64,000 nucleotides of DNA from Lama guanicoe (GCA_013239625.1 MU053758.1:1612001-1676000); one strand, 5' to 3'. Shown: positions 1 through 64,000, numbered from the stretch's first letter. Program-made: numbers and translations. The notes: generated by a model not told the origin, from the sequence alone.

Positions 1-39
1 CCTAGTAGCCACATGACTCACTTTTTCACTTTCTTCAGA

Positions 40-145
40 TTTTTTTTAATAATTGGATTTATTTTTATTTTAGCGGAGGTACTGGGGATTGAAGCCAGAA
101 CCCTGTACATGCTAAGCATGTGCTCTACCACTGAGCTATACCACC
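40..145 (-). mobile_element. tRNA-Ala-derived SINE (camelid vic-1-like)
   Basis: Reverse complement reads ggtatagctcagtggtagagcacatgcttagcatg...ttcaatccccagtacctcc with an A-rich tail. Confidence 0.85.
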
Positions 146-1102
146 TGCCTGCCTCATCAGATTTTTTTAGCCTTCCCTATAATTTCAGACTTCACCCCTG
201 AAATTTCCCGCCTCCCTTCACTACTTTCTTTTCCTCCTAGCACGTCTCATGTTATACTGTTTATGCATCCATCTCCTTTCTTGCCTGTCTCACCAGCTAG
301 AATGTCAGCTCCATGAGGGCAGGGACTTCATTTGTTTGTTCGCGGCTTGACCCCTCTGGGTACCTAAAACAGTGCCTGCACTGGGGAGGCCCTGGGTCAG
401 TATTTGTGTTGTGTCATCAGGGGACAGGGGACACACTGGAAAAGGAGGAACATAGGGTTGAGAGTGATGGCCTCTCCATTAGTGTCCAGCCTCAGGACCT
501 GGGGAGACACAGGATCAGTTCTGAAATGGCCTGAAGTATTTTTGATTATGGATGGGCTGGAAAAGTCATCTTGATTTCAAGCTCTTGATATCTTTGGTTC
601 ATTTAACACCTGGATACTGTCACTTGGGTTATTCCTTATCATTTCCTCTGCTTACTCAACTCTCCTTGACCTTCATCTCTATTGTTGGAGTCCTGCTGAC
701 ACTCTCACTTCCTCTGTTTAACTCCTTGTGGACATGACAACGGCTCCACTAACTCAGTCTTTGTTGATAGTCCCACTTCCCCTGTTTATGTAACTTCATG
801 TGGACACAGTCACTTCCTCTGTTTCCTTAATTCCTTCAAGTCTATAAACTTAAGCGTGGTGAGGCATGTGGTCTGCAGGTCATAGCTTTTCCTCCTTTCT
901 GGCTTCCCATTACATCTGTCTGTCTCATGACCTCAACACAAGTGGTTCAGAGAGGGCAAGCAAGGCCCATGAGGCCACACAGCACAGCAGAGTGTCGCAC
1001 AGGCATACGCCAGGCCTGTGTGGCTGCAAGTGTTCCATGGGGCTTCTGAGATGCTGGTACTGTGGGAGCCACCCTAAATTTCCCTCTGTTGTCTCTCTGC
1101 AG

Positions 1103-1246
1103 TCCTTGGATAGCTGGGGCACTTCTGAAGATGCTGACGCTCCTTCCAAGCGACATTCAACCTCCGACCTCTCGGACGCGACCTTCAGCGATATCAGGAG
1201 AGAAGGCTGGTTGTATTATAAGCAGGTCCTCACCAAGAAGGGGAAG
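1103..1246 (+). CDS. ARHGAP23: ARHGAP23 exon, SLDSWG...[16 protein letters not shown] (start of PH domain)
   Basis: ctctctgcag acceptor, AAG|gtaaga donor, 144 nt, phase 0-0. Confidence 0.95.
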
Positions 1247-4200
1247 GTAAGATGGCTGGAGGAATGAGGTGGAGGTGGATGGAAGCTGGCTCCAGCAGAA
1301 TTCTCCAGTTTTCCTACACCCACCCCACAGCCTCTGGAGCTAAGGAGAACCAGCTGAGGCTGCAGCCTGTTGGGCAGAGATTAGATGCTAGGAAGAAATT
1401 CCTGGGGGACCTAAAGAATTCGTGAAAAGGAGGTTAACCAGAGAGACGGCCTTTGCTGTGGGATGGATCTGATCAAGTTGTGCTTCGAATTCTGACAAAA
1501 CCATCCCACAGTGATCCTTGGTTGGCAGATCACCCTCAAAAAGGCCACTGGGGCTCCTGGAAAATGAGAGAGCAAGGCTGGTGTGATTCTCTTAGGGGAG
1601 CTGAGGCCCCAGAGGAAAGCAGAAGTCAGCTTTTCTTTTTTCCTTTTTTTCTTATTGAAGTATAGTTGATTTACAATGCTGTGTCAGTTTCTGGTGTACA
1701 GCATAGTGATTCAGTTATAAGGTCAGCCTTTTTAAGGCCAGCAAAGGTTTTAGGCATTATCCTAAGGGCAACTAAAAGCCCCTGGGGCCTTTTCCAGTTG
1801 GCTTCCTGGGGAGTGAATCAGAGAGGGCCAAAATGAGGTAGAAAGACAAGTTAAGGGCCGCCACAGAGCTCCAGGTGAGAGATGAAGGGGGCTGGGCCTG
1901 GGGCAGGGAGGCAAGCAGGATCCCAGGGGGAGAAGGCAGGGCCCCTGTGTCCATGGAGTATGAATCCCTGGTACCAGGCAGCACCATGGGCCGAGGAAGA
2001 GGGTGGAGGAGGCAGCCAGCCAATGCTGAGCAGAGCGGTTAGCATAAACCTGGGCGTGGCTCTTGACTGTGGCACAAATTACTGGGGGAGCCTGGGTGGC
2101 TCACTTACCTGTGACTCAGTTTCCTTGTCTGTAAATGGAGCTAATAATAATCCCCAGCTCGCACAGCTTTGCTGAGGATGAAATCAGATGATCTAAACAA
2201 AAGAATTTTCCCAGAGCCTGGCACTGAGGAGCTGCTATTCTGTTTACTGCTATTATTTGAATTTTCTACCTGCCTTCTAAGGGGCCTTGTACATGAACAG
2301 AACAGAAGCTTTGAAGTCACACAGACTTGGACTTCCTGCCCAGCCACTTATCAAGCATAAGGCTTTGGGAAACCCCTTTAACCTCTGAGCCTCACTCTTT
2401 TGATCTGTAAGATGGGGCCAGTGTGAGGGTGACATGAGATGTATAGCCCAGGCTAGGCTGTCACTCATCTGTGCCCTGGTCCAGCCCGCGGATGGTGACT
2501 TACGGCCTGCCCGGCTCCAGTTCTCGGTGGAGGTTCCAGGGATTTAGTGACAAGGGAGCCAGGCCAGCTCTGCCCTGCTGGGGCTTGTGCTGAGCAGAGA
2601 AAGCACATGTTGTGTAACAGTCACCAGTGCTCAACCGTGCTGACGGGGAGGTCAGGGGAGCAGCCTAGAGTAGCAGCACATGACCCTGACCTCAGCGGGG
2701 TGGGAGAGGGTGTTTGGAAGGTTGAGACGTGAGGCATGTATGGGAGGGAGCCGGATGGGCTGATGGGGAGATGCCCTCCTGGACAGTCTAGGAGAAAGGT
2801 GGGAAAGGGTGCTGGGCAGCTGGGAACCAGGGCAAGAGATGGAAGCCGAGGTGGGGAGCTTGGCGCCTGCATGCAGGCCTCGTCACTCAGGGTCAGCCTT
2901 TGCGGGGGTTTAAAGGAGGGTGGGTGGTGGGAGGTGTGTGAGCCCAGGAGGCAAGTGTTGCATCTGTGACAGGAGGAGACAATGCCATTGCCGTTGTCCA
3001 GGTGAGCGAGGCGGGTGGGGCCTGTCCTGGGTTGTGGTGTGGTGCCAAGGGGAGGGGATGATTAGAGAGATTCAAGGGGGAAGCAAAGCCTGGGCCGGCC
3101 AATGGCTGGGAGGTGAGGGAGGATGGAGGCAGTGGTGGGACCCTCCCCTGAGCCACAGAGCACTGGAGGGGCAGGTTCGGGGAGAGGAAGCCAAGTGGTT
3201 CCTCTGAGGCCTTGTGGAGTCCAAGGGCACTGGGACGTACCCTGGTGGAGGTGTCCTAGTGACAGAGGCTCCAGGGGTGTGGCACTGGGAGGGAATCCCA
3301 CCTGGGAAGGGTATTTGTCCATCAGAGTGGACCCAAGCACCCGCAGCCATGGGTGGGTGGCAGGAGACAGGGAGGAAGTGGGGAGATGGAGCCCAAGGAG
3401 GAGAGCTGGCAAGATGGCAGCCAATCAGGACAGGGGAGGCAGGAAGGGTGGCGGGGCCAGCTGTGTGAGTGGAGGAGGGGGGGCCAGGTGAGGACAAACC
3501 CTTATACCCAAGGTTTAAGCCCTTCAGGGGGCCTGTGAGAACTGCTGACTCCTGCCTGCCACGTAGCCTGTCCTCCAGCATTGGGGGGGCCTTGGGCAGC
3601 CCAGCTGCAGTGTCTCCTGGGCAGGGGGAGAGCTGGCCCTTTCCCTTCCTGCTCACTCACCAGTTCTGGAGGAGAGGGCCTTCCTGTCCCATCTTGGTCC
3701 CTTGGTGTCGGGGCCTGGGAGTTAGTGGGGGAGCCTCAAGTCACCCTCAGGCCCTGAGTCTATCCAGGGTCCTGATCGCCAGCTAGATGTCTGTTCCCGC
3801 AAGGCCAGCCTCCTCCCACCCTCAAGCGCCTGGCCTCTTTCAGAGGCCACTGACTGTATGGCAGAGGAGGGGGTGTGTGGGTGTGACATGTCCCTGCAGC
3901 CACAGACCCAGCATTTGAGCTGAATGTGACCTCAGAGATCAGCTAGCTCACCTCTCATTTTACCAACAGGGAACACTGATGCTGGGGACGGGGACTAAAC
4001 TTGTCCAAGGTCATCTGGCTGGTTCAGTCTCAAATGGGTATCCTTTTCACCACCTCACTGTGACACTAAACCTCTCCTGGAGGGCTCTGCTGTCTCCTGC
4101 TCTGAACATCCCTGCCAGGGTCCAGCAGGTCTGTGGTGGCGGTGCTCACCTGCCAGTCATGAAGTTTCCTCATCCGGTTTGCTCTGACGACTGAGGCTCA

Positions 4201-7200
4201 TGCTGGGTGTGGAGTAGTAGGGGGGCCATCAGCCAGAGGAGAGGAGCCTCGATCTGACGGGGGTAATGGAGCTCTTGCCTGCAGGGTGTTCTGAGGATGA
4301 TTGATTCATTTATTCAGTAAATATTGATGAGCACTTACCTGTGCCAGCGGGGCTCTAGGCTCTGGAATATGGAAGGGAGAGGGCAGACAAGCTCCCTGCC
4401 CCAGGAGCTTCCTAGATACTGGAGAAATCCACCCACAACCAGGAACTTGAGATTGCAGTGAGCACTCAGGGAAGATGAACAGAGTGATGTAATTGCCTTT
4501 AAGTTGGGAGAAAGTGGGGAGCTGCCACTGGGGGAAAAATGCTTAGAGAAGGCCTCGCTGAGGAAGTGATGTTGGTGACACTTGAGCTCAGACCTTAAGG
4601 GCAAGAAGGAGGCAACCACACGAAGCAGTGGGAAAAGGGGCTCTAGGCAGAAGGAACAGCAAGTGCAAAGGCCCGGGGAAAGGAAAGGCTTGACTTGTTC
4701 GCAGAAAAAGGCCCCTGTGGCTTGATGTAGTGAGAAAGAAAGAGGGAGAGAAGGTGGAGGAGGGAGGGACCTGATCACAAAAGACCGTAGATTTGACTCC
4801 AGGGGCAGTGGGAAGCCATGAGAGATTCCAAGCAGGGGAGAGACGGAACCTCGTTTACATTTTTTAAATGGTCGCTGCAGCTGCTGCGTGGAGAATGGAT
4901 TGTGGGAGGGAGAGCGGAGACTGGGAAGGTATGTGCAGTTGTCCAGGCAAGAGGTGTGGATGGTGTGGGCAAGGTGGTAGCAGGAAAGATGGAGACAAGT
5001 GATATTTTGGAAGCAGAACAGCTGTGATTTCCTGATGGGTTGGATGTCAAGGATGAGGAACAGGGAGGAGTCAAGGGCAACTCCCAGGTTCCTGGGCAAC
5101 TGGGTGGATTTACTGAGCTGGCAAAGATGAGGGTGGGGGTAGAGCACAGGTTTGATGGTGAAAATCAAGTGCCCCGTAGTGAGCAAGTAGCATCTGATGT
5201 GCCCATGGGACCTACAAGTGGAGACACTGAGGAGACAACGGGAGGTACTGGAGTGTAGCTCGGGGGAGATTCTGGGCCAGGGGTACATTTGGGTCACCAT
5301 CAGCAAACAGAAGGATTTAAAGGCACGAGTGTGGATGGTGTCATGGGGGAGGCATGCAGGGAGACAGGGGCCCAGGACAAAATTCTGGAGCTCCGTCTCC
5401 TTTAGGGCAGGGACTCTTGGCCTCAGCTCTGTTGACATTTTGGGCCAGGTGATTCTCAACTATGGGACTGTCCTGGGTATCGGGCACGTTTAGCAGCATC
5501 CTCAGCCTTCACCTACTAGCTGTCATAGCACTTCCCCAGGTGTGATGACCGAAAATGTCTCCAGACAAATGTCCCCTGGCTGTGCTTTGCCCTGGTTGAG
5601 AACTACTGGTGGAGAGGATGTTGGGAGAGGCGGGACCAGAGGAGGAGCCAGTGGAATTAGGAGGAAAACCAGGACCAGAAGGTCCTGGATGCTAAAAGAG
5701 AGTTTTGGAGAGGGAAGGAATGACCACTGGCTAGCTCAGATGCCAAGAGGCTAAACAAAGGGCGGAGGAGGGTCTAGAAGCCGCCATTGGCTTTGACAAA
5801 ATGGGGGCTGGGTGACCTGGTGAGCCACTTCCGGGGAAGGGGATACTGAGGAGAGTCTTGAGTGAGAGGCAGCTTTTGACCAGTTTTGCCATGAAGGGGA
5901 ACAGTACCATGGACCAGGAATGGCTTAGGAGGATTTTATTTCTGTAAGGTGGGTGGTGCTTGGAGGGCAGCCCAACTGGCCTCCCAGTGCCCATCTCCCG
6001 ACTGATTCTCTAGGGCATTACCAAGGCCAGAGGAGTGGTGATGCTAGTATTTAAAGAGAAGCCGGGGAAGAGGGGCAGGTATAGCTCAGTGGTAGAGCAC
6101 ATAGCATGCACGGGGTCCTGAGTTCAGTTCCCAGTCCCTCCATTAAAATAAATAAATAAATAGATAGATAGATAAATAAATAAATAAATAAATAAACTTA
6201 ATTACCTTCCCCCAAACAAAAACAAACAAACAAAAAAAAAACAAAATAAAGAGAAGGCTGGGGACCCTCTCGGGGTACTGAGAACAATGGGGAGGGGTGT
6301 CCAGGCCGGTTAGGGGCGGAGAGAGTTGGGGGACTGTGGGGAGGAGGCTGCCCCACGTGCCAGAGGGTGTGGAGCAGGGGCTCCTGGTCGGCGGCAGGGT
6401 GGAGTCCCCACTGCTGTCCACTGTCTGCAGCTTCGAGGGCCCCCTTGTGGGGCGGGGAGGGCAGGCCTGGCCTCTCACCCCCTCCCTCTCCCCTCTCTCC
6501 CCCTCCCCGTGTCTCCCTGCAGAAAGCGGGCGGCGGCCTGCGCCAGTGGAAGCGGGTGTACGCCGCGCTGCGGGCGCGCTCCCTCTCGCTGAGCAAGGAG
6601 CGGCGGGAGCCCGGGCCGGCGGCGGCGGCGGGGGCGGCGGCGGCCGTCGCAGGTGAGGACGAGGCGGCGCCCGTCTGCATCGGCTCCTGCCTGGTGGACA
6701 TCTCCTACAGCGAGACCAAGAGGAGGCACGTGTTCCGGCTGACCACCGCTGACTTCTGTGAATATCTCTTTCAGGCTGAGGACCGGGATGACATGCTGGG
6801 CTGGATCAGAGCGATCCGAGAGAACAGCAGGGCCGAGGGCGAGGTGAGGGCCCGGCCCAGCCCCAGCCGGGCCAGGGAGGGCGGGGCAGGCCCCGGGCGC
6901 CTCTCACCTGCCGGGCTCCTCCCTTCACCGCTCTGAGCCTCAGTCCCCGATTGCATAAAGTGGGCTGACAAGTGTACACCTTGCAGCTGTGCCCACGTAG
7001 GGTTTGGTGTGAAAAGAAGATGCAGGGACAATGGCTCACAGAGGGCCTGGCGTCCTTAGTGTCCCATGCCTGGCAGTAACAGTAACAGCTGTAGGAATGA
7101 CAGTAATTATTATTGTGGTTGTTATGACTGCCTTGGGCAGGCTCTGGCACAGAGAGGTCAGCTCTAGGCCGGCCTCAGCCTCTTGCTGGAGGTTTGGGAG

Positions 7201-10200
7201 GCGGGGGTCTCTTATGGAATGTATTACAGAGCGAGGTGCCCCTGGGCCAGAACTGTGGCTGGCCCTTCTGACGGGGCTGGCCTGTTTGCAGGGGCACAAA
7301 CACATTGACCTTGGGAAGGGGCCAAAAGGATTGGCCTTTGGCAGCAGGCAGCGATGGCTGAGCCAAGGGCTTTGGCAGGGACTTCAGGAGAATTTTTAAA
7401 TGGCGCCCCCTCCTGGGCAGATGCAGCTGCACACCAAGGGCCTGGGCTGGAATTTCTACTTCCACTCACCCCTTCTGCCAGGTGCCTGCGCCAAGGCACC
7501 TCAGCACACCTGCAGTTATGCGAGGGTCCTGGATATGGGGGCTGGTCCAGATGTGCACCTGCTCTGGCCACGGGGAGAGGGGTGCCAGGGCACAGCCTCT
7601 GGGGACACCATCTCGCTGAACCAGGCTCTGCTCTCCCCAAGACATTGTCTTTTTCACTACAGGGAGGATAATACCTGGAATTTGGGCCCTTTTCTGATGG
7701 GACTGGCTGGATTGCCCCCAACAGGGCACAGTCAGGGGGTCCCCAGTCACCTTTGTTACTGCAGTAGCTGCCTTTCATGGGGCACCTCTGCTGTGCCTTG
7801 TCAGGTCTCTGATGAGTGCTACGTGCATAATTCTGCACCCAAACCCTGAGGTTGCCATATTATCTCCCTACGTTACGCTGAGGAGACTGAGGCTCAAAGA
7901 GGCTAAGTGGATTACCCAAGTCACCCAGCTGGTGAGGGGGTGCTCGGGAGTCCAGCCCTGGTCTTTCTCGCTCCAGGGTCTGTACCCTCCAGCTGGCAGA
8001 TGGAGGAGAGGGGAGGCGAGGCCGAGGCAGGGGCTAGAGATAAGCCCTGTGTGGGCTGGCCGTGGGCACTGATGGGGTCTGCTTTCTCTTCCCCCTCCTC
8101 CAGGACCCCGGCTGTGCCAACCAAGCTCTGATCAGCAAGAAGCTTAATGATTACCGCAAAGTGAGGTGAGGCCCAGCCCTCATGGAGCAGTCCTGGCCTT
8201 GGGGTGGGGGACACTGGCCCACTTCCAGGCCTGAGGGCAGCCCCCGAATCGCCCTCTGCTGGGAGCAGGGAGGGCAGCAGGGGCATTGAGGCCTCCAGTC
8301 CTCAGAAGGGCATGGAGAGATGGCCCCTGGGGGTGGAGGGGAGGTCCGAACTGGTGGGAGGCCAGGACAGGTGGCATGCCAGGTCACCCCGGATGAAGAA
8401 CTCTCCTGTCCTCTTTTCCTACACAGCCATAGTTCTGGGCCCAAAGCTGATTCCTCCCCAAAAGGCTCTCGTGGCCTGGGGGGCCTCAAGTCTGAGTTCC
8501 TCAAACAGAGTACGGCACGTGGCCTCAGGCCTCAGGACCAGCCTGTAGGAAGCAAGGGTAGGAAGGTGGCTGCGAAAGGGGTGGGGTACGCGCATGCATG
8601 TGGGAGGGTGGGTGGTCAGCCCTGCGGGTCTGCGTGGGAGCAGAGGGCCTCTGTGTGTGTGTGTGTGTGTGTTGAGCAGTGAGTGTACCTGTGGGTGTGT
8701 GCCAGGGTTACCCTTGTGTGTCTGCTCATGTGTGCATGCTTTTGAGGGTCTGGGGGATCTCAGGGTCTCAGGGCTGAAGGGACCTGGACCCTAATTTCTC
8801 TCTGTGACATCCCAGCTGGGTGGTCCTCCAGTCCCTGCTTGTGTCCCTTCAGAAGCAGGAGGCTTATCCTCTCTGCAGGCAGCCTTTTCCATTTTCACAC
8901 ACTTTTGGCTATTAGAAAGTTCTTCGTTTGGTTATACCAGAATCTTTGGTGCCCACCTTGTTATTTTAGCCCTTGAGGCCATATAGAAGCCTTTACATTA
9001 CTCTGAGGCCTCTCACCTCCAGGTAAACACCCTCATCCCTTGGGCCTTCTCTCTTGGGATATAATTTCCCATCCTCCCTCAGCATCCCAGTTGCTTCTCT
9101 GGAGTCCCCACATATCCAATGTGTGAATGTGGTGTGTAAGTGTGTGTGACCAAGTGTGGTAACTGTCCCTCCCTGGGCCTCCAGCTCACCCTGGCTCTCT
9201 CTGCCTCCTCCAACTCCAGATGACAGTACCACCACCCCCAAAACCCCCTGGGGCATCAACATCATCAAGAAGAACAAGAAGGCGGCCCCCCGGGCGTTTG
9301 GGGTCCGGCTGGAGGAGTGCCAGCCAGCCACAGAGAACCAGGTGGGTTCCCGCCATACTCCAGAGCCAGCAGGGAAGCGGGGAGACTGAGGCATAGAGGG
9401 TCAGAGCTGCAAGGGACTTTGGAGCTAGCTCTCCACCTCATCTTATGGACATAGCTGGGGAAACAGCCCAGGGAGGGAGCAGTAGAGCCAAGACAGAGCC
9501 CAGAATCCTGACCCCCAGCCTGTACTCCGGCTCAGACCCGGCGAGGCTTTGGTGTTATCTCTGGCCACCAGACGGGAGGCACCTAGAGCCTTTAGACCCT
9601 CCCCCGATGCTGTTCTGGCCTTGCACTGCCTCCATCCTCCAACCCACTGCTGGAGAATGTTGTTCTTTTTTTTTTGTTTTATTGAAGTATAGTTGCTGTA
9701 CAGTATTATATAAGTTACAGTGTACAATATGATTCATAATTTTTAAAAGTTGTACTCCGTTTATAATTATTATAAAATATTCTGCATATTCCCCGTGTTG
9801 TCCCCGTATATGTCCTTGTAGCTTATATGTATATATATATGTACAATTTTACCCATTCCTCTGTTGATGGACACTTAGGTTGCTTCCATATCTTGGCAAT
9901 TGTAAATAATTCTGTTATAAACATTGGGGTACATGTATCTTTTCGAATTAGAGTTTATTTTTTTGGGGATATATACCCACAAGCAGAATTGCTGGATCTA
10001 TTTTTAGTTTTTTGAGAAACCTTCATTCTGTTTTCCACAGTGGCTGCACCCATTTACATTCCCACCAACAGTGTACGAGGGTTCCCTTTGCTCTACATCC
10101 TCGCCAGCGTTAGTTATTTGTGGTCTGTTTGATGATAGCCATTCTGACAGGTGTGAAGTGATCTCTCATTATGGTTTTGATGTGCATTTCCCTGATGATT

Positions 10201-13200
10201 AGCGATGCTGAGCATCTTTTCATCTGCCTCTTGGCCATCTGCATCTCCTGTTGGGAAAAATGTCTATTCAGTTCTTCTGCCGATTTTTCAACGGGGTTGT
10301 TTGCATTTTTGATGTTGACTTGTATGAGCCGTTATATATGCTGGGTATGACTCCCTTTTTGGTCATATCATTTGCAAATAGTTTCTCCCAGAGAATGCTG
10401 CTCCTACCATAACACCCCTGCCCTGCCTGTGTCCCCAGCGCGTGCCCCTGATCGTGGCTGCATGCTGTCGCATTGTGGAGGCTCGGGGGCTGGAGTCCAC
10501 AGGCATTTATCGAGTGCCAGGCAACAATGCAGTGGTGTCCAGCCTGCAGGAGCAGCTCAACCGTGGCCCTGGGGACATCAACCTGCAGGATGAGGTGAGT
10601 GCAGCTAGGGGTTCGGTCTGTGGAAGGGGGGCCAGTGTGCTGTGTGTGTCTATTGTATGCATTGTACCCTGTGATGTGCCCGGCATTGGGCCAGGGCACC
10701 AGGATGGACAAGACGGGGCCTGCCTTTGCAGGCCAGCCCTGGGAATGGTCATCCCCCAGCTGCCTAACAGATGGATACAGTCATGGCCTGAGAGCCAAGA
10801 GGCAGAGGCTGGCGGGCAGTAGTGTTTTGGGTCTTGCGGATGAGTAGGGTTCACTAAAAGCCAGTGGAAGCCAGGAAAGGGCACCCAAGACAGAGCGAAT
10901 GGCCTGAGTAATAAAGGCTTGGGTCCCAAAGTTTTGCCAGCAGTCACCACGCCTTCTCCGTAAAGGGCCAGGTAGCAAGTATTCCAGGCTTTGGTTACCG
11001 CGTGTTTGTTGCAAACCCTCCTCCTCCTTGTCCTCTCCTTTCTTTTCTTCACAACCCTTTAAAAATGTAAAGACCATTCTTAGCTCAAGGGTCACACAAA
11101 AACAGCTCACTGGCTGGATTTGACCTGCGGGTCACGATTTGCAGACCCCTGATTAGAAGGAGAGTGTATGGTGTCTGCTGGAGCAGCCAGCAACGTGGGT
11201 GGCTGCAAAAAGGAAATGTTTAAAGCAGGAAAATAAATTACATAGAGGGGCTCTGGTTCCAGTTAAGCGCAGGCACACTCCCTCCAATCTTTCCTACTGA
11301 TTACAACTAAAAACCCTGGACAGAAGATATAAAATAACCGTCAAATAACTGAAAGGTGGATAACAGCAGACCCAAGACGTAGAGAATGCAGCGTTCCCAA
11401 GAAGATCGAGGCCATCTGATGCAAACTCCCGGAACGTCTGTCCTGTCTAAAAATGTTTCTGCGTTTTCATTACAACACGCCCTCTTCTGCTGTAGAGAGA
11501 AGTGTTAATGTCTCTAACCAATATTCCCAATCCTTTTTTTGGTATTTCCTCTAGAATTCTGCTCCATCAATCATCTCCCCTTTCTCTTGTGTTGTGAACT
11601 GAATTGTGTCCTCCTCAAATTCATATATTGAAGCCCTAACTCCCAAGATGACTATTTTTGGAGATAAGGTCCTTATGGAAGTAATGAAGTCCGAGGGTCA
11701 GGGCCCTGATATGACAGGATTAGTGACCTTTGAGACACCAGAGAGCTCCCTCCCTCTCTCTCTGTACCTCAAGAAGACACAGTCAGAAGATAACTACCTG
11801 CAAACTGGGAAGAGAGCCCTCCCCCAAAACTGAATGGGCCAGCACCTGGATCTAAGATTTCCCGGCCTCCAGAGTTGTGAGAAAACAAATTTGTTCTTTA
11901 GTCCAAAAAAAAAAAAAAAAAAAAGATGGAAAAAGGGTTTTGCATCAGGAAAAAAATAAAATTATAGCTAAAAAAAAGCTGGGGAAAATACCCAAATAAA
12001 TATTTCAGTTAAAAAAAAAGAGTTTACAGCAGGGCCAGTGGTTCTCAAACTGTGTTGCCCAGAATCCTAAGGTTCCCCAGGGGTGCTGTGGGAGGCCAGG
12101 GGCAGGTCAGGCCCCCTCCTAATCTTTGCTTGAACTAGAATAACCTGCTTTGCTCTGTTTTTTCATGTCTGTTGGGTTACATGTATGATTTTACTTGACA
12201 AAAGGGGCTCTGCTGGAAAAGAGGTTTTGGAGAACTACAAATCTGGGCAGTAAAGTCCCATAAGTCACATACTCTGAATACTCTATGTGATTCTGTAAGA
12301 CAGTCTTCCTGCCCTCAGGAAGGAAGTAGGGAGACAAGACAAGTGTGTGTAAAACAGTGGACACGAGAAAAGGCTGGTTCTCATCAAGGCCCAGATTGTG
12401 TGCTGAGGGAGAGGATGCTGGGGGCTGGAGCAGGCGGCGGGCTTCAGTGTTTGAATCTTTGAAGGATGAATAAGAAGGGTCAGGTGAACAAGAAGGCAGC
12501 CCAGGCAGGAGGTGATGGTATTTTGCAGAATCCCAGAGAAGTGTCTGAGTGTCAGGATAGAGAATGGACCCACCTCCTGGGCTTGGCAGTTGAGGTGGGG
12601 GGTGAGGCCCAGGGCAGGGGACAGAGGGCTTTTGATGGCTTTACTAAAGCCTTGGACCTTGAGCCAGTGGACAGTAGGGAATCTTTGATGGTTCTTCAGC
12701 TACATGAGTGGGGGGTTTGAGAAAATAATGCTTTAGTTTATGCCTAATGGATATGAACGAGGGAGGCCCAGAGCAGTGTGTCTAGGGAAGAAATTTCTGA
12801 TATGTTGGGTGTGGGAGGGGTCAGGAGGACTCAGTGGTCCCAGCAGGATAAGGAGGATGGGAGGAGTTGGCTGCAGGAGAGGGAGGAAGGAGGAGCCGGG
12901 AAGAGCCAAACGTTTGAGGTGGGGGCTAGTGGTATCTGTCCGAGGCAGAAGCTGGCGGGTAGGGCAGGAGAGGGAGGAGGCATCAGGTAGTGGCCCCATT
13001 GGATTTGGGATGATGGTAAATCACCCATGTCAGGGTGATGGCTTAATCAGGCACTAGACTGAGAGTAGACTGGGGATGAGGGGCAGATGCTTGTACATAG
13101 CAGGGGTCAAGGCCAGGGCAAGGCCTTGGGTTTGGCATTTGAGAGAGAAGAGCCCACCCATCAGGGCCAGGAGGGAATGGAGGGAGGTGGGCAGGAGCTG

Positions 13201-16200
13201 CGCTGGGGTGGGGGTAGGTGTGCACATTAGCTGGGCCTCAGCCAGGGAGAAGAGGGACCAGGGTGGGGCGTGTCGTGTGTGTTGGGTGTGTGATTTTGTC
13301 TTAGACATCAGCTGTGATATTTGTCATGGGGAGTCCTGGAAATTAAGCATTGCTTGCTGGGTGAATTTAACTCCTGCTGAGCCTGAGCATTAAGCTGTGG
13401 ACCCATTGCAATGAGTGTATTTACTGTTGAGTTGTGTGTCTTTGTTGAGGGTATCATGTTGCTTTTTGGACATGAGTTACTCTGAGCAGTTCCTATCAAG
13501 GGGAGTTATCCTTGACTCTGTGCAGGATGGTAGCGCCCTCTGGTGGACAGAAGGGACAATGACCCGGCCGTTCCTTATTCATCCTTGTCTTCAACAACCG
13601 TTTATTTAGACGAGGGTTTCTCAACCTTGACACCTAGGGCAGAATAATTCTTTGTTGCAGAAGGTTGTCCTGTGCACTGGAGGAAGTTTAGCAACATTCC
13701 TGGACTCTACCCACTACAGGCCAGTCGCACCCCCAAGTTGGGAAAATCAGTATGGTTCCAGACACAGCCAGACGTCCCTGAGGGGCAGAGTCGCCCTGGT
13801 TGAGAACTACTGATTTAGACCATTTAAGTGCCAGGCTAATAATACGGCTGGCTAGGTCATAGGATCACAGTGGGAAGTAAGACAGGATCCCTGCCCCTCA
13901 TGTGGCTGGCTTACAATTCCTTCAAAGAAATAGGTAGGAATAGGGAAACTGATGCCTACAGTAATGATAAATTGATTCAAGGCTGTAATACAAATGACAG
14001 GCTATGGTGATGGTGGCTGCGTTCACTGGGACAATCAGGGAAGGCCTCTCTGAAGATGTTTAGATGGGGTGAGGAGCTAGTCATGTGACGGTCAGGAGGA
14101 GGCGAATTTTAGTGGAGGACACTGGCAAGTGCAAAGGGCCTGACACAGGGAGGCACCAGGCATGGGCTCATTCTGTTCATGGATCAGGAGAGGGGTTGGA
14201 AGATGACTCCCCTAAAGGGGACGCCCAGTGGAAGGCCAGTGGGCAGGCTTGTTTCGGGTGGGTTTTGCCCACTTCTGTCCCCCATGGTGCCTGCACCAGG
14301 GGAGGTACCTGCTCCTTTCTACAGATGGGCAAATGTTGGAGCTCACTGGGCTGGCTGGAGCAGGGAGGGGCTGGGGCCAGGTGGTAGAGGAGCTAGGATC
14401 TAGCTGGGGACTCTTCTACTGTCCCCTGATGTGTGTTCTGAGTCCAGAGATCCCTGATCAGGGCAGAGCTTGGGATGAGCGGGTCCCAGGGAGGGCCCAG
14501 GCTGCACTGGATTGGGCTCTATGTGTGGACCAGCATGGCAGCGTGGGCACCTGGGCGGGTCTGAACCTGGGGCATGGGGGGGTTGGCACATGGGCAGGGC
14601 CTTCCTGTGGCCTGACGTCTTTGCCCCTCCCCAGCGCTGGCAGGACCTCAATGTGATCAGCAGCCTGCTTAAGTCCTTCTTCCGAAAGCTACCTGAGCCT
14701 CTTTTCACCGATGGTGAGTAGGGAGTGTGAGTGGAGGATGGGAGGAGGAGGGAATACCTGTCCATATGGCATCCTGCCCACTTTTTAAATTCGGTGTGTT
14801 GGTTTTTCTTTTTGAGTTTTTGTTTTAATATGAAAGGAATGTGTGCTTGTAAAAAACTTAGGTGGTACAGATAGATAATACATAAACAAAGGTCCCTGTC
14901 ATTCTTCCGTCCCCCGTCCCCAGAGGTTATCCTAACGCTTTCTGAGCATTTGCTAAGTGCCAAGCACTACTCTTACAACTCCATGAGGTGGGTACTGTTA
15001 TCTCCCCTCTACAGACGAGGACACTGAGGCACAGAGAGATTAAATAACTTGTCCAAGGCCACAGAGATTGTGTCAGAGCCAGGGTTTGGCCCCAGGCATC
15101 TGGCTCCTGAGCCCAGATCTTGACCGTTTGCCGAGCTGCTTATTAACAGTGCGTTGTGTTTCCTTCCAGACCCTCTTTCTTACACACATGACAGACACAC
15201 ACGCATTCATAGGACTTGAAGCTGGGTGAGTTCAGTGGTGTGCTGTTAAATGGTTCACATCCGGCTCTCAAGGGAAAAAAGGCTGTGATGTGTAGCATTT
15301 TCCAGTTTCCCTGGCATAAATGCTCCCACCACAGACTTATTTCAAGCCCCTGGTTTGCTGTCACCAACACGAGTTGGGAAGAGATGATCACAACCGGTTG
15401 TCAGGAGCCTGTGTGAGCCCTCTCCAGCACACCGCCAGCCGAGTTGTTCTTAACCGAAGGAGGCTTGTAATTTTGACATTCATTCATGTCAGTACAATGA
15501 GCTCTACCTCATTCTTCTTTTAAATCAACTGCATAGTATTTCCTAGTCTGAATAGACTATCATTTGTCTAATCACTCCCGTACTGATGGATATTTAGGTT
15601 GTCTTCAAATTTTTGCTCTTCTGCAATATGTTACAAAGACTCTCCTTGAATATGTCGCTGCACACCTGGACCAGGGTCCTCAAGGTAGATTCCCAGACAT
15701 GGAATTGCTGGAGGATAGTTTTGAAAGCTAAAGTCAAATTGTACCCTGGGGAAGTGGCCCTAGTTCACGCTGCCATGAGCAGTGTAAGAGACTTTGTTTC
15801 CCCGCATCCCCATCTGCACTGGATGTTATTAATATTTTAAATTTTGCTGATTGGATTGGGGAAATGGCATCGTTATTTTTTCATTTTCATTTCTGTCATT
15901 ACTAGGGAGATGAACTGTCTTTTCATTAGTTTATTGGCCTTTACTATTTCCCCTGTAACTGCCCGTTCAGCCTTTGTGCCCATCTGGCTGTTGAGTTCTT
16001 GGTCTTTTCTCGTATTGATTTGTAGGAGACAAACTCTTTGTATATTATGGATATTAACCCTTTATTGGTTTTTGCCAGTATCTGCCCTTGGTCTGCCATT
16101 TGTCGTTTAACTTTTCAGGGTAGAAGTTGAAAATCATTTTACATGTAGTCAAGCTGTTCGCCTTTAAGGGATTCTGTAGCTCATGTTTAGGAATGCCTTA

Positions 16201-19200
16201 AAAAGTATTTGCTTCTTTTGCTTGATGTTTTAACAACTTTTGTTTTTGGCTCTGTAATGCGATTAAATTTGTGTATTATGTGAGCTAGAAATGGATTTAG
16301 TTTCCCAACAAGATAGCTAATTGTCCCAGGGACATTATCAACGCCTCCCTCCTCCCTCTTTCCCCGTGATCGGAAGTGCTGCCTTTATCACATAGTCACA
16401 ATCACATGGCCTGTTTCCCTCCTTTCTGTCCTTGTCCTTCACCAGCTTTCCTGTCACTTCCACGCTGCCTCAGCTGTACTATCTTTTTAGTACATTGCAG
16501 TATCTAAGAGCACAAGTCCTCCCTCGTCACTCTTCCTTTAAAAAATATTCTTGGCTATCCCTGAGCATTCGCTCGTCACACGTCCCATTTTTTAAAAAAT
16601 CCCCATAGTGGGAGGGTATAGCTCAGTGGTAAAGTGCATGCTAGCATGCACAAGGTCCTGGGTTCAATCCCCAGTCCTTCCCTTTACAAAATAAATAAAT
16701 AAACAAACAAACCTAATTACCTCCATAAATAAAGAAACAAGTAAACCTAATTACCTCCCCACCCAAAATAAAATCTCCATGACTTCTTCTGAAAGGAATT
16801 GGGGGAATCCAGACACAGGTGGGGAGGGGTATCTGGAGGCTGAACGGCCCCTCCTTCTTTCTAGGTGACCTTCACTTCTGACCTGGGGATGCCCTTGCCC
16901 TGGAGGCTGAGGCAGGGACCCCTTTCCAGGATCAACATGTGGCTCAGGTCTTATTTCTTCCCAAATGGACGCACCTGGGCTACCCCAGGTCAGATGTACA
17001 CGCGAGGACAGCTATGGTGGGTTTGGTCACATGAACACAAGGCCAGGGAGCCCCACAAAACCAGAGGGGCATGCGTGCAAAACACTGACCTCCTGGCAGG
17101 GCCTCTTCAGCCGGCAGGGCCTTCAGCCAGGAAGCTGTCTGCCTCTCTAAAGAGTCCTCACTGTGTTCTAGACAAATACAATGACTTCATCGAGGCCAAT
17201 CGCATTGAAGACGCGAGGGAGCGGATGAAGACACTGCGGAAACTGGTAAGGGCAGAGACATTGTTAGGTAGACTTGACCAGGCGAGCACCATTGCCCCAG
17301 GAGCGCTGGTCAGGTGCCACCAGTTCCCCCTGTGACCTTGGAAAGCCCTTCTCCACCCAGGGCCTCAATTTCTCCATCTATACAAAAGGGGCATTCAGAA
17401 GGTGGATTCCAGACCCCAAAATATGGCAGTGGAGCCCCTTTGGGGTGTGATGGGGAGGTGGAAGCTATCACAGTCTGGTCCCATGCCCCTTCTTTCTCCC
17501 GCCAGATCCGGGATCTCCCAGGACACTACTATGAAACACTGAAGTTCCTTGTGGGCCATCTGAAGACCATTGCTGACCACTCAGAGAAAAACAAGGTGGG
17601 TGGGAGCTCCGGTGTGAAGTATGGGGAAGGGAAGCAATACTGGGGTCTCCTCAGCATATTCTAAGCTCCTCCAGGTCAGATAATCTGGCCATACCCTCCT
17701 CCTTAAAGATCATTCGGTCCCTACCACCTCCCTACATCCTGACCAGTGCTTTTCTCTGGAGAGCCATCTCCTGAATTTCTGAGGGTCTTCCAGAGGCAGA
17801 GAGCCTGTGTCTGATGGAAATCCATCCTCTGATCTAACTTGGACCCCTTGTGTTGCATTTTCCTAGGCAAACCTCTTATATCTTCTAATACTGCAGAGGA
17901 GGGAAGGAGGGGAGCTGTAGAATTTCTCCCAGTCCTAAAACACCCTTGGAACTTCCAATGGGTCCTCATCTAGGATCTCCCACTGTTAGCACAGGATGGG
18001 TGCGCAGATTGGGAACTGCCCATGACTGCCGGGTCTGGGAGTGAGTGGGGCTGAAATCTGGCCTGTTCTCTACTTACCAGGCATCTCTATGCCCTGCAAG
18101 GAAACATCTGGCCCTTCAGCTAGGGACAGCTCAGGATGTGGTGGGGCTGGGGGCCTGAGGGGCCCAGAGTGAGGGAAGCCCAGGGAGCCTGAGGAGTGGA
18201 GGCCAGAGCCCACCGAGTGTCGATGTTGACTCACCTCCCTCCCCTGCCCAGATGGAGCCCCGGAACCTGGCCCTGGTCTTCGGGCCAACGCTGGTGAGGA
18301 CATCCGAGGACAACATGGCAGACATGGTGACCCACATGCCTGACCGCTACAAGATTGTGGAGACGCTGATCCAGCACGTAAGCAGCCACCCTGGCCCGGG
18401 CCATGTGCCCCTGGGCACCTGGCTCCTGCTTGCCTGGGTGATGTGCTCAGGGAAGGATGAGGCTACTGGGATGGTGGATGCCCTTCAGAAGCAGTAAGCT
18501 AGGAATGGATCCTGAATCTGTGTCTTTCTGGGATGTTGTATCCCCAGCAGGAGAATCAGGAGGGCCCTGAGCTTCCAAGATGCATGAGAGTCAGAGGGAG
18601 GAGGAAGGTCAGGGACAGGTGCTGCTGAGTTAGACAGCAGAAGTGGCGAATGCAGGGGCACCTTCAGAAAGTGGCCCCCAGGAGAGTGTCCTGGCAGAAA
18701 CGGGCAGAGGTGGGAGCAGAGCTCTGCCCTGCAGGCCCACTGAGACATCAGGGAGAAAACGATGATGCTCGGGGTAGGGGGAGGTGGGTGGGTCAGGATC
18801 CTGCACTCATGCTCAGTGTGTCTTGGTCACCTTCCTTCTCATGTGTTTCTAAGTATTCGTATTATTGTCCATCATGTGGTGAGAACCAAGAGCAGCCAGC
18901 AGAGGGCGCAGGAGGCTTTGGTTTTTCCAGAGCCAAAGCCGGGGAAGCACCGCCCCCTTCTGGGGTGCTCAGGGATGTTTTTATGAATCATAGATTTTCC
19001 ATTTCCAAGTCTTGGTGTGGCCAGTGGTCCAGCCCACAAAGAATGAAACCAGAACCCTCCTGCCAGGAGAAATAAGATTGGCAGCTGGTCAATGGAAGGG
19101 AAACCTTAACCTTCCCCACCTCACAGACACTTTAGGGAAGGGAAACCAGGTCATGTTACTCCCATTATACAGATCAGGAAATGGCTCAGAGAGCCAAAAT

Positions 19201-22200
19201 GATTTGCTCAAGGTCACACAGCTAATAAGTAGCAACCCCAGGATTTTAAGCCAGATCTGTCTGACCAAAGCTTTACTCCCCAACTGACTGGGAGGGCCGG
19301 CTCCGGGGTCCATCCTAGAGCCAGAGTGAGGGAGGTTGGTCAGAGTTAGCCAGGCAAGGCCATGGGTAGACTTTGGTCACGCTGACTGGCTTTGCTGGCT
19401 TGTTTCCTTCCTTCACCACATGGTCAGGGCTCTGAGCCATAAGTGGGTATGTCAAAGCCTGTTCTCATTCTAACATTGGGACCACCGTCCCAGAGGCCCA
19501 CTCCAGAGCTGTCAGGGAGGCCAGGGCTGCTGGGCAGTGTCAGGGATCCTGGTCTGGGGAAACTTATCTTCCTTGGGAAAGTTCAGTTCCCCAAACAGGG
19601 AGCCCCTGGAGCCCCCATGAGTGTATGTTTGGGGGGGCAGTGGGGAAGAGAGGGAGACTTCCCCCAGCTCCTAGGGAAACCCCAGGCAGCCCGAGGCCTG
19701 TGGTCAGCTGGGGTGTCAGGAACAGCAGCCTTCAGGGAGAAGGGAGGCCCAAAGGGTGTCCACTTACCCTCCCCTAGGACACTGGGGGTGTCCCCAGCCA
19801 GCGACAGCCCCTTCTCTGGGCTAGGTGGGGGAGGTGGAGCACATCTGTCTCCTTCACAGGTGTATCCTCAGCACCGAGCAAACACTCAGTGTTTGTTGAA
19901 TGAATCAATGATGGCTATTGAGGTTATGCCAGTCTGGGCTTTCCCACTGAGGGATTCACTCCTGGGAACTAGCTGAGCTGGCGACTCAGCATCCTGTCCT
20001 CTGCCTCCTTGGCATTAGAATGTAATCAGCCCTGAATGAGTGTTGAGGGAATGAACTGCCCCCTCTGCAGGCCCCCGTGAGCCCGCCCACCTGAGTTGGC
20101 CAGCGTCTGTCTAGCCCAGAGGCTCTACAGCCAGGGGTTGGTGAGGTCAGGAGCCCAGGCAGGATGGGACTTGCGGCAGAGGCTGCTCTGGCTCTGGCTC
20201 TGAGCCCTTGGTTGAAGTTCATAGGTGACATGACCTCCTGCTGGGAGTTTCAGCTGCAACCATCACCTGGCTTCCCTACCTGAGGCTCCTATCTTCTGTG
20301 GAACTCTTGGACAGCAGAGCCGGAAGGGGTCTTAAGACATCAGACTCGACTTTGCATCGTACAGAGGGTGGGAACTGAGGCTTGAAGACAAATGGTGACT
20401 TGCCGAGGGTCACACAGTGAGATCATGACAGAGTGGGGATGAGTAAACCCAGGTGTTCAGCCCCTAGCAGCAAGCCGCCAACCAGCATTCCCCCGTTTGC
20501 TGAGTCAGTTGGAACTCAAACAAAGACCTTGTCAAAACATTTGTTCATTTATTCACTCAACAAATGTGGTGATTCCTACTATGCGTACACTGGGATTTCT
20601 CAACCAGGCACTAGTGAACTTTGGGGCCAGATCATTCTTCTTTGTTGGGGGAGCTGTCCTACATATGGTAGTGTGTTCAGCTAGTGGCATCTCTTGGCCA
20701 GATGCCAGGAGCATCCCTCCACTTGTGACAATTGAAAATGTCTCCAGACATTGCCAGATGCCCCCTTGGGGGGCAAAATAGGGCCAGTTGAGGGCCACTG
20801 GTGTAGAGGTTGAGGGTACTGCCTCTGGAGCCCACCTGCCTGAGGTTAAACCCTGGTTCTGCTCCTTCTATGCTGTGTGGCCTTGGGCAAGTTACTTACC
20901 CTCTTTGTGCCTCCGTTTCCTCACCTGTAAAGTGAAGATAATAATAATACTTATTGCACAATGTCATTGTGAGAGTTACATGAATTATCTGTAAAGCACT
21001 GAAAATTGTGCCTGCCAGTGGGGGAGGGTATAGCTCAGTGGTAGAGCGCATGCTTAGCATGAACATGGTCCTGGGTTCAATCCCCAGGACCTCCATTAAC
21101 ATAAATAAATAAATAAACCTAATTACCTCCCCACCTCAAAAATAAAAAAATTGTTTTTAAATATAAGCCATTAAAAAAAATGGTGCCTGGTGGGTAGTAA
21201 TTGTTATGAGTTAGCATCATTATTCCACGCCAGATACAAATGCAGGTGCCCAGCCCTGGGTGTGGGGCTGGGATCGTAATCAGGGGGTTCTTGAAAGATA
21301 CATGGATTTTAGCCAGGCAGAGAAGAGAGATAGCATTCCAGGCAGAGGGAACAGCATGTGCAAAAGCAGGGTGGCATGAGTTAGCATGACCACCTGGAAG
21401 TTTCCTGTAGACTTCTGGGTTCCCAGAGCACTTTTAGATACCCTTAGAGGCTGGCTTCCTAGGGCTCCCTCTGGTCAGCCTGTCTCCAGGGACTGCACCT
21501 TTTAATAATAATAGCTAACAGTTATTGCACACTAATGTGTTGTACTAAATGTTTTACATACATACGGTTATTTCTTTTTTTGTTTGTTTTTTAAAATTGA
21601 GATGTAATTGACACATTATATTAGTTTCAGGTGTAAATAATGATTCAATATTTGTATGGATTGTGAAGTGATCAGCACAATAAGTCTAGTTAACATCCAT
21701 CACCATACATAATTGCAAATTTTTTCTTGTGATGAGAACTTTTAAAATCTACTCTCTTAGCAACTTTTATATATACAATACAGTATTACTAGCTTTAGTC
21801 ACCATGCTGTACATTACATCTCCATGACTTACTTCTTTTATAATTGGAAGTTTGACTCCCTTCACCCTTTTCAACTACCCTCCACCCCCTTACCTCTGGC
21901 AACCACTAGTCTATTGTCTGTATCTATGAACTTGGATTATTTGTTTTTTTAAATTCCACACGAGAGACCATACGTATTTGTCTTTCTTTGTGTGACATTT
22001 CACTTAGCATAATGCCCGCAAGGTCCATCCATGTTGTTGCTAATGGCAAAATTTCCTGCTTTTTTATTTTTGATTAATATTCTACTGTGTGTGTGTATAT
22101 ATATTTACACATATATATCACACTTTATCCATTCATCTATTGATGGACACTTAGATTGCTTCTATGTCTTGGTGATTATAAATATTTCTACAGTGAACAT

Positions 22201-25200
22201 GGGAGCGCATATATATTTTCAAGTTATTTTTTTTGTTTCCTTGAGATAAATACCCAAAAGTGGATTTGCTGGGTTATATGGAAGTTCTATTTTTAATTTT
22301 TTGAGGAGCCTCCATACTGTTCTCCACAGTGGCTTCCTATCAACAGTGCACAAGGGGTCCCTTTCTCCACATCTTCATCAACACTTGTTATTTCTTGCCT
22401 TTTAGATAACAGCCATACAGTATTTTAGTTTAATCCTCATCACAGTTCTAGAGGTAGATTCTCATATAGTATGCCCATTTGAAAGATAAATAAATAGACT
22501 CAGGTAATTAACCTGAGGTGAACTTGAGCTTGAACTTGAACTTGAGATGACTAACTCTGTGTCTTAAGTTTCTTTCTTATCCTCTCTCACCCTTTTCTCT
22601 TCTGTCTCGTTGTTTCTCTTCGGTGCTGCTTATTTGAGTTAATCGTATGCCTGATTATGATGAATAATAACTGAGGTTCATGGCACATGGCCATAATCAA
22701 CCTTGCAAATATCCTTGTTTTCCCCTTCATCCCTGACCCCACTCTGCCTGCTTCCCAAAATGACACATGTGTCTTTTCAATCCACCTTTTATAGGCTAAT
22801 TTTAAGTATAAGGATAGCCTTAAATATGTGTAATATTCTGCGTTTTTAAACTTTCAATTAGTGAGCTTAGCTCATTTACTTTTATGTAATTTCTGTACCA
22901 TTAAGACTGTTTACCACATTTTCATTTAATTTCCCTTTTTTGGTCTTTCCTACCTTGCTTTGGATGGATCGATTTTATTTTCTTGGTGTAAAACTTGCAC
23001 AACTGATCAAACTCATAGTTATGTTTAATTATACAATTATAAAAGCTTGTATTTATGTTTAATTTTTACAATCAATTTCTGAACCTTCTCAGTGTCCTCA
23101 TCTTCCTTCTGCCACATCTAAAAGCCATGTACCTTAATGTACTTTCACCTGTCACTGGTATTTCCTCTGCATTTGAATTCCAGGTTGTCATGGATATACT
23201 TTGTGTTTCTATACGTATGTGTGTGTGTGTGTGTGTATCACTGCTTAGTTTGATAACAGTGGACTTTTCCATCCTTACTTCTTAGGGCTTGTTGTTCTGT
23301 CTGGGATTCATTTTCTTTTTCACAGATTTTTTTCTGGGGTAATTAAGTTTATTTTTATTTATTTATTTTTAAATGGAGGTACTGGGGATTGAACCCAGGA
23401 CCTTGTGCACGGGAAACACGTGCTCTACCACTAACCCTTCCCCCCACCCCGGATTCATTTCTGTCCGTGTTTATGGACTCAGTTAAGAGAGTCTTTATGT
23501 AGCAGACTTTCTGGTGTCTTGAAATAGTTTTATTTCACACTCAAATTTAACTCAGAGTTTAGCAGAGTATAACATTCTAGGTTCAAAATCCCTGCATTTG
23601 TAGTCCAGAAACACATCGCAAATGTTACTTCCATGTCTTCTTGTGTCTGTTGCTGCTAAAAGTTCTGTTAAAGCTGATCCTTGTTCACTTCTAAGCAATC
23701 TGGTTTTGTTTTTCAGAACACTTTTAGAGTTTTATCTTCAAGATTCTCAAATTTCACAAAATACATCTGAGTGGGATCTTTATTTTCTATTCTCTTTGGC
23801 ATTTATGAGAAAACCCTTGCCTGCCAGTCCCTCAGGGGACCCCCAACACCTCCCTCTAGGCACTTCCCTTTTCTGGGAGTGGGGTGCCACCCCTGTTGTC
23901 AGTGTGGCTCCCAGGCTGGGGTGGGAGTACCCACAGCTACAGCCACAGCCACAGGGGTGGCCTTCTCCCTGCAGTGGACCCAGCCGGCACTAGATGGCGC
24001 TGCTGCCCCCGCTTCTGGTTTGCAGTTAGGAGCAAGCCAGTGATGTGCAGGGGACTGTGTTTAGTGAAAAACAGGCAAAGAGAAACTCTCCCTGGGTGGG
24101 TCATCTGTCTGTACTCGGCCTGCTCCCACTCCGGGCTGTGTTTCCTTCCCACACTGAGATCCAGACTTTTCTCTCCGCAACGGTTTCTCATAGTCTGTGG
24201 AGTCGGGTTCCAGGATCCATCAACCCCGCTCTGAGACCTTTCTAGTAACCAGGCGAGCCTGCGGTTTGTTGAGGAGGGGACACCCTCACCCTTTGGCTCC
24301 CCCGACCCCACCGCCCCTGCTCTGCTCCATCAGGCGTCTGAGTGGGTCCTCTGAACTGAGCAGGTTGGGAGTCCGTGTCTCCCTGTCTTCCCTCAGCTCC
24401 TTCCCACGCTGATTCCATCACTTCCTTTTGTCTCTTCTGCAGTCAGACTGGTTCTTCAGTGACAGCGAGGACAAGGGAGAGAGAGTGAGTGATGCAGAGG
24501 GCCCGTGGGGTGGGGTCTGGTCTGATGTGGGCCCTCGTCCCAGGTGGGCGGGGTGGGTGGCAAGCCTCAAGCAGAGCAAGGTCCCTGTCCTTGGGGCATC
24601 CCCAGTCTGATGGTGGAAACAGAGTCCCTCTCCTCAGGAGCCTCCAATCTGATGGGAAACAGTCCTCGCCTTCATGAGCCCCCAGTCTAAGGGGGCGACA
24701 GAGGCCTTGCCCTAAGGAAATTGAGTCCAGTAGCAAAGGCAGACCCCGCCCTCCAGTCTTATGTGGAGGATAGAGATCTTAGGAAGGCCCAGTCTGATGG
24801 GGAGACACAGCTCCTGCCCTCAGCTGAAGGAGCAGCTTGGGCCTTTGGGGTTCAACCAAGATGTTGGGGAAGGCACAAAACAGTGTAAGGGGGACACGTA
24901 GGACCTGCCTTCAAGAGTGCGTGACTAATGAGGGAGACATCCCCTGCCCTGGTGAGCCCCCATCTGATGGAGGAGACATGTGCACTGTCTTCAGAGTTCC
25001 CCATTAAGGCTGTGCTGGCTGACCCTCCTCCTGTTTGCAGACCCCTGTGGATGACAAGGAGCCGCAGTCAGTGCCAAACATCGAGTACCTCCTGCCTAAC
25101 ATCGGCAGGACAGTGCCCCCTGGTGACCCAGGTTCAGGTGAGTGTGGAGGGTGGGGGCTGGGAAGGGGTGGAGGGGGGTGGGGTCTGCATTCCTGAGGGC

Positions 25201-28200
25201 CCCAGATGCCTGGCCAGACACCCAGCTTCCCTGCTCCTGCCCCCACGGGGCCCTCCCTATCCCCTGCCAGGGACTGGGCTGTGGCAGGGACTGGGCTGTG
25301 GTGGGGCCTCCTGCCTCTCTGGGGAGGGTCAACCCGCCGGTGTGTGGCCTCGTCTGCTCAGCTGCCCCCACCCCGGGCTGGGTAGGCGCTTTGTTTGCCC
25401 TCCTTCACTGGTTTCTTTCCTGAGCTTTTTATTTCTCGTGGGCCACGTCCTGAGCACGTTTCTCTTTTTAATTTTTCTTCCTTTTCTCCTTGCACCCCCT
25501 CTTCTCCCTGTGCTCTCCTTCCATTCCCTGGATCCTGCCTCTACTCCTCTCCTCCCCTTCCCTCCTCCAGCGGACCTGTTGGAGATTTAAAGGGTACAGT
25601 GTGGCATTGCGGTCTCGGTCACTAACAGTGGCAGGTGATTATAAGAAGGCTGGGCAGGCAGGAGGGGCAGGCAGAACCTTCTGGGGCTGTGAGGACTTCA
25701 CCTTGACACATCAGCTATCCGTGCTTGTTAACAACTTACCACCACCTCTCCCATCTGAAAGCCCCTTCTCAGGAGGAAGGAGGCACTTGCTGGCTCAAAG
25801 TCCGGTCCCCCTTGCCAGGAAGTCTGGGCACTGCATGGCTGCCCTGCTGCAGTCCCCCAGACTCTGTGGCTTTCTCTCTGTGCTGAGCCCGGCCACTTCT
25901 GGTTATCCGGGTGGCTGGTAGCAGGACCCAGCCTCTCCAGACACCAGTGAAGCCACCCAGAAGCCTCTGTGTATCTATAGCTCCTGTCTCGGCTACTCCA
26001 AGGGCTGGCTCTTCCTGCTCAAAAATCCAGAGACCCTGGTCACTCAGCCCCTAAGTCCTGCTTCCAAGCCTCTGGCCTTATCAGAGTAGCCCAGGGACAA
26101 AGGAATGACCAGTCCCTTCTTGGCTCGAGCCACTAACTTCTCCTACCCTGTGGATGACCTGTCCTTGGTATTTGGACCGCTTCTGTCTCTGACACAGGCA
26201 CACCCCGAGCACCTCTAGTTATAAGAGGCAGGCTGGGGAGGGGGCCAGAGGACATCGGGGCGGGGGATGGCAGAGAGGAGCCCCCTGTCTCTTCTAATCA
26301 CCTGCTGCCGCTCTCTGGCTCCATGTGTGTTGGTGTGTGATCAGCCCATCTGCTCTTCTCACTGTGTGCGGGGAGGGCTGGGGGGAGGCATCTAACTTGC
26401 TTGCCAGCGAGTGTGGATTAACCGCACCTGCCCGTGGCCTCTTGAGACCTCAGGAGATCCTTGGATCAGCTCCCTCTCAGTCCTGGAGACAGCACTGCCG
26501 GAACTTGCTTCTGGTTCCTTTTCTACCCCAGTGTTATTAAGGGAGTGGGACCCGAGTGCCTTCATAACTCTGGTTATTAACAGGGGCCTTGTGTGAGAAC
26601 GGACTGACCCCAGGTCTGGAGGTCGGACCTCTCACGGCTGTAATCACCAGCCCTCCCTACCTCCCGCCCCACCCACTTCCTGTCTGCCCCTGTACTCCGC
26701 CATTCCTGGGGTCCCTTTTCTTTCTCGTGTCCTGGAGGTGGGGGGTGTGGGGTGAGAGTGGATACAGGGCACCCACCTCTCTGCACTGTGTGGTTTCCAT
26801 TTCTTCAGAGCATCTGTGATTTGCTGTGTTTCATTGTTGTGGTTTCCGTGGATGCATCTGATATTTGACATTTTCTCTCCAGTGCTTCAGAGTAACAGGG
26901 ACAGGAGGGGAAGGGAGAGGAACTAGACCAAAGAAAAGCCTCCGCTGCCCTTAACCCTGGGCAAATGAGGGTCCAGGGGTTGGCAGCCTGATGTCACTTC
27001 CTGCCCCCAAAGGAAGCGATGATTGACATCCTTCTCTGCTCCATCCCTGTTCCACAGGAAATGACATCAGAGGCTCATCACGCTCCCCGGGCCTGGGCGA
27101 TCTCAGGGTTCTGAACTCCCTGGTTTCTGAAGCCTCTGAGGAGAGGGAATTGTGTTCACAAGACTCAGCCTTCTCTTAGCCAGTCCAACTTTCATTTGTC
27201 TTTCATTTCTCACCAACAGATTCCACCACCTGTAGTTCAGCCAAGTCCAAGGTAAGTGCCGAGGCAATTCTGAAAGTTTTATTCCTGTACAAGAAGGCCC
27301 ACTTTGCTTTTTGGTCAAGGGAATTGAGAGGATTGTGGTTGGACGCTAAGGAAGATGGGTAGTCACTGGGAAGGAAGGTGGGACATACCAAGTGTCCAAG
27401 GTAAGCTGAGAAGTCTCTCACCTTAACAGTGCTTGAGAAGGTACCAAGGTACCTGGTGCTGTAGAGGAGTTAGGTGGCCTGGAGGCAGTGTCACCCAGTG
27501 GTTAGAAGCACAGACAGCCCTGGGCCTGAGTCCTGGCTCCACCACTTAGTGGCTTGGGGACATTGAGCAAGTTACTTAACCTCTTCCTTCCTTCCTTCCT
27601 TCCTTCCTCTTTCTTTCTTCCTTCCTTCCTTCCTTCTTTCCTTCCTTCCTTCTTTCCTTCCTTCCTGTTTTTTTTGGGGGGGTTAACTAGGTTTATTCAT
27701 TTATTTATTTTATGGGAGGCACTGGGGATTGAACCCAGGACCTCGTTATCTTGTGCATGCTAAGCATGTGTTCTTCCATTGAGCTATACCCTCCCCCCTT
27801 AACCTCTTTCTGATCCTCAGCTTTCTCAGTATTATTTATGGGGATAGTATTTATCCTCATAAATGGGGTTAACAACAAGCATGTCTGATATGCTAAGTAA
27901 TTTTTAAGGTCTTTGCAGAGCCCAAAGCAAACAGAAGGAAGGAAATAATAAATATAAGAACAGAAATCAGTGAAATTGAAAACAAATGAGAAGATCAGTG
28001 AAACCCAAGCTGGCTCTTTGAACCGGGTCTCACCCGCAGCTAGTTGCCCGCTTCAGAGCCAGCCCTCTGAGACAGAAGCCGTAGGGCCAGGGTGCCTGCC
28101 CAGATGTGCCCTGCCCAACTGTTAGATTAGAGCCTGAAGGCCAGGGCCTGTCTTAGTTCTGGCTGCCATAAAAAAATATCATAGACTGGGTGGCTTAACA

Positions 28201-31200
28201 ACAAAAATTAATTTTCTCAGAGTTTTGGAGGCTAGAAGTCCAAGATTAAGATGTTAGCATGGTCAGTTTCTGGTGAGGGCTCTCTTCCTGGCTTATAGAT
28301 GGCTGCCTTCTCACTGTGTCCTCATATGCCAGAGAGAGAGACAGAGACAGAGCCGACAGAGCCAGAGCGCGCATGAGAGGGAAACAGCAGGCTCTCTGGT
28401 GCCTCTTGTTATAAAAGCAGTAATGCCAGCGTAAGGGCCACACCCTCATGACCCCATTTAACCCTAATTACCTCCCAAAGGCTCCAAATACTATCACGTT
28501 GAGGGGTTAGGGCTTCAACACATGTATTTGAGCAGGAAGAACAGTTCTGTCCATAGTAGTGGGTAAAATCAGCTGAATGTTGGCTCGTCCAACTGGGCTC
28601 CTTTCTGTCTGGGTCTCTAGGTACTGGCCTGGTCCCAGCAAGGCCAGCGTGCCTGACATCAAGTAGGTGCTCCTTATGTGTCAGATGAAAGCCTGGACAG
28701 AAAGAAAAAGGCTGCTCTAGTCTGGTGCAGGGGTCCCCTGTGACCTCTCCATGGAGCCTCTGCCTTGCAACTCTAGTGACGGGGAGCTCACTCCAACACA
28801 AGACTGCTATGGCGGGGAGCACATTCATTATGGGGACCTGAATCTAGTTCCCTGTCACCTCCACCCATTACTCCTGCTTGTCCCCTGGTTTCCGGTAGAC
28901 TCTCCTGGATGACTTCTTGACCTTTATGTGAACCTGCTGACCTCTGCATTCCCTGGAAGTGACCATTCTGCTGACCTCATTGCTTCTGTAACTAGCCAGG
29001 ATGAGAGGGTAATTTGATCAGATGATCCCAGAGGCCTCACAAATCTCTCAGAAAAAGCACAGGGCAGAAAAGAAAGCAGCACTGGCCACCACATGCCAGG
29101 TTGATCGTAGCAGTGCTGTGTGTCACACAGCTCTGGGTGGTGCCTTCTGGAGTCGTGCAGCGTGGGCAGCTGTGGCCCAGGAGCCCATATGCCTGTGAAT
29201 CCTGAATCCCTGACACGCTCTGGCTTTCTCAGAACTAAGTGACATGAGAGATTGTGTAGGATGCGGTGGCCGAGGGAGGCATCTGTCTCCATCCCTTACA
29301 GGCAGACCTCATTTTCTTGTGCTTTCCTTTACATATTGGGTGGGTTTTTTTTTTAAAAACAAATTGAAGGTTTGTGGCAACCCTATCTTGAGCAAGTCTG
29401 TCAGCACCATTTTTCCAACAGCACTTGCGCACCTCATGTCTCTGTGAATATCGCATGATAATTCATGCGATATTTCAAACTTTTTCATTATAATTATATT
29501 TGTTATGGTCATCTGTGATCAGCGATCTTTGATGTTACTCTTGCAAAAAGATTACGACTCGCTGAAGATGATGGTTAGCAGTTTTTAGCAATAAAGTATT
29601 TTTAAATTAAGGTATGTACATTTTTTTTTAAGACACGATGCTAGTGCACGATAGACTACAGTGTAAACTTAACTTTTATATGCGCCGGGAAACCAGAAAA
29701 TTCACGTGACTTGCTTTATTGCAGTACTTGCTTTATTGCTGTAGTCTGGAACCCAGCCTGCAGTATCTCCGTGGCAGGCCTGTATTAATTACACTGCGGC
29801 TGAGAAACAGGAGGTAGCCTGCGAGAAGGGATGGAAGGGCAGGTTGTTCCAGCCCAGCAGGGGACCAGTCCCAGCATCTGCTTCTACAGGGCTTCCTATG
29901 TTCAGGGGACTCCATTCACCCATTGGTTCATTCACTTAACATTTCTTGAGCGCCTGTTAAGTGCCAGGCACTGTGCTAGGAGGCATGGATGCAAACACAA
30001 ACAAGCCAACAACCTTCCTCTCAAGGAACTCAGGGTTTGATACAGATGATGTGGAAACAGAGCTATTCTGATGTGAGAAGAGCCGGTGCATCTGTATTTT
30101 CAAAGGCCTATCAGAACAGAGAATGGATTTCCGAGCTCATCCAAAGGAGGGCTGGGAAGTTGCTGCATAGAGGATGCCATGTTTGAGCTGGGCTTAGGAG
30201 GGGGAGTAAGAACCCATTACGTATCCTGTCCAGGGAAGGGGCAGTAGGTCGGCATCGCCAAGTGAAAGCTGTGTTGGGGTTGCAGTCAAGGCAGGAGGGG
30301 CACTAGGCAAGTTGTGAAGGGCGCTGTGTCTATGCTCTATCCTGGTGGGGGTGGGGTCCAGCAGAGACTGGAGGCGATCAGATTCCTGCCCTGCCTTAGA
30401 AGGACTAATTGCTCCGGAAGAGGCGGCGAGGGGGAGGGGGAGGCAGAGGCAAGGGAGGAGGCAGAGTCCTATTAGGAGAGGACAGAAATGCCTAGGAAAG
30501 GCAGAGTGATGGTCTGTCTGAACAGAGGATGATGAGGATGAACTGGCTTTGGGAGTCATTTGAGGAGAATCGAGAGGGAGGAGGGGAGGGGGAGGAGGCA
30601 GAGAATCACCTTAAGGTGGGGGACACGCATGGAGCTGGTTTGGGGCAGGGGTTGGGAACATAAAGTGGTTCCAGATAGGTGAGTTTCAGGTGCCTGCAGA
30701 TACCTTGGTAGAGACAGATTCGCAGTTGGAAAAAGAGTTCTGGAGCTCAAGAGATATCAAGTTTGGTGTTAGATGGAGGGATGTTTTCAGGGAGAGGGGC
30801 TGAGAACAGAGCCCTGGGAACACAGCTTCCTAAGGGATAAGAGAGGGAAATAGAGCCTCCCGAAAGAGAGGAGAGGCCAGAGAGGGAGAATTAAAAACCA
30901 GATTGGAGGAGGCAGTGATGGGCAGCTTGGGCTCTGCTGGGAGATCATGGAAGGCCAAGACCAAAAAACACCCATAGGGCTTGGCAGTGAGAATGTGGCA
31001 GAAAGTTGCCCACGTTGAGGTTGCAAGTCACAATTTGAGAGTGACTTCAATCCAAACCATTGGATTGTGCAGAATTTTTAGCCACTTTTGGCAGCAAAGC
31101 CAGTGGTTGGGTTGATCTGGGGTTGAGGATTGTCCGGGTAGGGAGGTGATGGGATGGCAGAGATGCATGGGGTGTGGTGGCAAGGGAAGTGAACTTGGGC

Positions 31201-32750
31201 AGGTTTCCCTGGAGAGGCCTGTACCTACTGAGTAGGTGGAAAGGCAGGTTTCCCAGGTGAGAGTGAGTGCAGAGGGTGGGAAAGAAAAGCTGTGGTCAGA
31301 GAAAGGTCCCTGTAGGCTCTGATGTTATAACCCAGGATAGTGTATGTGAAATGGGCTCAAACTGTCAAGTGTCATTCGCTGTTGAGAATCTGCTGTCACC
31401 AGAGCTGAGTCTAAAAGGATTTATCGAGCACTGGATGTGGAGAATGGAATGGAAGTTGGGGCGAGATGGGAACCCAGCCCCCAGCTCACAGGAAAGAGCT
31501 GAGAGTCTGGACTAAGACCAGAGGAGGTGCTGAGGAGGCTTTAGGATTGAGGGAGCTGGAAGGGGTAGTCTCTAGAGTGGATGGTGACACTTGGGCTGGG
31601 ACAGCGGTCCAGGAGGAACGGTGGAGGGGGTGCTGGGCTTGGCTCGGACCTGTTGAGATTGAGTGCTGTCGTGCGGGGGTATATGGGTGGGAGCTTGGGG
31701 GCGCCGAGGCTCTCCGAACGGGTGCTGGGAGAAAGGGCGCCTCCGGCACACTGACCTGTCTCCCGCACAGGGCTCGTGGGCCTCCAAGAAGGAGCCGTAC
31801 GCCCGGGAGATGCTGGCGATCTCCTTCATCTCGGCGGTCAACCGCAAGCGGAAGAAGCGGCGGGAGGCGCGGGGGCTGGGCAGCAGCACGGACGACGACT
31901 CGGAGCAGGAGGCTCACAAGCCCGAGGCGGGGGCGCCGGCGCCAGGGGGCCAGGACCGGCCGGAGGGGCGGCTGCCCGGCGCCGCCGCCCCCGAGGCCCC
32001 CGGACGCCTCAGCCCCCCAGCGGCACCGGAGGAGCGGCCGGCCGCGGACACGCGCTCCATCGTCTCGGGCTACTCCACCCTGTCCACCATGGACCGCAGC
32101 GTGTGCTCGGGCGCCGGAGGCCGGCGGGCGGGCGCCGGGGACGAGGCGGACGACGAGCGGAGCGAGCTGAGCCACGTGGAGACGGACACGGAGGGCGGCG
32201 CGGGGCCGGGGGGGCGCCCGGCGCGCCGGCCCTCGTTCACCTCGCACCACCTGATGCCCGGCGACACCCTGGCGCGGCGCCGCCTGGCCCGGAGCCGCGC
32301 GGACGGCGAGGGCGCGGGCGTGGGCAAAAAGCGGCCGTGGCGGCGGCGGCGGCTGCGCTGGGCTCGCGGCCGTCACGCCTCGAGGCGCTGCGGCTGCGCC
32401 TCCGCGGCACCGCCGACGACATGCTGGCCGTGCGGCAGCGGCGGCCGCTGTCGCCCGAAACGCGGCGGCGCCGGAGCAGCTGGCGCCGGCACACGGTGGT
32501 GGTGCAGAGCCCGCTGACCGACCTCAACTTCAACGAGTGGAAGGAGCTGGGCGGAGGGGGCCCCCCGGAGCCGGCGGGCCAGCGGGCTCACAGTGACAAC
32601 AAGGACTCGGGCCTCAGCAGCCTGGAGTCCACCAAGGCGCGGGCCCCGTCGTCCGCCGCCTCGCTGCCGCCCGCTCCCGGGGACCCGGGGACCCTGCAGA
32701 GCCAGCCCCCGCGCCGCTCCGCCGCCTCGCGCCTCCATCAGTGTCTGTGA
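1103..32750 (+). CDS. ARHGAP23: ARHGAP23 (Rho GTPase-activating protein 23), 3' part of the spliced CDS; 5' exons lie upstream of the window
   Basis: 14 GT-AG exons join in consistent phase to give PH domain, RhoGAP domain (GIYRVPG arginine finger; [27 protein letters not shown]) and a tail ending SRLHQCL*. One frame break near 32320-32340. Confidence 0.96.
4300..5400 (-). mobile_element. LINE-2 3' fragment
   Basis: attcatttattcagtaaatatt L2 terminus; minus-strand translation resembles L2 ORF2 C-terminal motifs ([17 protein letters not shown]). Confidence 0.8.
5408..5608 (-). mobile_element. MER20 (hAT-Charlie) MITE
   Basis: aaaatgtctccagaca...ctggttgagaactactg, matching the recalled consensus. 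Confidence 0.75.
6072..6246 (+). mobile_element. tRNA-Ala-derived SINE (vic-1-like) with (TAAA/TAGA)n tail
   Basis: A/B-box tRNA head; imperfect TSD taaagagaagccgggga / taaagagaaggctgggga. Confidence 0.88.
6340..6930. other. CpG-rich island over the PH-domain exon
   Basis: High GC and CpG density including (GCG)n runs. Confidence 0.7.
6523..6843 (+). CDS. ARHGAP23: ARHGAP23 exon, [13 protein letters not shown]...[17 protein letters not shown] (PH domain body)
   Basis: Long pyrimidine tract + cag, GAG|gtgagg donor, 321 nt; PH C-terminal helix Trp (LGWIRAI); CpG-rich. Confidence 0.96.
8104..8165 (+). CDS. ARHGAP23: ARHGAP23 exon, [20 protein letters not shown](S)
   Basis: cctccag acceptor, AG|gtgagg donor, 62 nt, phase 0-2. 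Confidence 0.92.
8427..8557 (+). CDS. ARHGAP23: ARHGAP23 exon, (S)[13 protein letters not shown]...PVGSK(D)
   Basis: ttttcctacacag acceptor, AAGG|gtagga donor, 131 nt, phase 2-1. Confidence 0.92.
9220..9341 (+). CDS. ARHGAP23: ARHGAP23 exon, (D)[40 protein letters not shown]
   Basis: actccag acceptor, CAG|gtgggt donor, 122 nt, phase 1-0; FGVRLEE marks the RhoGAP domain start. Confidence 0.95.
9665..10390 (-). mobile_element. L1 3' fragment
   Basis: Poly(T) end; gttgatggacacttaggttgcttccat; catttacattcccaccaacagtgta. Confidence 0.88.
10439..10594 (+). CDS. ARHGAP23: ARHGAP23 exon, [10 protein letters not shown]...GIYRVPGNN...INLQDE (RhoGAP, arginine finger)
   Basis: tccccag acceptor, GAG|gtgagt donor, 156 nt, phase 0-0. 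Confidence 0.96.
10938..11151 (+). mobile_element. MER58-like hAT-Charlie MITE
   Basis: gtaaagggccaggtag...ggatttgacctgcggg...tttgcagacccctg. Confidence 0.65.
11588..11905 (+). mobile_element. MLT1 (ERVL-MaLR) solo LTR
   Basis: gaattgtgtcctcctcaaattcatatattgaagccctaac...gcctccagagttgtgagaaaacaaattt. Confidence 0.78.
13533..13546 (-). promoter_or_regulatory. Candidate CTCF site
   Basis: CCACCAGAGGGCGC on - strand, full match to the CCASYAGRKGGCRS core. Confidence 0.55.
13612..13812 (-). mobile_element. MER20 MITE
   Basis: agggtttctcaacc...cctggttgagaactactg termini. Confidence 0.75.
14635..14713 (+). CDS. ARHGAP23: ARHGAP23 exon, [26 protein letters not shown](D)
   Basis: ctccccag acceptor, G|gtgagt donor, 79 nt, phase 0-1. 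Confidence 0.96.
15234..15434. mobile_element. MER63-like hAT MITE
   Basis: Terminal inverted repeats cagtggtgtgctg / cagcacaccgc. Confidence 0.6.
15480..16570 (-). mobile_element. Old L1 (L1M-type) fragment
   Basis: Diverged gatggatatttaggttgt and ttccccgcatcc motifs; T-rich. Confidence 0.65.
16608..16770 (+). mobile_element. tRNA-Ala-derived SINE (vic-1-like)
   Basis: gggtatagctcagtggt...ggttcaatcccc head; aaacctaattacctcc tail motif twice; TSD-like aaaatccccat / aaaatctccat. Confidence 0.88.
17172..17245 (+). CDS. ARHGAP23: ARHGAP23 exon, (D)[24 protein letters not shown]
   Basis: gttctag acceptor, CTG|gtaagg donor, 74 nt, phase 1-0. Confidence 0.95.
17506..17595 (+). CDS. ARHGAP23: ARHGAP23 exon, [30 protein letters not shown]
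   Basis: cccgccag acceptor, AAG|gtgggt donor, 90 nt, phase 0-0. Confidence 0.96.
18252..18377 (+). CDS. ARHGAP23: ARHGAP23 exon, [16 protein letters not shown]...KIVETLIQH (end of RhoGAP)
   Basis: ctgcccag acceptor, CAC|gtaagc donor, 126 nt, phase 0-0. Confidence 0.96.
18896..18909 (+). promoter_or_regulatory. Candidate CTCF site
   Basis: CCAGCAGAGGGCGC, full core match. Confidence 0.55.
20590..20800 (-). mobile_element. MER20 MITE
   Basis: aaaatgtctccagacattgccagatgcccccttggggggcaaaat. Confidence 0.78.
21020..21180 (+). mobile_element. tRNA-Ala-derived SINE (vic-1-like) inserted into a MIR
   Basis: ggggagggtatagctcagtggtagagcgcatgcttagcat head; TSD-like aaaattgtgcctg / aaaatggtgcctg. Confidence 0.88.
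21572..22420 (-). mobile_element. L1 3' fragment
   Basis: gagaacttttaaaatctactctcttagcaa; ttgatggacacttagattg; gaggagcctccatactgtt. Confidence 0.88.
23317..23450 (-). mobile_element. tRNA-Ala-derived SINE (vic-1-like)
   Basis: ggaggtactggggattgaacccaggacc...ctctaccact on + strand. Confidence 0.85.
23970..24000 (+). promoter_or_regulatory. Candidate CTCF site with upstream module
   Basis: TGCAGTGG...GCACTAGATGGCGC (13/14 core match plus TGCAG upstream motif). Confidence 0.55.
24443..24484 (+). CDS. ARHGAP23: ARHGAP23 exon, [14 protein letters not shown]
   Basis: tcttctgcag acceptor, AGA|gtgagt donor, 42 nt, phase 0-0. Confidence 0.93.
25041..25137 (+). CDS. ARHGAP23: ARHGAP23 exon, [32 protein letters not shown](+G)
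   Basis: gtttgcag acceptor, CAG|gtgagt donor, 97 nt, phase 0-1. Confidence 0.94.
25571..25590 (+). CDS. ARHGAP23: Alternative ARHGAP23 microexon coding part, (A)DLLEI* (exon probably 25571-25593)
   Basis: ~170-nt pyrimidine-rich tract ending cctccag; phase 1 matches the upstream exon; in-frame TAA at 25588-25590; candidate donor AGG|gtacag at 25594. Confidence 0.7.
27220..27251 (+). CDS. ARHGAP23: ARHGAP23 penultimate exon, (D)[10 protein letters not shown]
   Basis: ccaacag acceptor, AAG|gtaagt donor, 32 nt, phase 1-0. Confidence 0.92.
27583..27798 (-). mobile_element. tRNA-Ala-derived SINE (vic-1-like) with adjoining (TTCC)n microsatellite
   Basis: ctggggattgaacccaggacc...gagctataccctcccc; (TTCC/TTTC)n at 27583-27666. 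Confidence 0.85.
28149..28556 (-). mobile_element. MLT1 solo LTR
   Basis: tgtcttagtt...ggaggctagaagtccaagat...acctcccaaaggctcc...gggcttcaaca. Confidence 0.8.
29299..29782 (+). mobile_element. Tigger1-like (TcMar) internally deleted DNA transposon
   Basis: TA|caggcagacctc ... gtggcaggcctg|TA (TIRs with TA target duplication); ttgaaggtttgtggcaacc. Confidence 0.82.
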
Positions 32751-32900
32751 TCGCCACCCCTCCCCCGCCTCCAGGCCTCTGACTGCCCCTCCCCCCTGCC
32801 CCTTGGTTTCCCAGAAGTCGCCTCTGCTTGCACCCCGTCTTGGGTTGCCCCTGGGAGCGTCGGGGTGCAGGTCGGAGACGCTGAGGCCGTGTATCTAGTT
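31670..32900. other. CpG island over the last ARHGAP23 exon
   Basis: Extreme GC and CpG density over ~1.2 kb. Confidence 0.85.
31771..32750 (+). CDS. ARHGAP23: ARHGAP23 last coding exon, [19 protein letters not shown]...SRLHQCL*, with an apparent frameshift at ~32320-32340
   Basis: cccgcacag acceptor. First half lies in the frame of ORF 31663..32517, second half ([13 protein letters not shown]...HQCL) in the frame of ORF 31776..32750. Dense CpG island. Confidence 0.92.
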
Positions 32901-33738
32901 TGTGCGCAGAAATTGGTAGGAGGTGGGCAGAGGAGAAGGCCCGGGCTAGACAAAGAGTGTCGGTGGGAGGGAGGGGGCTTCGGGGGTGAGGAGAGGGCTA
33001 ATGTTGCTGGGGCTCTGTGCAGGGCTACTGGGGGTCTCTGTCACCTGGATAAGTGACAGAGTGCGCCCTTCTGGGTCTTTCTGTGTCTGCACTTAGGGAC
33101 CTTTGTTGGCCATGGGGCGTGGCTAGGGAACCTCCATGTCTCAAACTAAAGAAAAGACACTGGGTGATGCTGGCTCTTCATTTCCTCGGCCTACGCCCCC
33201 CCCCCATTAGCTCCTAGCTGCCATCTAAGGGAGGGGGGTTGTGTATGTATGTCTCGGGGGAGGAGATGAAGGGAGATGGTGTCAACGGGGGAGGGGTTGC
33301 TGTGTGTGAGTGTGTGTAGTCACTGTCCAAAGGTGTTTCTAGTAGCAACTTATGCCACTCCTGCCCCCTTCGTCCCCCGCCCCCCACCAGAGCTCCCTGC
33401 CTTTGGTGCACCCAGGGATTCCCCCCACCCCTTGTCAGAGCCAGAGGAGGAGGTTGGGGCCCTTCCGCAGAGGCAGGACTGAGACTCTCACGAAGGTTAC
33501 TCTCAACACCAACCTTTTCCCAACCTCTAAATCACCAGCCCCCAAATGCTTCCTATTCCCCAGACAGTTTGGGGAGGGTTCAAGGTCTGCCTCTGCTAGA
33601 CCTTCCGTGTCCCACTCTTTTGTTCTTAAAGCTGTGCCTGTTTCTTCCATAGCTCAGACACACAGGCCCCCACCTTCTTCCCTTTAAGAGGGGATGTAGT
33701 AAGACATCCCTGGTGTCCCCCCTCACCCCTCTCTCACA

Positions 33739-33740
<2 letters not shown>

Positions 33741-33772
<32 letters not shown>
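33741..33772 (+). repeat. (CA)16 microsatellite in the ARHGAP23 3' UTR
   Basis: Read directly. Confidence 0.95.
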
Positions 33773-33775
<3 letters not shown>

Positions 33776-34223
33776 ATTTAGGGGATCTGAGCTGGGCTGT
33801 TCCTTCAGGAAGGGCGGGACCCAGCCCCCTCTTCTCCCCACACATTGTAAATAGTCCTCAGATCACAGGTCTCCCCCACACATGCCCTCACTCATTCCAG
33901 GGAAGCCCAGGTGAGCCCACTGCCACGTCTATCGGTCCTCTTGTTTTATGCAAAGATTTGCTGTAAGTAGATTTCTCTCTCCTCCCTGCCCCATCCTCTA
34001 TGTAAATATTGTCTCTAAATGTGTAACATATTATAAAGAATTTATAAGGATTTTTAAAGCTGTTTTGCTCATTTAAAAAAGTGTTGTAACAGTGTTGGAT
34101 AAGCCTCCGGCCTCATGTCCGCATGTCTTCTTTCACCGTGTCCTTGCCACACCTCTCTAGGTGACAACTAAGAATTCCTGCTTCTGAAAAGTCCTGTCTG
34201 GAAAGTATAGTCTATATCTTGGA

Positions 34224-34229
34224 AATAAA
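34224..34229 (+). terminator. Poly(A) signal of ARHGAP23
   Basis: AATAAA followed ~30 nt later by G/T-rich ctgtctcgcttgttttgg. Confidence 0.75.
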
Positions 34230-35139
34230 TGGCCTTCCTCGAGGCACGAGTCAGCTGTCTCGCTTGTTTTGGAGGGAGGAGAGGGCCAGAGCCGGGCTGG
34301 GATAGGGTGGGGAAGAGTGAGGCACCTGGCCCACAGAAGAGGGGCAGTGGGGGCTGGACCAGGTGGTGGCAGAACGGAGGCAAACCTCTGCTTCCTGGAA
34401 GCTCTAGGTGTCCTGGTGTCCTGGGAGACTGGTCTGAGCAATAACTTAGGCACAGAATACAGGATGGAAGGGCACTGACCCTTGATGCTGCAGGAGGTTT
34501 CATGTCCCTGTTCTCTCTTTTCCTGCAGAAGCAGGAAGGTGCACAGGCACCTGCCTTCTCAGGCCTGCCTGGACCTTCAGAATTGTCCATAGGTGCTGGC
34601 CAGCAGAGAGGAGGCTTGGGCAAAGCCCAGGCCACTGGCAGGTCCATCCTGGCCAGCTGTCATCATAAGCCCTCCAGATCCAGTCATATCCCAAGAGGGT
34701 GGTATGGAGTTTGCCCATTGTCTTACTCACTTGTGTAAGCTAAAACCTGGGATGGACTTCCTTTCACGTCATGGCTCTGTAGTTGTCCCTGCCAGCTTCA
34801 AGTCTGCCTCTGAGGAGCCCAGTAGCCATCTGTAGGAAAAACAGTTTTGGCAAAACTAAAAGCTAGTGTTATTGTGGGCTCACACTAGCCCCAAGGGCTT
34901 TATATGTCCTTAATCAATCCTCCAACACTTTTGAGATCTATCTGCACCATTGCTATCTCCATTTTATATATGCGGAAGCTAAGGCACAGAGAGTTGACAT
35001 ACTTGTCCGAGGTCACACAGCTAGAGGAAGTGGTGGAGCCAGGATAAATCTAAGCCCAGAGAAAGAACATAAGGGTTACTGTCCACTGGGCATGTTCAAG
35101 TTGTAGTAGGCTTTGGATGAAAATGGATCAAAACCCTGT

Positions 35140-38100
35140 GCTCTTCTTTAAAAACAAATGGAAATGAAGGTATCTTCAGTAAAGAAAAACAGACAATTTG
35201 TCATTAGGAGATCTGCCCTATGAGAAATACTGAAGGGAGTCTTACAAGCTGGAATGAAAACACTAGATGGTAACTTGAATCCACACAAAGAAATAAAAAA
35301 ACAGCAGTAAAGACATTATGAAAGACTGTAAATATTTTTGTTATTCTTTTCTTTTTTGTCTTTAACTCTTTGTCTTTAAAAGACAGTTGTGTAAAGCAAT
35401 AATTATGAAACTGGACTGACAGGCTTGTAACATACAATGGTGAAACTTGTATGACAATCATAGCATGAAGGAGGAAATGGAGCTATAATGAAACAAAGTT
35501 TTTGTACATTTATGAAAATTTAGTATTCATTGAACACTATTGTTTTTAAGTTAAGATGCTAATTGTAATCCCCAAGGCACACACTGAGAAAATATAAATG
35601 AAACAAGCAGGAAATTAAAAAGATACACTAGAAAATATCTATTTTACACAAAAGAAGGCAGGAATCAAGGACTAGAAGAAGAACAACAAAATAAGACATC
35701 TGAAAAAAGTAGCAAAATGACAGACGTAAAATCCTATCTTACCAGCAATTATATTGAATGTAAGTGGAATAAACATCCTAATCAAAAGGCAGAGATTGGC
35801 AGAAGAGATTAAAAAACATGATCCATCTACATGTTCAGAAAAAATTTACTGTAGATTAAAAGACACAAAAAGTTTAAAGTAAAAGGATGAGAAAAGGTAT
35901 GATGCAAAGGGTTACCAAAGAGAGCTAGAGTGGTTATACAGGTGTGAGAGAAAATAGACTTTAGAGGCAAAAATCATTCCTAGAGACAAGAAGGACATCT
36001 TATAATGATAAAAGGACCAATCTATCAAGATGAAAAGATTATAAATATATATGCTTCTAACAACAAAACCTGACGTAAAAACTAACAGAATTGAAAGGAA
36101 AGTAGGTAATTCAAAATAATAGTTGGAAATTGCCACTTTCAATATTGGATTGGGGGGAGTTAAAAAAAATAATGGGTAGAACAATTGGGCAGAAGATCAA
36201 CAAGGAAATAGAAAACTTAAACAATGCTCTAAACCAAACTAGACCTAGCAGATTATCTAAAGAAGGCTTCACCCAACAACGGCAGGATACACATTTTTCT
36301 CAAGGACATGTGGAACATTCTCCAGGATAGACCAAATGCTAAGTCGTTAAATATGCTTCAATACATTTAAAAGGATTGAAATCATACAAAGTTTGTTCTC
36401 CAAACACAGTGTAATTAAATTAGAAATTAAGAACAAAAGAAATTTTGAGAAGTTCACCAATTTACCTTAAGAAACTGAAAAAGAAGAGCAAACTGAACCC
36501 AAAGTGAGCCAAAGGAAGGAAATAATAAAGATGAGAGTGGAAATAAATGAAAAAAAAAAGAAAAAACAGAGAAAATGAGTAAAACTAAAAGTTGGTTCTT
36601 GGAAAAGATCAACAAAATTGACAAACATTTAGCTTTTTTTCTTGTTTAGCCTAGCTAAGTATTTGTCAGTTTTGTTGATCTTTTCCAAGAACTTTTAGTT
36701 TTATTAATTTTTATTAATTAATTTTCTCATTTTTTCCTGTTTTCATTGACCATGAAGGAAACACAAATCACAACCACAATGAGATACCACTTTACGCCTG
36801 CTGGGATGGCTTAAATCAAGAAAATAGAAGTGTTGGTGAGGATATGGAAAAATAGGAACACTGATACATTGCTGATGGGAATGTAAAATATAGTACAGCC
36901 ATTATGCAAAGCCGTATGGTGTGTCCTCAAAAAGTTAAACATGAAATTACCATATGACTCAGCAAGTCTACTCCCAGGTTTATACCCAAGAGAAATGAAA
37001 ACATATGTCCTCACAGAAACTTGTATGTGAATGTTTATAGCAGCATTATCCATAATAGCCAAAAGGTGGAAATAGCCTACATGCCTATAAATGGATAAAC
37101 AAATCATTGTACATACATACAATGAGATATTATTCAGCCATAAAAAAGAAGGAAACCTTGCCATTTGCGACAACATGGATAGACTTTGAGGGCATTATGC
37201 TACATGAAATAAGTCAGACAGAGAAGACAAATATCGTATGAGCTCACATTTATATATGGAAACCAAAAAGAAAAAAAAATACCTCATAGATACAGAGAAC
37301 AGGTTGGTAGTTGTCAGAAAGAGGCGGGCAGTGGGAATGGGGTGAAATGGATGGAGTCAAAAGCTACAAACTTTCAGTTATAAAATAAGTCAGTTCTGGG
37401 GATGTAATGTGCAGCATGGAAACTAGAGTTAATAACACTGTATTGCATATTTGAAAGCTGCTACTCAGAGAATGAAATTTTGCCATTTGCAGCAAGATGG
37501 ATGGACTTCGAGGGCATTATGCTAAGTGAAATAAGTCAGACAGAATGACAAATGCTGTATGATCTCATTATGTGGAATAAAAAAATACAACAAACTAGTG
37601 AATAAAACAAAAAAGAAGTAGACTCACAGATCTAAAGAACAAACTAGCAGTGGGGTGATGGAGAGGGAAAGGGGGACAGGCAATATAGGGATGAGTGGGA
37701 AAAGGGTTGTTGTGGGATTATATGAAATCATGTATGAAATCATGAAATTTTTGAAAATTGTAAAGCACTATAGAATATAAAGAATCATTCATTCAATAAA
37801 AATAAAAATTAAAAAACAGCTGCTAAGAGAGTAAATCTTAAAAGTTCCCATCACAAGAAAAATTTTTCTGTAACTATGGTTGGTAATAGATGTTAACTAG
37901 ACTTATTGTGGTGATCATTTCACAATATATACAAATACCCAATTATTGTGTTGCACACCTGAAACTAAGAATGTTGTATGTCAGTTGTACCTCAATTAAC
38001 AAAAAACTTTATCACCCCTCCCACTTTATTTCTATAAGAAATGAACAGTCTAAAAATGAGATTAAGAAAACAATTCTAGGGGAGAGGGTATAGCTCAAGT

Positions 38101-38740
38101 GGTAGAGTGCATGCTTAGTATGCACAAGGTACTGGGTTCAATTCCCTGTACCTCCTTTAAACATAAATAAATAAAACTAATTACTCCCCCCCGCAAAATA
38201 AGTAAAAATTAAAAGGAATAAAAAATTTTAAAAAGAAAATTCTATTTATTATAGCATCAAAAAATAATCAAATACCTAAGAATAAATTTAACAAAAGAAG
38301 TGCAAAACTTGTCCTGAGAAAACTATAAAACTTTGTTGAAAGAAATTTTAAAAGATCCAAACAAATGGAAAGATAGTCCATGTTTCAGAAGACTTAATGT
38401 TGCTACGATGGCAATACTCCTTAAATTGATCTACAGATTCAACACAATCCCTATTAAAATCCCATCTTCTGATCTTTTTGGCGGAAATTGATGAGCTGGT
38501 CCTAAAATTCCAATGGAAATGCAAGGGACTCAGAGCAGCCAAAACAAATCTTGAAAAAGAAAACAAAGTTGAAAGTTCCCAATTTTAAAACTTACTACCA
38601 ATCAAGGCAGTGTGTGAATATATGCATGAATTGTGTATGCATTATGCGGCATACCAGAAATCGACACATTGTAACTGATGGTACTTCAATTAAAAAAAAA
38701 AAAGACAGTGTGGGGCTGGCATAAGGATAGATGTATATTT
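35140..38740 (+). mobile_element. Fragmented, nested L1 cluster (decayed ORF1-end/ORF2 pieces plus several 3' ends)
   Basis: A-rich; cagaagatcaacaaggaaatagaaaactt; gaaaagatcaacaaaattgac; tgccatttgc...catggat...gagggcattatgct twice; many stops. Confidence 0.88.
38079..38235 (+). mobile_element. tRNA-Ala-derived SINE (vic-1-like) inserted into L1
   Basis: Head and tail as in the other copies; TSD-like aagaaaacaattcta / aagaaaattcta. Confidence 0.87.
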
Positions 38741-41594
38741 CATAGGAAACATTTCTTTGGGGAAATTCCAAATCTATTTGGGTTGAACTCAGAGGAACAG
38801 GGATTTTTGCTTGCCATCTGAAGTGGGGATGTAGAAGGACTTGAGCTGAGGCAGAATCTGTGGATTTTGAGTGAAATTTCTGGCACAGTGACCAGGGGGA
38901 TGGGATGGAATTTCTTGCAGGTGTTATATGAGTGCTGTCACTCAGTCAGCATTAGGGATCTTCAAGGGAGCCTGTATCAGCTGATAGGCATGGTGGCCAC
39001 CGGCCCAAGGCCCTGGCCTTGTGGATGGTGCTCAGCCACCTTGTGAGCTCTGGGATCACTTAAGTTTTGTGAAGGAGGAAGGGCATGCCCAGGAGACTCA
39101 GAGCTGTGCAGAAGGTGAGGGAGAAATAAGGCCTTCCCACATTTCTATCTGTAAAGTGGTCCCTTTTCTCCTATGAATGAGGATCCGACTCTGAGGCCAA
39201 TCTCATGTCGTCAAATCTTTGCTTTGCTCAGTCAGCTCTCCCCATCAGTAGAATGGAAGTAATAATATCAATAGCCCATGCGGTGAGGATTAAAGGAACA
39301 CTTAATAAATGTAGTGATGAGCATTATGAAACACTAAGAGAGCTAAGTTGTGGATTTGCATCTAAGCGCCATCACTTTGTAGCTAAAAAGTCTCTGAGAC
39401 ACAATTTCCCTCCCTAAGACATCAGATTGTTGGCTTTGAGTGAGCCCAGGTGGTGTCATCTGCACCTGCCCCTACGTGATGGCTCTGTGCTGACTCCTGC
39501 CCCGCCCCGCCCCGCCCCATCTCATCCCGCCGCAGCAAGAGGTGACTTCTGAAACAATGTCAGATGCCATCACTTTTTGACTTATAACCCTCCAGTTGGT
39601 TCAACGGCTCTGGGAAGAAATCTACCTTCCTCACCCCATTCCCACAAGACCTACAACGGGGCTCTGCTCACCACTCCCAGGTCAGGGCAGGCCTCCTTTC
39701 CCCTCCTCACTCTACTTGGGTTTCCTGCGTTTTCTGGAACACAGAAATGACTTCCCACCTCCAGGGCTTCTTTGTGGGACCCTCAGCCACCAGCTCCCAC
39801 ACAGCCACCCTGTCCATTCTTAAAGTCTCCCCTCGGGTGTGACCTCAGGGCCTGGTTACACTCTCTGAGGTGGCACCCATTACTCATGACCAAACAGTTG
39901 CAGGCCTGCCTCCCTGGGGCACTACTGACTGTCTGCCTTGATTTTGCTCGGGTATTAGCGTTCTTGTGTTCTGACTGGCTCCCCTCCCAGGCGCTGAGCC
40001 GTACGCCCAGTGAGTTAACGAGCAGTGCCCGGCAAGGAGTAGCCGGTTGGCATTTGAAGGATCAAAGAAGTGCCTGGCATAATTCCCACCATGTGTTGAT
40101 GGGCCCATTTATTCCTTGATCTTGAACTGTCAGTGAATGGGGTGGTTCTGGAAGATGAAGGAGTTTGGGCTGCTCGTCCAGCTTTCTGGGAATAGGATGG
40201 GAGAGATAAGGCAAGATCTGCTGACATTTAAAAGAGGACATAAGGGAGGTGGTCTGGCTGAGAGTCTGAAGGGCTGCTTGGCAGGCGGGTGACCCATGGG
40301 GTGGGCATTCCCTGCAGACAGTGAGCAGATCCTCACCTTCTGTCTCCAGAGAAGCTGTTGGCCTTTAGGAGAAGAAAGTGTGACTGGGGCTTCAGTGAGG
40401 CCTGGAAGAGGGTGGCTGCAGGACACTGTCATGACCTCATGGGATGGAAGGGATGGTGTCTAGGGGGAAGGTAGAGGAGACCCAATAATACTCCAGGTCT
40501 CAGCCAAGCAGGAAAATGTCTAGAAGGGCAGCCTCAAGGGCCCTTAGAACGCCCTTAGAACATGCTGGGACAGTGACACGGCCTTCAGAATTCTAGGAAA
40601 ACCTGAAAAACCCAGTCAGGACATCCAGCTCTCTTAATGGTGGGGCAGGCTCGACTCTGACGTGGTAGCCCGGAAGGGCTCAGGAAGCTTGCTGGCCACA
40701 GGGTCAGGTTCCAGGGCTCCCACCCATCCAGAACTGAGAGTAAATCTCCTCTCAAGGGTCTTCCAATTTCAGAGGCGACCATGGGGTAAGTGGAGCCAAT
40801 AGGCTTTTGAGGAGGAGAAAGGAGAAATGCAACATGATTGGGGCTAAATATCCAAACAAGTATTTTTCAGACTGTGGGGTTTGACCCATTCAAGGGTCAT
40901 GAAATCAATTCAGTGGGCGGTGACCAAATGTTTAGAATTTAACAGAAAATAGGAAAGTGCCTATTCCATACCAGGTGCTCTTTCACTAAATATGTGTGTG
41001 TCCACGTCCAAATCACTGAGATGTAAAATGTATTTGTTACTGTGAGTTGCAGGTTATAGCTTTAAAAACAATCTGAAAGCTGATGTTCTTGAAAGGATGG
41101 GTGGACACTGTTAAAGGGTCACCCACTCAAAGTGTAGGAGGTGGAGACCCAACCCAGGGGACTGATGGTGGTAATCAGACCCTACTTGGTTTAGGTGGGG
41201 GAAAGCATTTGGGTTTGGAGTCAGGCAGAGCTGGACTCAAATCATGACTCTGTGTCCAACTAGTTGTATGACTCTGGCCAAGACTCCAAACACCTCTGAC
41301 TGTCACTCGCAGCTGCCAGTAATGCCAGTAGCACCCTCACTGATGGTGGAGAAGGGCCCAGCAGAGGCCTGGCACTCCAGAGTTAGTGGTGGTCCTCTCC
41401 AGCATCTGGATGATGTTGGTTCTCCCTGCCTCTTGGGTGCAGACCCAGGGCCCGTTTCTGCCCCTTCTCCTCCGTGCTTTGCTGGCTATGTTCTTGGCTG
41501 CCTGGGATTCTCCATCCTCCGCCCCACCCACCCCAGCACCTTCGTGGGTGCAGATGAGAAATAATGAGACAGCAGCCTATAGGAAGGAGATCCA

Positions 41595-44500
41595 GGAGAG
41601 GAAAAAGAAACAAGTTTTATTTAAGCCCCAAACACTCAGTTAGAAAAACCAAAAAGGAAAGAGAGCAGGAAAGTGGGAGAAAAAAAGGGACATTAAAAAA
41701 GAGAGACAGAGAAAACACAGCAACCCTTTTCCATTTAGAAATTGTCAAGTTACACTGACAGAGGTCACAGAATATCCACAGAAGCCATCACTGCTACACC
41801 AACACAGGCCCTACGGGGTGGACAGGGCGGGGTGTGGAGCCGGGGCTTGCCCTGGGGGGCCCCATCTGGGAACCCCTCTCAGAGCCTCAGGCCTGAGGCT
41901 CCTAGGGAAACAACGTATCCTGGAAGGGGCAGGAGAGAAACCCCCCATGCGAGTAACACAGCACAGTGGGTGGGAGCTGGGGGGACCAGGTACAGGGGTC
42001 CCCCCAGACGTCTTGCTTTTCTCTTGGTCAAGCACACACTGATGGACAGAGCAGCGAGGCGCATGCAGCTGGGGGGGCCTTGACGTGCTGTGGGTTTTGA
42101 GAGGGCCAGGGCCTGGGGGCTTGGGAGGGGAGCTGGAGTCAGCGGTGCAGGGACGATGGAACACACACACAGGCACTCCACATGCGGGGTCTACAAGCAC
42201 GTGCACGCACACACATCCACACACGCGGCTCACACGCACCTCCACGTACACCCCTCTGTCCACACACATACAAGTCTGGCAGCTGCCACGTCTGCACACG
42301 CACATCACGTGTGTTCTCACACGCCAAGCTTCTCCACACTGATGTGCAGGTGGGCACGTGCTGATGCCCAGGCCGGTTACATGCACCGCCGTGGGCACGC
42401 CTCCCTGCACACACGTCATGCCTGTGCACGCTCACGCTTCCTTCCCTCCACACATGGGCAAGTGGCCTCGTGCCAATGGACACACACACACACTCACACA
42501 CAGGCTGCGCACAACTCCTCTTAGCCCGTAAGTAAATGTGCAGGCACCAAAGTGAAAGAAAGATGCAAATTCCACTGGGCTCCAGTGAGCGGATGGGCTG
42601 GGGCACAGGGCTCCCTCCCTCTGCCCCCTCGTGGATGGACACGCCCCTCCCCCTCCCCCACAAAGGGACATTTAACTCGGGACGATGACGGGTGGGGCAC
42701 ATGTTCAGGGCACAGGGCTGAGGATGGGAGGTAGGGGCAAGGGAAAAGTAGCAAGCAAAGAGTAATGGAGTGGAGGGAGGAGGGGGCACCACTCCCCCCT
42801 CCCCTCCCCAGTCAGGGGGTCTCTGTACAGCCGAATCAAACCAAACCATTTCATATATTATATATATAATATGTAAATATATTTTTAAAACAATATAAAA
42901 TGTTAAGACACTTCACTTAAATGTAAAGAGTTGCCTGCAATTAAAAGTAATTGCATCATTTATGAGGTCCTTTTTTTTTTTCTATTTTCCAGGTTTTTTT
43001 TTTTTCAGGAGGGATTTTTTTTTCCTCTTCTTTTGTTGTTTTTCAAAAAGGCTTGCTTGCCTTTGTACAAAAATGACCCAAAGCTAGAAAACAAGGATGA
43101 ACCAACAAAAACAACCACAAAAAAAGAAAGAAATGAAGAAACACAACCCGGTTTCCCCTCCCTCCCCAACCCTCAACAGCTCCCGCTGGCTCTCCCCAAG
43201 CGCCAGGCCCCAGGACCTAGGAGGTTCTCCCCCTTCAATGGTTCCTTCTCTCTGTGCTTACCTGGGGAGACTAATCCCGGCCACCTTCCCCTGTGCTTAT
43301 CCAATTTTGTGCTACAAATAGGAATCCTGCTCCCTGGGGACCCCACTCCATCCTCTTCCTCCTCCTCCACCCACATAATCTCCCTGTTGGCCCCTCACTG
43401 TGTGAGGGGACGGGGTGCCGAGAGACAAAGTTTGTCTTTCCCTCCCCTTCTCAGGACCCCACCAAAAGCCTCACTGCCCACAGCCTCTGCAAGGTGGGTA
43501 TCCAGGGGCTGGGGTCATTGGCTGGCTGCTCAGGCCTCAGGGACCCTCAAGGATCTCACCAGGGGTCACCAGCTCCCCATATAAAAACCACATCTCATCT
43601 CTTCCCTGAAAACCCTCAAATCTCAAGGGGGATGTTTGAAAGTCATCCCACTTGTAGGGTCAGAGCTGTCTTCATTGCCCGCCGTCAAACTCCTCTCTAT
43701 TCCCCCCACATCCCTTACAACCAGACCCTTCCCACCCTCCAGGCCTCAAAATCTAATTTGCTAGGCCTTTCATCCTTGCCCACCCCACCCCCATTAAATA
43801 AGTTAATGTCATTTAAAGTGCTCAATTAGGAAACTAAAAGTATCAAATACCCCTCCTCGGGGCTGCCCTCTCCCAAGGCAGTGTCCCCGGTGTTAGGCTG
43901 TCTGCTCAACCCACCGTCCACAGCCAGCAGTCCAAAGGTGCCCCTTCCTTAGATCGGCACAGGGCAGGCAGCTCCTCACCACAGGAAAGTGGTCCCAGGA
44001 AGCCAGCTCCTCTCTAAGGACACACAGCCTCACACCACCCAAGGCCCCTTCAACCCTGACCTCCCTCTCCAGCCCGTCCATCTGGACTCCAGGCCCACTA
44101 GGGCATGCGTGATGCGTGGACGGGAGCAGAGAAGCAGCAGCGTTCAGTCACATCCTGAGGTTGGACAGGTGGGGTGGCTCCAGGACCAAAGTCTCCCTAC
44201 ATCCCATTTTCCAGCCTGATATTGGGGTTGGTCCCATGTCCAGGTTTTCCTCCAGGAAGGTTTCCGAGGAAGGGGAGAGGGGGTGTCTCGCTGCTCCAAG
44301 TCTCCGTGGCTCAGAGTTTGTTTGAAGTATTCTTGGAAAGTTTGAGGGAAAGGCGGGAAGGGAGGGCAGGGTGCAGGAACTTCAGGATGGACTTGGGAGG
44401 GAGAGTGGGGAAAGAGAAAAAGGAGGGACAATGACAGGAAGTACGCCATTTTGGAACAGGAAGTCAAAGGAAAGTGGTGTGTTTTGGTTTCTAGTTTTAC

Positions 44501-44731
44501 TGGTTTGCTTAAAAAAAAAAAGATAATTAAAAGTAAATCATTAAAAAGAAAACCCAAAACACCAACAGGAAATGGGAAAAGAGTGCTGGGGAGGGCCACA
44601 TCTGTGGCAAACCCTTTGGAGGGTCTGGAGAGTGGCGTGGGGGTAGAGTGGAAATGAAGGGAAGAAAGGAGAGAGAGAAATGGCGGGGATGAGGGACAAT
44701 GGCAGGCTGGTGTGGAGGTATAAGGGGGCTT
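41595..44731 (-). other. SRCIN1: SRCIN1 3' UTR (~3.1 kb; end approximate)
   Basis: From the stop codon to the AATAAA at 41621-41616; no interspersed repeats recognised; U-rich and GU-rich blocks on the sense strand. Confidence 0.75.
41616..41621 (-). terminator. Poly(A) signal of SRCIN1
   Basis: TTTATT on + strand = AATAAA on - strand, flanked by U-rich sequence. Confidence 0.75.
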
Positions 44732-44866
44732 CTAGAAGGAGATGGAAGAATTCCTCGCCCCAAAGGAAGTCAATACAGGGATGGATGTTCTGGAAGCCGA
44801 GGGCTTTTCTGAGACTGGGCTTGAGGTCTCATTCGACCCGCTCATCTCTTTAGATGGTTTAGTGGC
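44732..44866 (-). CDS. SRCIN1: SRCIN1 last coding exon, ATKPSKEMSG...RTSIPVLTSFGARNSSISF* (SxIP-like TSIP motif)
   Basis: tttttgttccag acceptor, 44 codons + TAG. Confidence 0.95.
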   Translation of the reverse strand, partial: ATKPSKEMSGSNETSSPVSEKPSASRTSIPVLTSFGARNSSISF

Positions 44867-47800
44867 CTGGAACAAAAACAAGGATCAGGGGTCAGAGAGA
44901 GGAAGGGAAGCCTTCGTGCTGGCCCCCAGTTAAAGGTTTAAAAATGAAAACCTTCCATGAATCCAAGAGAAAATTAACTGCAAAGGGTAGAAACCAGAGG
45001 AGCATCTTGAGAGTGGTACCCTGAGACAGGGAAGGTGGGGACCACAGTAGGGGTGGAAAGGGAGGCACAGGGTTGGCCCAAAGGGCCTGGGAACCAGGAT
45101 GGGAGGGTAGGTCCATGGTTACTATAGGAAGGACAGAAGGCAGAAGAGAGACCAGAAAAGCACAAGGGAGGGCAGCCCAGGACCAGGACGGGAACCAGGA
45201 CCAGGTGGGGATGGCGTGTCGGGGAGGACAGGGGAGGGAAGGAAGAAGTGCCATATTAGTGGCCAATGGGGAAGTGGAAGGGGAGCAGGCCAGGCTGGGA
45301 GGAGGTGGGCTCAGCAGCCCACAGGTGTTCCTCCAGCTTTGAGCTGTGCCCTGTGGGGAATGGGAGGTCACTCCTTCATGATGCGTCCTGCGCTCAGTGG
45401 TCACCTCTGATAGTTGTAATCAGTCGTGCCCCTCCCCACCTTTAGCAGATCCCCTGCATCTACACTGGTCCTGGAGGTGTGGTATGGTTCCGGAGCCATC
45501 TGCATCACTTCAAGGGGATGACTAGTCACAAATGCAGATTCCCGGGCCCCGCCCCAGAATCCACCTCTGGTGTGGGCTCCAGAATCTGCATTTTAGGCAG
45601 GTGCCGCAGGTGATCCTGCTGCCGAGTCAACTTCGCCATGCACTGGGTCAGGGCAACACAGACGGAGTTTCCTCCCTGTAGCTGTATCCACTGTCCCTCC
45701 TGACCTTGCTTAGCTACTAGTGTGATAATCTAATCACCCTGATAAAAAAAAAAAAAGACAGAAGGCACGAGGATGGGAAGCAGAGGGCTGTGGCACACCG
45801 CCAGAGACCTCCCGCAGGTTAGGTCCGGGTGGGGTCACTGCATTTCCTGCCAACCTACATCTTCGCCCAGCTGCTGGGCATCCTCCTGGCAGGAGGAAAG
45901 CCAGCCGGAGCCTCCCGCAGCCTGGAAGGGAATGGAGGGAACCGCAGGCACCTGACTGGCTGACAGCGAACCCCCCGAGGTTGCTGATCACATTCCCCCT
46001 TCCACACGTGCACAGAGATCCATGTGGGGTTTGCTGGCCACACTGACGTCTGCAGTCTGCATTTTTCCCCTTTATGAAAATCCAGGCAAGAGTGCCCTGT
46101 TTGGTCCTCTGACTCCTCTCATTTTGATTGTGGCCAACCCTCCTTACTCGGGGGGGGGGGGGTTCCAGGCCCGCAGCCTCAGATCCCTCCAACCACTCAG
46201 CCCTTTGCCGAGTGACATGTGCCAGGCATGGCCTGTGTTCGCCAGGTCCCAGTATCTGGACCTGGAGACAGACTCATTTAAAGACAACCAAGAGCTCTCT
46301 TATGTCCGTGTCACTTACTCTGGGCTCCAGTCCCGCCCCTCCCCTCCCATCATTTCTCATTTAAATTTCTTTCCCCCAAAGCCAGGTGGGAGGGAGCACA
46401 TCCCATCTTCAGGTCCCAAGCCAGCCATTGCTTCCCCTCTGGTTGTCCTCTTTGTTCTCTGTTCGCCTTTCTAGTTAAAAGCTTTTTCTGTTCCTTTCCT
46501 TTAGCCTTGTCACGAGCCTGGCCTTTTCTGAGTTTGGTCATTGGAACACCGGCTCCGGCTTGTGCTGCCACCTGACTCCCATATCCACTCAAGTGACGTG
46601 TCCTCACCCAGGTGATGTCCCCCTTCTCCCAGCCCATGCAGGACCTTTAAACATCAGTTGGCAGCAGCGTTCACTGGCTTACATGGACGCCCCCCACCCC
46701 TTCTCCGTGGAGACCTCTTATGCTTGTTCTGTGAGCATTTGTCTTGTAAAGTCCTCTCGGGCTGTCTTCCCTCCTAGGAGACTGGCCGTGGCAACATCCA
46801 AAACCCACTGTCCTGAAGCCAAGGGAGCATGTCCAGCTGTGCCCCCTGACCCTATCCTGTGCTGCTCAGAGTTCTCAGCTGCCCCAGCTGCTGTCTCTGA
46901 AGGTTCCTGTCATTCATGTCACCAGCCAGGTCTCTCCTGCTGCTCCCAATTACATCCAGAGAAACAGAGCTTTGTCACCTTTGTGGCAAGGCGGAGACCT
47001 CACGGATATTCAGTTAAGAGAGACTGGTGCCTCCTCCAGAGCTATTCCCAGTGCCGCCTCCCCCTGCCCACATGCCTTTCTCCTTGTTATTTGCCTCAGT
47101 CAGGCAGCAGGCTGTCAGAAGAGGTGGGGCTTGCCCCAGCCGGAAGGGGATGGGTCCTGATAAAATCCATGGCAATTTGAGCAGTTCCCTTCTCCTTGCC
47201 AGTGGCTGATTTAGGGACAGGCAATGAGAAGAGAAGGGAGATCAGTTGGGGGCTTTTGGGAAAGGTTCTTCTGCTTCTAAAAAGATCTATGTGCCTAGGA
47301 CCCCTGGAATGAAGGCAGCCGTCCTATGGGGGACGATAGGCCAACAGAACCACAATCTGGAAGGAACCCAGGTACTGATGTCCTTGAGCTGTTGAATTTC
47401 CCCAACCCTGGGTCCTCCCTGCTTTCTGTTTTGTTAGATAATAACTTTCCTTGTTGTTTAAGCCATTTAAACAATTTTTAAATTTTTATTTTCTAGTTGA
47501 AATATAGGTTTTGTTTTTGCTTTTGTTTTTTAATTGAAGTATAGTGGTTAAGCCATTTTGAATTGGAGTTTCTGTTATTTGCAGCTGAAAGCATTCCAAC
47601 TGCTACAGGTAAGGCCCAACATTGTTCCCCTAATGCTCCAGTTAACAGTAATCCCATCACTCGGGCTATCTCCCCAAGGCTTGGTGGCCCCCACGGGATT
47701 ATGCCTCCTGGCCAAGCAGTAGAATCCAGCATTAGGACAGCAGAATTTGTATCCGGCAAACCTGGGTTTAAGTCTCAGCTCTGCCACTTCCTAACCGTGT

Positions 47801-50800
47801 GACCTTAGGCAGGTATCTCTCTGGGTCTTCATGTCCTCACCCGCAAAGCAGGGATAACAGCCACTGCAGCATCAGAATCACATGAGACGATGCACACAGA
47901 GCATGCATCACGGTGTCTGCACTCGGGATGCAGGCAATAACATGGTAGCTACTACTACTACTATTATTATTATCATTATCATTATTGTATTAACATTTCA
48001 AGTCTGTATTGTCTATTTCCATCCGGATTGGGCCTGATCAGTGGCAAACTCATTCATTCACTCACCTGCCCAACAACTATTTCCTGAGTGCCTATGTGTG
48101 CCAAGCACTGTTCTAGGTGCTGTAGGGGTGGAGAAGTGACAAAGTGGATTATGCACATATCAGATTTAATTCTCGTAACAACTTTTTACACATATAAAGC
48201 TGTGGGGGGTGGGTATAGCTCATCAGTAGAGTGCATGCTTAGCATGCATGAGGTCCTGGGTTCAATCCCCAGTACCTCCAAAAAAAAAACAATAGAGTTG
48301 TTATGAGGATTGAATAAGATATGCATGACTGGTACAGAAAAGCGTCCTCCCAGATTCAATTTCTGCCCTGCTCTGCACCCTGGTTGGTTGCCCCCACCAT
48401 GCTCTGGCTTCTGGTTGGGTTCGGCCAATGGGATTATGGCAGGGTGGAAAGAGAGAGGCTAAAGTTTCTTCCCTACTCTCTCCCCACTTGGTGACATGTG
48501 GCAGGCAGGGACTGTGCCCTCCATGACTACAGCTCCTGTGGTCCACTTCTCACGGGGCTCCCCAAACTCTATGTCCACACGCCCCTCCAGGAGGCCCAGC
48601 TTCCTGCTCTCACCGGTCCTTCACTGGGTGCCTCAACCCTCCTGTTTGTTCCCTTCACTACAGTCTCTTCACTGAGGAGATACACTGAGTGTTCCGCAGA
48701 TTTCTTAGCCTGAGTGGAAGAGGGGGTGTCCAGTTTCATGCCTGCATCAATCTCTTTGGTCCTTGCACCCTGGGAATCTGGCTCCCATCAAAGGGCTTTT
48801 CCTCAATCATTTCCTCTGATTTCTCTGTAGTATCGAGCACTGCTGCACCCCATCTCAGAGCTTTCTCCACTCCCCACCCCAATTTCTGTGTCTTTGGTCC
48901 TGGCACTTCTACTCCCTTCCCCCTCATCACTGACAAGGCAGCTTCCAGCCCCCGGTGTTAGAACCTCAGGATGAGGGGGAGGCCTCCGCTCAGCCCCTGC
49001 CCTGACAAGATGCGGTGCAACCAAGCACAGGGGTGACTCCTTCCCTTTGGAGAGCACTTTTCCACACCTGGTATTATGTGGGCTCAGAAGCCCCATTGTA
49101 CAGATGAGGGAAGAGCCTGCAGGAGAAAGAGGACTTTGACCAAGGTCACAGACTGAGCTGGGATGGAGCAGTGTCCCAGCCTGAGGACCAGGTGATTCGG
49201 GGCATTTGGAAGAAATGGAGGGGCTGGGGAAGGGGCAGGGAGAACTGGGCAGAGAGGGGCGAGGCTGGTCACGAAGTGCTAACAGCCTGGGGAAGAGTGT
49301 TGATTTTCTTATCTGGCAGGGGCTGGAGGGCATGGGTTCTAAGCTAGGGGAGTGATACAGTCAAATCTGCATTTTACAAACAGGCCTCCCCACCCCACAG
49401 GTCTCGGAAGATAGGTTAGAGGTCACAGAAGTCACAGGGAGGCCTTAGAAGGGCACGCACTGGGGAAGTGAGGCAGAAGATGATTTTTTCTGCCCCTGCC
49501 CCTTTATCACGTTCCTTTACTTTAAAACAGTTCCACAGGGAACATGTAATGCTTCATTAGTGAGAGGATGCTTTTTTAAAGAAAGGTTATCAGGAATGAA
49601 AGTGAGAGCGATACAGCCAGACCAGCAGTGGTCGTGTGGGAAGAGAGAACCACCAGGTACCTGGGGGCGGTGAGGGAGGGGAGCTCAGGAGACGTGGGTG
49701 GATTCCCCTGGTGGGTGACCTTCCTGAGGGGAAAGCAGCTGGAGCAGGCTTGAGCTCAGAACAGAGACTTGGGCAGGGACAGATGGTGCCTGGTGCCCAA
49801 GGAGAGGAGCGTGTGGCATGAGGAGCAAAGAGGGGAAGCTGGGCACAGAGGGAAGAGGCAGGCAGGAGAGAGTCGGCCAGAAAGAAGTCAGGAGGGTCGG
49901 TGGGGACCGACCAAGGAGGAGAAGATGCCAAGGAGCGGAGGGTTACAGACTCCCCAGTGTGTGCAGAGGGGTGGGGTATATGCCCAACACACTGCAGAGA
50001 GGTGGCCAGAGCGCTGTGGGAAGAGGCCATTTGGAGGCCACCGGAGACATAGCCAAGCCCAGCGGTGAGCCAGAGGGAAGTGGGAGGCGGCAGGGAGCCG
50101 AGGAACGAATGCAGAAGGCCTGCAGGCAGGTGATGAAGGTGACTGGAGGGGCAGGAGAGAGAGCAACAGGCAGAGGAGCCGGGCTCTGGGGGAGCGGAGA
50201 GTCACCGGGAGAGATGGTACAGCACAATTACAGAGGAGGGAGGGGTCGCCAAAGAGGCCGAAGCAAATTTGGGGAGGGCTGTCAGATAGTCCAGACTTGA
50301 ATCCTGCTCCACCACCTGCCAGCCGCGTGACCCTAGGTAAAGCCTCAGTTTCCCCATCTGTCAAATGGGGATAATAAAAACCTTCCTCAGAGTGATGAGC
50401 ATGCAATCAGATGATGTGTGTGTCTAGCACCAGTGAACACCCCACGGAGGTCAGCTACCATCCTGGACACGAAGGAGGGATCAGCCTGGACAGGATGAGG
50501 GGAACTCACCCTTGGTGGTGGCAGGAAAAAGAGCTGGCAGTGGTATAGGCAGGGAGCGCCTGGGGACCCATGAGGAAGACGGTGGGCCAGTAGGGAGCTG
50601 GTGAGCAGCCTGGCTGGCGTGCCTCCACTGGACTCTCCAGAGAAGCAACAGGCAAGGCCCAGGCTGTCACAGGGCCATGTGGTGGGAGGCTTTGGGATTC
50701 CTGGGTCCCAGTCCTGGCTCTGATGCCACCTTGCTGTGGGCCCTTGGGAAGTCCCTTTTCTTCTCCTAGTTGTCTCCTCATTTGTACAGGAGGTGGCTGG

Positions 50801-53800
50801 ACTTGCCCATCTCTAACCACCTGCCTGCCTCTGAGCCTAAAACCTTCTTCAAGTCACATATTCTGGGTATTTCATGGCCCCTACTCCCACGCAGCACTCA
50901 GAATGGGCCTGGCATATAGGAGCTGCTTGGAAATATTTACTGAACCAGACGAGTGCACTAAAGCTTTCTCTCAACATCTAGGCCCAAGGACCACCCTGTA
51001 TCTTTTTTTTTTTTTAATTTAGAAGTAAAACAAAAGTTTAATTCTTAAAACGTATGTTCAACTCCAACATTTTCTATTCTATTTCACATGTTGTTGTGAA
51101 CATTAAATTGATTTTACAACAACCAACAGGTCGTAGGCTGCAGTTTGAGAAACACTGGCTTGAGAAAGTTAATTAACCAAAATTCAAGAGCTACCCAGTG
51201 TTGGAGGCAGAATTCCAACCCTAGTTTGCCCAGATTGAGAGCCTTTACAGCGCTATTAAAAGCATGAAAAGTTTGTGTCTTCGCCAGGGGATGAACAAGG
51301 TATTCATGAGTCTGCAGGTGGGCTCAGTGGAAGCAGTTCACAGACAAATTTAAAAAGACCTTTCACCTTCTACTGCTGCTCATGCCTGCCTAGGAAGGTG
51401 ACTGGAATCTTCCTTGAAATGAGACAGCAGGCACCCTGCATCTTCTGACGGGGCCACAGGTGGGCCACGGGGCACAAACACCCATGGGTGAGGCCCAGCT
51501 CCCTCATTAAATCTGAAAGAAGGCGCAGCACCCCCACCACTCCTGGACCCAAAGTACTTCTCCCCCTTCTCCCCCTCCCCATTCATGTCAGCAGGGACCC
51601 CATTGCAACCCAAATGCAAGACTGAAAAGCAGATGCAAAATTGGTTTCTCCCTCAGCCAGGAGATGGCCTAAGAGCTGAGATGAGAGAGGGGGCCCAAAG
51701 AGCAGGCCGACCTGGGAGCAGAGCGCAGGAAGCAGAGGGGAGGGGAGCGGCAGGAAGATGAGGCATAGAGGCCCTTCCCACACCCTGGGGGCAGGTGGCC
51801 TTAGAAGGGCCCAGGCACTGGGGCTGGTGAGACAGGAGTCTGCTAACTCTGCCTCCTCCAGGAGTGGCTGGGGAGACGGCCCTCTCAGGCCCTGAGTGAG
51901 GGGCCTTTGGAGAGGGGAGCGATCTGGTCTAGAACTAGGTTCTACATGAGTTGGGGAGAGGAGATGGTTCAAGGGACTGGTGGGGCAGTCCTGGCAGGAA
52001 GGACTTCTGGGCAGCCAGCAGGAAGGTCGTCACAGGCATACAAACTGGCAGGAGATGCCCAGCACACAGCACTGCCAGTGGGAAGGGGTGTGGGTCTGCT
52101 AAGGCCCCGCCCCCGTGGCACCCAGGCTTACCTGCTGCTGGGCCTGGATCCTCATGTACTCTGCCCTCTGCTTGCCATGTTTGCCTTTGTCGGGGCTGCC
52201 AGCCTGGCCCTGGGCCGCCTTCAGCCGAGAGGCCCCTGGAGTCACCACCTTCATGGGTGGCACACTACCACCGCCACTCTGCAGGAAGAGGAACAGGGTT
52301 GGGGTTGGAGGTGGGATCAGACGGGCACCCTAGGACAGTGGGCCCTCTGAGACCTGGAGAGCCCTCCCTGGTCCACGTCCCGGCCCAGGACTCAGGCCCA
52401 TTCCACATTTAAGGCCTCCCTGCAGGAGAGGGGCTGGGGGCCTCCAGCCAAGTTCCCAACAGCTGAGTGAGCACTCTTTGGCGGTTTCCTGGAGTAGCCT
52501 AGGGGCAGCTGGTGCCCTTTTATGGGAATCACTTTAAAAGTGAGGGTCCCTGGCACCACTCCCACTCCTGGCCAGGGGCACCATCCTGGGCCGGATAGAA
52601 CATGCCCGAGATTTGGGGGAGGGGTCTTTATAATGGCAAAGTAGGAATGGCAGCCCCAGGCCCGCATCTTCCTCCTATTGGAGGATGCGGGCCAAATCCC
52701 CCTAGAGATAGACAAGTCCAGCCCCCTTGAACCACCCCAGGGACCAGGCCTTCCCAGAGGGCTCTGGGGATCCAGAGGCGCAGGCAGAGAAACAACAGAG
52801 ACAGAGTCAGACAGGAGAGGATGAGGGGAGTGCAGGGGCGGAAATGGGGGAAAGAATTTTATTTGTTGGTTTACAGATACAGAGCAGAGGGGAGGGACCC
52901 CGGTCCCCATCAGGGCTGGTTAGGCTGATCCTTGGGCAGGCCAGCTTCCCAGCCTTCCCAGGGCTCTGCCTGCAAACCCCGCCTGGTACCAGTCTCCTGG
53001 AAGGGTGGTGGGAACTGAGAGAAGGCCAGTGGGAGGAGGAGGGGGCTGGCGCAGTGCTCCTGCAGCCCCCCACTCCCCCCGGCTCTGAAGACCAAGAGAC
53101 TGGAGCATGAAGACAAGAGGATAGGACGGGGCAGGAGGCAAACACCTGAGGGCCAGGGGGTGGGGTTGGGGGGCTGCCAGGGGGCCCCACGGCAGGGGCC
53201 ATGCCCATCTGGCTGAGGGTGGCTTCCAGCTCCTGGAGCGTCTCCTCCAGACTGTCCATCCGCTGAGCGGTGGCACCATGCACTGTGCAGCCCAGGCCAG
53301 CAGCACGCGGACCCTTCCGCTCCCCACTGCGGGGCTGATTGTGTCCAGAGTCCTTGAGGGTCTCCTCTGGATGGCTCTCAGCAGGGGAGGGCTCCTGGGT
53401 CCTCTTCAGGGCTGGCCCCCGAGGACAGGGGACCCCAGCTTCTCCCTCCTCTGGGCTGCAGCCCCCTGTCCCTAGTCTCTTCAGAGCCACCCCTTCCTTC
53501 TCCATCCTCAAGCTGTTTCTGGGCTGGGAAGCCTCAGCCACTACCCCTGGCTGGGCCCGTGGATTATCCCAGCCCTTCCTGCTGCCACCCAGGGTCCGGG
53601 GTCGTGGGATGGGGGTCGTCCTGGGACCAGGTTCCTCAAGCCTGGCCTCTGGTGGGGAGGGAGGGTTGGGGGCACACTCTGTCAAGATGATCCGGGGGAT
53701 GCAGAAGGGCCGGGGGCCCGGGGGAACCTGGGGAGAGAAGAGAGATGAGGGAAGGTGTGATCCCTGCAACCAAAACACCCGAGCTGGGATGGGGGCTAGA

Positions 53801-56800
53801 CGTGGGTGAGCCCAGCCCTTTCCTTTCATAGATGGGGAAACTGAGACAGGGAGGGTCCTGACTGCGTTTAACCAGCAAGTTAGAGGCAAAGCGGGGTCTA
53901 GAACTCAGGCCTCTTTCCACCACACCTCACTTTCTGGCAAAGACGCCAGTTTACCTGGAAGCACAGATATATGTTTACTTCTCATCACCCTTTAAACTCT
54001 GGGAGCAGGTCTCACGGTTACTGCCATGAGTTTGCCCATCTGTGCAATAGGGCAGTAACGTAAGGCTGGTGGAGACTGAAGTGAGCTCATGCGGGCATGT
54101 GCTTGGAACAGTGCCTGACATATCATAAGTGCTCGACAGATATTCACTATTTGTTGAATTGAACTGAAAGTCCAAGACCGGCAGCCCTGTGTGGGTGGAA
54201 ACCAGGTGTTGGCCTCTGAGGGTGGGAAAGTCAGCCTCTTCTTAGGTCAGAGACTCCTGGCCCCCACCCCCTACTTTAGGAGCTTTCTCCAAGGGCTTCA
54301 CAGCTACGACAAGAGGGGCTCGGCCAAGTCCGTCTGCTGCACACAGACTCAGGCTAAGCTGGAGTGCCTGCGTCTGTGTGAGTGTCCCTGGCGCTGGCTC
54401 GGGTCGGGGCACAGAGAGAGGCTCCCAATCAGCCACCACCAACTTGAGTGAATTCTGATCTAATTCTGAGAAGAGTTTTATACCAGGAACTGCCATATAC
54501 GTCTTCATCTTCAACCCTTACTGAACCCCGAGAAATGGTTACTACTCTTATCACTTTACAGATGAGGAAACTGAGGTGGGGGGGTCATGTAATTTACCCA
54601 AGGTCACTTACCCACAGCTAGCTAGTGGCAGAGCCAGGATTTGAACCCAGGCAGTCTGACTCCAAGTCCAGTGCTCTTTCCACTAAACAGAGCCATGGGG
54701 AGATGCATGGGGGGCAGCAAGGACCCCCAGAACCCCCCTCCCAAGGCAACCCCCCCAGCCTTGCCACCTGCTTACCTGGAGGTGGGAGGTGCAGACTAGG
54801 AAGGCAGAGAGGGCGACCCATGCCTGCCCGGCTCCACTGCCCGATGGCGCCTCAGGATGCAGAGGGTCAACCAGCCCAAAGGGCCAGCGGAGGGGCTTTG
54901 TTCACTGGACCCCTTCAGGATTGGCTCCCAGGGCCAGAAAGGGGCAGGGGATGGGTGCAGCGGGCCAAGGTGCTGAGGGCACAGCAGCCTGGGGGCAGCC
55001 CTTCCATATGTTCATCCCCAGACAGCTCCTAGGACTGCTCTTTGCCCATCCTCTGCCCAGCAGACAGCACTGTCCACTCATTTGGTGCTTGTCTGCTCCC
55101 CCCGCCAGGGAGCCAAAGCACCACTAAGCCTCAAGCCAGGCTAGAAATCAGGTGGCGACAAGCATGGAACCCACTGTGGGCCAAGAGAACCAGACGAGGC
55201 AGGTGAGCGTGTACATGCAGGGGAGGCTCCCCTCCCCAGAGCAGAGGCCCTCCTGCTCTAACCTGACTGAGCAGAGGGAGAGATTCCCAGACCACCACCC
55301 CTCAATTCCCCCTCCCCAAGCACAGTCCCCTGGGGTGCAGACAGCAGGTCACCCCCAAATTCCCAGGAAAGAATAAAAAGGAAATAAGTGCAGCAAGACA
55401 GCAGCAAGGACTGAAGTTAGAGAGAAGGAAGAACTTCCCAATACTGAAAGACAGAACCAGCAGCCAAGGAAGGGCATGGGTCTCTTCCATCCCAAGCTCT
55501 TTGATGGGGCCATGGGGCCGAGGGAGGCTATAAATGAGCCTTCCTCCTTTCTGGATGTCCTGGCCCCCAGTGCAAGGCATAGATTCTAGCAGGAGAAACA
55601 GCCCCCACCTGGCACAGGCAGCAGGGTAAGGGACCGTGGGGGCAGGGACCAGGCAAGGACTCAGGACAAAGTCAGATTTTGAGTTGGGCCTAAAGTCATG
55701 CAGTGAGTAAGATCCAAACGCCAATCTTGGACCAAGACAATACCTGGGCTTCAGGCCAGACCTAAACTCTGGCTGCAGATCTGAACAAAATACCCAGGCC
55801 ACCATGGGGCAGACTCAGAATCAAGCTGGTAAGGAAATGCAGACCCAAGGGGCCACCAGATACCAGGCTGCTGGAGTCTCTGAGAGGGAAGGACGGGTTA
55901 AGCACCTGTCCTGGGAGCGGGGGAGGGGGCGAGTCCCCGTGGGTGAGGCTGTGGCAGGGGTGGGACTCAGGGATGTGACTGGCCTTCTAGCGGGTTGGGT
56001 TAGCGTGAGAAGTGAGGAGAGGAAGCTGTGGAGGCACAGGCAGAGACAGCGCTGTGAGAGGTGGGGGGCAGCCCGTTACCTTCCATGTGAGGCCCAGGGC
56101 AGAGCCCCCAGGGGGCCCCGGGTCCTGGGGGGACAGCAAGGTGGGGATCGGCTGGCGGCGGGGCGTGGGGGGGAGGGGAGACATTGAGCTTCTCTCAAAC
56201 ACCTGGGGAGCAGAAGGTGGGGGCAGGTTTGGAGGAGGAGACGCAGGGAGAAAGGGGGTACTGGGCTCTGGCCCAGGCACCCATGGGAAGGGGTGGCCTG
56301 GGCTGGCACTGGGACCCCAGTCTCATTCCTTTGCCCCTCACCATGGCCACCAGCCACTCTGCCCTGCATTTTGTCTCCTCCCAGAAGCCCTGGTGGTCCA
56401 GGTCCCCAGCCTCTCGGGGAGGGGTGCTGAGAACACCAGAGTCTGGGTGACTTACAGCACTGGGAGGGGCTCAAGGCACACGGATAGGAGGGTGTTAGAG
56501 CTTCGGTTCTCAGAACACTTGGGGATGGGGGTCTCAGAGCACAGGGGGCGTGGGGGCAGTTGGGGAGTCTCAGAGACTACAATAAAAAAACTCACACATG
56601 CAAGGAAGGACTTTAGATCCCCTCCCCCACTTTCCAGTGGAGAAGAAACTGAGGCAAGAAGGATGGGATTCTGAACCCGCCTCAGCGGAGAACCGAGAGT
56701 CCATCCCCCTGTCCTAGTCTGGGCACCTCGCCCTGGGGCCTGCTTGGCAGGGAAAAGGGTGGGGCCGGCTGGTGACTCGGGGTCCGGGTGTGCCCCTGAC

Positions 56801-59800
56801 TCACCTCCAGCTCTGCGATGATGCGGTCCTCATCGTCCTCGTCCTTGATGGCAGAGGCCATGATGGGGGGTGTGGAGGCTGGGCGGGCGACCTCTGACAC
56901 GGTCCGGCGCAGCTTCACTTGGGGCTTCTGTACCTCCAGCTCCTCGGACTCAGCCTTCTGCAAGGCCCCGGCCCCCATCAGGACCAGGCTCTGCCCTCCT
57001 CCAGCACCAGCTCACCTCCTAGGCCCTACCACTTCCAGACCATCTCCCACCTGCCCCAGCAACTCATCTGCTGCTTCCTCTGTCCCCTGCCAGGATGGAA
57101 GGAGGAGGAAGCCTGAGCCAGAAGTAGAGTCACCCCTGGCCAGCCTCCTTTTCTTCTACTTCCTCTGAGAGAGGGGACCACACTAGAGGATATCCAGAGG
57201 CCATCTCAGGCATCCCCCCAACTCAACCCCCTCATCCCCTACCCACGGTGGGAGTGGTACCTTGATGAAGGCAGAGTCCTTCTTGCTGGTGACCACAACC
57301 TCTCCAGTGCGCGTGGTGGTCAGGCCGTGGGAGGAGGGGAAGCTCCGGCGGGGAGGGGGTGGCGGGGGCGACTTGGAGGGCTTCTCCGTGCGGTAGCGGG
57401 GCACTGTCAGCTCATCTGTGGGCAGCCAAGGGGTTGGGGGTCAGGGTACTGTAACCCTGGAGTCTGTGTACCACATCTGACTTCAAGCGGATACATTTGC
57501 TTCCTCCTCCAGGGAGAAAGGGAGAGGAAAGCTCAGGGGAAAAGACATGGGCCCCCTCCTCCTTCTCTCCTACTTTCCAACACAATCTAGCCCCAGGCCC
57601 TGTCACACCTCTTATAGACCTCTCATCCCTTGCTACTCAAAGAGTGGTCCTTGGACCAACAGCATTGGCAGCCCCTGGGAGCTTGTTAGAAATGCAGAAG
57701 CTCAGTCCCCACCCAGAGCTGCTGAATCAGAATCCACATTCTAGCTGATCACTGGGTGATTTCACATGCACATTCAACTTTGAGAATTGCTGCTCTAATC
57801 CATCTCGTGCCTGCCCACCCCTCAGCCCTGCCCTGGCACAGATCTTCAGATCTTCATCCTTTCTTCATCAAGAGAGAGCAGTTTTAGTACTATTGTAAGA
57901 GTCTGACCCAGCCCACCAGGATCTCCCTCTCTCCATTTCTTCTGGGGAGGGAGGCACTGTTTCCTGGACAACCTGCAGAAAAATCACTCAAACCTGACAT
58001 TCCTCCACTTTTGACCCCCAGTAGTTACCCATTAACCCAAGCCACGTCCAAGTTCCTTGGCCTTGGCCCAGCACCCTCTGTGCCTGCCAATCTTTCAGCT
58101 TCATTTCCACTTGCTACTCCCTGGCCTGCACCTGCTGGGTAACACCAAACACACACCTCCAGGCATTCGTACATGCTGCTCCCTCTCCCTGGAATGCCCT
58201 CACTGGCCAGGGAAATGCAAGACTCCAATGGAAAGTCTCCTCCCAAGGGAGGCCCTTCCTGCCCTCCCAGGGCCTCCTCTCGGACAGCACAGCACCTCCG
58301 CGGCTGCATCTACCACTCGCATCCTATTTCTGGCTTACACACCTGGTATGGCCTGGGATAGATTATTTAACCATGTTGTGCCTGAGTGTACTCATCTGCA
58401 AAATGGGAAAAGTCACTGTCTCTGCCTCCTGGGCTTTTTGCAAAATTATAAGGATTAATAAATAGAAAGCATTTGGAGCAGCTCTGGCCACACTATAAGT
58501 GCTTGACAAGCATAAATGTTAGTATTATTCACCCACAAGCTCCTTGAAAACAAGCAGTCTTACCTCCTTATCCCCAGCACCCAGCACATAGTAAGTGCTT
58601 AACAAATACACGTGGCAGGAATAAATAAATGAATGAATGACAATTGCCATTTCTGGTTCCGGGATTTGTGCCTCCCCTGGGAGCTCTCGGGCTCAGGAGC
58701 ACTGGAAGCGTGTTGGTATTACTCAGCGCGGCAGCCCGTCTCGGCACGGCCTCACTCCCAGCACATCCTCGGTCAGAATGTGCAGGTGGATGACCTTCTG
58801 CCTGGACTTGCCCCTCCTCCCTGGGTGGTCCTCTCAGCAGCAGCCAGGGCAGTGGAGAAAGCCCTGGATGGAGCCCATTGCTACCCAACCCTGCTGAGTC
58901 TCCCCCTAATGGCTGAAGGTCAGGCCAGCGCCTCCCTCCTCTGGCAGCCCGACCACAAAGACTCTCACTCCCAAGTACCTTCCCCATCACCCAGAGAACT
59001 CCCACAGATGTGGGTACTCTCCCTCTGGGCTCTTCGTCAGCCCCCACCTGCCCCCATACCTGAGCCTCTTCTCCCACTGGGCTCTGTGCGGGGGGCCGCC
59101 TTCTGGCCGTGGGGGACCTTGGGGGGCTTGTGGTCAGGGCTGGGGGCTGGGCCCGGGTGGGCCTTGCTCGCACAGTCCAGGTCAGGGATGGCCTTCAGCA
59201 GCTCCGCCTGTGTCTCCTCCAGGAGCCGGTTGATGTCCTTGGCACTGTACTGGGTCAGGGCTGCCCGCTTCTCCTCCCAGTCCCGCTCGGCAGCCTTGAG
59301 AGGAGGGGGCAACAGTCAGGACTGAAAGGACTCCTGGACCTTTGTTGCCTCAGCCACACATGCAAGGAACGGAAAGGAAGCCTCCCATTTGGTCTGGTCC
59401 CTGGAGGACACTCTAGCTTCTCCTTGAGTATTGCAAGCTTTCCCTGGGAGTTGGGGATGCCATCGTCATTATAAACTACTCCCTGGAAAAACTTAGACCT
59501 CCTTCAGACATTCTATTCTGTTTCATTGAGCACATAATCTATTCTTCTGCTAACACCACATGGCCTCAGTTATCACAGGTTTATAATTTGCTTTTCTGTT
59601 CAGCCAGACTAATGTCACCCTCAATATGCTTCTTGTTCCCCAGGAAAAAGTACCTGCACATCAGCACTTCCCAACCTAAGACAGCGGCAAGAACATGTGA
59701 GCCTAGCTCAGACCCCTCCCCGTCCCGGGCCCAGCACCTCAACAGACACAGCCTTGTCCACGCTTCTCTTGCCAGGAGCATCCAGGCCTTTCGTGGGGTT

Positions 59801-60711
59801 GCCCGCCTTGGGGGTCGGAGGGGCTCCCTCAGCTGGCCCGCTCAGCTCGTGGAGGTTCAGTGGTGGGCTGGGGGGTGGCATTTCGAAATCCAAGCTCTTG
59901 TTGAAGTCAGTCTCAGCTGTCACCTTCTTGGGGGACTGATTCAGGAGGTTGCTGGGGGGTGGCCACACACCCTCGTCCACTTGCCTGGGGTTGGGAGAGT
60001 TGGGAGCAGCTGTGAGGCCAGCAGGGTGGTGGCCCCACGGAGGGGAGCCTGGCCTGAGGGAGGTGGGGTGTGAGGAAGGCTCTGGGGTCTTGCAGGACAA
60101 ATGGAAGGGCCTGGGGCGGAGTGACTGCACCCAGCCTATGGGAGAGCCAAGCCTACAACATGCGAGGGGTCACAGGTCAGAGGCAAGGTGCAGATACAGA
60201 CGGCACACTAGAGACCTTGGGGGAAGTTGGGATAAAAAGTCAGGCTGATCTATGGATCTGGGCCCAGTGTGCCCCCCTGGGAGGTCGGAGTTCAGAGGTC
60301 AGAGATAAGAGGTCAGAGATAGAATGACCTTCGGATCTGGGCCAGCGTGTCTGTGACCCCACGGCAGCGCTTGAGTAGCCCATCCAGACGCTGTGGCTCC
60401 TCCTTCAGGAACTTCACTGCCTCCACCTCCACACGCAGCACTACCCGCATCTTGCTCTGCAGGCCTGGGAAGTGAGCTGAGGGGAGGGGAAGGAGTGAGC
60501 TGGGGAGGATGAGCAGCAGGAGGGGGTGCAGTGCCTGGGGTGGGAGTAGGGGAGCCATGCTCTCTGGCCCCCAGGCTCACCCTTGAGCTCAGTCAGCGTC
60601 TCCCCGAGCTGCTTGAGCACCAGCGCCTTCTCCTCCAGTTCGGGCCCAGGTACCAGTCGGTGGTTGTGGGATACATCCCTCTGGATCTTCTCCACTGACT
60701 TCTCCAGGTCA
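44732..60711 (-). CDS. SRCIN1: SRCIN1 (p140Cap/SNIP), 3' part of the spliced CDS; 5' exons lie beyond the window end
   Basis: 8 GT-AG exons in consistent phase: coiled-coil region, PPPPPPRRSF proline-rich motif, C-terminus RTSIPVLTSFGARNSSISF*. Confidence 0.96.
45465..45645. mobile_element. MER5A-like MITE
   Basis: aaatgcagattcccgggccccgccccaga...gaatctgcatttta. Confidence 0.65.
47080..47600 (+). mobile_element. Old MLT1 LTR with an internal short L1 tail
   Basis: ttgtttaagccattt duplicated around a T-rich insert; ttctgttatttgcagctgaaagcattcc. Confidence 0.55.
48204..48290 (+). mobile_element. tRNA-Ala-derived SINE, short form
   Basis: gggtatagctcatcagtagagtgcatgcttagcatgcatgaggtcctgggttcaatccccagtacctcc + poly(A). 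Confidence 0.87.
52132..52278 (-). CDS. SRCIN1: SRCIN1 penultimate exon, SGGGSVPPMKVVTPG...EYMRIQAQQQ
   Basis: ttcctgcag acceptor, CAG|gtaagc donor, 147 nt, phase 0-0. Confidence 0.95.
53146..53727 (-). CDS. SRCIN1: Putative alternative SRCIN1 exon, VPPGPRPFCIPRIILTEC...RMDSLEETLQELEATLSQM...PPGPQ (may instead read on to the stop at 52807)
   Basis: ctctcttctctccccag acceptor, 582 nt open frame, phase 0-0 with weak CAG|gtgttt donor; lies inside the 360-aa ORF 52807..53889. Confidence 0.6.
56080..56202 (-). CDS. SRCIN1: Putative alternative SRCIN1 exon, VFERSSMSPLPPTPRRQPIPTLLSPQDPGPPGGSALGLTWK
   Basis: ttctgctccccag acceptor, AAG|gtaacg donor, 123 nt, phase 0-0, open in frame. Confidence 0.65.
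56805..56957 (-). CDS. SRCIN1: SRCIN1 exon, KAESEELEVQKPQVKLRR...DEDRIIAELE
   Basis: cttgcag acceptor, GAG|gtgagt donor, 153 nt, phase 0-0. Confidence 0.95.
57261..57415 (-). CDS. SRCIN1: SRCIN1 exon, (D)ELTVPRYRTEKPSKSPPPPPPRRSF...DSAFIK (proline-rich)
   Basis: cccacag acceptor, AAG|gtacca donor, 155 nt, phase 1-0. Confidence 0.95.
57630..57795. mobile_element. MER5A MITE
   Basis: ctactcaaagagtggtcc...ctgggagcttgttagaaatgcaga...tttgagaa. Confidence 0.78.
59060..59294 (-). CDS. SRCIN1: SRCIN1 exon, AAERDWEEKRAALTQYSAKDINRLL...SGRRGS(D)
   Basis: ctctcaag acceptor, CAG|gtatgg donor, 235 nt, phase 0-1. Confidence 0.94.
59738..59984 (-). CDS. SRCIN1: SRCIN1 exon, (R)QVDEGVWPPPSNLL...VDKAVSVE
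   Basis: ccccag acceptor, GAG|gtgctg donor, 247 nt, phase 2-0. Confidence 0.94.
60329..60476 (-). CDS. SRCIN1: SRCIN1 exon, (A)HFPGLQSKMRVVLRVEVEAVKFLKEEP...LAQIR(R)
   Basis: ccctcag acceptor, AG|gtcatt donor, 148 nt, phase 1-2. Confidence 0.94.
60581..60711 (-). CDS. SRCIN1: SRCIN1 exon, DLEKSVEKIQRDVSHNHRL...GETLTELK(A)
   Basis: ctgcag acceptor, AAGG|gtgagc donor, 131 nt, phase 2-1. Confidence 0.94.
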
Positions 60712-62349
60712 CTGCAGCCACAGAAAGACCCTTTCAGATCCTCTGGCCCCAGCCCAGCTCCCTGAAATTGGGCAGCTGGAAAGAAATCAGGCCACTGGTC
60801 AGGTCAAAATTAAGCCATCCACCAGGCCACATGCCTGAGTGAAACCAGAAAGTCAGACCTCAGAGATGACACTTCAGAAGCACTCCCTGACATGCCCTGG
60901 GTCCCCTCTTTGAAGTTCTGTTCTTTAGCAATATCAGCCCAAATCTCCTTCCCTATAACTGGCATCTTCCAATTCTCATTACGCCAAGGAGGCAGCAGAG
61001 AACCTGGTAGCTTTTCAGAGAACTGGAGATGGCTGCATATGCCCCTTGGAGGTGGCACTGCCACATCCATCTACCTTTTCTCAAATGATCTAGACATTCA
61101 GCCTCTTTCCTTGAAGAAAAAGCTACTTTAGATTTTTCAGATGGTTTATGCTAAGCTTGTATCATTTTAAAACCCCACATCTTTCTAAAATGTAGATCAG
61201 ACCAAGTCACCACCTGCTGTGTTGAACCCAAAATGGATCCTGACAGTCTGAGGCTAAAAATCCAAACCCTTCAATGCAGCCAAGAAAGGCCAGGAAGGTA
61301 GTAGTTGAAAATTTGACCCCAGAGTCAGATCCAAATTTCAATCCCAGCTCTGCTCACCCAGCAGAGATCTTGGGCAGGTTACCAACCCTCTCCAGACCTC
61401 AAACTCTTCATCCAAAAAATGAGGATGGTAAGAGTTCCTCCTTCCTGGGGCCATTGTGAGGATTAAATGAGCTAATACAAGGGACCAGTGCCTGGGGGCT
61501 GCTCTTATTGTCCCTCTAGCCACATCCCCTGTCCTCCTCCTCAGGCTTGCTTCTGTTTAGAATCATCCAGAATTTCTCAGAAGTTTCCTTGAATGCGCTG
61601 CTCTCCCTGGGTCTTTATAACACCATTTCCTCTGCCTAGAACACTCCATTTACCAACCCCCTCCACACGTGACTAATTCCCATTCATCCTCAGTTCTCAA
61701 TAGGACCCTCTCTCCCATTCCCTACACTTGGGGTTGGGGGTCTGCTTCCTGCCCCCCAAGCCCCTGGAGCCCCTGTTCGCTGGGCTACGTAGCTCCAGGC
61801 AGGCAGAGATCATATCTTCCCAACTCATCTCTGATTCCCAGCACCTGGCATGGTGCCTGGGGCAGAATAGATGTCTGGGAAATAATTATGGAGTGAATGA
61901 ATAAGTGTAAGAAGAAACTGCTGCCCAGGCAGGTCATTTCAGTTCTGTACTTGAGTCAGTGACATCCCTGACCCACATGCAGGACTTTACATACATTCCT
62001 GTCAAATCCCATCTGTTGGATTTCAGCTCAGCCATCCAGGTAGGAACTTCTGAATCTCAGTTCTACCATCCAACAGATTTGCTCCCCCTCAAAGCTCTGT
62101 GTCATCAGCAAATCTTATCAGCATGCTTTATACATCTTCATCCAACTGGCGGGTGAAAAGATAGACTACATTGCAGCCAAGGACAAAATCCTGTGAGTCA
62201 GCTCTACCCGTTAAAGTTATCTTGGACTAAGTGCTTACGGCATGCCAGGTGCACAGTCAGCTCTTCACTTTCTTGACCTTATTTAATCCTCACAACAAAT
62301 CCTGTGAGTGGGAACCATTATTTTCCAGTTTACACACAGACAAACAGTA

Positions 62350-62710
62350 GTTCAGACTCTAGACTACATTTCCCAGCTTCCCTTGCAGTTAGAAGTGGTC
62401 CTTCTAACATCTGACATCTAGCCAATGGAATTTGAGTGGAAGGAGTACACACTGCTTCCAGTCCTGGTCCCTAAAATCCTCCCGTGTAAGCTCCTCCAAG
62501 TTCTTTTCCTCTTCTTGTTGCTTGAAAAGCAATGACCCTGTGGATGATCTTGGAAGGCATATATTGAAGATGGCAAAACCTCCGTTAGCCTGGGTCCCTG
62601 AATGACTACACAGAGGAAGGCCATTCTGCTAAGCCACCAATGCTGTTTCAAAGGTATGTCAATTACTTTTAAACCACTATCCAATTTGTTATAACAACTA
62701 TCCTAACTAA
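62350..62710 (+). mobile_element. MLT1J-like LTR
   Basis: ctacatttcccagcttcccttgcagttag; gaagatggc; agcctgggtccctgaatgacta. Confidence 0.68.
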
Positions 62711-63294
62711 TTAATTAGCTACCCTAACAAAGACAATAGGCTTTGACATAACAAACAAAACAGGAGGCTCAAGGAAATTAAGTAACTTGTCCAACATTAT
62801 ACAACTGTTTTGTGGCAAAGCAGGATCTACTCATATCTGACTTCAGCCATTGGTTTCTGCTGCATCTCACTCCCACACTGGTCTAACATCACCTCACACC
62901 CATCCACTGTCCCCCTGCCACTCCTCTGCCCAGCCCTTGCTCGGCCACACGGATAAGAACAACTCTCCTTTGCTGTGGGTAATACCTGACTGACTCAGGG
63001 TGGGCCAGTTTTGTAAAATGGTCACTCCCAAACATCACTCTGAGGACAAAGAGACCCTCATTTAAAAGAAGACTCAGGTAAGCCTCTAGGAGGAGATGAC
63101 ACTGCAACTCTCAGGCAGAAGGGATTAGGCCCCCCTTAGGCTCAGCTAACACCTCGATTTTCTGATCATGCAATCTACCAAAGCTTTGGAGCTCCTAACC
63201 TGGGCAGGATCAGATCAGCGCAAGTCTAGACATTGGGATCAGAAGGTGGTTGGGCTCTCCAGACCCAGGTTTAGTCCTGAAGGAGTTGTGAGGA

Positions 63295-63465
63295 CAGAAC
63301 CAGCTATACAATTTAGGGGAGCCTAATGTGAAATGAAGATTTTGCCTCTAGTTTAAAAATTGAGAATTTCAAGACAGCAACAGCAGAGCATTAAACTAAG
63401 CATAGGTCCTTACATGTGGAGCCCTGGGTGATTACACAGGTCACATGCCTACGAAGCTGGCCCTG
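63295..63465 (-). mobile_element. MER45A-like hAT-Tip100 MITE
   Basis: aatttcaagacagcaacagcagagcattaaac...cacaggtcac...gaagctggccctg. Confidence 0.7.
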
Positions 63466-64000
63466 GTTAGGCCAAGTTAGGCTCCAGAGGTCAAAAGGTC
63501 TCAGTCAGCAGAGGCTGCCCCTAAGGGTGACATCTGGACAGAGCTCAAGTGCTTGGGTAGAAGGACAGGTGAGTGAGACAAGCCGAATGAAGCACAGAAT
63601 CAGCTTTAACTTCCAGCAAGATGACAGGGCAAAAGGAAGATGCAAAGTGTAGCACAACAAGAGCAAGTATACAGGGGCTATAGCCAGAACAGGGGTAAGG
63701 ACGGGCCTGCTGGTCAACCCAATGCTGGGGGAGGCTGTGGGAGCTGAGGTAGGGGGCCCATCCTGGCTAAGGCAAAACCACTTCAGGGCTGGTGTGCAGC
63801 CCAGGACCCACCCAAAAAAGGCAGGAATCCCCTTCAAAGTAGATTGAGGATCCTGCCAGAAGCAACATATTTGCCCTCAAGCTCTCTCAAGCAAGCCGAC
63901 TGAGCAATGGGTTTCAGAACAGGGCAGCAGGTGGGAAGTCTGTGTATTCCTGGAGAACAGATACCCCTAGGAAGCTAAGGACCAGACACTCATATGACAG

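Follow-up and report, generated by a model that had tools for sequence, protein, structure and literature searches.

A Candidate Calcineurin-Docking Site on a 194-Codon SRCIN1 Exon that Likely Shares Ancestry with KIAA1217/SKT

The 194-codon exon and its place in SRCIN1

The window analyzed here is a stretch of 64,000 nucleotides from Lama guanicoe (GCA_013239625.1 MU053758.1:1612001-1676000), in which exons of SRCIN1 (p140Cap) lie on the minus strand. The exon under study and its neighbors are as follows, with positions counted from the first letter of the window.

56805..56954, minus strand: upstream exon (AESE), ending in ...IIAELE, joined in frame
56080..56202, minus strand: 41-residue alternative exon (VFERSS...), matching the SKT exon that begins with AFQKCS or VFQKCT
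53728..53752, minus strand: acceptor with a pyrimidine tract of 0.95 C+T that ends in cag (...ctctccccag, then GTT)
53146..53727, minus strand: the exon under study, of 582 nt and 194 codons, phase 0/0, predicted to be disordered except for one helix
53138..53145, minus strand: weak donor, CAG then gtgtttgc, far from the consensus, with the frame open beyond it
52132..52278, minus strand: downstream exon SGGGSVPP...QAQQQ, joined in frame
44732..44866, minus strand: last coding exon, joined in frame, with the TSIP EB-binding motif at 44788-44777

Translation from 53727 to 53146 on the minus strand gives 194 residues with no stop, and the remaining two frames of the exon contain 6 and 4 stops. 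Since the exon has 68% GC and frame 0 stays open in 1.5% of 5000 nucleotide shuffles, openness on its own is modest evidence for coding; the reading of the exon as a chance ORF is ruled out by conservation. The acceptor has the top pyrimidine share among nine exons compared, and the open frame past the donor ends at a stop at 52809-52807. The AESE exon, the 41-residue exon, the 194-codon exon, the SGGG exon and the last exon form an uninterrupted frame, which is also kept when the 41-residue exon is skipped; none of the four joins tested breaks it. Re-reading of the sequence thus agrees with the first-pass annotation, which had described an open exon of 582 nt in phase 0/0 with a strong acceptor; both peptide islands that it quoted are found in the 194-residue peptide. 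It had also placed the exon outside the canonical AELE/SGGG junction, and a 1183-aa human model (P0322) indeed joins AELE straight to SGGG. The AESE exon itself has a tandem acceptor cagaag (56957-56954, minus strand), which could add or drop one Lys and is preceded by a poor pyrimidine tract (0.36).

The nearest protein to the exon peptide is a Camelus ferus model, differing at 5 of 194 residues, which marks the window as camelid SRCIN1. The peptide begins with VPPG in the window and with AAPG or AAAG in most placentals. A Pfam search with the 194-residue peptide gave no family at E up to 10, a PDB sequence search with a mammalian exon profile gave no match, and a metagenome scan for mammalian exon DNA gave 597 pattern matches, none of which was confirmed.

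Among 3259 candidate proteins, 66 relatives of the exon peptide were found, ranging from marsupials to primates; they are mostly predicted SRCIN1 isoforms, and some are stand-alone "uncharacterized" gene models. Chimpanzee and bonobo models have the exon intact. These matches fit the earlier expectation that the coding exon is open in other mammals, with the proviso that protein searches return open-frame species only, so that broken-frame species are invisible to the count of 66. The exon is also present in 59 of 80 SRCIN1 models of birds, turtles and amphibians. To call it "hidden", as the first-pass annotation did, is an overstatement, because many RefSeq and Ensembl predicted isoforms carry it, from 42 mammal species in our sample. 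The accompanying suggestion that it is annotated only as predicted isoforms holds among the models listed, and no human, named mouse or named rat model with the exon is among the cluster members listed, at most 15 for each cluster. Examples are XP_070939139.1 (Macaca nemestrina X1), XP_016787388.2 (Pan troglodytes X1) and XP_024999875 (Gallus gallus), which have the exon, the acceptor and the two islands in common with the window; such long isoforms differ in being automatic models without an assigned function, and those of monkeys and apes include exon X, of 24 residues, in addition. Twenty public runs contain half or more of the sequence words of the exon, which is weak evidence; four of these runs are recorded as RNA, come from one study and are labelled reproductive system.

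Judged from its conservation, the exon is a real and ancient SRCIN1 coding exon that is already in gene models. No description of the exon-bearing isoform, or of a calcineurin site on p140Cap, was found in the literature covered, which leaves out most subscription journals. In the parts of the sources consulted, the p140Cap studied in dendritic spines, in cilia and in breast cancer is a form of roughly 1200 residues (PMC7904710), and p140Cap is reported to run as a doublet (PMC12510028).

Relation to KIAA1217/SKT and step-wise reduction

The first-pass annotation had pointed to a similar motif in KIAA1217/SKT. For comparison, we used the 66 mammalian proteins together with eight long fish or shark SRCIN1 and 112 SKT proteins, the latter two groups being the best 120 of 300 matches. 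By pattern, the helix near the end of the exon is found in 62 of 66 mammalian proteins, in 8/8 fish and in 110/112 SKT proteins among these best 120 of 300 matches. Among the misses that were read, P0027 and P0043 have the helix with a variant residue and P0059 exits the exon early. Island 1 (FCIPRIILTEC) is distributed differently, being found in 63/66 mammals, 7/8 fish and 0/112 SKT, and three middle blocks are found in 0/66 mammals, 3/8 fish and 95-110 of 112 SKT (fish and SKT again from the best 120 of 300 matches).

Profiles built from SKT proteins only were then run on 43 hand-picked SRCIN1 proteins, one per taxon, and on 2150 shuffles. The helix profile scored 12.4-46.9 bits in all 43 SRCIN1 proteins, with a shuffle maximum of 4.2, and the window exon has the TYKTLDSLEQTIKQLE-type SKT helix at 19.0 bits. 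The likeness is thus supported, as is homology of the SRCIN1 exon helix with the KIAA1217/SKT helix on these profile scores. The middle blocks M2-M4 (AFMIT, PMDIRSAY, KFPKKQL) scored 49-61 bits in two sharks and 21-24 in gar, and M2 scored 25-40 bits in three salamanders. Scores of M2-M4 are patchy in frogs, teleosts and turtles and at most 1.0 bits in five birds; M2 in two marsupials is barely over the shuffle maximum (7.7 and 5.6 versus 5.1), and none of 14 placentals exceeded 0.3 bits for M2-M4. The profile of a further block, M5, was left out, as it failed even on sharks. Since shark and gar SRCIN1 have M2-M4, they form a bridge between the SRCIN1 exon and the SKT exon.

Island 1 and the helix lie 403-420 residues apart in sharks and gar. 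The gap measures 369-378 residues in salamanders and 247-359 in birds and turtles, and it is down to 182-192 in marsupials and to 119-147 in placentals. Other vertebrates end the exon with the motif KPPLLPKP, which none of the mammals tested has. The placental helix lacks its N-terminal half, which bears an otherwise invariant Tyr; every one of the 100 rows of alignment A2 has this residue (Y409), which does not vary in SKT and non-mammal SRCIN1, whereas marsupials have Phe in its place and placentals lack it. Lying three residues before the LDSL core in a YxxL/YxxM context (window codon near 53271), it is a candidate phosphosite lost in therians.

The large C-terminal exon of KIAA1217/SKT has a matching gene position, downstream of the DE-rich AELE/AELQ exon and the one that follows it and upstream of a short exon before the SxIP tail, and has a matching end boundary and the homologous helix; position and boundary were inferred from protein junctions and single-exon frames. 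Open frames resembling single exons, of fish, bird and SKT types, have a common Q|V or K|V end boundary, and the 41-residue exon matches the SKT exon starting AFQKCS. SKT has retained blocks M2-M5 together with the N-terminal, Tyr-bearing half of the helix and lacks island 1, and mammalian SRCIN1 is the reverse. The term "SKT-like", which the first-pass annotation had applied to the isoform, is therefore apt for the helix and not for the rest of the mammalian exon, where SKT blocks are found in 0/66 proteins and island 1 in 0/112 SKT. Likely, one ancestral exon is older than the SRCIN1/SKT split and the mammalian SRCIN1 exon is its shrunken remnant, an interpretation drawn from the profiles, distances and boundaries.

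The large exon is probably optional in SKT too, because a 1406-residue tilapia SKT prediction (P0369) skips it and because lengths of 1373 aa for mouse Skt, with major transcripts near 8 and 6 kb (PMC4683868), and 1943 aa for a human KIAA1217 construct (10.1101/2025.10.30.685566) are given in the sections consulted. Seven KIAA1217 variants have been described (PMC8745027, consulted in part). Reports of KIAA1217 intron retention (PMC7871539, PMC3053589) were set aside, since they concern the last intron, judging from the coordinates in the part of PMC7871539 consulted. A divergent SKT-like group (P0425, P0430, P0444, P0468) has the helix DSIDSLEESIKQLEIS without the Tyr and is probably a second fish SKT copy.

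An AlphaFold model of a 444-residue shark stretch, made with 100 sequences, has a pTM of 0.43; in it M2-M4 are strands and helices with block pLDDT of 80-94, a further helix lies at 399-431, and island 1 has a pLDDT of 46. In SKT and shark SRCIN1 proteins (P0073, about residues 1405-1715), M2-M5 form a predicted alpha/beta unit split by long acidic loops. Island 1 was rejected as a strand of the folded unit because of its low pLDDT, its absence in SKT and its retention in mammals without the unit. Pfam searches on five long SRCIN1/SKT proteins gave AIP3 only, plus a sub-threshold coiled-coil DUF7310 on the helix, and none on the unit. A Foldseek search with the shark model gave no match at E<=0.001, and its RIAM/lamellipodin RA-PH rows (E 3-9) were not accepted as evidence. 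The best Z in a VIA fold search of the same model was 4.5, in rows that span the long helix only, so that the alpha/beta unit was barely probed. The ESM Atlas returned own-family clusters at 0.86 and 0.83 and CEP170_C at 0.82, as leads only. The catshark stretch had 79 matches among 1.84 billion representatives, which by pattern are 20 SKT-type, 23 SRCIN1-type, 13 variant and 23 without type; the 13 examined at length resemble the SRCIN1/SKT family. The models thus point to an ancestral exon that encoded a predicted folded unit without a Pfam family, which would have been kept in KIAA1217 and lost from mammalian SRCIN1.

Candidate docking motifs of the mammalian exon

The motifs of the exon are located as follows.

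53674..53706, minus strand: island 1, FCIPRIILTEC, with the core PRIILT at 53697-53680, a candidate PxIxIT-type calcineurin docking site
53653..53664, minus strand: conserved PPSP, a candidate proline-directed phosphosite 8 residues after the PRIILT core
53596..53613, minus strand: PIPRPR, a candidate PxPxPR ligand of CIN85/CD2AP-type SH3 domains
53206..53259, minus strand: MDSLEETLQELEATLSQM, an acidic amphipathic helix and homologue of the one in SKT

When 24 placental species are compared with the window, identity reaches 0.95 over PRIILTEC, 0.87 over the helix and 0.83 over PIPRPRTL, against 0.54 over the spacer. Whole-exon identity is 0.64, that of the 41-residue exon 0.83 and that of the flanking exons 0.97-0.98. 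In the AlphaFold model of the camelid exon (mean pLDDT 58), a helix at residues 159-173 is the only structured element. On this pattern of identity, mammals kept only three short motifs of the likely ancestral exon, namely island 1, PxPxPR and the helix. The first-pass annotation had noted two islands only and overlooked PxPxPR as the third conserved motif.

These values also bear on the possibility that the exon is a decaying vestige, included at a low level and dispensable in placentals. It has shrunk about threefold, the folded blocks, KPPLLPKP and the conserved Tyr are gone, its donor is weak, and spacer and whole-exon identities are low versus the flanking exons. However, the three motifs hold at 0.83-0.95, and the spacings of 119-147 residues indicate repeated indels with both islands always in one frame, although a search that sees open frames is biased toward this outcome. 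We regard decay without function as very improbable.

Island 1 was singled out as ordered-looking in the first-pass annotation, which overlooked its fit to PxIxIT. The motif I-P-R-I-I-L-T-E is SRCIN1-specific and conserved from sharks to apes. A loose PxIxIT pattern, P[^PG][FILV][^PG][FILV][^PG], has 21,791 matches in human proteins according to the part of the source consulted (10.1101/632547), and it arises in 17% of shuffles of the exon peptide. Island 1 fits this pattern in 73 of 74 distinct contexts, a count partly forced by selection of the contexts, which fixed Pro1 and Ile3 and narrowed positions 5-7. At the unforced positions, L/V/I is found at -1 in 73/74, R/K at 2 in 37/74 and I/V at 4 in 71/74, and measured PxIxIT preferences, as far as the source was consulted, agree with them (PMC6728138). 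Position 5 is Leu in 72/74 contexts, which is within the loose pattern; the named calcineurin binders in the same partly consulted source have Ile or Val there (PMC6728138). Compared with NFAT PRIEIT, PVIVIT, A238L PKIIIT and AKAP79, island 1 has Pro1, Ile3 and Thr6 in common and is alike in its hydrophobic residue at -1, basic residue or Gln at 2, branched residue at 4 and location in a disordered region, since it is without secondary structure in both the shark and the camelid models. It is unlike known sites in having Leu at 5 and in being encoded by an alternative exon that the studied isoform lacks; the only loose PxIxIT match of the studied short isoform is PQVKLR. We give about even chances to binding of calcineurin by island 1, judging from the motif and its conservation.

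In PPSP, Ser is conserved in 68/74 contexts and the following Pro in 59/74; its function as a phosphosite is inferred. Calcineurin and CIN85 are both absent from the main text, as far as consulted, of a paper on the synaptic interactome of p140Cap (PMC5492163). Calcineurin has been described at centrosomes, in a source whose consulted part does not mention SRCIN1 or KIAA1217 (10.1101/2022.06.16.496489).

PIPRPR fits the pattern of CIN85/CD2AP SH3 ligands, given for CIN85 as PXXXPR (PMC2833206, consulted in part), but its conservation is patchy and its background proline-rich. PxPxPR is present in 30 of 43 taxa. Chimpanzee, sloth and sharks lack it, mammals do not have it at the position seen in other groups, and it arises by chance in 14% of shuffled exon peptides. 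The short SRCIN1 isoform already has a PPPPPR match.

Paxillin LD motifs have the consensus LDxLLxxL, and a motif of this type was rejected for the helix, where MDSLEETL has Glu at the second Leu position. The helix has hydrophobic residues in heptad spacing (M157, L160, L164, L167, L171, M174), comprises 18 residues or 2.5 heptads, and has a net charge of -5. A coiled coil needs some three heptads at least, flanked by complementary charges, and the helix falls short of this; a net charge of -5 also disfavors self-pairing. Its shortness and acidity make it doubtful that the helix pairs with itself in a coiled coil. The coiled-coil motif named in the first-pass annotation therefore stands as heptad spacing in a predicted helix, for which 2.5 heptads at this charge are weak grounds.

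That the helix forms a coiled coil by which the exon serves oligomerisation is, in our estimate, unlikely. The 3-4 hydrophobic spacing is clean, the helix is predicted in both models and retained in 43/43 taxa and in 110/112 SKT among the best 120 of 300 matches, and p140Cap and KIAA1217 co-precipitate (10.1101/2025.10.30.685566, section 9, source consulted in part). However, that section does not state that the p140Cap construct held the exon (10.1101/2025.10.30.685566), placentals have only 15-18 helical residues with the charge of -5, and oligomerisation leaves island 1, the best conserved part, unexplained. A two-copy complex prediction of the helix scored 0.03, which gives no answer either way. 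We read the helix, from its length and charge, as a putative binding element for a partner other than itself. Met is found at the helix start (53259-53257, minus strand) in most placentals and Leu in most other groups; speculatively, if translation of a nested transcript began at this Met, the product would be a protein of about 130 residues made up of the helix and the tail.

Transcript routes and biological meaning

Two further features bear on how the exon is used.

54770..54776, minus strand: strong donor of exon X, CAG then gtaagc; models of other mammals join exon X to the acceptor at 53727
52858..52863, minus strand: AATAAA, candidate intronic polyadenylation signal, the sole such hexamer in the 867-nt downstream intron

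The models of the 42 mammal species comprise 17 species with spliced models only, 20 with read-through only and five with both. The first-pass annotation had inferred a long isoform inserted before the EB-binding tail, and the exon is modelled as such a cassette in 22/42 species, while read-through past the donor with loss of the tail is modelled in 25/42; cluster representatives favor divergent tails. All 59 non-mammal models with the exon splice onward, in a search that favored such models. Models of a bat (P0054) and a goat (P0389) use a donor 6-9 codons beyond the usual one.

These counts raise the possibility, which we hold tentatively and which can coexist with the cassette route, that the placental exon is mainly a last exon, with the weak donor skipped, the transcript ending near the intronic AATAAA and the EB tail swapped for the exon-encoded arm plus an unconstrained tail. 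The read-through models and the weak donor speak for it, as does the single AATAAA 283 nt past the donor; the hexamer arises in 2.4% of 2000 shuffles, and protein traces of it (NK or xIK) are found in 22 of 40 distinct read-through tails. However, four of these 40 rows are not true mammalian read-throughs, being one bird mis-hit and three models splicing later, and the tails run 21-183 residues and draw on at least three frames of the same DNA, so that they are unconstrained. The window has its stop about 50 nt past AATAAA, so that cleavage there would leave no stop codon, which argues against its clean use. Unspliced RNA could also produce read-through models, and the exon-bearing non-mammal models are spliced on. 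EB3 binds the p140Cap region holding the TSIP motif (PMC7904710, consulted in part), and a last-exon form would lose this motif.

Exon X spans about 55080-54776 on the minus strand, a stretch that holds no MAG|GTRAG site besides its donor. It is joined to the 53727 acceptor in 16 distinct model contexts (cetaceans, pig, lemurs, tamandua, a bat, monkeys, apes). Monkey and ape models use it as a 24-residue SRCIN1 cassette, and elsewhere it opens stand-alone gene models. These contexts, the sole donor and the four RNA-recorded runs labelled reproductive system would suit a short nested transcript as the main user of the exon, starting in the intron with exon X, spliced from 54776 to 53727 and ending at AATAAA, like the stand-alone "uncharacterized" models. 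However, the frames of exon X vary from species to species and contain stops in the window, the cassette of monkeys and apes belongs to SRCIN1, and one of the 16 contexts (titi monkey) appears to continue through the intron. We consider predominant use by such a transcript quite unlikely.

The explanation that we favor as somewhat probable, from comparison of the sequences, is that the 194-codon stretch is an alternatively spliced SRCIN1 exon and the reduced remnant of a large exon shared with KIAA1217/SKT, and that it would add a predicted disordered arm with three conserved docking motifs, the first of them predicted to bind calcineurin. Inclusion would lengthen p140Cap by 194 or 235 residues with the EB-binding tail kept; the PxIxLT motif would anchor calcineurin on the p140Cap scaffold, the PxPxPR motif would bind a CIN85/CD2AP-type SH3 domain, and the acidic helix would bind a partner other than itself. 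Skipping would give the studied 140-kDa form, with none of the three. Since the motifs are only in the exon-in form, the exon may turn a calcium-phosphatase input to this scaffold of actin and microtubules on or off. The weak donor and the candidate intronic polyadenylation site would add a choice between a calcineurin site with the EB tail and a tail-less form. It is possible, at lower confidence, that a long p140Cap isoform about 450 million years old docks calcineurin, that placentals choose between forms with and without the EB tail, and that KIAA1217 alone, versus mammalian SRCIN1, keeps the folded domain of the ancestral exon.

Alternative exons with short motifs are common, and this exon itself was already modelled; what is new is the decay series, in which a predicted domain was lost, together with the candidate calcineurin-docking site. 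The comparison also points to a predicted folded KIAA1217 domain without a Pfam family. After depolarisation, rat Srcin1 ranks with the proteins under the heaviest phospho-regulation, with no mechanism given in the part of the source consulted (PMC6415872). If the long form recruits calcineurin, there would be a direct link from calcium signalling to a Src-inhibiting actin and microtubule scaffold.
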